DNA of 43,533 nucleotides from Candidatus Pacearchaeota archaeon. Lineage in GTDB: Archaea > Nanobdellota > Nanobdellia > Pacearchaeales > GW2011-AR1. The DNA lies in contig JAFCFX010000002.1 in the NCBI GenBank assembly GCA_017608405.1, positions 1 through 43,533 on the forward strand, read 5' to 3'. The notes under the pieces are model-generated. The model saw only the letters and a program-made list of their open reading frames with translations, was not told where the DNA came from and made no database searches. Of this stretch, positions 1 through 43,533 are shown piece by piece. Position 1 is the stretch's first letter; the number at the start of each line of letters is the position of its first letter. Both the position numbers and the translations under genes were made by a program.

Positions 1-193
1 ATCTTATTCTTTTGTAGAGATATTCATATTGGAGAATTATATTAATACACTTAGTTAAAGCGACTTTTGTTTCCAACAGAATTTTGAGTAGTAGTTTTTT
101 GTCTTTGATTAATGGAAAAGTAACATAAATCATGTGGTCAAGAGTTTGAACTGATTTTTCTACTTCTTGAAGAGTTTCAAGGATTTTTTCCAT
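1..193 (-). CDS. Hypothetical protein, N-terminal part (runs off window edge)
   Basis: Manual translation from ATG at 193: MEKILETLQEVEKSVQTLDHMIYVTFPLIKDKKLLLKILLE..., open to position 1; not in ORF track. Confidence 0.7.
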   Translation of the reverse strand, partial: MEKILETLQEVEKSVQTLDHMIYVTFPLIKDKKLLLKILLETKVALTKCINIILQYEYLYKRIR

Positions 194-312
194 GATTTTC
201 AGAGGTATTTAGAATTAATATTAATTTTGGTGTTGGAAAGTTATAACCAAAAGATTAAATAATAAGTTGCTATTATTTATGTGTATAAATATTGGCAAGG
301 GGAGACCTAAAA

Positions 313-519
313 ATGCGATCAGATGAAATTAAAAAAATAATGAAGAAATATAAGAGAGAATTTGAAATACTTGAAAATTATGATAAAAATAGAGAACTTT
401 CTTTTCAGAGAAAAAGAATAGATGTTACTTTGTCAATTGCAACCATAAACAAATTAAGAGAGTTAAAACAAAGAACCGAAAAGCCCATTTCAAGAATAAT
501 TGAAGAGAAGTTTAGTTAA
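313..519 (+). CDS. Small putative ribbon-helix-helix DNA-binding protein
   Basis: C-terminal RKRIDVTLSIATINKLRELK..PISRIIE fits the RHH strand-helix-helix pattern; ATG 313 lies 29 nt after TATAAATA at 284. Confidence 0.6.
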   Translation: MRSDEIKKIMKKYKREFEILENYDKNRELSFQRKRIDVTLSIATINKLRELKQRTEKPISRIIEEKFS

Positions 520-534
520 GTTATCTCTAGATGA

Positions 535-765
535 TTATTTTTGAGTGTCTATTATTTCTATAGTGGTTCTGTATTTGAATTTTTTTCCTATAGGAAATTT
601 TTGGTTTTGTAAGTCCGTAGCAATTTGTTCTATTGGAGGGGGATCACCTACTCTTCTTTCATCATAATCTTTGCTATCAGTTAGTGTATATATCCTTTTT
701 GTGTTTGTTTCCAACAAAGTACACTCCCCTTCTATTTGAACTTTTTTTACTAATTTTTCTGGCAT
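535..765 (-). CDS. Hypothetical protein (76 aa)
   Basis: ORF fills the gap, TATA-like element upstream; no recognisable motif. Confidence 0.55.
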   Translation of the reverse strand: MPEKLVKKVQIEGECTLLETNTKRIYTLTDSKDYDERRVGDPPPIEQIATDLQNQKFPIGKKFKYRTTIEIIDTQK

Positions 766-814
766 TGTTTAATTAATTATTCCTTATTTTTAAAGAAACC
801 TATACTAGAAAATA

Positions 815-1147
815 CTATTTTGATAATTCTAGAATGGCTTCAGCAAGATCTCCTGTCTTTTCAAGAGCCGCCTTTGCTTCTTCTGCACTTTTCTTTGTTT
901 TTTCCATTACAGTTTTTATGTCATCTTTTGAAATAGTTGGAGCTTGATTTTCTTCTATAATATTTCCTACTACTTGGAAAGTATCTTGGCCCTGCATGTT
1001 GATTTTTGTTACAGAAGGATTTTCAATTATTGTTTTAGTATTGTCTTTTTTCTCAATTATGACTCGTGATGCAGGAATATCTTCTTGAGACATTCCCATT
1101 TGTTTCATTACTGCTTGAATTTTTTTTGGGTTTAATCCGCCTAACAT
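815..1147 (-). CDS. nac: Nascent polypeptide-associated complex protein (archaeal NAC)
   Basis: NPKKIQAVMKQMGM, IENPSVTKINMQGQDTFQV, C-terminal UBA-like GDLAEAILEL. Confidence 0.95.
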   Translation of the reverse strand: MLGGLNPKKIQAVMKQMGMSQEDIPASRVIIEKKDNTKTIIENPSVTKINMQGQDTFQVVGNIIEENQAPTISKDDIKTVMEKTKKSAEEAKAALEKTGDLAEAILELSK

Positions 1148-1148
1148 T

Positions 1149-1310
1149 TTAACTTAAAAATAAGGATAGAGCAATTCTAAATCCAATTATTAATACTATA
1201 AATACAATTACATGTGTTGGTTTTAGATTAAATTTACTTTCATATTCTTCGTTGAATCGCATCAATCCCCCGAAGCCACCAGGCATTTGTACTCTATTAT
1301 CTTGCGCCAT
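1149..1310 (-). CDS. secG: Preprotein translocase subunit Sec61beta (53 aa, below ORF-track cutoff)
   Basis: Manual translation MAQDNRVQMPGGFGGLMRFNEEYESKFNLKPTHVIVFIVLIIGFRIALSLFLS; GL(M)RF..E...K+P then one TM helix is the archaeal Sec61beta signature; stop 1 nt before nac start. Confidence 0.9.
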   Translation of the reverse strand: MAQDNRVQMPGGFGGLMRFNEEYESKFNLKPTHVIVFIVLIIGFRIALSLFLS

Positions 1311-1361
1311 AATTTAGTGAAATACAGATAGTTTTTAAAAGTTGTTATGGGTTATTTTTTC

Positions 1362-3650
1362 ATGATTAAGTATAATTCTAAGGAAGTGGAAGAAAAATGG
1401 AAAAAGTATTGGGAAAAAGAGAAGATTTACAAGTTTAATGGTAAAAGCAAGAAACCTGTTTTTAGTATTGACACTCCTCCACCAACTGTTTCTGGTAAAA
1501 TGCATATGGGTCATGCTTTTTCTTATGCTCAAGAGGATTTTATTGTTAGATTTCAAAGAATGTTTACAGGAAATGTATTTTATCCTTTTGGAACAGATGA
1601 TAATGGTTTACCTACAGAAAGACTTGTTGAAAGACTAAATAAAGTAAAGAGTAAACAAATGTTAAGGGAAAAATTCATAGATTTGTGTTTAAAGACATTA
1701 AAGAAAATAACCCCTGAATTTATTAAAGATTGGAAAGATTTGGGGATCTCTGCTGATTATGATGTTTGTTATTCCACAATTGATAGAAATTCTCAGAGGA
1801 TTTCACAAAAATCATTTATTGAGTTGTATAATAAATCAGAAGTGTATAAAAAAGAATTTCCAACAATTTGGTGTCCTGCATGCCAGACTTCTATTGCTCA
1901 AGCAGAATTAGAAGATAAGGATTTTGATGCACTTTTTTCTACTTTAAAATTTAAGTGTGATGATAAAGATTTACTTATAGCTACAACAAGACCAGAATTA
2001 TTAGGAGCATGTGTTGCAATATTTGTACACCCAGATGATAAAAGATATAAAAAATTGATTGGAAAAAAAGCTAAAGTGCCTTTATTTAACCACGAAGTTC
2101 CAATTATACAAGATAAATCTGCCGAAATTGAAAAAGGAACAGGAGTTTTAATGGTTTGTAGTTATGGGGATAAATTTGATGTTGATGCTATTAATAGGCA
2201 TAAGCTAAAGCCCAGAATTGTTTTAAATAAAGATGGGAGTCTGAACCTTGGCAACTATGAAGGATTGGGGATCAAGGGAGCTCGGAAGAAAATTCTTGAA
2301 GATTTAAAACAAGCTGATTTAATTAAACAACAAAAACAAATAGCACATGTTGTTAATGTTCATGATAAATGTGGCACTGCAATTGAGTTTCTTGAGACAG
2401 AGCAATGGTTTATTAAAATTCTTGATAAGAAAAAGAAATTTGTAGAGCAAGGCAAAAAAATTAATTGGCACCCAAAATTTATGTATAAAAGATATGGAAA
2501 TTGGGTTAGAGGGTTAGAATGGGATTGGAGTATTTCTCGAGAAAGGCATTTTGGGATTCCTATTCCTGTTTGGTATTGTAATGAGTGTAAAAAAACAATT
2601 TTACCTGATGAAAAAGAACTTCCTGTTGATCCTTTACAAACCAAGAAAAAATGTTCTTGTGGGGGACAAGCAATCCCCGAAGAGAAAGTTTTAGATACAT
2701 GGGCAACTTCTAGTTTGACCCCTGAAATTACAAGTTCATTGATTAATAATAAAGTTCAAACTCCTTATTCTTTAAGACCACAGGCACATGACATAATTAG
2801 GACTTGGGCATTTTATACTGTTGTTAAATCTTGGTTACATAAGAAGAAATTGCCTTGGAAAAATGTAATGGTTTCTGGATTTGTTAGATTAAGAGGGGAA
2901 AAAATGAGTAAGAGTAAAGGCAATGTTGTTGAGCCTCAAAAAGTAATGAGTGAATTTGGTTCTGATGCGTTAAGGTTTTGGGCTGCAGGTTCAAGACTTG
3001 GAGAAGATGTAGATTATCAAGAGAAAGATTTAATTGCAGGAAAAAAATTTATCACAAAATTGTTTAATGCTTCAAAATTTGTTTTTATGAATTTGAAAAA
3101 TTATAAGCCAAAGAAAATTAAGTTACTTGAAACAGATAGATTGTTTTTATCTAAATTAAATAAGTTAATTGAAATTTGCACCGAGAGTTTTAAAAATTAT
3201 GAATATAGTAAGGTAAAATTAGAAGCAAGTAATTTTTTCTGGCATTTGTTTTGTGATAATTATTTAGAGGTTGTTAAGAAAAGAGTTTATAATGGAACAA
3301 AACAAGAAAAAGAGTCTGCATTTTTTACTCTTTATAATTCTCTTTTAATAATCTTAAAATTAATGGCCCCAATTACCCCTTTTATTGCTGAAGAGATTTA
3401 TCAAAATTTCTTTAAAAAAACACAGAAGCATAGAAGTATTCATGTTTCTGAATGGCCTAAAAAAATTAAGATAAGCCAGAATAAAGAAGATCTTAAGCTT
3501 TTTGATGAAATAATTAAATTTAATAGCTTTGTTTGGAAAAAGAAAAAAGAAAAATCTATTTCTTTGAGAGATGAAATCTCAGGAATTAAAGTTCCAAAGA
3601 ACTTAATCAAATTTGAGAAAGATTTAATAGCTACGCATAATATTATTTAA
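1362..3650 (+). CDS. valS: Valine--tRNA ligase
   Basis: IDTPPPTVSG, HMGH, DWSISRER, DTWATSS, KMSKS; start moved from 1347 to ATG 1362 by TATA spacing (TTTTAAAA at 1333). Confidence 0.97.
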   Translation: MIKYNSKEVEEKWKKYWEKEKIYKFNGKSKKPVFSIDTPPPTVSGKMHMGHAFSYAQEDFIVRFQRMFTGNVFYPFGTDDNGLPTERLVERLNKVKSKQMLREKFIDLCLKTLKKITPEFIKDWKDLGISADYDVCYSTIDRNSQRISQKSFIELYNKSEVYKKEFPTIWCPACQTSIAQAELEDKDFDALFSTLKFKCDDKDLLIATTRPELLGACVAIFVHPDDKRYKKLIGKKAKVPLFNHEVPIIQDKSAEIEKGTGVLMVCSYGDKFDVDAINRHKLKPRIVLNKDGSLNLGNYEGLGIKGARKKILEDLKQADLIKQQKQIAHVVNVHDKCGTAIEFLETEQWFIKILDKKKKFVEQGKKINWHPKFMYKRYGNWVRGLEWDWSISRERHFGIPIPVWYCNECKKTILPDEKELPVDPLQTKKKCSCGGQAIPEEKVLDTWATSSLTPEITSSLINNKVQTPYSLRPQAHDIIRTWAFYTVVKSWLHKKKLPWKNVMVSGFVRLRGEKMSKSKGNVVEPQKVMSEFGSDALRFWAAGSRLGEDVDYQEKDLIAGKKFITKLFNASKFVFMNLKNYKPKKIKLLETDRLFLSKLNKLIEICTESFKNYEYSKVKLEASNFFWHLFCDNYLEVVKKRVYNGTKQEKESAFFTLYNSLLIILKLMAPITPFIAEEIYQNFFKKTQKHRSIHVSEWPKKIKISQNKEDLKLFDEIIKFNSFVWKKKKEKSISLRDEISGIKVPKNLIKFEKDLIATHNII

Positions 3651-3651
3651 G

Positions 3652-4740
3652 ATGGCGGCAATAACGAGAGATGAACTTGAAGAGGTTGTTGAAAAATTAG
3701 TAGCATATAAAGGTAGGCATACTGAATTAATTACCGTGTATATTGCTGCAGGTTATGATGTAAATTCTGTGCAAAAGCAACTTGAAGCAGAAAAGAGTAC
3801 AGCCAAGAACATTAAATCAACTTCAACACGCAAAAATGTTACTGAAGCTTTAGAGAAGATTGTGCGACATCTTAAAACCTTAAAGAAAACTCCTAAAAAT
3901 GGATTAGCTTTATTTTGTGGAAATGTGTCTAAGGTTGAAGGTCAACAAGATTTGCAATTATGGGATATTGAACCTCCAATGCCGGTTAAAATTAGGTTAT
4001 ATAGGTGTGATAAAGAATTTGTTCTAGGTCCTCTGCAAGAATTGCTCGAAGTTTCTGAAATTTTTGGTTTGCTGGTTATGGATAGGAAAGAGGCAACTAT
4101 TGGACTTTTAGAAGGAAAAAGAATAGAACTTTTACAGAAAATGACTTCGGGAATTCCTTCTAAAGTTAGGGCTGGGGGCCAAAGTTCTCAGAGATTTCAT
4201 AGGATTACAGAGGGGCTTACTAAGGATTTTTACAAGAGGATTGCAGATGAAATGAAGAAAATCTTTTTTAATAATGTGAAATTAAAAGGGATTTTAGTTG
4301 GAGGACCAATTCCAACTAAAGATGAATTTTTAGATAATGAATATTTAGTTACTAAACTAAAAGAAAAAGTTATTGGGAGAATTGATTTAGGAGATACATC
4401 TGAATCTGGGCTTAAGGAACTTGTGCAAAAAGCCCAAGAGATTTTATCAGATCAAGAGATAATTCATGAAAAAAAGATTTTAGAAAGATATTTTAATACT
4501 TTAGGAGAAAAACCAGAGATGGCGACTTTAAAGGAGCCAGACACAAAACAAGCTCTTGAATATGGGGCTGTAGATGTTTTGATTTTATCTAAGAATTTTA
4601 ATAAGGCAACAGCAAAAAAATTAAGGAAGATTGCTGATAAGATTGGTTCGATTGTTGAAGTTGTTTCGATAGAGACAGAAGAAGGTCAACAATTTGATAA
4701 TTTAGGGGGAGTTGGGAGTATTTTAAGGTTTAAGGTTTAA
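3652..4740 (+). CDS. prf1: Peptide chain release factor aRF1
   Basis: NIKS, YRCDKEF, GGQS motifs, C-terminal GGVGSILRF. Confidence 0.97.
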   Translation: MAAITRDELEEVVEKLVAYKGRHTELITVYIAAGYDVNSVQKQLEAEKSTAKNIKSTSTRKNVTEALEKIVRHLKTLKKTPKNGLALFCGNVSKVEGQQDLQLWDIEPPMPVKIRLYRCDKEFVLGPLQELLEVSEIFGLLVMDRKEATIGLLEGKRIELLQKMTSGIPSKVRAGGQSSQRFHRITEGLTKDFYKRIADEMKKIFFNNVKLKGILVGGPIPTKDEFLDNEYLVTKLKEKVIGRIDLGDTSESGLKELVQKAQEILSDQEIIHEKKILERYFNTLGEKPEMATLKEPDTKQALEYGAVDVLILSKNFNKATAKKLRKIADKIGSIVEVVSIETEEGQQFDNLGGVGSILRFKV

Positions 4741-4773
4741 AATATTTAAAAACTGGTTTTCATTATCTTTTCT

Positions 4774-6243
4774 ATGGCAAGGAATTATGTTGAATGGTTT
4801 GTTGATTTTGTGAAGAAAAATAAGTTTTTGTGTTTAGTATTTTTACTATCTACTCTTTTCTTATTTTTTCAACATTATAAACATTTGACATGGGATTTTT
4901 CTTCTTATGTTTTAAATGCCAAATATCTTTTTTATGGGGGAAGTTACTTTGAAATATTAAGGCCGCCTCTTGTGTCTGTAATTTTGGGCCTCTTTTTGTT
5001 TTTAGGAACAATGTCTCAATATATTTTTATCTTGATTACTTCTTTATTATTTTTTATAGCAACAGTTGTTTTGTCAGATACTATTTTTAGAGAAAAAAGT
5101 ATTAAGAAAGAAACTGCACGATTCTTATTTTATTTTTTTAGTTTGAGTGCATATGTTTTAAGTTATGCTGTGATAGCAGGTACAGAACTTCTTAGCTTAT
5201 CTTTTTTGTACCTTTTTATTGCATTTGTTTTGAAAAAGAAAGTTTCTGGGCATTTTTTAGGTTTGGGTATTTTGGCAAGATATAATTTGTTTATGTTTGT
5301 TCCTTTTTTGTTTTTTAGTAAAAGTTATAAAATTATTTTGAAAAATATTGGTCTGGCTTTTTTAGTACTTGCCCCTTGGTTGTTATTTAATTATTTTAAA
5401 TATGGAAATTTTATGGCAAGTATTATTGATTCTCTAACTTTGAATATTTTAAATAGAGATTATTTGTTTGAACCTTTTATTCTTGCTCCTTTATTTGCTG
5501 TTATAGGGGTGTTTTTGCCTTTCTTTTTAGTTGGACTTATTTTAGCCATAAAGAGGATAATTAAGAATAAAGGATATAGATATGAAAATATTGTTTTGTT
5601 ATTAATAGTATTTTTAGTGTTGTATGATTTTATTACAAATCCTCAAAAGGATGTAAGATTCTTGTTTAATTTGATATTACCTGTAGCATATTTTTCTACT
5701 CTTGGATTTTGTTTTTTGATTAATAGATTTAAAAATGTTGAAAAAGTAGGGGCTTATTCTGTTTTAGCTTTATTTGTTATTTTCTTGGTTATGGTTTTTG
5801 GTTTATTCTATAACACTAATAATTTGGACCCGAGAATTGGACTTAAAGATGCAGCAGATGATATTTACTTGTTGAAATTAGAAAATTGCGAAATTCTTTC
5901 TCCTTCCTGGGTTTCTGTCTCTTACTATACTGAGAATGTTTACCCTTTTCATGATGGTTCAATAAAAGATTTAGTTGAACAAAATAAAACTATATTGATT
6001 TTTAAAGATGAGAATTCTATAGACTTTTCTATACGCAATTTTGATAATTTTAAGGATTTGGTGTTGTATGAGACAGAAGAATATGTTTTTTATTCTAATG
6101 GACCTGATAATTGTGCAGAAAAATATGTTTATGATATTCCTTATACTCGCTATGAATTTTGTCCTAACTTAGCTAGGAAATTTGAAAAGTTTGGGTTAAA
6201 AGAGTCTTTTGAGAAAATCTGTTTTATCTTTAATAAGAACTGA
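4774..6243 (+). CDS. Polytopic GT-C fold glycosyltransferase (ArnT/PMT-like)
   Basis: Many TM helices, WDFSSY, RPPL, TE motif, KDVRFL, soluble C-terminal domain. Confidence 0.7.
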   Translation: MARNYVEWFVDFVKKNKFLCLVFLLSTLFLFFQHYKHLTWDFSSYVLNAKYLFYGGSYFEILRPPLVSVILGLFLFLGTMSQYIFILITSLLFFIATVVLSDTIFREKSIKKETARFLFYFFSLSAYVLSYAVIAGTELLSLSFLYLFIAFVLKKKVSGHFLGLGILARYNLFMFVPFLFFSKSYKIILKNIGLAFLVLAPWLLFNYFKYGNFMASIIDSLTLNILNRDYLFEPFILAPLFAVIGVFLPFFLVGLILAIKRIIKNKGYRYENIVLLLIVFLVLYDFITNPQKDVRFLFNLILPVAYFSTLGFCFLINRFKNVEKVGAYSVLALFVIFLVMVFGLFYNTNNLDPRIGLKDAADDIYLLKLENCEILSPSWVSVSYYTENVYPFHDGSIKDLVEQNKTILIFKDENSIDFSIRNFDNFKDLVLYETEEYVFYSNGPDNCAEKYVYDIPYTRYEFCPNLARKFEKFGLKESFEKICFIFNKN

Positions 6244-6288
6244 AAATCAACATCTTGATAAAATAACTTCTTTGGATTGTTGATTTCA
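6241..6288. repeat. Imperfect inverted repeat at end of GT-C gene (possible terminator hairpin)
   Basis: TGAAAATCAACA (6241-6252) pairs with TGTTGATTTCA (6278-6288). Confidence 0.4.
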
Positions 6289-6323
6289 ATAATCCTTATA
6301 AACAGTGTTTTTTTCTATCAAGT

Positions 6324-6902
6324 ATGAAGGTGACAAGCAAGACTTTGGGTGAGGTTGATGAAGCAAGGGAAAAAGAGGATTTAAAGAAACTTGAAGCAGT
6401 ATTTTTTGTTTCTGGGAGATTTTTAAATATGCAAGAATTGATCTCTCTTTCTGATTTAAACCCGGTTATTCTTGAAGATTTAATTTCAAAATTAAGAGAA
6501 AAATATGATCAAACTGATTCTGCAATTGAAATTATTGAAAAAGCAGGAATGTGGAAAATGGATGTTAGGCCAGATCATTCTAATATTATTAATAAACTTG
6601 CAACAGGCAAGTCAGAGTTTTCTAAAGCAGAGCAAGAAACTCTTGCAATTATTGCATTTAAACAGCCAATTAAACAGTCTGTGATAGTTAAGATTAGAGG
6701 AAATAAAGCTTATGATCATGTTAAAAAATTTGTTGATTTAGATTTAATTAGGAAGAAGAAAATGGGGCATACTAGTGAATTAAGTTTAAGAGAAGATTTT
6801 TATGATTATTTTAATGTTTCTAGTTTTGATAACCCTTTAATAGAGGTTAAAAAAAGAGACGATTTGAAAGAGGTGAATAAGATAGAAAAGGAGGAGGGAT
6901 AA
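6324..6902 (+). CDS. scpB: SMC-Scp complex subunit ScpB
   Basis: LEAVFFVSG, ETLAIIAFKQPI, IRG..AYDHV, F.DYF. Confidence 0.93.
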   Translation: MKVTSKTLGEVDEAREKEDLKKLEAVFFVSGRFLNMQELISLSDLNPVILEDLISKLREKYDQTDSAIEIIEKAGMWKMDVRPDHSNIINKLATGKSEFSKAEQETLAIIAFKQPIKQSVIVKIRGNKAYDHVKKFVDLDLIRKKKMGHTSELSLREDFYDYFNVSSFDNPLIEVKKRDDLKEVNKIEKEEG

Positions 6903-8183
6903 ATGAGTTTGCATACAACCCTTATCTATATTTTATCTTTTCTTGCTTTTTTTGTTACTTCTTTTTATATCTTAAGCATGCGGGATTATTATAAAAGGAG
7001 GAAAGTTCCCCTTGAAGCGACTGATAAGACAGTTACTATTATTATCCCCGCCTATAATGAAGAGGAAAGTATTGAGAAAACAATTGAATCTGCTTTAGCA
7101 CTTGATTATCCTAAAAATAAATTTGAAATAATAGTTGTAGATGATGGGAGTAATGATAAGACTTATGAATTAGCTAAAAAATATGTTTCTTCTAAAGATG
7201 TTCGTGTTCGTGTTTTCACTAAAAAAAATAATGGAAAGGGTTCTGCATTAAATTTTGCAATTAAACGTTCTAAAAAGGATATAATTATTTCTATGGATGC
7301 TGATACTTTTGCAGAGCCTCCTGCTCTGAAAAGAATGGTTGCACAATTTTATCATGATAAAGTTATGTCTGTTGCCCCTTCTATGGGAGTGTATAAACCA
7401 AAAGGAATACTCCAGAGAATACAACATATAGAATATTATCTTGGGGTTTTTCTTAGAAAAGCTTTTGCTTCTGTAGATGCTGTTCATGTTACTCCTGGAG
7501 CTTTTTCTGCATATAGGAGAAGTTTTTTTGTTAAATATGGAGGTTATGATGAAGGAAATATTACAGAAGATTTAGAAATTGCTTTGAGAATACAAAGTCA
7601 TGATTATGTAATAGAAAATGCTGCTAGAGCCTCGGTTTATACAATTGCCCCAAAAACATTGAGGGGGGTGATTATTCAGAGAAGGAGGTGGTATGTTGGG
7701 TGGATGAGGAATTTTTGGAATTATAAAAGACTCTTTGGGATTAAAAAAGGAGTTTTGGGGACCATTACTCTTCCTATGGCATTTATTTCAATTTTTTTAA
7801 GTATTACTTTGACAATTTATTCCCTTATCAAGGTTTTAGGAGAAATAAGAAAAGAACTCTCATTTTTAGAATCAATTAATTTTGAATTTGACAATATTTT
7901 TGAACTGAGCCAATATGTTTCTAAAGAGTTTTTTGTGAAGATGTTTTACACTTTATTTACTCAACCTGTTTTTTTTATAGCTCTTTTTTCTGTGGGGATG
8001 GTGGTATTTTACTTGGTTTTTTCAAGAAAAAAAATGCATTATAAGGAAAAAATATTTTTCAATGCTTTAATCTTTGTATTTTCTTATGCTGCATCATATA
8101 GTTTTTGGTGGCTTATAGCAATTGTTTATGTAATATTTAATAGAAAAATAGTTTGGAGGGGCAAATATGGTAAAAAGGTTTGA
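6903..8183 (+). CDS. GT2 processive glycosyltransferase (IcaA/cellulose synthase-like)
   Basis: IPAYNEE, VDDGS, KGSALN, DAD, TED, QRRRW, C-terminal TM helices. Confidence 0.92.
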   Translation: MSLHTTLIYILSFLAFFVTSFYILSMRDYYKRRKVPLEATDKTVTIIIPAYNEEESIEKTIESALALDYPKNKFEIIVVDDGSNDKTYELAKKYVSSKDVRVRVFTKKNNGKGSALNFAIKRSKKDIIISMDADTFAEPPALKRMVAQFYHDKVMSVAPSMGVYKPKGILQRIQHIEYYLGVFLRKAFASVDAVHVTPGAFSAYRRSFFVKYGGYDEGNITEDLEIALRIQSHDYVIENAARASVYTIAPKTLRGVIIQRRRWYVGWMRNFWNYKRLFGIKKGVLGTITLPMAFISIFLSITLTIYSLIKVLGEIRKELSFLESINFEFDNIFELSQYVSKEFFVKMFYTLFTQPVFFIALFSVGMVVFYLVFSRKKMHYKEKIFFNALIFVFSYAASYSFWWLIAIVYVIFNRKIVWRGKYGKKV

Positions 8184-8835
8184 GAGGCCAGTGATTATTA
8201 GGCTAATTTTATCCTTGATGATTGCGATAATTGTTTTTTCTGGAATTTTTTTATTAGCCAATTCAATTTCTTATCTTAATTATAAGTCTATTGGTTCTCA
8301 AAACAATCTTATTGGAGATTATGTTTCTGACATAAACAGTCGTTTAGAAAATTTTGTTTGTTCAGACACTCTTCTTTTTGAAGCTTCTCAAATGTTAGAT
8401 GATGTGGGGGTTCAGATAGGGATTTTAGAAAAACGATTTGGGAAAAATGATGAAAGAGTTCTTTCTCAAAAACAATTTTATAGCTCACTAGAACATGCCC
8501 ATTTTAAGATTGTTAATCGGCTTATTGTGGAGTGTGGTCATAACTTTACAACGATCTTGTTTTTCTATTCTAATGCAGAAGAAGTGGAGGAGGAAAGTGA
8601 GAGAACAGGATACATCTTAAGTTCTTTTAAGGAGAAGTATTTTGAGACCACCATGGTTTATTCTTTTGATTATAATATGAATTTTGAACTAATAGATGAT
8701 CTTAAGCAACAATATAATGTAACTTGGGCTCCTCTGGTTGTTGTTGATGGAGGAGAACCTTTTTATGTAGGGAATATACAAGATCTAGAAAAACAAGAAG
8801 CAGGGGGGAAACAAGGAGTAATATATCTAAATTAA
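8167..8835 (+). CDS. Membrane-anchored protein with thioredoxin-like C-terminal domain (no CxxC)
   Basis: N-terminal TM; ILFFYS..VYSFD..YNV..APLVVVDG pattern; overlaps GT2 stop. Confidence 0.6.
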   Translation: MVKRFERPVIIRLILSLMIAIIVFSGIFLLANSISYLNYKSIGSQNNLIGDYVSDINSRLENFVCSDTLLFEASQMLDDVGVQIGILEKRFGKNDERVLSQKQFYSSLEHAHFKIVNRLIVECGHNFTTILFFYSNAEEVEEESERTGYILSSFKEKYFETTMVYSFDYNMNFELIDDLKQQYNVTWAPLVVVDGGEPFYVGNIQDLEKQEAGGKQGVIYLN

Positions 8836-8887
8836 ATATGTTTTTTCACCATATAAATCTTAAAAAAGCTTTATGACAGGTAGTTTT

Positions 8888-9673
8888 ATGACTGAATGCT
8901 GTAAATGTGGAGTTTCAGGGGAAAGAGCAAGACTTTTTGATGCAATTGGAGATGAAGGGGTTGTTCAAATTTGTGAAAAATGTTCTTTTGGAACTAGCAT
9001 GCCAATTATAAGGAAGCCTACAGATTTTCAAATTAAGAAAGCAGAAAAAAAGCAAACAGTTTATGAGAAACTTGCTGGAACTGCGGGAATTGATGTTCAG
9101 AAACACCAAGTAGCTATTTCTGGTGTGAAGACAAATGATCGTTTAGAAAAGCAAGAAACTAGCTTAAGAGATATTGTTGATAGAAATCTTGAAATGAATC
9201 TTCCAGAAAAACCAGCGCCTAATCCTAATCTTGTTGATAATTTTCATTGGATTCTTATGAGGGCCCGAAGAAAAAGGAAACTTACTCAATTTCAGATTGC
9301 TAAAGAACTTACAGAACCTATAACTGCAATTAAAATGGCAGAGCAAGGAATTTTGCCTGAAGATAATTATCAACTGTTGAGTAAACTTGAAAGTTTTTTT
9401 GGGGTTAATCTTATGAAAAGAGAAATTGTTAAGAGACCAATTCAAGAAAAACCAAAGAGACTTGGATTTGATGCAGATGCTACAAAGACTTTGACTATTT
9501 CTGATTTAAAGGAAATGGATAAAGGTCATGAAGAAGAGATTTTTGCTCAAGAGCCAACTTCTGTTGAAGAGGGGGTTGAAGATATTAATTTAATTAACCA
9601 AGAAATTGTAGATATAGAAGATGTAGAGGATATTTCTAAGGAAGATATAGATGATTTAATTCATAAGAAGTAA
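8888..9673 (+). CDS. aMBF1-like Zn-ribbon/HTH protein with acidic tail
   Basis: CCKC..ICEKC, LVDNFHWILMRARRKRKLTQFQIAKEL..E.G.LP HTH; start 8888 by TATA spacing. Confidence 0.75.
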   Translation: MTECCKCGVSGERARLFDAIGDEGVVQICEKCSFGTSMPIIRKPTDFQIKKAEKKQTVYEKLAGTAGIDVQKHQVAISGVKTNDRLEKQETSLRDIVDRNLEMNLPEKPAPNPNLVDNFHWILMRARRKRKLTQFQIAKELTEPITAIKMAEQGILPEDNYQLLSKLESFFGVNLMKREIVKRPIQEKPKRLGFDADATKTLTISDLKEMDKGHEEEIFAQEPTSVEEGVEDINLINQEIVDIEDVEDISKEDIDDLIHKK

Positions 9674-9682
9674 AACACAATC

Positions 9683-9690
9683 TTTATAAA
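9683..9690 (+). promoter_or_regulatory. TATA box of rpoL (representative of leaderless promoters)
   Basis: TTTATAAA starting 29 nt before ATG; same spacing at many genes in the window. Confidence 0.7.
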
Positions 9691-9711
9691 TCAAAATAGA
9701 GACTTTTTACT

Positions 9712-9975
9712 ATGGAAATGAATATTCTTAAGAGTTCAAAAGATGAAATAGAACTTGAGTTTGAAAGCCTTACTTTAGTAGAGATTTTAAGAGTTTATCT
9801 TAATAAAGATTCTGCAGTAACTTTTACAGCATGGAAAAGAAATCATCCAACTGAGAAGCCAGTTCTTAAGGTTAAAGCGAAGGGAAAAATAGCGATTAAA
9901 GCTGTTGATGATGCTGTTTCTGCAATTTCAAAAGATTTAGATAAGTTAGGAGCTGGTTTTAAAAAGATGAAGTAA
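9712..9975 (+). CDS. rpoL: DNA-directed RNA polymerase subunit L (Rpo11)
   Basis: TLVEILRVYL..V.F.AWKRNHP...PVLKV. Confidence 0.88.
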   Translation: MEMNILKSSKDEIELEFESLTLVEILRVYLNKDSAVTFTAWKRNHPTEKPVLKVKAKGKIAIKAVDDAVSAISKDLDKLGAGFKKMK

Positions 9976-10019
9976 TTCATCATGATAATATTTATTAATA
10001 CTTGCAATTATCTTTGATA

Positions 10020-10487
10020 ATGAAGATTAAAACTCATAGTGAAATTGAGGAAAGAATTTGTGATTTAAAAGAGCAAGGTAAAAAAATTGTGGGCGTTACA
10101 GGAACTTTTGATTTGTTTCATGAGGGGCATTTAGAGATTTTAATCCAAGCAAAAACTCAAGGTGATTATTTAGTCGTGGGATTAAATTCAGATAAATCTG
10201 TAGAGTTATATAAGGGGAATGGTCGTCCAATAATCAAAGAAAAATCTAGAGCGAGGATATTATCTGCATTAGAATGTGTTGATTATGTTGTGCTTTTTGA
10301 TACGCTAGAAATTTCAATCCCTTTGGTGAATTTGATTAAGCCAGATGTTTATGTTGAGGGTTCAGAATATGGGGAAAATTGTATAGCAGCAGAAGCTTTG
10401 AAGAAATGTGGAGGTCGTTTGTATTTGGTTGATAAATTTGAAGATATTTCTACTTCTGGTTTGATTAAGAAAATTAAGAGATTGTAA
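10020..10487 (+). CDS. Cytidylyl/adenylyltransferase (RfaE domain II/TagD-like)
   Basis: GTFDLFHEGH, VGLNSDKSV..KG.GRPI, VDYV, ISTS; start 10020 by TATA spacing. Confidence 0.9.
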   Translation: MKIKTHSEIEERICDLKEQGKKIVGVTGTFDLFHEGHLEILIQAKTQGDYLVVGLNSDKSVELYKGNGRPIIKEKSRARILSALECVDYVVLFDTLEISIPLVNLIKPDVYVEGSEYGENCIAAEALKKCGGRLYLVDKFEDISTSGLIKKIKRL

Positions 10488-10526
10488 TATAATAATCCTT
10501 ATTAATTCTAGTTATTAGGTTATTTT

Positions 10527-11258
10527 ATGTCTCAAGATAGAATTTCTGCTGGAAGTTTTGATTTAAATAAATGGCTTTTTGGAGGATATGAAAAAGGGGT
10601 AATTAGTATGATTGCAGGACCTCCTGGAAGTGGAAAAACTAATTTTTGTATTTTAACTGCTTGTAGTCAGGCAAGAAAAGGGAATAAGGTTATATTTATT
10701 GATACAGAAGGAGGTTTTAGTCCAGAAAGAGTTAAGCAAATTGTTGGGGAAAATTATACTAATATTTTGAAACATATCTTACTCTTAGAACCAAAGAGTT
10801 TTGATGAACAAAAAAAAGTTTTTACAAAACTTTTAGAGAGAGTGAAGAAAGAACATGTTTCTTTAATAGTAGTTGATGGCATGGCTATGCTTTATAGATT
10901 AGAATTAGGAGATGCCCTTAATGTTGGAGAAAGTGATACAATTAAGGAAGTTAATAGGGAAGTTGCACAACAGATGAGGGTTTTAGCTGAAATTGCAAGA
11001 GCTCAAAATATTTCTATTATTATTACTAACCAAGTGTATAAAGGATTTCAGTCTGAAAGAGATTGGAAACGAGGCAAGCAAGCTCAGATGAATCTTGTTG
11101 GAGGAGATCTTTTCAAATACTGGAGTAAGTGTATTATTGAATTAAAAGTAGAAGGAAATAAGAAAAAAGCAGTTCTCTTAAAACACAGGAGTTTACCTAG
11201 AAAGGAATTTGTGTTTGAGATAAAAAATAAAGGGATATTTAGGAAGCGTTGGATGTAA
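10527..11258 (+). CDS. radB: DNA repair and recombination protein RadB
   Basis: GPPGSGKT, IDTEGGFSPER, TNQV, KHR motif; no RadA N-terminal domain. Confidence 0.93.
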   Translation: MSQDRISAGSFDLNKWLFGGYEKGVISMIAGPPGSGKTNFCILTACSQARKGNKVIFIDTEGGFSPERVKQIVGENYTNILKHILLLEPKSFDEQKKVFTKLLERVKKEHVSLIVVDGMAMLYRLELGDALNVGESDTIKEVNREVAQQMRVLAEIARAQNISIIITNQVYKGFQSERDWKRGKQAQMNLVGGDLFKYWSKCIIELKVEGNKKKAVLLKHRSLPRKEFVFEIKNKGIFRKRWM

Positions 11259-11262
11259 TTAG

Positions 11263-11292
11263 TAAATAATCATCTGGTTGTTTGTTTTTTAG
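11263..11292. repeat. Palindromic site 1 of a four-copy family
   Basis: TAAATAATCATCTGGTTGTTTGTTTTTTAG; 19 bp identical to 12435-12453; 23/30 identical to 12268-12297. Confidence 0.75.
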
Positions 11293-11362
11293 ATTGAGTA
11301 ATTTAATCAGAACACTTGTATCTTACACTATCAATTTCAACATTTTCCAATCTTGGGCGTTA

Positions 11363-12232
11363 TTATACTATTTTGCTTTTATCTTCAACCAAATACCTTA
11401 TAATATTATAAGCATCATTTTGCTTTACTTTAAGTTGTATTAAAGGAGTTCGCAATCTAAATAAGCTAATACCTTTAATATTAAGATCTTTGTGTATTTT
11501 TAATATCATTTTAATAAAGGAATTTATTCTTTTTCTTGTATAATCTGCCTGATAACATAGTGTATCAATTTCGTGAATAAGTTTTCCCACATCCGCATGA
11601 GGGTCTGAAAATTTCATTTCATCTAAATCAATAATATATATTTTTCCTTTATTAGATACTAGAAAATTGCCAAGATGTGAATCTCCGTGAATTAAACTAA
11701 TCCATTTCGGAACATATTTTTTTACTCTTTTTTTTAATAAATTATATTCTCTTTCTTCAATTTTTCCTTTTTTATATAATCTTCTGGAATGTTTTAATAG
11801 TTTCATCTCATCTAAAGAATCTTTTCTAAGAACATACCATTTAGTTTTTTTTAAGTCAACATGGTGTAATTTTCCTAATAAAATAGCGACCCCTTTTAAA
11901 TATTTTCTTAAATTTTTAGATCTTTCTTCGATTAATGTCCTAAGAGATTTTCCATCTATGTATTCTTGAACAATTTCTTTATTTTCAATATCACTAAAGA
12001 TAATCTTCGGGGTGGGAATTTTTGAATCAACTAACTTATGATTAAAAACAGTTTTTTTAACTTCTTTCTTAGTTTTATAAAATTTTAAAACATAATGTTC
12101 TTTTTTTTTCTTGTGAACAATTAAAAGATAGACTTTGTTAACATATCCTCCACCAAGTAAAGAAAGTTCGTATTTTATTCCCTCCTTAGAAAGTTTTTTC
12201 AAATAGGTTGATTTTGGCTTGGGAACATGCAT
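11363..12232 (-). CDS. Aminoglycoside phosphotransferase/choline kinase family protein
   Basis: GGYVNKVY, VLK, LGKLH, HGDSHLGN (Brenner motif), IDLD. Confidence 0.85.
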   Translation of the reverse strand: MHVPKPKSTYLKKLSKEGIKYELSLLGGGYVNKVYLLIVHKKKKEHYVLKFYKTKKEVKKTVFNHKLVDSKIPTPKIIFSDIENKEIVQEYIDGKSLRTLIEERSKNLRKYLKGVAILLGKLHHVDLKKTKWYVLRKDSLDEMKLLKHSRRLYKKGKIEEREYNLLKKRVKKYVPKWISLIHGDSHLGNFLVSNKGKIYIIDLDEMKFSDPHADVGKLIHEIDTLCYQADYTRKRINSFIKMILKIHKDLNIKGISLFRLRTPLIQLKVKQNDAYNIIRYLVEDKSKIV

Positions 12233-12268
12233 TGTTTAAAGAATGTTTTAAGATTTATAAAACTAACC

Positions 12269-12355
12269 AAACAATCAGGTAATTGTTTATTTTTTAGTTT
12301 TTCTTTATTCTCTATGTTTTATTATTGGGGGTAGATTATTTACTCTCTTTTTCTA
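12269..12355. repeat. ~86-bp direct repeat, copy 1 (begins with palindromic site 2)
   Basis: Near-identical to 13239-13323 (2 substitutions, 2-nt indel in a T run). Confidence 0.92.
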
Positions 12356-12427
12356 ATTCTATTTCTTATTAATAAAATATTATTGCTAATTCTTGATTAA
12401 AGTTGTTAAAAATTAATTGTTTTATCG

Positions 12428-12457
12428 GACAGTCTCATCTGGTTGTTTGTTTTCTAC
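12428..12457. repeat. Palindromic site 3 (left arm degenerate)
   Basis: TCATCTGGTTGTTTGTTTT identical to 11270-11288. Confidence 0.75.
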
Positions 12458-12496
12458 TATAATAATCTTTATTAACCATAGGATAGAAATATTGAT

Positions 12497-13231
12497 ATGG
12501 GTAAAGCTGATAAGGTTTATGGTATGATTGAAAGGGCAAAAAAACCTTCAAATGCGATAACTTATGTTTATTTCTCGCTATTGAATAGATGGCATGATGA
12601 TTTTGGTGCTAAAATTCCTACTTTTGGTTTTGAACTGATGAAATCTATGTTTGAAAAAGTAGAAGACATAAGAAATTTAGATTTAAGTGTTGATGAATCA
12701 GATAGATATTTTCATGGTTATCTTGGACTTATCTCTGGAGAAAGTGATGAAGAAGTTAGGCAGGGAATATGCAAACTAGAAGATATTGCAAGAATTAATC
12801 CTTTTGAAAAAGCTTTTTTTGAGGATGCAGAGAGAAGGTTCAGAAAAGAATGTGTTTGGGAATACAAAGTTAGGGGTGCTACAGAATTAGATTCTTTAGG
12901 AGAAGAGCTTGTTCAATTTTTTCAAGTTAGAGAACATTATAGAAGGGAAGATGGACATGAACCAACAAAAAAACAAAAATATGAGGTTAGACAAATATTT
13001 GTAGTTAAAGAACCTTTGATTTTAGGTAGTAATTTGGGAATAGCTAATGAAGAAATTAGAAAATACTTTGAGAATCTTGAAGGGATTCCCTCGCTTTTTA
13101 GTGGTGTTAACTTTAATGTTCCTAAAAATTTTGATGTTGTATCAGAACTTGGGCTTAAACCATTACTTAAAAAGAAACTTACTTCTGATGATACCTTCTC
13201 AGGATTACATCATTTCGTTGTGCAAGGATGA
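12497..13231 (+). CDS. Hypothetical protein flanked by direct repeats
   Basis: 244-aa ORF; TTTATTAA 29 nt upstream; no family recognised. Confidence 0.75.
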   Translation: MGKADKVYGMIERAKKPSNAITYVYFSLLNRWHDDFGAKIPTFGFELMKSMFEKVEDIRNLDLSVDESDRYFHGYLGLISGESDEEVRQGICKLEDIARINPFEKAFFEDAERRFRKECVWEYKVRGATELDSLGEELVQFFQVREHYRREDGHEPTKKQKYEVRQIFVVKEPLILGSNLGIANEEIRKYFENLEGIPSLFSGVNFNVPKNFDVVSELGLKPLLKKKLTSDDTFSGLHHFVVQG

Positions 13232-13238
13232 ATTTTCT

Positions 13239-13323
13239 AAACAACTAGGTAATTGTTTATTTTAGTTTTTCTTTATTCTCTATGTTTTATTATTGGGGGT
13301 AGATTATTTACTCTCTTTTTCTA
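13239..13323. repeat. ~86-bp direct repeat, copy 2 (begins with palindromic site 4)
   Basis: TAAACAA-CTAGGTAA-TTGTTTA followed by sequence matching 12269-12355. Confidence 0.92.
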
Positions 13324-13409
13324 TGGTTTTTTTAATTAAATTAATACAACCCCCAAGTAACAATAAACTAATATAAACTTCTAATGCTTTATTTTAAAGA
13401 GGTGTTTCT

Positions 13410-14615
13410 ATGCAAGATATTCGCTTTGAAGTAATAAAGAAAATAGCACAAACTAGATTTAAGTATAAAAATATTGGAAAAATATCTAAATTAAATAGTA
13501 GTTCGCCTCCTAGTGTTTTTATTGGGAGTAAGTTAAAATATCCTTTAGTAAATGTTGGGATTTTATCTCCATTAGAGCGAGATGAAGATGCTTGGGTTTA
13601 TGATGATGCTAGATATTGGGCAAAAGAAGATTTTAGTATTCATGATGTTGTTAGGCTGAGAGACAACCTTTTGAATTCAAGGTTTCAGAGTAAGGTTCAG
13701 GATTCTAGGTTGAATAAAAAGTTTGTGCAAATTGCTCAAGAAGTTGCATTAGCAAGTAAGCCAGTAGATGTTGAGATTGAACTTAAAAATAAAGTTAGTT
13801 TAGGAAGAAAAAAAGATAGGGTTATTACTCAGATGGGTATGAGGGCAGGATTAAAAAAGGCTAGAATCACAGAGAATGTTAAAATAGATAGAAAGGTAGA
13901 TAAAGTTATTAATGATGAAGTAAAATCCTCTGAAGGATTAGAGTATCTTTATAAAAATAAATTTTCAGAATATGTTCTTTCTAAGATTTTGAGTGTAGGA
14001 GTTCTAGGATTAAAGAAGAATAAAAGATTAGTTCCTACTAGATGGAGCATCACTGCTACTGATGATACTATTGGAAAACAACTCTTGAAAAAAGTTAGAG
14101 ATTATAAATGGCTTGAAGATTTTGAATTCTTTTTTGGAGAGTTTATGGGAAATCAGTATATGTTGATATTTTTTCCAGGAGTTTGGAATTATGAATTATT
14201 TGAACTATATTTTCCTGGTTCTAGTTGGAATCCGACTCAAGAATTAAAAGCTTCCACTGATTTTGAATTGTATTCTGGAAGAAAGACATATGCTTTTGCA
14301 ACAGCAGGGGGATATTATGCAACGCGCCTTCCTATTTTAGAATATTTAAATAATATTAGGAGACAAGCTAGTGTTTTAGTAATAAGATTGGAGACTGTTA
14401 CTTATTGGGCAGCACTAGGGGTTTGGGTTGTGAGAGAGTCTGTTAGAAAAGCTCTTGCGAGAGGGAAAATAAAATTTGATAGTAAAGAAGAATTATTAAA
14501 TGGTGCTAAGAAGATTGCCAAAATCAAGTATGATTTTGATGTAGGTCAAGTTTTAAAAAAGAGTAAATTACTAGAGCAGGTTAATACTCAGAAGAGGTTG
14601 GTGGAGTGGTTTTAA
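13410..14615 (+). CDS. nreA: Nre family DNA repair protein
   Basis: SPPSVFIG..YP.VNVG, RLVPTRWSITATD, GGYYATRL, LGVWVVRESVR, C-terminal PIP box QKRLVEWF. Confidence 0.93.
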   Translation: MQDIRFEVIKKIAQTRFKYKNIGKISKLNSSSPPSVFIGSKLKYPLVNVGILSPLERDEDAWVYDDARYWAKEDFSIHDVVRLRDNLLNSRFQSKVQDSRLNKKFVQIAQEVALASKPVDVEIELKNKVSLGRKKDRVITQMGMRAGLKKARITENVKIDRKVDKVINDEVKSSEGLEYLYKNKFSEYVLSKILSVGVLGLKKNKRLVPTRWSITATDDTIGKQLLKKVRDYKWLEDFEFFFGEFMGNQYMLIFFPGVWNYELFELYFPGSSWNPTQELKASTDFELYSGRKTYAFATAGGYYATRLPILEYLNNIRRQASVLVIRLETVTYWAALGVWVVRESVRKALARGKIKFDSKEELLNGAKKIAKIKYDFDVGQVLKKSKLLEQVNTQKRLVEWF

Positions 14616-15125
14616 TAATTTTGGTTTATCTTTGGCATTTGAAAGCTGATGAAATGCCTAAAATAGTAGATTATCAAATAGGGCAACCAAAACCAAAAGT
14701 CCTCAAACCAGAAGAAATTCTTTTACCCTCAGATATAAAGAAGATGATTCAAGCTTGTTCTAATTCTAGAGATAAAGTTCTAATCTCCATTATGTTTGAA
14801 AGTGCTTGTAGGGTAAGCGAGATAGTTAACCTAAAAATTAAAAATATTTTAGTAGATGGGTATTGGATTAAAGTATCAGTAAAAGGAAAAACAGGAGAGC
14901 GAAATATAAGGTTAATAGATAGTGTTGGTTACATTCAAAATTGGATAAATGAGCACCCAGACAGAAAAAACAAATAAATTCACAGAACAACTAATGCACA
15001 CGCCAATATCTTCAAACACAGACACAAGTCAAGGGATGATGGAAACACTATATCAAACAATGAAGAATAACCTTTTAATGCTGGAAAAGTTCAAAGAGAT
15101 TTTAAAGGGAAGTGAGGAGAAATGA
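14606..15125 (+). pseudogene. Tyrosine recombinase relic (N-terminus and HxxR/Tyr region missing)
   Basis: SRDKVLISIMFESACRVSEIVNL, KGKTGER; stop at 14977, then out-of-frame tail TEQLM...LLMLEKFKEILKGSEEK* (14982-15125). Confidence 0.85.
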
Positions 15126-15142
15126 AGTTTAAAAAATAGTAT

Positions 15143-15883
15143 TTAATTAATTAAACCAAGAAATAACACAAATAAAATACCCGCAATTAAAGAAAATATT
15201 GTTGCATGGCTCCAGTTAGAATCACATTTATTGCATGAGGTAGGAATCAACTCATCACTAGAAATATAAATCATCAGTCCTGCTGTTGCAGCCATTATTA
15301 GGCCCATAAACTGTAAAGGGATATTAGTAAAAATGAATTTTCCTATAAAAAATCCAATTAAAAGAGGAATTGCAGTTGATGAAGAAAGTAAAAAAGATTT
15401 TAGTCTTTTTTTGCTGTGTGCATAATAAGGAGCACTTGTACAGATTCCTTCAGGGATATTATGAATTGCTATTGCTAAAGCAATCACCAACATTGTTGAA
15501 CCTTCCACTACTGCACCAGACGCCATAGCCATTCCTTCTGGGAGATTATGCAAGAAAATTCCTAGGATTAAGTAAAGAGATGTTTTCTTTAATTTTTTCC
15601 CTTGCTCTTGAGTTCCTAACTCTGGGTGGATATGTGGGATTAGTTTATCCAAACCAAACATAACAGTTGCTCCGAGAACTAAGCCTATTCCGGAAATCCA
15701 AATTGAAGAAAGATTAAGACTTTCAGGAATTAATTCTAAAAAAGAAATTGCAAGCATAACTCCTGCTGCAAATGCAAGCATGACATACATGAAACTCATA
15801 GAAGGTTTTTTCAAAACTCCTATTAAAGAACAAATAATAGGACCTAACACACTGATAATTAAAATTACATACACCTCTTGCAT
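15143..15883 (-). CDS. ZIP family metal transporter (ZupT/GufA-like)
   Basis: FAAGVML, PH.H, LHNLPEG, IHNIPEG, DELIP. Confidence 0.93.
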   Translation of the reverse strand: MQEVYVILIISVLGPIICSLIGVLKKPSMSFMYVMLAFAAGVMLAISFLELIPESLNLSSIWISGIGLVLGATVMFGLDKLIPHIHPELGTQEQGKKLKKTSLYLILGIFLHNLPEGMAMASGAVVEGSTMLVIALAIAIHNIPEGICTSAPYYAHSKKRLKSFLLSSSTAIPLLIGFFIGKFIFTNIPLQFMGLIMAATAGLMIYISSDELIPTSCNKCDSNWSHATIFSLIAGILFVLFLGLIN

Positions 15884-15982
15884 GGTTAGATATATGAAAT
15901 AGTTTTTTTAAATCTAACTAAATATTTTATGTTTATTTTTTCAAAATAAAAAATTTAAATAGTTAAGAATTTAGAGGAGTAT

Positions 15983-16783
15983 ATGGAAAAAAAGGGGCAA
16001 GTTACTATTTTTATTATAATTGCAATTTTGATTATTTCAGCTATACTTCTTTTATTTTTTTTAGAAGGAGATGCTTTAAAGAGTTATTTTGGTGGAAAAT
16101 CTAGTGAAATTTCAGCTTTATCCAGGGAGGCTAATATTGTTAAAACTCATGTTGATAATTGCTTAGAAATATCTTTAGAAGAAACTATTTTTATTAATAG
16201 TTTACAGGGGGGATATTACAGGGTTCCTAAAGATTTAAAAGTCTTTTTTCAAAATTCCAATTTATTTTGGGATATTCCTTATTATTGGATAGATGAAGAA
16301 ACTTTGATTCTTTCTCAAAGCACACTAGAAAATCAAATATCATTGGGGGTCATAAATGAAATGAAAGGTTGTTTAAATTTTTCTAGATTTTCTTTTGATA
16401 CTAGGTATTCTTTAGAAAGAATGGAAGTGGAGACTTTAATTAAAGAAGAAGAAATTTATCTAAATGTTTTTTTTCCTGTTTCAGTTAAGGTGGGGGATTC
16501 TGTATCTTTGTTAGAAGAATTTGAAATTAGGGTTGACAGTAATTATCTCTCTTTTTATAACCTTGCTGTTGATCTCATTAGTGAACAAAAACAACACATA
16601 GATTCCCTTTGTATTTCTTGTTTGGGAGATCTTTCCCATATCTATGACATAGAAATAAGTACAACAGAAGTTTTTGATGATTTTGATTATATAATCATTT
16701 ATTACCTTAAAAAAGAAATTTCCAAAGAAAAATCATTTGAATTATACTCGTTTGCACATAAATTTAAATTAGAGGAGTTGTAA
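15983..16783 (+). CDS. Class III signal peptide (pilin-like) surface protein
   Basis: MEKKG/QVTIFIIIAILII prepilin-like cleavage motif; TAATG coupling to next gene. Confidence 0.75.
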   Translation: MEKKGQVTIFIIIAILIISAILLLFFLEGDALKSYFGGKSSEISALSREANIVKTHVDNCLEISLEETIFINSLQGGYYRVPKDLKVFFQNSNLFWDIPYYWIDEETLILSQSTLENQISLGVINEMKGCLNFSRFSFDTRYSLERMEVETLIKEEEIYLNVFFPVSVKVGDSVSLLEEFEIRVDSNYLSFYNLAVDLISEQKQHIDSLCISCLGDLSHIYDIEISTTEVFDDFDYIIIYYLKKEISKEKSFELYSFAHKFKLEEL

Positions 16784-19167
16784 TGGAGAGATCAATAATA
16801 TTTGTTGTGGTGTTTGTTTTATTAATTGGTTTTATTAGTGCTAGCCCTTTTGCTACTATTGGTATGCAAGGATTAAGTATGGCTAGTTCTGAAGCTGCGG
16901 AAGCTATAAGTTTAATTATTTGTGCATCAAATCCTATTGTTTGTTTAGAGGGAAAAATTATTGGAGCAGTCCAAGGAGAAGCTATGGGGTTGTTAGCAGA
17001 TGCAAATCCAGAAGCCTATAATGCTGTTGTTACATATAATCAAATCCAAGGTTATGTAGATTTGGGTTCAGAAATTACAGAGGAATTGCAGATTAATGAA
17101 GAAGGTCAAATACAAGAAGGAACAATACAATTTTCTAATGAAGAAGAAAGTGAGATAGGGAACTTAGTTGGAGAAGATTTTGATCAGGATGATATCTCTG
17201 TTAAAGGTATTGAATTTACTAAAGAAGGAAATAATAGTATTTTTGTATTTACAGAAGATGAAAGCAGTATAAATATTAAAGGACACAAGTTTGAAAATAT
17301 CCAAGCCCAATCAGAATCAAAACACCCAACATATGTGGAAATAAATAACAAAGGAAAAATTTTGGGGGCAGATTTTACTACAAATGATAAGGGAGATTTT
17401 TATACTATTAACAATGATAAAATATATGTTCCCCCAAATTCAAGATTATTTTTTAATGGTGAAAAAACGGAGATACTGGTAAAAGAGGGGGGTCAATTAG
17501 AAAAATTCCCAGAATTAATAGACTCTGATTTACAAGGAAATATAATAGAGATAACCGGAAAAAACATTAAGTTACCTGAAGAGTATGTTGTATTGAATGA
17601 AGGTAAAATAACCTATTTTGATGGAAAACCTTTTATTAAAGAAGGGGATACTGTTTTAATTAATGATTTTGTTATGAAAGCGACTGATGAAGATGTTGAA
17701 TTGAGGTTTGGTGGAAGGAGTTTATTTTCATGGGGAGAAGAAAAAGGAAATTTTGTTAGAATAAAAAGAGACGAGGTAATCTTTAATGGAAAGGGTGTTT
17801 TTGAATTTAATCCTGGAAATTATGTTGAAAGATATGACAAATTTAGTAATGGGTATTTGAGATTAATGGAACTGCCAGAATCTAACAGGCCCATACAACT
17901 AGGCGATAGGGGAAAAAAGATTAAACTAATCCAAAGACTTGTTGGAGTAAAAGAAGATGGGGTTTTTGGAGAAAGCACGGAAAGAGCACTTAAAATATGG
18001 CAAGAGGAAAATGCAATACGTATTGATGGGAAGTTTGGGCAGAACTCCCTAGAAAAAGCTTTAACTTCTGATTCTACTAGAAATATAAAATTAATCCCTA
18101 AAAACGGGAAAATATTGGTTGTAAGGAAGGAAGGTAAATTAAACATAGATTTCAATGGAGATTCTATTTTTGGAATTGGATCTAAAACATTTGAAATAAA
18201 CAAAGGAACTAAAAATGAATATTTAAAGGACCTATCTTTATCAAGAGCAAATAATGAGAGATATTTCCAAAGAGGTGATAAAGGAGAAGATGTTAAGTTA
18301 ATTCAAAAGTTGGTTGGTGTAGAAGAAGATGGAATCTTTGGAAGAGATACTGAAAGGGCAGTTAAGGAATGGCAAAAAGAAAATAAAATAATGGTGGATG
18401 GGAGGTTTGGTCAACAATCCTATGCTACTTCTTTTAGAGGAGAGGCAGTTTATAAAAAAATTAAGAAAGGAATACTCAATAATTTAGAAGTTCCAGTAGA
18501 GTTAACTTTAAGAGATGGGAAGGGGGAAAAAATAAGTGTTTTATTAGAAGATCTTAATGGTCGTTTTTCCTATAAAGGATCTAAAAAAAATATTGTTGAA
18601 AGTTTTGTTACTAAAACTGTTTTGTCTTTTGTAGATTCATCACTTAATACTTTAGGATTTAAACAAGAATCTCCTTTTGCATCTGATTTTTTTACCCATT
18701 ATTTGGCAGGGAGAGGAGATTCTTTGAAAGTTGATATTCCAGGTGAATGGAAAGACTGGATAATTAGTGAGGTAGGAGACAAAACAGGGACTTTTAGATT
18801 AAATCCTTATGACTCAGAAATTTTTGATTTAAAAAATTCCTTGGGATATTTTGATGTGGAAGTACTTGAGAATGAAGATGGTTCTAAAATTTTTAAATTA
18901 CATGATAAATATGAATTTGCATTTGCAAAGAATGATCTTTCTGAAAAAGGAAGACATGGTTTTTCAGTAGGAGAATTAGATGAAGAAACAATAAAAAAAT
19001 TAAACGAAAAGTTTTTACCTAAAAGAACATTTGCAAACCCTGGTGGGTTTGAAGAAAGATTTGAAATTAAAACTATTGGGGATAAAACCTATTTCTTTAT
19101 TCCCCAAGAATGGTTAGATGAAAATGGTTATCCTTATACAATAGAAGGAGAATTTAAAATAGTATAG
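16783..19167 (+). CDS. Secreted protein with two peptidoglycan-binding repeats and a putative colicin M-like C-terminal domain
   Basis: Signal peptide; two G.RG..VK.IQ..VG...DG.FG..TERA.K.WQ..N....DG.FG repeats (~17890-18060, ~18263-18425); C-terminal HYLAGRG..LG..DKYEF..RHG. Confidence 0.75.
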   Translation: MERSIIFVVVFVLLIGFISASPFATIGMQGLSMASSEAAEAISLIICASNPIVCLEGKIIGAVQGEAMGLLADANPEAYNAVVTYNQIQGYVDLGSEITEELQINEEGQIQEGTIQFSNEEESEIGNLVGEDFDQDDISVKGIEFTKEGNNSIFVFTEDESSINIKGHKFENIQAQSESKHPTYVEINNKGKILGADFTTNDKGDFYTINNDKIYVPPNSRLFFNGEKTEILVKEGGQLEKFPELIDSDLQGNIIEITGKNIKLPEEYVVLNEGKITYFDGKPFIKEGDTVLINDFVMKATDEDVELRFGGRSLFSWGEEKGNFVRIKRDEVIFNGKGVFEFNPGNYVERYDKFSNGYLRLMELPESNRPIQLGDRGKKIKLIQRLVGVKEDGVFGESTERALKIWQEENAIRIDGKFGQNSLEKALTSDSTRNIKLIPKNGKILVVRKEGKLNIDFNGDSIFGIGSKTFEINKGTKNEYLKDLSLSRANNERYFQRGDKGEDVKLIQKLVGVEEDGIFGRDTERAVKEWQKENKIMVDGRFGQQSYATSFRGEAVYKKIKKGILNNLEVPVELTLRDGKGEKISVLLEDLNGRFSYKGSKKNIVESFVTKTVLSFVDSSLNTLGFKQESPFASDFFTHYLAGRGDSLKVDIPGEWKDWIISEVGDKTGTFRLNPYDSEIFDLKNSLGYFDVEVLENEDGSKIFKLHDKYEFAFAKNDLSEKGRHGFSVGELDEETIKKLNEKFLPKRTFANPGGFEERFEIKTIGDKTYFFIPQEWLDENGYPYTIEGEFKIV

Positions 19168-19168
19168 G

Positions 19169-20314
19169 TTAGTACCAATTAGTCAAATTATCAAAATTAA
19201 AATATATGGATTTAGTTAGCAAATCATTAGAAATTCTTTTTAAATTTTTATTATCAAATAATTCTATGGCTGTTTCTACTATGCCTTGCGTGTTCTTCAA
19301 TTGATTATAAGTCGTTAAATCGCCAACAGCTTTGGCTGCTCCAACCCCAAAAGCTGTAGCGGCTGTTCCAACTCCCATGTAAATTGGGCCGGAATCAATA
19401 TTAGCAGACTTAGCAACTTCTTCTGGAAATTCTCTAAAACCAGCAAAAAAAACAAGATCTTTTTTAAAATATTTTTTGTAATTTTCCCAAAGTTCTTTTG
19501 ATTCATCTAGAGCAAAATTAGACATATATCTTACACTCCAAGAAATAGCACATCCTCTTGGAATTTTTCCGTAATCAATTCCTGCAACTTCTGAAAATGG
19601 AAGCCCTGTTTTTTCATCTGTTGCTTTATTTTGCATATATGTAAGCCATTCTTTAATGGGCCTCTCTGATAAATTTTTATCAAAATTTTTATCAAAAACA
19701 TATAAGGAATAAAGAGTTACTGTTTGATCTGCTGGCCACCTATATTTAAGATGATTATAGGATCTAACATGTTTATGTTCATCTTCTATGGTCTTTTTTG
19801 TTAGGTGTTTTGAGATTTTCTCGTTAAGTTCTTGGTATTTGTTATCCCCCTTTACTCTTTGATAAGCTCCAAGGATAACATTTAAATGACTGAGATATAT
19901 TCCGTTATTCTCTAAATCTCCAATATCTAAAATTTCTTCTTTATAAGGAGAAATTTTATCATCTAAAGTTATATTAACAACTCTTTCTAATAGAGATCCT
20001 ACTTCTTTTCTTCTGTTAGGGTTTTTTATTGAAAATCCCACAAGGCCTTCTGCCATATTAGATAAAGCATAAATTCCCATTTCTGATGTTTGTATATTGA
20101 TTTTGTTAAATCCTTCAAAAGGGGCTAATAGAAATTCTTTAATAGATTTATATTCCTCTGTATCTTGTACTTCTTTTACAACATTTTCCAACTTTAATCC
20201 TTTTTGTGAAATCTTTTGTTCTTGGATTAGAATCTTCTCTGGTCTATTAATTTGAGGATTTCCTAATAACAAAGCAGCTAATAATGATATTGTAAAAACT
20301 TTCTTTCTTACCAT
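19169..20314 (-). CDS. Linalool dehydratase/isomerase-like (alpha/alpha)6-barrel protein, probably exported
   Basis: IYLSHLNVILGAYQ..G..KY, SLYVFD, W...M, GFREFP, DSGP..MGVGTAATAF..AA...GD, colinear with recalled LinD sequence; N-terminal basic/hydrophobic segment. Confidence 0.7.
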   Translation of the reverse strand: MVRKKVFTISLLAALLLGNPQINRPEKILIQEQKISQKGLKLENVVKEVQDTEEYKSIKEFLLAPFEGFNKINIQTSEMGIYALSNMAEGLVGFSIKNPNRRKEVGSLLERVVNITLDDKISPYKEEILDIGDLENNGIYLSHLNVILGAYQRVKGDNKYQELNEKISKHLTKKTIEDEHKHVRSYNHLKYRWPADQTVTLYSLYVFDKNFDKNLSERPIKEWLTYMQNKATDEKTGLPFSEVAGIDYGKIPRGCAISWSVRYMSNFALDESKELWENYKKYFKKDLVFFAGFREFPEEVAKSANIDSGPIYMGVGTAATAFGVGAAKAVGDLTTYNQLKNTQGIVETAIELFDNKNLKRISNDLLTKSIYFNFDNLTNWY

Positions 20315-20423
20315 TTTTTCTGTAAAAGTAGTTTATATATAAAGTTTTCTATTATTGTCATTTTATAGGAGTTACATATAGGAAGATTTATAAACCTAAT
20401 ATTACTTGAAAAATTAAGTTAGA

Positions 20424-20966
20424 ATGGCAATAAAAGATTATTCATTTACAAAATACAACCAAGAATTAATAGATCACTTAGTAAGACATTTGCAAGGTAG
20501 CCAGACAGCAGGATCACATTTTATAAAAGGTGCTTTTCCAACTGCAAAATCTTTAGTTGACTATGCTCATGAGCATATTCAAGAATATGATGGGGATAAA
20601 TTAGTTAAGAGTGTTGACACTGGAAAAACAATTGGTTATGATTCCTTAGTTTCATTAGAAAATCTTCCTGAATCTGCTAGTGTATCTCAAGAACCAAGAG
20701 GTAGAGAGGGATACTTAGCTAATATGGTAAGGGGGGTGGAGAAACACCCAACAAGTAAGATGGTTATTGTTGCAGGGCCTATTGACGAAGCTAATCATGG
20801 TTTTTATACTATTTATCCTGGAGAAATCGCTCCACCTTTTCCAGCAACAAGAGAAAAATTAGAAGAAATGGGTTACTCTGGAAAAGATTTAGAAGAACAA
20901 GTTAAAGTCAATAAGGGTTATAAGGAATTTTGGGACAATCACGGATTTGTTATAGGGGAAAAATAA
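20424..20966 (+). CDS. Hypothetical protein
   Basis: 180-aa ORF with motif-like RH..GSHF, YTIYPG..APPFP, FW.NH. Confidence 0.8.
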   Translation: MAIKDYSFTKYNQELIDHLVRHLQGSQTAGSHFIKGAFPTAKSLVDYAHEHIQEYDGDKLVKSVDTGKTIGYDSLVSLENLPESASVSQEPRGREGYLANMVRGVEKHPTSKMVIVAGPIDEANHGFYTIYPGEIAPPFPATREKLEEMGYSGKDLEEQVKVNKGYKEFWDNHGFVIGEK

Positions 20967-20967
20967 A

Positions 20968-21369
20968 ATGGAAAAAGAAAAAACATTAAAAAATAAGGTT
21001 TTAAATAAAATAGGAAAAGCTACAGCCTGGACTCTTGAAAAAGGAGTTTCTGAATTAGCCTTAATTGGAGGGATTTTTTCAGCAACAAATACAGGAAATT
21101 ATTTTGAAAAAGTTGGAACAGGAATTATTGGTCCTTCCAAAGTTTTATATTCTGGAGCTAAAGCATATATTACAAATGAAGGATTTAGAGATGTTGCCAA
21201 TAATCAAATTTTAGAAGCTATGCAAGGCATAGGAAATATTGCTGGAAACATAGTTGATAGCCCTATTGAAACCGGGTTTGCTGCAGCAACAACTTGGGGG
21301 TTATATAAATCAATTCCAATAGCCTCAAAAAAGATAAGAAGACATTATTCAGATAAAAAGAGAAAATGA
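20968..21369 (+). CDS. Hypothetical Gly/Ala-rich, possibly membrane-associated protein
   Basis: ORF 1 nt after previous stop, ATGA overlap with next gene. Confidence 0.7.
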   Translation: MEKEKTLKNKVLNKIGKATAWTLEKGVSELALIGGIFSATNTGNYFEKVGTGIIGPSKVLYSGAKAYITNEGFRDVANNQILEAMQGIGNIAGNIVDSPIETGFAAATTWGLYKSIPIASKKIRRHYSDKKRK

Positions 21370-21767
21370 AATTTAAGATAAGGGGGCATCATTTAGAAGA
21401 ATTAGCATCAGATCTTAAATGGAATAGAGATTCTTATTTAATTGATAGTATGCGAGCTAATCCACAAGAAAAAGTTGTTGTGATTAATACTTATGATGAT
21501 TTTTGCAAAAGAATTTGTAAATTAAAATGTGATGAAAACAAAGAAAATTTACCTAATTGGGATAAGGCCTTTACTAATCTTAATGGTTTTGAGTTAAATA
21601 GGTCTTATTCTGCTGAAGAATTTCTTAATAAAATGCAAAATATGGGTAAAGAAAGAAGAGGTTTTGCCACATCTGACGTGGTTATGGAATGCGGACAAAA
21701 CATGACTTATGATGAAATACTAGAATATCTTTCTGAAGTTTATTTTGATTTTGGAAAGCTATTTTAG
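21366..21767 (+). CDS. DUF1284-like putative metal-binding protein
   Basis: IRGHHL start, DDFC...C...C, WD pattern. Confidence 0.6.
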   Translation: MKFKIRGHHLEELASDLKWNRDSYLIDSMRANPQEKVVVINTYDDFCKRICKLKCDENKENLPNWDKAFTNLNGFELNRSYSAEEFLNKMQNMGKERRGFATSDVVMECGQNMTYDEILEYLSEVYFDFGKLF

Positions 21768-21769
21768 GT

Positions 21770-21785
21770 GGCGACATATGTCACC
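21770..21785. promoter_or_regulatory. 16-bp near-perfect palindrome
   Basis: GGCGACATATGTCACC (one mismatched pair); function unknown. Confidence 0.45.
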
Positions 21786-21864
21786 AGGGAGCACAGTGGA
21801 GTGGTTTTAGTTAACTTTATAATATATATTTTCCAATATATACTATCAAAAGGAGGTTAAAAAT

Positions 21865-22059
21865 ATGTGTAACCATAAATTGTGGGGTATTATTCTTGGT
21901 GTAGTAATTATCTTATTCACACTTTGGGATACTGTTGCATGGACTAGTTGGTTAGTAGTAATTGCGGGTATTATAATTTTATTTTATGCTTTTAAAGGTG
22001 ATTGTTGTACTTGTGAGACAGAGGCTCCAGTAAAAGCCAAGCCTAAGAAGAAAAAATAA
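21865..22059 (+). CDS. Small two-TM membrane protein with Cys cluster and Lys tail
   Basis: Strong SD AGGAGGT at 21851-21857; two hydrophobic helices; CCTC; KPKKKK. Confidence 0.8.
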   Translation: MCNHKLWGIILGVVIILFTLWDTVAWTSWLVVIAGIIILFYAFKGDCCTCETEAPVKAKPKKKK

Positions 22060-22061
22060 TT

Positions 22062-24392
22062 TTATTCTTTGTTTTCTAATTTTTTCTTGTAAGCTTCAAT
22101 TCTTTCTTTATTAGTAGAACATGCTGGGTTGAAACAAAAAAACCAGGGTTTTTTCGCTTTTCTTAAAGATATTAGCTTTGGAAAACCACATTCTTCGCAA
22201 ACTTTGTCTGTTTTTTTAATTACCCCCTTTGGAGGAAGACTAAAAGTAGTTTTGCAATCTGGATAAGCATTACATGCAATAAAATGTCTTCTCGTTTTCC
22301 TAGAATAAGTAATAGCTAATTCTCCTTTTTTACAGATAGGGCAAGGGCATAATGTGTTTTCTTTTTTTTGCTGTTCTCTTAATTCGAGATTTGCTTGTAA
22401 AAGTTCTTTTCCTATTTGTTTTTCATTTTTTTCAAAATCTTTTGAAATATTAGTTATTGTTTTTTTAGCCTTGTTTATGACTTTTTTTTCCTTCAAAGCA
22501 AAATCTTTTTTCGCTTCTACAATTTTTTCCATTTCTTCTTCAAAACTTCTTGTTAATTTTTCATCTATGATTATTGGGGAATATTTCTCGAGTGTTTTAA
22601 TTAATGATATTCCTAGGGCGGTGGCTTCAATAGATTTTTCTTTAATATACCCCCTATCGTAAAGAGTTTCTAAAATACTAGACCTGGTGGCCTTGGTTCC
22701 AAGATTTCTTTTTTCAAGTTCAGAAAGTATTGAAGCTGGAGAATATCTTTTTGGGGGCTGAGTTTGTTTTTCTTCTGTTTTTGCATTTATTATTTTTACT
22801 TCTCCTTCTAAATCAGGAATATCAATTTCTTTTAGTTTTATAGGATAAATTTCTGTCCAAGCTTTTTTTCTTATTGAAGAGCCCCTGGCAGTAAAAATTA
22901 AATTATCAACTTTAGCTTTCACTGTTTTATTATCAACAATTGCATTATCACAGAAAAGAGCTAAAAACCTTTTTGCAATTAAATTATATATTTTTTCTTC
23001 ATCACTTGATAAGATTTGAGTATTTCCTGTTGGATAAATTGAAGGATGTGCAGGATCTGATTTTTTGCCTTCAATTGGTTTTTTCTTTGTTATAAGATGC
23101 TCTACATTGTATTTTTTTGCAATTTTTTGCAAAATTGTTTTATAATCTACTGATTCTGGAAGTTTTTGACTTGAAGTTCTTGGATAGGAAATTAACCCAG
23201 CTAAGTAGAGGGATTGGGCTGCTTTTAGTGTGTTTGCAGGAGTTATGCCATGAAATTTATATGCTTCTATTTGCAGAGTTGTGAGATTAAAAGGGGGATT
23301 TGGAACAAGGATATTTTCTTTTTTTTCTGTTGTTGCTTGAGCTGTTTTTCCTTTTAAATCTTGAAATTTTTTTAATTCTGATTTTTTGAAAATATCTTTG
23401 TTGTGTTTTAATTCAAGAACATGTGAATTTTTGACTGTTATGAACACTTGCCAATATTTTTCTGATTTAAACCCCTGTATTGATCTTTCTTTTTGAACTA
23501 TTAAATTTAAAGCAGGACCCTGAACTCTTCCTATAGACATTATTCTAAATTTTCCTGTTGTTTTTATTGCATTCATTAATGCTCTTGAGAGATTTATTCC
23601 ATAAAACCAATCTAAATAATGCCTTGTTTCTCCTGCAATGGCCTGCCCCCAACTCAAATTTGCAGATTTTGATTCATATGCTTTGTTTAATTCTGCGTCT
23701 GTTAAAGCTGAAAATTTCATTCTATTTGCTTCTTTTTGACCACAAATAAATCTAATTACATTTAATCCGATTACTTCTCCCTCTATATCGTAATCTGTCG
23801 CGACTGTTAGACTTCCTGCATTTTTAGCTAGTCTTAAAATAGTATCATAGTATCTTTTTGTAAAATCTTTTTTTCTTACGAGATAATTTGGCATCCAGCC
23901 TATATCAAAACTGGGGATAGAAGCTCCTGAATTATTTTGACTTAAAGTAAATAAATGTCCTACTGCACAAGCCACAATTATTTTTTTTCCTTGTCTGTCC
24001 ACTTCGTAATATGGTACTTTGTTTAGTGTTTGTTGGACTGCGCTTCCTAGTGCAGCTGCGATTTTTGCTGCTGCTTGAGGTTTTTCTGTAATTACTAATT
24101 CATATCCTGATTTTTTTAAATTAATTTTTGGAGCAGAATAAGGTTCTTCTTTGGTTTTTGTTTTCTTACTATTTTTTCTTCTTTTTCTCGGTTTTGTTTC
24201 TTTCTCTATTGTTTCTATTGTTTCTCTCGATGGCTTTTTGTATTTAACTTCTATTGCTTGTTTAATTATTTCTTGTTTTGGTGGTTTTTCTTTTACAGGA
24301 ACGTCTATTGTTTTTTTTATTGTTTCAGTATCAACTGGAAAATAATTTTCTACTATTTTTTCTTCTCTGGTCTTTTTTTCCTTGCGACGCAT
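22062..24392 (-). CDS. topA: DNA topoisomerase I (type IA)
   Basis: ITEKP, GHL, ATDYDIEGE, GRVQ, ISYPRT (catalytic Tyr), AHPSIYPT, LGTKATR, C-terminal Zn ribbons. Confidence 0.97.
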   Translation of the reverse strand: MRRKEKKTREEKIVENYFPVDTETIKKTIDVPVKEKPPKQEIIKQAIEVKYKKPSRETIETIEKETKPRKRRKNSKKTKTKEEPYSAPKINLKKSGYELVITEKPQAAAKIAAALGSAVQQTLNKVPYYEVDRQGKKIIVACAVGHLFTLSQNNSGASIPSFDIGWMPNYLVRKKDFTKRYYDTILRLAKNAGSLTVATDYDIEGEVIGLNVIRFICGQKEANRMKFSALTDAELNKAYESKSANLSWGQAIAGETRHYLDWFYGINLSRALMNAIKTTGKFRIMSIGRVQGPALNLIVQKERSIQGFKSEKYWQVFITVKNSHVLELKHNKDIFKKSELKKFQDLKGKTAQATTEKKENILVPNPPFNLTTLQIEAYKFHGITPANTLKAAQSLYLAGLISYPRTSSQKLPESVDYKTILQKIAKKYNVEHLITKKKPIEGKKSDPAHPSIYPTGNTQILSSDEEKIYNLIAKRFLALFCDNAIVDNKTVKAKVDNLIFTARGSSIRKKAWTEIYPIKLKEIDIPDLEGEVKIINAKTEEKQTQPPKRYSPASILSELEKRNLGTKATRSSILETLYDRGYIKEKSIEATALGISLIKTLEKYSPIIIDEKLTRSFEEEMEKIVEAKKDFALKEKKVINKAKKTITNISKDFEKNEKQIGKELLQANLELREQQKKENTLCPCPICKKGELAITYSRKTRRHFIACNAYPDCKTTFSLPPKGVIKKTDKVCEECGFPKLISLRKAKKPWFFCFNPACSTNKERIEAYKKKLENKE

Positions 24393-24430
24393 CTTTATTT
24401 AGAAGAAATAGGCTTTTTAAGGGTTTTTGA

Positions 24431-25099
24431 TTAAATCTCAAAAACTTTGGCCCTTCTAGATACATTAATTACCCTGGTTTTGCCAATATTTTCTTCAAGA
24501 CCAGAGGCTTCATGAATGTGTGAGCATATTGCTAAGTCTGGTTTAAATTGTTCTATTGCTTTTCTTATGCCTTTTGAACCAGGCCATCCAGAAAATTCTG
24601 ATTTACTATCTTCAGGATGCATGTGTGTAACCATTATTTTCTTTTTTAGATTTTTTACTTTGTCATGACTTTTTTTTAATAAGTTAAATATTTCAGAGTC
24701 TTTGAGCATGAAGACCCCCATATCTGCTGTGCCTGCTCCAAAAAAACCAATATTATTTTTTTTAAATGAATAACCATGTAGATGTTTTGCATAAGGTGCA
24801 TATGCTTCTGCTAAAAATTCTGTTGTAGAGATTGACTCATGATTTCCTGGAATAATTAAAACATCTTTTTTTGCTTTGGCAAAGGGGCCAACAATATCTT
24901 TAATAGATGTTTCAGCAAATGTTAGGTCTCCTGCTAAGATTATGATATCTATATTTTCTTTTTTTGCTTTTTCAGCTAATTTTTTTACAAGTCCTGTGTC
25001 TCCATGAATGTCCCCGACTGCGAGGATTTTTGTTTTGGTTTGCTTTTTAAGCGAATCAGACCGAACTTGTGAGAGTCTTTTGAGTTTTTGTTTAACCAT
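24431..25099 (-). CDS. Calcineurin-like metallophosphoesterase
   Basis: DIHG, GD, GNHE, H, HIHE motifs. Confidence 0.9.
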   Translation of the reverse strand: MVKQKLKRLSQVRSDSLKKQTKTKILAVGDIHGDTGLVKKLAEKAKKENIDIIILAGDLTFAETSIKDIVGPFAKAKKDVLIIPGNHESISTTEFLAEAYAPYAKHLHGYSFKKNNIGFFGAGTADMGVFMLKDSEIFNLLKKSHDKVKNLKKKIMVTHMHPEDSKSEFSGWPGSKGIRKAIEQFKPDLAICSHIHEASGLEENIGKTRVINVSRRAKVFEI

Positions 25100-25243
25100 A
25101 AAATAATTAGAGAGGAGAAGTTAATAAGGGTTACGAAATTCGAATTTTCACCCATATAGAGGAATGAAAATATATATTCCAAAACATTTATAAGTAAGAC
25201 CCTTTCTGAATATATACATTGAAACACATGCATTACAATTAAA

Positions 25244-25510
25244 ATGAAAGACAATTTTGATATCTTTTTTCGAAGGAAGCCAGCCTTGATGTTGGTATCT
25301 TTAAAGAAGAATGTCAGGATGCGGTATGGTAGTATTTTGGCTAAAGAAGTGGATTGTACATACAGCCACGCAGTAAAAATTCTACAGACACTTGAGTCTT
25401 TGAAATTGGTTGATTTTGAGAAAAAGGGGCGAATTAAAATTATAAGATTGACCAAGAAAGGTAGAGTAGTTGCAGACGCAATTGAGAATATTCAAAGTTT
25501 GATTAGATGA
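25244..25510 (+). CDS. Winged-helix DNA-binding protein
   Basis: LAKEVDCTYSHAVKIL..L...LV...KKGR....LT.KG. Confidence 0.85.
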   Translation: MKDNFDIFFRRKPALMLVSLKKNVRMRYGSILAKEVDCTYSHAVKILQTLESLKLVDFEKKGRIKIIRLTKKGRVVADAIENIQSLIR

Positions 25511-25519
25511 TTCTGAATT

Positions 25520-25538
25520 AGCCGCCCCTGAGATTTGA
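25520..25538 (-). other. Isolated tRNA-like 3' fragment (T-loop to discriminator)
   Basis: Minus strand TCAAAT-CTCAG-GGGCGGC-T; no matching 5' half nearby. Confidence 0.5.
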
Positions 25539-25577
25539 CTTGTATTTGGGAATGTGTTAGCTAGAGGTAGAAGTGAG

Positions 25578-25587
25578 TGGCCCTGGA
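25578..25587 (-). repeat. Duplicate of last 10 nt of tRNA-Lys (att-like)
   Basis: TCCAGGGCCA identical to 25627-25636. Confidence 0.65.
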
Positions 25588-25626
25588 CTAAAATTAAAAT
25601 TTCGTCAGAGAACCCTAATAGAATTA

Positions 25627-25700
25627 TGGCCCTGGAGGGATTTGAACCCCCGACACCCAGATTAAGAGTCTGGTGCTCTGCCAAACTGAGCTACAGAGCC
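25627..25700 (-). tRNA. tRNA-Lys(CTT), intronless, CCA not encoded
   Basis: GGCTCTG/CAGGGCC acceptor, GCTC/GAGC D-stem, CCAGA-CTCTTAA-TCTGG anticodon arm, GTTCAAATC T-loop; 74 nt. Confidence 0.96.
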
Positions 25701-25745
25701 ATTAAATAACTAGAAATAATTTGTTTAAAAAAGTATTTATCGTAT

Positions 25746-26054
25746 TTATCTATACTCGCGCCAGGTGTTTTCACATTTTGTGCACTTGAAGAACTTAGTT
25801 TCTGATTCATCACCTGATCGTGTTTGGACTGTCCAAAAATATGCCTTCTCGTTTTTACATTTTCTACAGGTTTCATTGATTATTGGAAGAATCTGGGTGT
25901 CTTTATTAGAAACAACTGCAATTTCTTTTTGTTCATCTATTTTTTCAGAAGTTTTTAAATTTACTTTTTCTTTTCTAGAATAATTACACCTAGCACACCC
26001 ATAATTTTTTCTTTTCTGTATTAATACTGCACCACATTTCGGGCAAAATTCCAT
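25746..26054 (-). CDS. tfs: Transcription factor S (TFS/RpoM family)
   Basis: MEFCPKCG, two Zn ribbons, QTRSGDE..T.F.KC..C...WREY. Confidence 0.95.
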   Translation of the reverse strand: MEFCPKCGAVLIQKRKNYGCARCNYSRKEKVNLKTSEKIDEQKEIAVVSNKDTQILPIINETCRKCKNEKAYFWTVQTRSGDESETKFFKCTKCENTWREYR

Positions 26055-26088
26055 CTTAGTCTTGAACTCTCTTTATTTAAAAAGCTTT

Positions 26089-26715
26089 CTAATTTGCTTT
26101 GCAAAGACCTCTTTCTGATTCTGATTTAGTCCATTCAAAGAATATTAGTTTTCCCCACCCAACATAGGGGGCTAATTTGAAAACGGCTTGACCAACTAAT
26201 TGATCTTCTGTTATTTCTTTTTCAACTTCTAATTGGCCCTTATTGTTGTCCCCTACTGTTGAAAAAGTATATGTTCCATTTTGATTTTTTATTTTTATTA
26301 TTCTATGAATCAGCGGGTTTCTATAGTTTGCTTCAAAAATTATTACATCCCCCACTTTTAATTTTTCAGGTTTAGCTTTTACAACAAACAGAATATCTCC
26401 CTTGTTAAATCCTTTTTTAAATATGTATTCTTCAAAGTCTAGTTTATTTATTATATATCTTTGATATTTGATTTCGTGATTATCCCACCACTCATCATAA
26501 TCTGAGAAGAGATTGCCTTCATGATACATTGAACAAGATTCTACAATTGCCAAGGGCAAGGCTGTTCCTGTGATAAAGCTTAGGGTTGGAAAGAAAATAA
26601 ATTTTATAAATATAAATAAAAATAAAATTGAAAATATCCACCCTTTCCAAGTATCATCTTTCCAGAGCAGATGCCAAAATTTTTTCGAATATTTTTTTAA
26701 ACTCCCTCTTTGCAT
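26089..26715 (-). CDS. Signal peptidase I (archaeal Sec11-type)
   Basis: TM then S.SM, KGD, IHR, GDNN, PYVGW. Confidence 0.9.
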   Translation of the reverse strand: MQRGSLKKYSKKFWHLLWKDDTWKGWIFSILFLFIFIKFIFFPTLSFITGTALPLAIVESCSMYHEGNLFSDYDEWWDNHEIKYQRYIINKLDFEEYIFKKGFNKGDILFVVKAKPEKLKVGDVIIFEANYRNPLIHRIIKIKNQNGTYTFSTVGDNNKGQLEVEKEITEDQLVGQAVFKLAPYVGWGKLIFFEWTKSESERGLCKAN

Positions 26716-26767
26716 GTGAAGGATAATTATTTATGGTTTTTAAGAGTTTTGATAAATAGTATTTATT

Positions 26768-27694
26768 TTATCTATACTGGGTTTTATCTTCTTCTTTTAA
26801 AGAATCTATGGCGGTTCCTTTCATTCCTGCTGCAAGGGGTTTAGAAGCTTCCATTAATACTTTTGAATTTTTCCAGTTTTTTACAGAATCTACTATTGCC
26901 TTGGCTCTTTTTTCAGGATCTTTTGATTTGAATATGCCGCTTCCAACAAAAACACCGTCTGAACCCAACACCATCATGTATACTGCATCTGCGGGGGTTG
27001 CTATTCCCCCTGCTGCGTAATTGAGCACAGGGAGTTTTTTTAGTTTGCCAATTTCTTGAATTAATTTCTCAGGAACACCATATTCTTTTGCTTTTTCTAA
27101 GATTTTGTGACCCATATTTTCCACACCCTGATCCCCATAGAATTCTCCTAACTCATATAGTCCAACTAGTTCTGCTATTCCTTGTCTTATTTTTCTCATA
27201 TGAATTACTGCTTCTTTAACATCCCCTGTTCCAGCTTCTCCCTTTGTTCTTATCATTACTGCTCCTTCGTTTATTCTTCTTAGGGCTTCACCTAAATTTC
27301 TAGCTCCACAAACAAAAGGTGTTTTAAATTGTGTTTTGTCTATGTGGTATGAATCTGCTGGAGTTAATACTTCACTTTCGTCTATGAAATCAACTCCAAT
27401 TTCTTCGAGTATTTTCGCTTCTGCATAATGCCCTATTCTTGCTTTAGCCATAACTGGAATTTTTACTGTGTTAATTATTTCTTCAATTTTTTTTACTGGG
27501 GCTGTTCTTGCAACTGCTTTTTCTTTTCTAATGTCTGCCGGTACTTGGTATAATGCCATTACTGAAACTGCTCCTGCATCTTCTGCTATTTTTGCTTGTT
27601 CGCCACTAGTGACATCCATGATGACTCCGTCGAGAAAACCCTCTAAGAACTTTTTGTTTTCTTTTTTTGGATGTGATTTTTTTCCTGAATTCAT
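26768..27694 (-). CDS. pdxS: Pyridoxal 5'-phosphate synthase lyase subunit
   Basis: [57 protein letters not shown]. Confidence 0.96.
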
Positions 27695-27803
27695 GATTAA
27701 ATTAATGCGTTGTACTTTTTAAGCATTTCTGGTTTTTTTAGGATTTTAATGGCAAGGGGTCACCAAAACATTTAAATAGTATATATTGGTCTGTGTATAC
27801 ACA

Positions 27804-28157
27804 ATGGGAGACATATTTGATAACCCAATTTTATGTAAAAAGTGTAATTCTAAGATGAAGAAGGGCAAGATTGCTAAAAATGGATTTTTATTAAGAGCAT
27901 TGGCTTGTCCAAAGTGCAGTGAAAAACTTATTCATCCTATTGATGAGCAAGAATACAATAAATTTATAAATTTAAAAAATAAAGAATTTAGAGTTAAGAT
28001 GAGGCTTGTTGGAAATAGTTATGCTGTATCAATACCCAAAGAAATAGTTTGTTTTATGAATGAACAAAAGAAAATAATGGATGATATGGTGAGATTATGT
28101 TTTGAAGAAACAGGAAGAGTCAGTTTAAATTTTGATAGATTATTAAATAGAAAATGA
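27804..28157 (+). CDS. Zn-ribbon + AbrB/SpoVT-like DNA-binding protein
   Basis: CKKC..CPKC; VKMRLVGNSYAVSIPKEI; ATGA overlap with cdc48. Confidence 0.8.
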   Translation: MGDIFDNPILCKKCNSKMKKGKIAKNGFLLRALACPKCSEKLIHPIDEQEYNKFINLKNKEFRVKMRLVGNSYAVSIPKEIVCFMNEQKKIMDDMVRLCFEETGRVSLNFDRLLNRK

Positions 28158-30454
28158 GAAACGAAAAATCAGTTCAATTAAAGGTTGTTGAAGCATTGCA
28201 AGATGATGCATATAAAGGCATTGCTAGATTAGATGCTGAGATAATGAGGGAATTGGAAATTCAAAAGGGAGATGTTATTTTAATTAAAGGAAATCGTGAA
28301 ACAGTTGCTATTGCTGATAGGGCTTATCCTGCTGATGTTGGCGAGGGAATTATTCGAATTGACGGTATTCTTAGGAAAAATGCAAAAACAGGGATGGGAG
28401 AAGCTGTTACAGTTTCTAAGGCAAAAGTTGCCCATGCAAAAAAAGTAATTATTGCTCCTGCACAAAAAGGCATCATGGTTGAAGCAGATTCTAACAATTT
28501 GAGAAGAGGTCTTTTTGGGAGAACAATGCTTAAAGGGGATATTGTTATGTTGGGAGGAGTTCAGAGACGAAGAGATTTGTTGTTAGAAGAAATGGGTGGT
28601 GCAGATTTTAATGATTTATTGGGGGATATGCTTGGAAACATGGGATTTGGAAATTTAGGTGGGGGAGTTGCACAAATTAGGTTTTTAGTTATCAATACAA
28701 ATCCAAATACTCCGGTTATTATAACTGAGCATACAGAGGTTGTCCTGAGTCCAAAAGCAGTTGAGGTTAGTGAAGAAAATATTCCTGAAATTAATTATGA
28801 AGATATTGGGGGATTAAATGATGAAATTAAAAAAATTAGAGAGATGGTAGAAATCCCTATGAAACATCCAGAGATTTTTAATCGTCTTGGGGTAGAACCT
28901 CCTAAAGGAGTTTTATTGCATGGACCTCCTGGAACAGGTAAAACCTTATTAGCAAAAGCAGTGGCAAACGAGACTGAAGCAAATTTTGTTTTATTAAATG
29001 GCCCTGAAATTATGTCTAAGTTTTATGGAGAATCTGAAAAGAAAATAAGAGATATTTTTGAAGAAGCAGAAAAAACAGCTCCGACAATTGTTTTTATTGA
29101 TGAAATTGATGCTCTTGCTCCTAAAAGAGAAGAGGTTCAAGGAGAAGTTGAAAGAAGAGTTGTTTCTCAGCTTTTAACAATGATGGATGGTTTGAAAGCA
29201 AGAGGAAAAGTTATTGTTATTGCGGCTACAAATAGAGTTAATGCTATTGACCCTGCATTAAGAAGGCCTGGAAGATTTGATAGGGAAATTGAAGTTGGTG
29301 TGCCAGATAAAGAAGGTAGATTAGCTATTTTGAAGATTCACACAAGAGGGATGCCTTTAACAAGAGGAGTTAAATTAGATGATCTTGCCTCATTAACTCA
29401 TGGTTTTGTTGGAGCAGATTTAGAAGCATTGAGTAAAGAGGCTGCAATGAATGTTTTGAGAAAATTACTTCCAAAAATGAAATTATATGTAGAAGAACAA
29501 ATTTCTCAAGAGATTTTAGAAAAATTAATTGTTAAACAAAATGATTTTATGGATGCTTTGAAAGTTGTAAGACCTTCTGCTATGAGAGAGGTTTTAGTTG
29601 AAACTCCTAATGTTGGTTGGGAAGATGTTGGGGGGTTAGATAATATTAAACAAGAATTAAATGAGGCTGTTGAGTGGCCATTAAAACATCCTGAGAGTTT
29701 TAAAAACATGGGAATTCGGCCATCAAGAGGTATTTTGCTTTATGGACCTCCTGGAACAGGTAAAACCTTATTGGCAAAAGCAGTTGCAAAAGAATCAGAA
29801 GCTAATTTTATTCAAGTTAAAGGGCCTTCGTTATTGAGTATGTGGGTCGGGAAATCAGAAGAAGGAATGAGGAAAGTTTTTGAAAGAGCAAGACAAGTTG
29901 CACCTTGTATTATTTTCTTTGATGAAATTGATGCTTTAGCAGGAAAAAGAGGAATGGATCATGGCACAAGAGTTACAGAAAGAGTATTAAATCAAATGCT
30001 TGCTGAGATGGATGGTTTAGAAGATATGAATGATGTCCTTGTTATTGCTGCAACAAATCGTCCAGATATGATTGATCCGGGTTTATTAAGGCCTGGAAGA
30101 TTTGATAAGATTTTATTAATAAGTTCTCCTGATGAAAGAGGAAGAGAAGTGATTTTGAAGATACATACAAGAAAGATGCCTTTGAACAAAAATATTAAAC
30201 TTAAAGATTTAGCTAAGAAAACAATTGGATATACTGGGGCAGACATTGAAGCATTGGTTAGGGAAGCTGCAATGATTGCTTTAAGGGAATCTATGGATTC
30301 AAAAGAAGTTAATAAAACTCATTTTGAAGGAGCTTTGAGAAAGGTTAAACCAAGTGTTACAAAATCTATGATTGAAGTTTATGAGAAGATTGAAGAAAAT
30401 TATCTAAAGACAGCAAAAGCAGCAGTTCCCTCTGATAATAGTTATTTGGGATAG
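28154..30454 (+). CDS. cdc48: CDC48/VAT family AAA ATPase
   Basis: N-domain, two GPPGTGKT Walker A, DEID Walker B, RPGRFD in both modules. Confidence 0.97.
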
Positions 30455-30456
30455 AA

Positions 30457-30903
30457 TTATCTTAGAGGATATTTTTCTATTATTTTTTGTAGGTTTGCGT
30501 CAGCTTCATCAAATTTTTCTTTGTTTGTATCATAATCTTGTGATCTAATTAATAATTCTCTTAATGAATTCATTTTAAGTTCTGAACCATGTCTTCTTAT
30601 TCTATCTATTTTGTTATCTCCATCCAAGTCTTCATGGAATTCAGAATCCCATAGTCTGTGCCCTAATCCAGGGTATATTTTAAGATCTTGAGATCCATCT
30701 TGATATTTTGTATATTCTGTATGACCTGATAAACCTGTTGCATAAGAAACAGTATATGAAGACAGTCTTTCTATTTCTTTATTATTCCATGCATTGTTAC
30801 ATCCTCTTACTCCTAATAATATCCCTCCCATTCCTACTGCTATGGTTGCTACCCCTATGGCTGTGAAGGTTTTTAATGTCTTGAATTTTCTTGGTTTTAC
30901 CAT
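30457..30903 (-). CDS. Membrane-anchored hypothetical protein with DxDxD loop
   Basis: N-terminal TM; DLDGDNKID. Confidence 0.7.
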   Translation of the reverse strand: MVKPRKFKTLKTFTAIGVATIAVGMGGILLGVRGCNNAWNNKEIERLSSYTVSYATGLSGHTEYTKYQDGSQDLKIYPGLGHRLWDSEFHEDLDGDNKIDRIRRHGSELKMNSLRELLIRSQDYDTNKEKFDEADANLQKIIEKYPLR

Positions 30904-30981
30904 CCTTTTTTTTGGGGAAAATATTATTTAAATATTATGGTTAAAGCATGAGAATATTTTAGAGTTTTTGTGATGTTGTGA

Positions 30982-31782
30982 TTATAAATTAATCCTTTTA
31001 TGAGAAGCAACTCCTAAGTTATAAACTTCGGTTTTTCCAATCTTTTTCATACCTTCTCCTTCATGTATATGTCCACAAAAAGCATATTTTGGTTGGCATT
31101 TTTTGATATAATCTAAAATAGCTTTACTTCCTGCATGTTTTCCTTGATAATGTTTAGGTGCTTCAGGAAAATTGACTCTGTCTAAAATTCCATAAGGGGG
31201 TTGATGACAAACTAAGATATCCAAATCACTTCCAAATCTACTTAAAACCCTCCGAGCTTTATCTGTTTGCTTTTTTGCCTTTTTTAATTGCTTTGAATAT
31301 TCTGAAGGTTTAAATTCTCTTACCCAAGAAGTATCTGTAAAATATTCTAAGAATCCAATTCTTAAACCTTCTATTAATCTTAGCCTATTTTTAACTAAAT
31401 CAACATTTGCCATAGAATCAACTATTTTACGTGTACATGGAATTTTAACCTTATACTTTTCTTTATCTTCTCTAACTTGAGATAAAGTGGGAATTCCTAC
31501 ATTTCCCTGTATCGTGTAGACAGGGGTATATTTGGATAGATATCTTAACAAATCAATTGTAGAACTATGAATCTCCATATGGCTTGCCCTTATGAATTTT
31601 GCATCTTTTTCTAACTCTTCTAAACCCTTTCTTTTTCTTTCCACATTTTCAAAATGTCTTTTTCTTGCTAAATCTGCTTTTCCTATATCTCCAGTTAACA
31701 AAGTCAAATCAACATTGCCAAGCCCAATTTTCTTAACTTTACTTAAATTTCCGTGAGGGTCTCCTATTGCTATTATGTTCAT
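30982..31782 (-). CDS. Calcineurin-like metallophosphoesterase
   Basis: GDPHG, GD, GNV, HQPPYG, AGS, CGHIHE. Confidence 0.9.
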   Translation of the reverse strand: MNIIAIGDPHGNLSKVKKIGLGNVDLTLLTGDIGKADLARKRHFENVERKRKGLEELEKDAKFIRASHMEIHSSTIDLLRYLSKYTPVYTIQGNVGIPTLSQVREDKEKYKVKIPCTRKIVDSMANVDLVKNRLRLIEGLRIGFLEYFTDTSWVREFKPSEYSKQLKKAKKQTDKARRVLSRFGSDLDILVCHQPPYGILDRVNFPEAPKHYQGKHAGSKAILDYIKKCQPKYAFCGHIHEGEGMKKIGKTEVYNLGVASHKRINL

Positions 31783-31880
31783 AATTTATACAGATATTTG
31801 CCTCTTTTAAACCTAACCATATAAAATTATACAACTCCTTTATTAAAATCAGGTTTCACCTTATTTTCTTTAACTTCTTT

Positions 31881-32535
31881 TATTCTTTTATTTAGTAAGG
31901 GTTTTATTTCATCTTTTATATATCTAGAATATAAATCATTTTCTTTATCAGCTATTAACATAAGCTCTGTCAGATTCTATTGTTAAATCTGAAACATTAA
32001 TTCTTACAATTTCAGAAATTCTGCCTCCTGTTTCTCTCATTAAAGAGATTAAGAATTTTTCCATAAAACTACGACACGCAGGGATTAGAATTTTTTGTAA
32101 TTCTTCAAATGTGATTAACTCTTTAGCGTTTATCTCCTGACATTCAAGAGTATGTAATTTCATCCAGTCAACAACTTTAGGATACTTGTCTCTCTCCTCT
32201 ATTTTGTATAGCCATTTAAAAAATAGTTTAATGTTCATCTTCATAACATTAATATAATTGGGTTTTTTATTAGAAGAGTGAATCTCTAAGAATTTCTTAA
32301 TATCTGTTTTAGTCATTTTCTTAAAAGGTTTTTTAACATCATAAGCCATCCTTTTTATCAATCCTACTTTAACGTACAAAGAAGTAATTGACATATGTAA
32401 GTTGTCCTTAACATATCTCATTATTGTATTCCCCTGCTCTTTTGTAACCCATTTATCATTCATTACAACATTGTTGATTATCCTGTTCTTAAAGACTAAA
32501 TCTTTAATCTTATCATACTTCTCTTTATTATCCAT
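31881..32535 (-). pseudogene. Tyrosine recombinase relic (SAM-like N-domain + box I; remaining catalytic core deleted)
   Basis: KLFFKWLY...YP.VVDW, ETGGRISEI; stop at 31948; out-of-frame tail IADKENDLYSRYIKDEIKPLLNKE*. Confidence 0.82.
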
Positions 32536-32667
32536 AAAATTTTATAATATCAGAAGTACATCAAGATTGTTGTAATATATGTTTATATTTGTCATGCTTT
32601 AAACATAAATATTTAAATATTATGGCAGATGAGTTAGTTTTATAAATCTGGTTTTTACTACATTCCC

Positions 32668-33297
32668 ATGGCTAGTGAAGTTAAACCATATAAAAATACA
32701 AATATTTTTTTCTTAGCTGGAAGGCCATTTCTTGTAAAAGAATTGTTTAAATTTGATGCAGCTTTAAGTTGTAGTTTTATTGATGTTCCTGATTTTTTTA
32801 AAAGATTTGTAAAAAAAGATCATAAAGAAGTTGATTTGTCTAATTATTCTGTGTGGAGAAGAGCAGGTTTTACTCCCCTTGAAACTGGAACAGGGAGGGG
32901 AATTACAAATATTCTTCCAGATACTAATTATCAATTTATTTTAAAACACGAAAGAGAAACAATTGCTGCCTTGGGTTTTGAAGCTTCTGAAAAAGGAGTA
33001 TTAATATCTCAAATTCAAGGAGTAAAATGTAAACAAGATTCTTTAAAACCTCTTAAGTGGCCAAATACCTTAATTAATGTGGTTTTAGAGTGGGCACCAA
33101 AAGCTAGATTATCAGAAGTATTAATTTTACCTTCTGCTAAAAATCAGTGGGAGTTGGTTAAACAGAATGTGGAGGGAGCAAAATTATACTATGATGTTGC
33201 TGCAAAAAAAGAAGGCTTTCAATATGATCAAGAAAGAAAAGTTTATGTCAAACAAATTAATAGATCTGGTTTGTTGTCACGATTTTTTCATCACTAA
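32668..33297 (+). CDS. Hypothetical protein, weak VirK/YbjX (DUF535)-like similarity
   Basis: IAALGF..ISQIQG.K..LKWP..L....YYD; TATA 29 nt upstream. Confidence 0.55.
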   Translation: MASEVKPYKNTNIFFLAGRPFLVKELFKFDAALSCSFIDVPDFFKRFVKKDHKEVDLSNYSVWRRAGFTPLETGTGRGITNILPDTNYQFILKHERETIAALGFEASEKGVLISQIQGVKCKQDSLKPLKWPNTLINVVLEWAPKARLSEVLILPSAKNQWELVKQNVEGAKLYYDVAAKKEGFQYDQERKVYVKQINRSGLLSRFFHH

Positions 33298-34141
33298 TTA
33301 ATACAGTGTGTTCTGCTTGTGCAACTTTATTATGGGATGTTTCTACAAGTTGTTGAAAATGATGTAAATTTCCATTGTCTTCTAGTTGTTTTAATCCAAA
33401 CAAGGCTTTTGTTCCAAACGTTTTTACTAACCACCTTGAACAAAAGGGGAGTGTTTGATATTCTTGGATTATGTGATTAAGAATGTCTCTTGCAATTGGA
33501 CTTCTTACATTTTTTTCATTGATTAACATGTAGATTCCAGAAGGTTTTCCATCATAGACTTTCCCATTTCCAGGAGTTGCAAAAGGTTCTATTGCATAGA
33601 GTCCTTTATTTATTGATATGTTTTTATTATCATCAAAATTAGGTATTGTTAACCCTGCATGAAGTTCATGTTGTTTCATTTCATGTCCCGATAAATTAAT
33701 TATGGGGGAAAAGTCATAAGATTCAATTATTTTGTTAATTTGTTTTCCTATTTCACTTGTTGTTGTGCCTTGTTTTATTGTTTCAATTGCTTTTTCTAAG
33801 GCTTTTTCAGCAGCTTCAATTAATTTTTTATTTTGTTCTGAATCTTCTAAATCAAGAGAAAAAGCAGTGTCTGCTGCCCAGCCATCAACATGAATTCCAA
33901 AATCTACTTTTAATAATCCGTGAGCAAGAGTTTCATCATCATGTGAAGGTGTATAATGCGCTGCTATGTCATTTATGCTTAGGTTTGTGGGAAATGCAGG
34001 CTTGCCCCCGAGTTCTGTAATTTTATCTTCTATTTTATTTGCTATTTCTAAGAGAGGCATGTCTTTTTTTATAAGAGATTTTGCAAATTTCCTTATTTGT
34101 TTTGCTATTTTTCCTGCCTTTAATATTTTTTCTTTATTCAT
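33257..34141 (-). CDS. map: Methionine aminopeptidase type II
   Basis: AFP.NLSIN..AAHYTP, VDFG.HVDG..AD, NLSGH, AIEPF, QAEHT. Confidence 0.96.
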   Translation of the reverse strand: MNKEKILKAGKIAKQIRKFAKSLIKKDMPLLEIANKIEDKITELGGKPAFPTNLSINDIAAHYTPSHDDETLAHGLLKVDFGIHVDGWAADTAFSLDLEDSEQNKKLIEAAEKALEKAIETIKQGTTTSEIGKQINKIIESYDFSPIINLSGHEMKQHELHAGLTIPNFDDNKNISINKGLYAIEPFATPGNGKVYDGKPSGIYMLINEKNVRSPIARDILNHIIQEYQTLPFCSRWLVKTFGTKALFGLKQLEDNGNLHHFQQLVETSHNKVAQAEHTVLISDEKIVTTNQIY

Positions 34142-34191
34142 ACATTTTTAATTACAGCAATATTTAAATATACTATGGTTAATGATTGTTT

Positions 34192-34443
34192 ATGAGAATT
34201 AATGATACTGAGTATGGGGGGAATTTTTTAACTCGCTGGACATATAAGTCTAGGATTGCGGTATTGACCTTGCTTAATGCAGGATTTTCTGATGTTTATG
34301 GGATTTTTTCTGACAATAATAAAGAGCCAGCAGATGATAAACCTAGTGATCCAGATTCGAATAATTTAGAAGAAGGAGTTAGGGCTTTTCCTGATTTTTT
34401 GAGATTTAGACACTTTCGTAGAGGATCATGGTTTTATTTTTAA
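34192..34443 (+). CDS. Small hypothetical protein
   Basis: ATG 34192 is 29 nt after TTTAAATA; 18-nt convergent overlap with next gene. Confidence 0.45.
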   Translation: MRINDTEYGGNFLTRWTYKSRIAVLTLLNAGFSDVYGIFSDNNKEPADDKPSDPDSNNLEEGVRAFPDFLRFRHFRRGSWFYF

Positions 34444-34893
34444 TCTTCTTGATTTTGGAATAAAATTACTTATTTTGTGTTCTGATGCTTTTCCACATCC
34501 AAGAAAATCCTCTTTATGTTTCATGACTAAAAATGTTTTTTTATTTGTTTGAATATTTAATTCTTGTCCTGACATCCATTGTTGAACTTGTTCTTTGTTT
34601 AATTCAAAGATATTTTTTTTAATTTGATCTTTTAAAATATGGGTGGCTTCAATACTTAACCTTATTTCATTATTTTGGAATTTAGCAAAATAAATTCCTA
34701 TGCGCTCAAGCCCCATTCTTGAATTATCTATGTTTTTTATTTTTTTATGGCTGTATTCTCCTTGAAAAAGAAATAATCTTTCTGTTCCACTTTTTAAAAA
34801 TGTTCCAGAAATATCTGTTATTCCAAATTGTAATTTTAATTTTCTAATTATTTCTTGCTTTTCGTTTTTATTAAGTATTTTTAGATAATTCAT
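34426..34893 (-). CDS. NIP7/RsmF C-terminal-like PUA-related protein
   Basis: GIYFAK...IRLSIE..W.SG..L...FLGCGK....I.NFIPKSRR; operonic with m5C methyltransferase. Confidence 0.8.
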   Translation of the reverse strand: MNYLKILNKNEKQEIIRKLKLQFGITDISGTFLKSGTERLFLFQGEYSHKKIKNIDNSRMGLERIGIYFAKFQNNEIRLSIEATHILKDQIKKNIFELNKEQVQQWMSGQELNIQTNKKTFLVMKHKEDFLGCGKASEHKISNFIPKSRRLKIKP

Positions 34894-35561
34894 TTTTTTC
34901 TTTTTAATACAAATTTTTCTAGCTTGTCTCTTTTTAAATACACAATAGTCATAAGAACAATTGAAATGCCTATAACGATTGTTATGAAAAGGTCATTATG
35001 TTTTATTCCAGATCCAATTATGTTGAGGATAAGGAATCCGGGAAATCTTCCTATGAATGCAACTAAAACCAGGGCCCTTATTTTTATTTTTGTGAGGCCG
35101 GCCACATAAGAAATCAAATCATCTGGAAACATTGGTAATAAATAAATTAAAAATAAAGTAGGAATTCCCCCCCTTATGATTATTTTGTCAAATTTTTTTA
35201 GAATTTTTTTATTTACTTCTTTCTCTACAAAAGGTCTTCCTAATTTTCTTGCAGAATAAAATGCAATAAAAGATCCAAGAGTTAATCCTATCATGCTATA
35301 GACAGTTCCCCATAGTGCTCCAAAAATAAAACCTCCTGCCACTCCTGCAAATTGCCCTGGAATTGGAGCCAAAAGAATTTGCAATGCTACAATTATGATG
35401 AAAATAATGGGTGCAAAAATTCCAAGATTGGATCCAATTTGTTTTATTTTTTCAGGATCTGAAATTAAATTAGATACAGGATTCCATAAGATAGCTGTGG
35501 CGATTATTATGCACAAGATAAAGATTACAAATTTTAATACAATGTTGGTGTTTTCTTTCAT
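34890..35561 (-). CDS. DedA/TVP38/TMEM64 (VTT domain) membrane protein
   Basis: APIPG...GGF.FG...G, ARKLGR, LLPMFPDDL.SY.AG, GR.PG. Confidence 0.9.
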   Translation of the reverse strand: MKENTNIVLKFVIFILCIIIATAILWNPVSNLISDPEKIKQIGSNLGIFAPIIFIIIVALQILLAPIPGQFAGVAGGFIFGALWGTVYSMIGLTLGSFIAFYSARKLGRPFVEKEVNKKILKKFDKIIIRGGIPTLFLIYLLPMFPDDLISYVAGLTKIKIRALVLVAFIGRFPGFLILNIIGSGIKHNDLFITIVIGISIVLMTIVYLKRDKLEKFVLKRKK

Positions 35562-35869
35562 TTTATTTTGTTTATGGCTTGTTGCAAATTAACTTCTGTA
35601 TTTTTGCAACCATCTTTTAGAAGATTTATTTCTATGGTTTCTGTGCCTTTTTTTCTTAGGTATTTTGTGTATTGTTCTGCTAGATTAATTTCATCTCGAC
35701 ATGCGATTCCGATTATTTTGTCGATTTTTTTAAATTTTTTTAAAATCTTTTTAATAATTGAACTTCCATTTGTAATATAAACTTTATAAGATGCTCTTTT
35801 CCCGGCTTTTTTTAGTTTTTCTAATTGTTCTTTGTTCAAGCAACGAGGAAGGAATAATAGTTTTGTCAT
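35558..35869 (-). CDS. DUF116 family protein (short form)
   Basis: LPRCL, GSS, IGIAC, GC.NT.V. Confidence 0.8.
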   Translation of the reverse strand: MTKLLFLPRCLNKEQLEKLKKAGKRASYKVYITNGSSIIKKILKKFKKIDKIIGIACRDEINLAEQYTKYLRKKGTETIEINLLKDGCKNTEVNLQQAINKIK

Positions 35870-36834
35870 TTTATTTTTTTAAATTTAGCTATGAAGAATC
35901 CCTCTGTGTTGTTGTCTTGGGGATATACTCTACAAGCTTTATTTATTTGTGTTGAATATTCTTGTTCTTGCCATTTTGTTAGGCCTGGCCGGGTTTTGAT
36001 TGGGAGCCCGATTTCTTGAATCTTTATATTTTTAAATTCTTTTAAAATAGAGTTTACTATTGCTTCATTTTCTTCTGGAGCATGAGTGCAAGTACTGTAG
36101 ATTATTTCTCCTCCAGGTTTTAAAATTTCGAAAGCAGAAGCAAAAAGATTTTTTTGAAGTCTTGAAAGGTTTTTTATTGTCTTTATATTCCACATTAAAT
36201 ATGTTTTTGGAGAGCTTCTCAATGTTCCTTCTCCAGAACAAGGAGCATCTACTAATATTTTGTCAAATTCAAATCCTTTGCCTTTTAGCTTTTTACAGAG
36301 GGTTATGCCTTCTTTTCTTGTTATGAGGGTGTTTGTGACTCCACATTTTTCTAGATTTGAAGCAAGAATTTTTATTCTTCCTAGACTGATTTCATTTGCC
36401 ATTATTGTTCCCGTATTTTTCATTTCTGCTGCAATTTGTGTTGTTTTACTTCCTGGTGCAGAACATAAATCAAGAATTGTTTCATTTGGTTTTGGTTTTA
36501 AGGAAATTATTGGAAGCATGCTTGCAAGTTCTTGAATATAATAATAACCTAAGAGATGTTCTAAGGCTCTTCCAAGTTCTCCTGGTTCTAGAGAGTTTTC
36601 AACAATCATTATTTCTGGATAATTTTTCCAAGGTTGTTTTATTTTCCAACCATTAGACTCAAGTCTTTTTTTCAAATCTTTTGGAGAAATTTTTAATGTG
36701 TTACATCTAATTGATTTTACAGGAAGAACTTTTAATATGTTTAGATAGTCTTGAAAATCTTTCTTATCTGTAAGGAGTTTTTGCATTCTTTCTACGAATA
36801 ATTGTTTAAGTTCATAATTATGTTTTGTTTTCAT
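35866..36834 (-). CDS. RsmB/NOP2/NSUN family RNA m5C methyltransferase
   Basis: R.NTLK, YIQE..SM, DLCSAPGSKT, DAPCSGEG, YSTCT...EENE, GFF.AK; start 36834 or 36846. Confidence 0.95.
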   Translation of the reverse strand: MKTKHNYELKQLFVERMQKLLTDKKDFQDYLNILKVLPVKSIRCNTLKISPKDLKKRLESNGWKIKQPWKNYPEIMIVENSLEPGELGRALEHLLGYYYIQELASMLPIISLKPKPNETILDLCSAPGSKTTQIAAEMKNTGTIMANEISLGRIKILASNLEKCGVTNTLITRKEGITLCKKLKGKGFEFDKILVDAPCSGEGTLRSSPKTYLMWNIKTIKNLSRLQKNLFASAFEILKPGGEIIYSTCTHAPEENEAIVNSILKEFKNIKIQEIGLPIKTRPGLTKWQEQEYSTQINKACRVYPQDNNTEGFFIAKFKKIK

Positions 36835-36835
36835 C

Positions 36836-39301
36836 TTAAAAGTCACTTAGGCTGGTTTGGCGTTTGCCGTCGATAATTTCTTTTATATTTATGTTAAAGA
36901 CTTGGAGTATGTTTTCAACTGCAGGAAGAATTTGTCTTTCAAGATAATACTTTATTTCATATTCTCCTTTTTCACCTGGAAGTTTTACTTTGTCTCTTAC
37001 CAGTTTCTTTTTACTAGAAGTTTCAGAAATATAATATTCTACTACATTTCCTTGACTTATGGGAATTTCTTTTTCTTTCATCTTTCTTGCAGCAATTACA
37101 TGTGGAGAAATTGCTTTATATTCTGCAAGTGGTTTTTTTAATTGTGTTTTTATAATTAAGTCTTGTTTGTTTATCTTTCTCTCTTTTATTTTTTTAACAA
37201 TTTCTTTAATATATTTTAAAGCTTTTTTCTCATTGCCATCTTCTAGGATTTGTCTTATTACTATGTTTTGCACTTCTCTTGCTAGTCTACACCAGTCTCT
37301 TCTAACTGTTTCAAAACCCCTGATTTTTATTTGATTTTTTTTATCTATTAAAGCATATTTCTTTTTTGCTCCTGTTTTTCCTGCTCTTGTTGTTACCCAA
37401 AGGCCTCTTTTAAAAAACCCTTCTAATTCAAGATGCATTACTCCTGGAAGTTCTGAATTTAATTTTTTTAATAATTCTTTTATTTGAGATTCTGATTTAT
37501 TTTCCATTAAAAAAGCAATAGAATCTGTGTCTCCATAGATTACTTTATATTTGTTTTTTTCAACTTTTGAAATTGTTTCTTTATTGAATTTTCTTACTAA
37601 AGATAAGATGGATGCAGAAGCTTCATGTGAATAATATCTTGCCCCAAAAAAAGCAACATACCCGTGAGCAGATGCTGATAATACTTTGAATGCATTGCTT
37701 CTTGCCTTTGTTATTGGATTTGGATTTTTTTGGTATTCTTGTTTAAATTTTTTTCTTTTTTCAAATATTTCCATTAATAAAGCAGGAAAAAATCCTTGCT
37801 TTTTTGAAAAATAATATTTTATTTTTTTGTTTTTTTCTGTTATTTCATCAGATTCATGAGCTTGTTTTTCTTTTTTTTCTAATAAAGTTGCTTTTGAAAT
37901 ATTGTGGGTGATCATTATGCTTGTATGCATAGACGTAAAATCAAAAATAGCTATTTTTTCATAGAGTCCTGGTTTAGGTTCAAGAACAAATGCTCCTTCT
38001 ACTTTGATCCCTCTTCTTTTTCCTATGTCTTCATGTCCTGGTCTTTTTTCTGGGATTTCATTGTATTTTTCCAGATTATGAAGAACATAATTTTCAGTAT
38101 ATTTTGAAAGTCCTGCTCTTGAAACATCAAATATAGGTTCTTTTATTGTTTTAGTAAATTCTAACATGTCTGGCCAGAATTTTTCAAATAATTGAAGTGT
38201 TAAAATAGAATCATGTAAATTGTATTCATAATATTTTTGCCAGTCTTTTTCTTGTAATTTTGAAGAATGTTGTATGTTAAAAGGTTTTTTTGCATCTCCT
38301 AAAAATTCTTTTGCTACTTCATTTAAAGAAAGAGTTTCGGACTTCATATATTGTGCATAAGCTGTTCTTATGAATTTTAAAATGTCTATGTGTGTGATTC
38401 CTTTTATTTTTCCTGTTAACCTAATTCCTCTTGTAAATCTTGGCTGAGAATTATCGAGTCCCAGTGTTAGTTTTACATTGAATTTTTCTGCCCTGGCTTT
38501 TAGATAGGGTAAATCAAATCCATCTGAAAAATAACCTACAAGAAAATCTGGAGAAATTTTTTTTATATATTCTACAAATTTTTCTAAAAGTTCTGCTTCA
38601 TCTTTGACATATTCCACATAATCAGGTTTTGATTTTGATTTTTTCCAAGTTATTACTTTTTTGAATTTGTTTGAAATTAAAGAAAGCATTAGTATTTCGC
38701 CTTTACCTATTTCTAATGCATCTGTTTCAATATCATAAGCTAATATTTTTGGAGCAAATGGTTTTTCTTTTATTTCTTTAGAAGAATCTAGTTTTATGCA
38801 TAGGTCTATATCTAATGCCATGTCAATTCCTCCAAATTCTTGAGAATTGTTTAACATTTCTCCTTGTATTTCGTACCAATGTAGGGGGTTGATTTTTTTT
38901 TCATTTATATAATGAGTAATAAATCCTAAATCATATCCTCTTCTTTTTTCTATTTCTGGCAAGCCCAATTTATCTGCAATATCATGTAAATCTTTGTAGT
39001 TTGTTGCAAATATTTTTAATGCTTTTACTGGCTTTCCAAGGAAGTTTTTATTATGAAGTTCTACTTTTTCAACTTTTGTTTTTCTTCCTTTAAGATTGAG
39101 CTTTATTTTTTTGATTTTTTCAATTAATTTGTTTATCTTATCTTGTTTTAGATTATCTTTTAAAATTGCCCACAAAAAGATAGGACATGAATCAATTACA
39201 CATACTCTTTTGCCCTGGCTATCTCTGCCTATTATTTTAGCATAATTTCTTCCTTGAAAGTCAAATGAGTCATAATCTATTGCAATAAAGTCTGTTTTCA
39301 T
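36836..39301 (-). CDS. polB: Family B DNA polymerase
   Basis: Exo motifs DIE, FDLPYL, YNLHD; YGDTDS, KKKY, RGFE..RRDW; PIP box QTSLSDF. Confidence 0.96.
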   Translation of the reverse strand: MKTDFIAIDYDSFDFQGRNYAKIIGRDSQGKRVCVIDSCPIFLWAILKDNLKQDKINKLIEKIKKIKLNLKGRKTKVEKVELHNKNFLGKPVKALKIFATNYKDLHDIADKLGLPEIEKRRGYDLGFITHYINEKKINPLHWYEIQGEMLNNSQEFGGIDMALDIDLCIKLDSSKEIKEKPFAPKILAYDIETDALEIGKGEILMLSLISNKFKKVITWKKSKSKPDYVEYVKDEAELLEKFVEYIKKISPDFLVGYFSDGFDLPYLKARAEKFNVKLTLGLDNSQPRFTRGIRLTGKIKGITHIDILKFIRTAYAQYMKSETLSLNEVAKEFLGDAKKPFNIQHSSKLQEKDWQKYYEYNLHDSILTLQLFEKFWPDMLEFTKTIKEPIFDVSRAGLSKYTENYVLHNLEKYNEIPEKRPGHEDIGKRRGIKVEGAFVLEPKPGLYEKIAIFDFTSMHTSIMITHNISKATLLEKKEKQAHESDEITEKNKKIKYYFSKKQGFFPALLMEIFEKRKKFKQEYQKNPNPITKARSNAFKVLSASAHGYVAFFGARYYSHEASASILSLVRKFNKETISKVEKNKYKVIYGDTDSIAFLMENKSESQIKELLKKLNSELPGVMHLELEGFFKRGLWVTTRAGKTGAKKKYALIDKKNQIKIRGFETVRRDWCRLAREVQNIVIRQILEDGNEKKALKYIKEIVKKIKERKINKQDLIIKTQLKKPLAEYKAISPHVIAARKMKEKEIPISQGNVVEYYISETSSKKKLVRDKVKLPGEKGEYEIKYYLERQILPAVENILQVFNINIKEIIDGKRQTSLSDF

Positions 39302-39376
39302 TGTAATAATGTAGAAGATTGTTTATTTAAAATTTGGCATCACAAGGTTTAAATACCTCAGATAAAAGGTTATTTT

Positions 39377-39763
39377 ATGGCAAGGAAGCGGAAAAAATAT
39401 ACCTTAGAAAACTATACTCAAGAAGACTATGAAAGAGATTTTAGAATAGTTGATGCTGTGGAAGGAGACTTTCCACTTGATTTTGGAGATCCCAAAAGAC
39501 ATGCTGAAGATAAGGAAAATATACTTAGAAATGTCTTAGGATATCATGGACTAAGAATTGGTTCTAATAAGAGTGAATTAAGATTCTTGCCCCTACCTGA
39601 ATGTAGTCCATATAGGAAAAATATGGTTTTAAAAGGAATTTATTATTCTTCACTTAATAGAATTAATAGGTTTGGAAATCCTTCTGAAAGAGATAAGAAA
39701 AGAGAACCTGAAATAAAAGGCAGAATTGAATTAACAGGACAAATTAATCTTTTTGATTTTTAG
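39377..39763 (+). CDS. Hypothetical protein with C-terminal PIP-box-like motif
   Basis: Ends QINLFDF; TATA 29 nt upstream. Confidence 0.75.
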   Translation: MARKRKKYTLENYTQEDYERDFRIVDAVEGDFPLDFGDPKRHAEDKENILRNVLGYHGLRIGSNKSELRFLPLPECSPYRKNMVLKGIYYSSLNRINRFGNPSERDKKREPEIKGRIELTGQINLFDF

Positions 39764-39812
39764 TTAATTATTTATATTTCTTGCACCTTAATAAATATAC
39801 AAAATATGCAAA

Positions 39813-40853
39813 ATGGGACTAAACATTAGGGAAATAATACCGAGAAAAGAAATAGAAATTACTAGTTTGAGGGGTAAACTTTTGTGTGTTGATGCATTTA
39901 ATATTTTATATCAATTTTTATCTACAATTAGGCAAGTAGATGGAACTCCTTTAATGGATAATAAAAAAAGAATTACAAGTCATTTGTCTGGGCTTTTTTA
40001 TAGAAATGTGAGTTTGCTTTCAGAAGGTATGAAATTAGTTTATGTTTTTGATGGAAAGTCTCCTGCCTTGAAATCTAAGATTCACGAGAAAAGAGGGAAA
40101 TCAAGAGATTTAGCTAAAGGCAAATATGAAGAAGCAAAGCAATCTGAAGATTTGGTTTCTATGAAAAGATATAGCGGTCAATTAACAAGACTTGATGATG
40201 AAATGATAAATGAGAGTAAAGAGCTTTTAGAGGCGATGGGAATTGCTGTTGTTCAGGCTCCAGGAGAAGGAGAATCAGAAGCAGCTTATCTTTGTAGGAT
40301 TAAAGAAGAAGTTTATGCAAGTGCTAGTCAAGATTATGATAGCTTGCTTTTTGGTGCCCCCAAACTAGTTCAAAATTTAACTTTAGCAAGAAGAAGAAAA
40401 ACTTTTTCTGGTTATGTTGAAATAAAACCAGAAATAATTGAATTAGAAAAAGTAATGAATTTTTTAGAAATAAATTTAGATCAGTTAATTTGCTTAGGAA
40501 TTTTAGTTGGAACAGATTACAATCCAAGAGGAATTCCTGGAATTGGGCAAAAAAGAGCATTAGAAATTGTTAAGAAATACAAACAACCTGTTTTAATTTT
40601 CAAGAGTGTTGAAGCGCAAATTATGAGTTTGCCTGAAGAAGATCAATTTAATTGGCAAGATATTTTTGAATTATTTAAAAAACCAGAGGTTATTGATGTT
40701 GATTTTAAATTTGGTAAAGTTGATGAAGATAAAATTAAAGAAATTTTAATTGAAAGACATGATTTTTCTGAAGATAGAGTAAATAAGCAGTTAGATAAAT
40801 TAAGGGAGATTAAGGAAAAACAAAAGCAGAAAGGATTAGATAAGTGGTTTTAG
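39813..40853 (+). CDS. fen: Flap endonuclease 1
   Basis: DA.N..YQFL.TIRQ.DG.PL, VFDG, AP.EGE, SQDYD, GTDYN, PIP box QKGLDKWF. Confidence 0.97.
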   Translation: MGLNIREIIPRKEIEITSLRGKLLCVDAFNILYQFLSTIRQVDGTPLMDNKKRITSHLSGLFYRNVSLLSEGMKLVYVFDGKSPALKSKIHEKRGKSRDLAKGKYEEAKQSEDLVSMKRYSGQLTRLDDEMINESKELLEAMGIAVVQAPGEGESEAAYLCRIKEEVYASASQDYDSLLFGAPKLVQNLTLARRRKTFSGYVEIKPEIIELEKVMNFLEINLDQLICLGILVGTDYNPRGIPGIGQKRALEIVKKYKQPVLIFKSVEAQIMSLPEEDQFNWQDIFELFKKPEVIDVDFKFGKVDEDKIKEILIERHDFSEDRVNKQLDKLREIKEKQKQKGLDKWF

Positions 40854-41320
40854 TTTTTTTTCTTTATAGAAAAAAATCCTATTACTATTCCTGCAATAAA
40901 TAAAATTCCTCCAGCTCCTAGACTTATTTTAGGAGATAAATTTGCAATTGCATTTCCAGTTATATTAACTTGTAAAAAAAATATTCCTAAAAGAATGAGG
41001 AAAAAAGCAAAGGTTTTTCCTACTAAACCCAAGTCTCCGTCACGACCTATTGAACGATCTAAATGTCTTTTTTTTATTTTACCTATTATATGAGATGCTT
41101 CATTTTGAAGCTTTTCGAATTTGTCATTACTTTTTTGATAAGTAGAATTTAGTCTATCTATATCGTTCTGAAGATTTTTTTTGCCTGATTTTATGCTTTT
41201 TTGCATAGAATAAAGTTGATCTGCCATATCTTTGGTATCTTTTAATATGCTATCACATCTTCTATATAATTTATCTGCTTCTTTTGACACCTTATTTGGG
41301 GGTGTCTTATATTTTTTCAT
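40850..41320 (-). CDS. Coiled-coil protein with two C-terminal TM helices
   Basis: Heptad N-terminus; TM-NITGNAI-TM. Confidence 0.75.
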   Translation of the reverse strand: MKKYKTPPNKVSKEADKLYRRCDSILKDTKDMADQLYSMQKSIKSGKKNLQNDIDRLNSTYQKSNDKFEKLQNEASHIIGKIKKRHLDRSIGRDGDLGLVGKTFAFFLILLGIFFLQVNITGNAIANLSPKISLGAGGILFIAGIVIGFFSIKKKN

Positions 41321-41325
41321 AATTA

Positions 41326-42171
41326 TTATAGCCTTCGTAATTCATTATTTAATTTCCTATATGCTAATTGTAATTGTTGGCGTTCTCTTTCTTCTTGAAG
41401 TATTGCAGTTTGCATAGCAGTAGCTTGAGGCGAACCTGGGGGAAGTCTTCGAAGTCTTGCGCGATGGTTTCTTATGCTTTTATTTATTCTTCTCATTTGG
41501 CTAGTTAGGTCTCCTAAATCTCCTTGTAATTTTGCTCGATTTTTCTTTTTATCTTTCCTGGCTCCCCATTTTCTTCTAATAAATCCTGGGTCTCGGGATT
41601 GTCTAGGAGGTTCCCTGTCTACACCGCCTTGTTCTTTTTTTTTAGCTCTACGCAATAAGAAAAGTCCAATTAAAATAAAAGCAGCTCCAATAGAGGCTAA
41701 TAATCCTTTTGCATAAATTAAATCAGTAAAACTTAACCCAATAAATAAAGCTCCGAAAGTTAAAAAGAATCCTTTGAATTTAAACCTGTATATAAGATAT
41801 ATGGCTCCGATTAATAAGATAATTGGAACTAATGTGTTTAACATGCCCTCTGAAACCCCTATATTATAAAATAATTCTTCTACCTCAAATCCTGTTTGAT
41901 GTATCCCGTAGACAATTAATAAGGAGGTTACTATAGATATAGTAGATGCGACTCCCTTATTGGGGTAGCCAGATCTGTCTTTGAATACTCTCGATGTTGC
42001 AAAATATATAATTGCAAAGAAAATTAAAAATAAAGACCCCAATAACATTGTTGAAGAATCAATACTGTCAAATAATTCTCCAAAAGAAAAACTATTATAT
42101 GAACCATAAGCACTTGCAAAACTAATTAATATGAGTCCTAGAACGCATGTTATCACCAAGTTTTTTTGCAT
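41326..42171 (-). CDS. Polytopic membrane protein with Arg-rich coiled-coil tail
   Basis: Signal-like N-terminus from ATG 42171, several TM helices, basic C-terminus. Confidence 0.75.
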   Translation of the reverse strand: MQKNLVITCVLGLILISFASAYGSYNSFSFGELFDSIDSSTMLLGSLFLIFFAIIYFATSRVFKDRSGYPNKGVASTISIVTSLLIVYGIHQTGFEVEELFYNIGVSEGMLNTLVPIILLIGAIYLIYRFKFKGFFLTFGALFIGLSFTDLIYAKGLLASIGAAFILIGLFLLRRAKKKEQGGVDREPPRQSRDPGFIRRKWGARKDKKKNRAKLQGDLGDLTSQMRRINKSIRNHRARLRRLPPGSPQATAMQTAILQEERERQQLQLAYRKLNNELRRL

Positions 42172-42241
42172 ATTTGGATTAAGTAAATTGTTTTTATAAA
42201 TATTCCCATACATTTAAATTATGTTTTTGTGTTTATTTTTT

Positions 42242-43012
42242 ATGGCAAAGCATCGATCATTTGATTTTTTCGGAAATATTGTTGTTGTAAACTTTTGTAA
42301 AGATTTTAAACAAAAAGATAAAAAAAAGTTTGCTGAAAAATTACTAAAACAGCAAAGGTCGATTAAGACTGTTTTAGAAAAAGTTGGAAAAGTTAAAGGC
42401 AGATTAAGAAAACCCACAACAAAATATATTGCGGGGGAAAAAACAAAAGAAGTTTTGTATAGAGAAAATGATTGTGTTTTTAGGTTTAATATTGATAATA
42501 CTTATTTTTCTCCAAGATTAAGTAATGAGAGAAAAGAAATTGCTTTGAAAATTAAAAAGAAAGACCGTGTTTTAGTAATGTTTGCAGGTGTTGCGCCTTT
42601 TTCAATTGTTATTGCTAAGAAGTCAGGTGCAAAAGTTGTTTCTAATGAAATTAATAGGCTTGCAAATAAATATGCAAAGCTTAATGTTGAATTAAATAAA
42701 TTAAAACAGAAAATTGAGTTTTGGGATGGCAATGTTAAGAAGATTAAGAAAAAAGCCAAGTTTGATGTGATTGTTATGCCAAGGCCCCAATTAAAAGATA
42801 GTTTTTTGAAGCAAGCATTTAAGTTTTCAAAAGAAGGCACGAGAGTTTATTATTATGATTTTTGTGATATAAAGGATAAACAAGTGGTTGTTAATAAGAT
42901 TAAACAAGAAGCTAAAAAGGCAAGAAAAGAGATTAAGATATTAAAGATAAAAAAAGCAGGTGAAATTGCTCCTTATAAGATAAGGTTGAGAGTTGATTTT
43001 AGAGTTAATTAG
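42242..43012 (+). CDS. Trm5/Taw2 (Met-10+) family SAM-dependent tRNA-modifying enzyme
   Basis: G.LR, E..C.F, YFSPRL..ER, MFAGVAPF, EIN, FD.IVMP; start 42242 by TATA spacing. Confidence 0.9.
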   Translation: MAKHRSFDFFGNIVVVNFCKDFKQKDKKKFAEKLLKQQRSIKTVLEKVGKVKGRLRKPTTKYIAGEKTKEVLYRENDCVFRFNIDNTYFSPRLSNERKEIALKIKKKDRVLVMFAGVAPFSIVIAKKSGAKVVSNEINRLANKYAKLNVELNKLKQKIEFWDGNVKKIKKKAKFDVIVMPRPQLKDSFLKQAFKFSKEGTRVYYYDFCDIKDKQVVVNKIKQEAKKARKEIKILKIKKAGEIAPYKIRLRVDFRVN

Positions 43013-43239
43013 GAGAATTTAAGAAATTCTTGTATATCTCCTTCTTTTGCATATCCGCCTGTTTCGCACTTATTGCATCTTCCATCGTTGTATTTATTTA
43101 CTCTGTCAAATACATTACATGTTGTTTTTTCCCTATTTGCACAATCAGATATATCTGCTCCACACAATACTAACTTTTTGTCTCCTATTTCTGTGTCTAC
43201 AAAAGCTTCTCCATTGATTAAATATTTACATTTTTCCAT
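43009..43239 (-). CDS. Small Cys-rich hypothetical protein
   Basis: 76 aa with 6 Cys; TATA-like element upstream. Confidence 0.55.
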   Translation of the reverse strand: MEKCKYLINGEAFVDTEIGDKKLVLCGADISDCANREKTTCNVFDRVNKYNDGRCNKCETGGYAKEGDIQEFLKFS

Positions 43240-43273
43240 GTTTCGAGGATTAATTAAGGCTATTTAAAGGTTT

Positions 43274-43533
43274 CTAAAGTCGTTTTTCAGCCTTAATAGC
43301 TGTTGGAGCTTCACCACCATGCCAAGTAAATCTTGGCCTCATTCTCATAGGATAAATCCTTTCTGAATTGTCATCAAGAATTATTGCAGAACCTTTTAGA
43401 CTAGGTAATTCATCCATGTATTTTTTTATTCCTGAAAGAAGATAACTTTGCATAATATAGTTTAATGCTTCAATATCTGGTTGTGATGTTACCCTATGAG
43501 CAATAACAAGATCTGATTGTGTCATGACATCTC
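43274..43533 (-). CDS. HerA/FtsK-like (DUF87) ATPase, C-terminal part
   Basis: MTQSDLVIAHRVT...DI.AL, G.AIILDD.SE, RPR...HGG; continues beyond window. Confidence 0.8.
   Translation of the reverse strand, partial: DVMTQSDLVIAHRVTSQPDIEALNYIMQSYLLSGIKKYMDELPSLKGSAIILDDNSERIYPMRMRPRFTWHGGEAPTAIKAEKRL

Follow-up and report, generated by a model that had tools for sequence, protein, structure and literature searches.

The radB–nreA interval

The stretch of DNA that was analysed (43,533 nt; hereafter the window) belongs to a Candidatus Pacearchaeota assembly, G000, which totals 535,527 bases and is only 76% complete; G, C and L numbers are our labels for genomes, contigs and loci. Between the anchor genes radB and nreA lie two further genes (cargo 1 and cargo 2) and four short sites, which are assigned below to two types, the A box and the B box; a third motif, the G box, is present twice. 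The features of the interval are as follows:

10527–11258, + strand: radB, the upstream anchor (Pfam Rad51, 2.6e-25)
11261–11271, + strand: left terminal inverted repeat, AGTAAATAATC, 11 nt, starting 2 nt after the radB stop
11264–11288, + strand: site 1, an A box, AAATAATCATCTGGTTGTTTGTTTT, with its core TCATCTGGTTGTTTGTTTT at 11270–11288; left boundary of cargo 1
11363–12232, − strand: cargo 1, an APH-family phosphotransferase of 289 aa (Pfam APH, 2.8e-18), with a TATA-like box at 12254–12262
12269–12293, + strand: site 2, a B box, AAACAATCAGGTAATTGTTTATTTT, comprising the dyad AAACAAT-CAGGTA-ATTGTTT and a T run; right boundary of cargo 1
12269–12355, + strand: 87-nt direct repeat, copy 1, one whole right end, from the B box through the spacer to the G box, with 10 nt more
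12327–12345, + strand: G box with right terminal inverted repeat, copy 1, GGGGGTAGATTATTTACTC; present in every one of the 17 aligned right ends, some 34 nt past the B box
12350–12437, + strand: stuffer, ending in CGGACAGTC-TCA; matches the inner part of a cargo-less copy on contig C23 at 87 of 88 nt
12429–12453, + strand: site 3, an A box that lacks the left terminal repeat, ACAGTCTCATCTGGTTGTTTGTTTT, with its core at 12435–12453; left boundary of cargo 2
12497–13231, + strand: cargo 2, an orphan gene of 244 aa (ORF244), its ATG 43 nt past the A box
13239–13263, + strand: site 4, a B box, AAACAACTAGGTAATTGTTTATTTT; right boundary of cargo 2
13239–13323, + strand: 87-nt direct repeat, copy 2, a sequence repeat of copy 1
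13295–13313, + strand: G box with right terminal inverted repeat, copy 2, the same box in the second right end
13410–14615, + strand: nreA, the downstream anchor (Pfam Nre_N, 6e-77; Nre_C, 1e-28)

A sequence-only reading had described four related palindromic sites with alternating cores around two promoter-and-gene units, and had likened them to the dif/pdif sites of tyrosine recombinases. Checking the sequence reveals all four: site 1 starts 5 nt past the radB stop (11258), site 2 begins 6 nt past the kinase TATA-like TTTATAAAA (12254–12262), and site 4 starts 7 nt past the ORF244 stop (13231). Site 3, the left arm of which had been called degenerate, does not read AAAYAA, and it precedes the next TATA as described, ending about 14 nt before the likeliest one (12468–12475). 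The alternation of cores between sites 1 and 3 and sites 2 and 4 is likewise as reported. The observation thus holds, and the pattern is larger than first described.

An exact 19-mer, the A-box core (11270–11288 = 12435–12453), is common to sites 1 and 3, while sites 2 and 4 head the direct repeat (12269–12355 = 13239–13323), in which 64 nt are exact and two substitutions and a 2-nt indel fall within the first 27 nt. All four sites have the same orientation and are therefore direct repeats on the same strand. A scan of the whole assembly, which had been suggested as a check, located AAAYAA-N8-TTGTTTRTTTT three times, exclusively at this locus, against 0.0 occurrences in ten second-order Markov simulations. 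The bare palindrome AAACAA-N8-TTGTTT is not enriched in the assembly (four strand-counts, representing two sites, versus 4.0 expected). The signal at the four sites is a repeat, not a dyad. Within the 535-kb assembly the A 19/20-mer and the B repeat are confined to this locus; a 20-nt A query with up to three mismatches gave a single further match, at C19:71508. Viewed as two 11-nt arms around a 6-nt centre, and counted by eye, left and right arms are complementary at 9/11 positions in site 2, 7/11 in site 4 and about 4–6/11 in the A boxes. The A core, TCATCTGG, differs from the B core, TCAGGTAA; TCA is common to both.

The TCA of site 2 starts 43 nt from the kinase ATG. No kinase homologue was found at E ≤ 1e-10 in any of 250 other genomes of the family. 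ORF244 has no Pfam or NCBIfam match, was matched in none of 40 relatives, and finds only itself among 5.8 billion protein clusters; we therefore regard the window cargo as accessory. Functional scores for ORF244 from a language-model atlas reached at most 0.80, all of them sub-threshold. The promoter region of nreA (AAGTAACAA...ATATAAACTTC) lies outside the element, and its motif is common to relatives that have no element. The radB–nreA neighbourhood is retained at 11 of 12 relatives' loci; at the other, L032, a contig of 3.3 kb, radB was not found. The sole public run located with this organism is a DNA run of very low depth, with 9% of the sampled words present, and its reads assembled into a few contigs of 151 nt that match radB and ORF244 exactly, at a depth of about 2 and with no joints.

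Architecture of the unit

The unit begins with the 11-bp terminal inverted repeat AGTAAATAATC and the A box, continues with one promoter-bearing gene in either orientation, and closes with a bipartite right end, in which the B box is followed by a spacer of about 34 nt and then by GGGGGTAGATTATTTACT, the inverted left end, within the G box. In the window, 11261–11271 is the perfect inverse complement of GATTATTTACT at both 12334–12344 and 13302–13312. Left and right terminal repeats agree at 7 or more of the 11 positions in 15 of 17 elements and at all 11 in five; for the two that fall below 7/11 the coordinates were mis-registered in the comparison. The left-end AAATAATCATCTGG is present as an inverted copy in both right-end boxes, and the right end therefore holds two direct copies of the terminal repeat. 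Over 17 aligned sequences the right-end boxes vary little or not at all, with a variable spacer between them. Inspection of the alignment by eye reveals a YTTTATAA-like motif at a constant spacer position. The idea of a self-contained palindromic site of the dif/pdif type is not supported: the sites are direct, the A arms are poorly symmetric, and the unit has terminal inverted repeats of 11 bp and a right end in two parts.

By-eye inspection of 11 elements revealed no bases in common flanking the ends, that is, no target-site duplication. An uninterrupted terminal palindrome was encountered in two of the 401 genomes surveyed (see below), as was its control; since it is no commoner than the control, the notion that the units insert into, and split, a host hairpin was rejected. 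Folded as single-stranded DNA, the B box forms a 7-bp hairpin of −3.5 kcal/mol (z −1.4) and the A box gives 0 kcal/mol; the whole right end has a z of −1.0 and an abutted B/A junction one of −0.1. Covariation is absent among the 17 aligned right ends, and together with the weak hairpins this rules out a structured RNA or attC-like fold. No Rfam family matched 11000–13600 at E ≤ 1. No tRNA adjoins any box in 20 loci, where the single tRNA (tRNA-Gln, in L095) lies about 500 nt off; att-like tRNA adjacency was ruled out by this check. By eye, the right end of L103 adjoins an apparent tRNA 3′ end. The sole tRNA of the window is at 25626.

Recurrence in relatives

A survey of 401 genomes of the order, supplemented by metagenome contigs, gave 21 distinct units, 14 of them in six species-representative DPANN genomes (six genera) and seven on seven metagenome contigs. 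Sixteen A-box matches were obtained in the 401 genomes at no more than one mismatch, and 11 of these have a same-strand G box within 2 kb downstream. At two mismatches the A-like matches number 73 versus 28 for a reversed-pattern control and the B-like matches 33 versus 12, the control totals being sums of per-genome tables. The boxes are spread over seven contigs of G295 and five of G020.

Each of the 16 tabulated cargo-bearing units holds one ORF (73–289 aa), on the minus strand in 13 and on the plus strand in three. Pfam scanning of the 16 proteins gave APH, DUF7674, DUF2569 and SKI above the curated cut-off, which are mutually unrelated, and no recombinase or transposase. The units are located in intergenic DNA, mostly just past the stop of a housekeeping gene. 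The T-rich A box lies 0–25 nt after a stop codon in 12 of 24 instances examined, including the two in the window. The preceding genes include radB (in two genera), PCNA, SMC, PyrH, TYW1 and others, the names being read from translations and Pfam-scanned for the radB of the window alone. The sequence-only reading had set its cassettes against an ordinary gene-end motif or a locus of invariant content; the terminator-like position of those 12 A boxes gives the former some substance, whereas the latter is contradicted by locus content that differs in relatives.

For minus-strand cargo the BRE/TATA abuts the B box, and the TCA lies 43 nt from the ATG in six of the first eight units (42–43 nt in seven of 12 once four further single units are included). 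For plus-strand cargo the distance from A box to ATG is 43 nt in two of three. Junctions at which the B box is followed directly by a left end occur in L119 (twice), L173 and L096. Five right ends with B and G boxes (L101–L104, L107) have no detected A box and a reverse-strand gene or start codon just upstream; their A box is probably too diverged for detection. An empty platform, with the left end fused straight to the B box, was not found among the loci. Two convergent A boxes of G020 (L090) enclose ordinary genes (S51 peptidase, SPFH, GNAT, methyltransferase).

In genome contigs the A 19-mer has 19 exact matches, of which four are in DPANN records and 15 in bacteria or a Poseidoniales archaeon; the latter are mostly intragenic and look like chance. 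For the G-box 17-mer, 80 of 104 metagenome matches were examined, and 65 of these are missing a B box or an A box. They are probably chance matches, of which a rough estimate predicts about 100. Viral contigs gave 16 G-box and seven A-box matches, none combining boxes, and hence no sign of viral carriage.

Replacement of cargo and its junctions

In G154 the order is radB (75% identical to that of the window), A box, a 77-aa gene, B box, G box and nreA (78% identical). DNA homology between G000 and G154 covers 10491–11290 and then 13233–13888, with different genes between. The comparison of relatives that had been proposed for the radB–nreA interval thus yields what was expected of it, different cargo between the same sites. 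A second slot, in G295 (L083) and metagenome contig L153, has flanks that are 77–80% identical, and its cargo is an 86-aa minus-strand gene in one and a 183-aa plus-strand gene in the other. With cargo differing between the boxes in two orthologous slots, the claim that the sites bound exchangeable one-gene units is upheld, and since homology in both breaks off at the A box and picks up again from the B box, the cassette reading is supported. At the junction of TYW1 and a 116-aa gene, G295 and G124 carry elements in opposite orientation.

G000 also carries a cargo-less copy of 190 nt with both ends (C23:31485–31675). Its empty junction reads ...CGGACAGTC-TCA|GGTAT and leads into an intact B box, whereas the filled junction in the window reads ...CGGACAGTC-TCA|TCTGG...ORF244...AAACAAC-TA|GGTAA. 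The junction of CGGACAGTC with an A box recurs in L044. The number of element copies in the G000 assembly is low, at three. No presence/absence polymorphism was seen inside a species, so we infer movement from the comparison between genera.

Candidate enzymes

The two intact XerA-type tyrosine recombinases of G000 are the only candidate enzymes. Their genes are located at C15:8321–9148 (minus strand) and C6:259–1104 (plus strand). The two score 238 and 227 bits on NF040815 (cut-off 220); on TIGR02249 they match only in two split stretches, at 204 and 198 bits, below the cut-off of 265. Each of the five element-carrying genomes checked has at least one match to their family, as do 358 of the 401 genomes of the order. 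The number of tyrosine recombinases is not correlated with that of elements: G295, with at least five units, has one and G365 has one, where one to three are usual across the 401 genomes. A classical tyrosine recombinase needs identical overlap regions in order to recombine A with B, and the difference between the A and B cores therefore counts against such an enzyme joining them. The sequence-only reading had pointed to a recombinase relic nearby; nothing links this integrase fragment (123 aa, 14606–14977) to the sites, and it is absent from the 12 relatives' loci searched around nreA.

A longer relative that might encode its own enzyme was not encountered: none of the 248 loci collected for the element search (0.92 Mb in all) has a span of 1.2–8 kb from A box to G box. 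Among five element-carrying genomes, DDE_Tnp_1_6 was matched in none, rve in one, DDE_Tnp_1 in four, TnpB in two and the Y1 transposase in three. G000, at 76% completeness, has no match to the Y1 transposase, TnpB, rve or DDE_Tnp_1_6, and PF01797 has no match in G000 or G124, both of which carry elements. No boxes were found at up to three mismatches at nine IS200-type loci, the IS200 copies coming from G295, G020 and G328, or at the DDE locus of G000. On the end sequences of these loci, an IS200, IS605 or DDE autonomous partner was rejected.

Interpretation

On balance we lean towards a small, modular mobile element of the non-autonomous kind, two copies of which lie here in tandem; the four sites would be their internal boundary boxes. 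A trans-acting, sequence-specific enzyme would recognise the repeated end motif and move whole units, and the same enzyme might cut and rejoin DNA at the TCA of the A and B cores, thereby exchanging or inserting the gene module. The array in the window could then have arisen when the ORF244 module joined a copy of the cargo-less type at TCA beside the kinase unit, with duplication of the right end. An excised cassette circle would carry AAACAA-TCA joined to TCTGGTTGTTT. Against the mobile element stands the A box itself, the position of which past the stop in 12 of 24 instances, and T-richness, also fit a transcription signal. A related possibility, which we put forward tentatively and consider rather unlikely, is a dispersed gene-capture system, integron-like in its working and differently built, with inverted-repeat docking platforms of about 100–190 nt behind housekeeping genes. 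Each platform would capture or exchange one promoter-bearing cassette at double-stranded dyad boxes, perhaps by means of a host XerA-type paralogue or of another enzyme.

The boxes might primarily be transcription signals, as in the PeSL of phages, with genes shuffled between them by homologous or microhomology recombination and no dedicated recombinase. The A box would be a T-rich terminator, the B box a dyad operator at the cargo promoter, and the spacer TATA would fire outward at the G box. The location of A boxes past the stop codons of radB, PCNA, SMC, PyrH, TYW1 and others, the BRE/TATA next to the B box in minus-strand cargo, with 43 nt from TCA to ATG in six of the first eight units, and the constant YTTTATAA-like motif of the spacer are all congruent with such mobile regulatory cassettes. 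So are the negative enzyme search and the homology breakpoints at box edges, which fit recombination inside boxes, and passages of PMC2839356 furnish a precedent in T4-type phages. We nevertheless give this explanation limited credence. Terminal inverted repeats, the doubled right end, the cargo-less copy and arrays of abutted ends are features of a transposon; a B box beside minus-strand cargo has no plus-strand transcript to terminate; and with three copies in the genome the boxes are not a general terminator or promoter. The stuffer/A-box junction and its empty counterpart share TCA only, which is too little for homologous recombination, and the hairpins are weak and without covariation.

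If, on the other hand, the dyads were XerA/dif-like core sites, cassettes would be integrated and excised as circles through conservative site-specific recombination. Two intact XerA genes in a genome of 0.5 Mb and the family match in all five element carriers checked favour this, as does the 11-6-11 B box (9/11 in site 2), with a geometry matching that given for archaeal dif in part of PMC2958812. Filled and empty junctions meet at a common TCA, and excision would yield a circle with AAACAA-TCATCTGG-TTGTTT, which is close to a perfect dyad. We judge it improbable even so, in view of the poor symmetry of the A arms (about 4–6/11), the unlike A and B cores, and sites that are all direct repeats. 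In pdif modules the sites alternate in orientation. Moreover, dif is expected to be unique per chromosome whereas the boxes are dispersed (seven contigs in G295), recombinase count is uncorrelated with elements, and the relic near nreA is a 123-aa fragment absent from 12 relatives' loci. Finally, mobility could be dispensed with altogether, the boxes being ordinary gene-end and promoter motifs combined with a local tandem duplication in the assembly. The chance frequency of the bare palindrome, the modest two-mismatch excess over the control (A, 73 versus 28; B, 33 versus 12) and a radB–nreA spacing that ranges from about 5 nt to 6 kb in relatives without sites accord with this. It is strongly disfavoured, to the point of being hardly credible, by the constant A-then-B order around one unrelated gene in 16 units, by the replacement of cargo in orthologous slots, by the terminal inverted repeats and by a 99%-identical stuffer on another contig.

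Significance

DPANN genomes are very small, yet they gain accessory and orphan genes. The element described here has ends that are recognisable from sequence alone and common to genera, and two slots in which the gene has been replaced; what were vague insertion hot spots become a searchable, testable element. Its boxes may serve as queries for surveying the mobile gene pool of these lineages in metagenomes and as bait for the enzyme, and the two XerA paralogues allow in vitro assays of binding and recombination, no culture of the organism being required. If the docking platforms were real, they would constitute a defined route of gene gain in genomes of only 0.5–1 Mb. Full-text literature searches yielded no description of the element. 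In the sections available, a MITE census reports MITE-rich DPANN genomes (PMC11602168), and it may already list the cargo-less form.

Comparison with known systems

The units resemble integron cassettes, for which archaeal integrons as outlined in parts of Ghaly et al. (2022; PMC9668308) serve as reference, in being promoter-adjacent single-gene modules of unrelated function, in forming arrays and in exchange at short conserved boundaries. They differ in that no IntI with the IntI-specific domain was found, both intact recombinases fitting the XerA model best, and in having no folded site of the attC type, attC being imperfect hairpins of 57–141 nt. Nor is there a single attI platform; each unit is its own miniature platform, the units are dispersed, and most cargo has its own promoter.

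In T4-type phages, according to portions of Arbiol et al. (2010; PMC2839356), the PeSL are short conserved signal cassettes on either side of single ORFans, and genes are replaced between close relatives exactly at the cassettes, a likeness to the present system. Whereas PeSL consist of one repeated promoter-plus-stem-loop in a phage, the archaeal unit has two different boxes in fixed order, with terminal inverted repeats, on a cellular chromosome, and its signals are putative. From PATE, derived from IS200/IS605, it is distinguished by the absence of a Y1 transposase in G000 and G124 and by weak hairpins.

Pdif modules and Xer-exploiting integrative elements (IMEX) are small bacterial modules bounded by Xer sites. 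Like these, and like XerA/dif, the present system combines small gene modules, dyad sites with a short centre and an available host Xer-type recombinase. The archaeal dif is described in excerpts of PMC2958812 as a 28-bp site with two 11-bp inverted arms and a 6-bp centre. Unlike pdif and dif, the sites here are direct, chromosomal rather than plasmid-borne and not at a unique dif, and the A box is without dif-like symmetry.

A mobile insertion cassette (MIC) is an element with IS-type inverted repeats and passenger genes, with no transposase, which is moved in trans. This term and MITE are employed in the relevant passages of PMC3129680. The archaeal unit shares with MICs and MITEs its short terminal inverted repeats, a single passenger gene with no transposase inside, several dispersed intergenic copies and a cargo-less miniature copy in the same genome. 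In contrast to them, it has no detected cognate insertion sequence bearing its ends (G000 being 76% complete) and no visible target duplication, and its ends are asymmetric, with one repeat on the left and two on the right. It further departs from MICs in that internal boxes delimit the exchange of the passenger and the ends remain in place, a property that to our knowledge has not been described for a MIC.

Repeated sites at the radB-nreA locus

Features of the radB-nreA region in the window
Upstream of the cytidylyltransferase-like gene: rpoL
10527-11258: radB
11264-11288: site 1, A box
11363-12232, minus strand: APH-family kinase (cargo 1)
12269-12293: site 2, B box
12327-12345: G box, a right-end box carrying the right terminal inverted repeat
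12429-12453: site 3, A box
12497-13231: orphan ORF of 244 aa (ORF244; cargo 2)
13239-13263: site 4, B box
13295-13313: second G box
13410-14615: nreA

Four related sites recognized from the sequence alone were confirmed at their positions in the window. Sites 1 and 3 have in common the exact 19-mer TCATCTGGTTGTTTGTTTT. With their 25 nt, the B boxes of sites 2 and 4 each open one copy of a direct repeat of 87 nt, located at 12269-12355 and 13239-13323; the copies are identical over the last 64 nt, all four differences lying within the first 27 nt. Neither the A 19/20-mer nor the B repeat is found anywhere else in the 535,527 bases of the assembly (G000; 26 contigs, 31% G+C, 76% complete). The observation is real; since the strict motif AAAYAA-N8-TTGTTTRTTTT exceeds simulation (three in the assembly versus none), whereas the bare palindrome AAACAA-N8-TTGTTT stays at chance (4 strand-counts versus 4.0 expected), its special feature is the repeat and not the dyad symmetry.

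The distance from the A box to the kinase stop is 74 nt (11289-11362), versus 4-10 nt in most other units, and this spacer may contain a remnant of an earlier cargo. The cytidylyltransferase-like gene at 10002-10487, between rpoL and radB, was detected in none of the 12 relatives' loci (tblastn, E<=1e-5), where the rpoL-radB gap ranges from tens of bases to ~3.3 kb.

Structure of the unit

When the ends are aligned, the left end reads (A/G)GTAAATAA followed by TCATCTG(G/A)TT(G/T)TTT(G/A)TTTT; the cargo comes next, and then a right end that begins CTAAA(A/C)AA, proceeds with (T/C)CAGGT(A/G)(A/T)TT(G/A)TTTATTT and continues through a variable spacer of ~34 nt to GGGGGTAGATT(A/G)TTTACT. The unit closes with 11 nt (GATTATTTACT) whose inverse complement is exactly the 11 nt at its start (AGTAAATAATC). 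Of 17 elements compared, 15 have terminal repeats that agree at no fewer than 7 of 11 positions, five of them perfectly; the other two were out of register in this comparison. The left-end string AAATAATCATCTGG also corresponds, by eye, to the B box in inverted orientation (AAAYAATTACCTGR, reverse-complemented; 10-12 of 14), so that the right end has two direct copies of the terminal repeat ~53 nt apart. For this reason, the 64 nt by which the repeat extends beyond sites 2 and 4 are the conserved right end of the element and not just a local duplication.

A host hairpin split by insertion was considered and rejected: the uninterrupted palindrome, found in two of 401 genomes of the order versus two for its control, is no commoner than that control. 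Hence the repeats are part of the element and not of the host. In arrays at loci L119 (twice), L173 and L096, the left end of one unit directly follows the B box of the unit before it. Single-stranded folding is weak for the B box (-3.5 kcal/mol, z -1.4) and nil for the A box; no compensatory change is seen among 17 aligned right ends, and Rfam has no family matching the box region. In a Nanoarchaeota-labelled record (L044), left and right terminal repeats abut ~130 nt upstream of the A box as a perfect palindrome, GTAAATAATC-AGT-GATTATTTAC, immediately past the stop codon of an IS-type transposase gene that is truncated, and followed by a stuffer ending in CGGACAGTC and the A box.

Cargo exchange and a cargo-less copy

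It is well supported that the units are a family of one-gene modular elements bounded by inverted repeats, and that the cargo enclosed by their A and B boxes is replaced. The sequence-only reading had proposed a comparison with relatives for other cargo between the same sites at radB-nreA, and the outcome is positive in G154, where flanks and boxes are kept: rpoL is followed by radB (75% identical), an A box, a cysteine-rich 77-aa gene on the minus strand, B box plus G box, and nreA (78% identical). Nucleotide homology to the window spans 10491-11290, stopping at the right edge of site 1; it starts again with the left edge of site 4 (13233) and continues into nreA; the window's first right end (12264-12342) also aligns. 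Similarly, contig C13 of G295 (L083) and metagenome contig L153 have both flanks 77-80% identical and boxes in common, between which lie an 86-aa minus-strand gene and a 183-aa plus-strand gene, respectively; homology breaks just past the A box and resumes at the left arm of the B box. The junction between TYW1 and a 116-aa gene is occupied in G295 by an element with a 96-aa cargo and in G124 by a reversed element with a 267-aa cargo.

A cargo-less copy is found in G000 at C23:31485-31675, between a 125-aa gene and rpS27ae. In it, the left repeat with TCATCTGG and a non-canonical arm come first; an 88-nt stuffer, whose last bases are CGGACAGTC, leads on to a B box, which a 36-nt spacer separates from the G box. 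The stuffer is identical at 87 of 88 nt to window positions 12350-12437, between the first right end and site 3, and the left arm of site 3, rightly described before as degenerate, is so because the end of this common stuffer stands there. With a slash marking the junction, C23 reads CGGACAGTC-TCA/GGTATTTGTTTATT, whereas the window reads CGGACAGTC-TCA/TCTGGTTGTTTGTTTT, then ORF244, then AAACAAC-TA/GGTAATTGTTTATTTT. The two form a pair of an empty and a filled copy, with junctions at the TCA that the A and B cores share. The same combination of CGGACAGTC and A box at the junction is found in L044. The spacers of the window's two right ends are identical while those of all other copies differ, which shows that one right end was copied from the other.

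Cargo, promoters and genomic position

Each of the 16 cargo-bearing units tabulated has one ORF of 73-289 aa, on the minus strand relative to the boxes in 13 and on the plus strand in three; units without an ORF of at least 40 aa are C23 (188 nt) and L170 (564 nt). Pfam matches above cut-off among the 16 proteins were to APH, DUF7674, DUF2569 and a shikimate/cytidylate-kinase-like P-loop, with one Yip1-like match just under it; two small proteins gave weak sub-threshold matches, nine others gave none, and no recombinase or transposase was present among the 16. The cargo promoter adjoins the boxes. For minus-strand cargo the B-box TCA starts 43 nt from the ATG in six of the first eight units, or 42-43 nt in 7/12 when four more single units are added, and for plus-strand cargo the A box lies 43 nt from the ATG in two of three. 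A TTTATAAA-type box ~26 nt 5' of the cargo ATG suggests that the cargo transcripts are leaderless.

A same-strand ORF ends 0-25 nt upstream of the A box in 12 of 24 instances, its stop codon lying inside the left-end TAGTAAATAA in several cases, and the next gene after the A box is usually convergent. From their translations (the Pfam scan covered the window's radB alone), the upstream genes read as housekeeping: radB (G000, G154) and PCNA-, SMC-, PyrH-, TYW1- and RPA-like genes. At L103 (G328:C1) the right end, just past the G box, adjoins an opposite-strand sequence resembling a tRNA 3' end, TGGTCCATCGAGGAATCGAACCTCG, by eye.

Distribution

Distinct units (21 in all)
G000: three (two in the window, one on C23)
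G020: two
G154: one
G365: one
G124: four
G295: three
Metagenome contigs: seven, from 80 of 104 matches examined

In contigs representing one genome per species, the exact A 19-mer matches 19 times. Four of these matches fall in DPANN records (titles: Woesearchaeota, Pacearchaeota or Nanoarchaeota), of which three have further flank in common with site 1 or site 3. Across the 401 genomes of the order, A-like matches (<=2 mismatches) numbered 73 versus 28 in the reversed control, summed over genomes, and B-like matches 33 versus 12. The B-like matches are concentrated in the genomes where A matches cluster. The 16 A matches with <=1 mismatch are clustered in G000, G020, G124, G154, G295 and G328 and single in G231 and G392. 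A right-end box lies <=2 kb downstream on the same strand in 11; the other five are two in G328, both abutted junctions, one of three in G020, and those of G231 and G392. The G231 match, inside a 529-aa ORF, is probably due to chance. Of the 80 metagenome matches examined, 15 passed a filter (B box <=80 nt or A box <=2.5 kb upstream), 13 having a B box 52-63 nt upstream and two passing by the A box alone. Three metagenome matches identical to G020, G124 and G365 are not among the 21 units, being duplicates.

In same-family loci fetched around nreA, radB and nreA are adjacent in 11 of 12, the twelfth (L032) being a 3.3-kb contig on which nreA alone was found. Their radB-nreA gaps range from ~5 nt to ~6 kb (the latter at L025, G012:C1) and hold differing small genes; no sites were seen by eye in these gaps. 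Those of L024, L027 and L030 (G002, G015, G008) contain a similar small gene, beginning ...LSLEEIS..Y..V.LDTSAL and PIN-like by eye. The kinase and ORF244 are accessory genes: a search of 250 further genomes from the family gave no match to the kinase at E<=1e-10, and ORF244 has none in 40 relatives and matches itself alone in a collection of 5.8 billion protein clusters.

Candidate enzymes and mechanism

Recombinase genes and relics in G000
C15:8321-9148, minus strand: intact XerA-type gene
C6:259-1104, plus strand: intact XerA-type gene
14606-14977 of the window: relic 1 of a tyrosine recombinase, 123 aa, after nreA; a TAA lies inside a longer match, 14720-15034
~31849-32115, same contig: relic 2, with nine stops inside the match

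Against NF040815, with its cut-off of 220 bits, the two intact genes score 238 and 227; they lie in a genome of ~0.5-0.7 Mb. An IntI-type profile is lacking in both: on TIGR02249 (cut-off 265) they reach 204 and 198 bits, split over two stretches. Of the 401 genomes of the order, 358 have the tyrosine-recombinase family, mostly with 1-3 copies each. Its copy number does not follow the occurrence of the element; G295 and G365 have one copy each. Relic 1, previously offered as a link to the sites, is missing from all 12 relatives' loci fetched around nreA, and nothing ties it to the cassettes.

Transposase families are patchy across five element-carrying genomes, and G000 lacks matches to rve, TnpB, Y1 transposase and DDE_Tnp_1_6. 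Boxes (<=3 mismatches) are absent at nine IS200-type loci and the G000 DDE locus examined, no long element lies between A box and G box in 0.92 Mb of loci searched, and no target duplication was visible by eye in the flanks of elements. An IS200-like element of ~600 nt with a 135-aa Y1 transposase has three copies in G295 (C28, C30, C12; 85-92% mutual identity) and a related one in G020 C18 (L216-L218 and L221 being all four). Two divergent DDE_Tnp_1 genes lie on a 6.7-kb contig of G000 (C16:2689-3216, minus; 3856-4386, plus).

The filled/empty junction, inverted-repeat architecture, arrays of abutted ends and cargo-less copy lead us to favor a sequence-specific enzyme, which would recognize the repeated end motif and join DNA at the TCA shared by the A and B cores. 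In the main rival explanation, the boxes act as transcription signals and recombination between them shuffles the genes, as reported in PMC2839356 for the PeSL cassettes of T4-type phages. The A box at gene ends and the B box abutting the promoter agree with it, but neither the terminal repeats nor the 3-nt junction fits. The strict dif/pdif-type site model of the sequence-only reading fails on site orientation and fits poorly with A-box symmetry; as chemistry it may apply.

Comparison with known systems

No earlier description of the element family was found in the full text of the literature searched, which for the MITE census PMC11602168 means its text passages; these report MITE-rich DPANN genomes. 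The elements differ from integrons, by the criteria given in PMC9668308, in that the intact recombinases of G000 are without an integron-type integrase domain and the boxes without an attC fold. Membership among IS200/IS605-derived elements likewise fails. In the terms used in PMC3129680, the elements differ from MICs and MITEs in that no target duplication or cognate IS was found, but resemble them in having inverted repeats, a passenger gene and no transposase.
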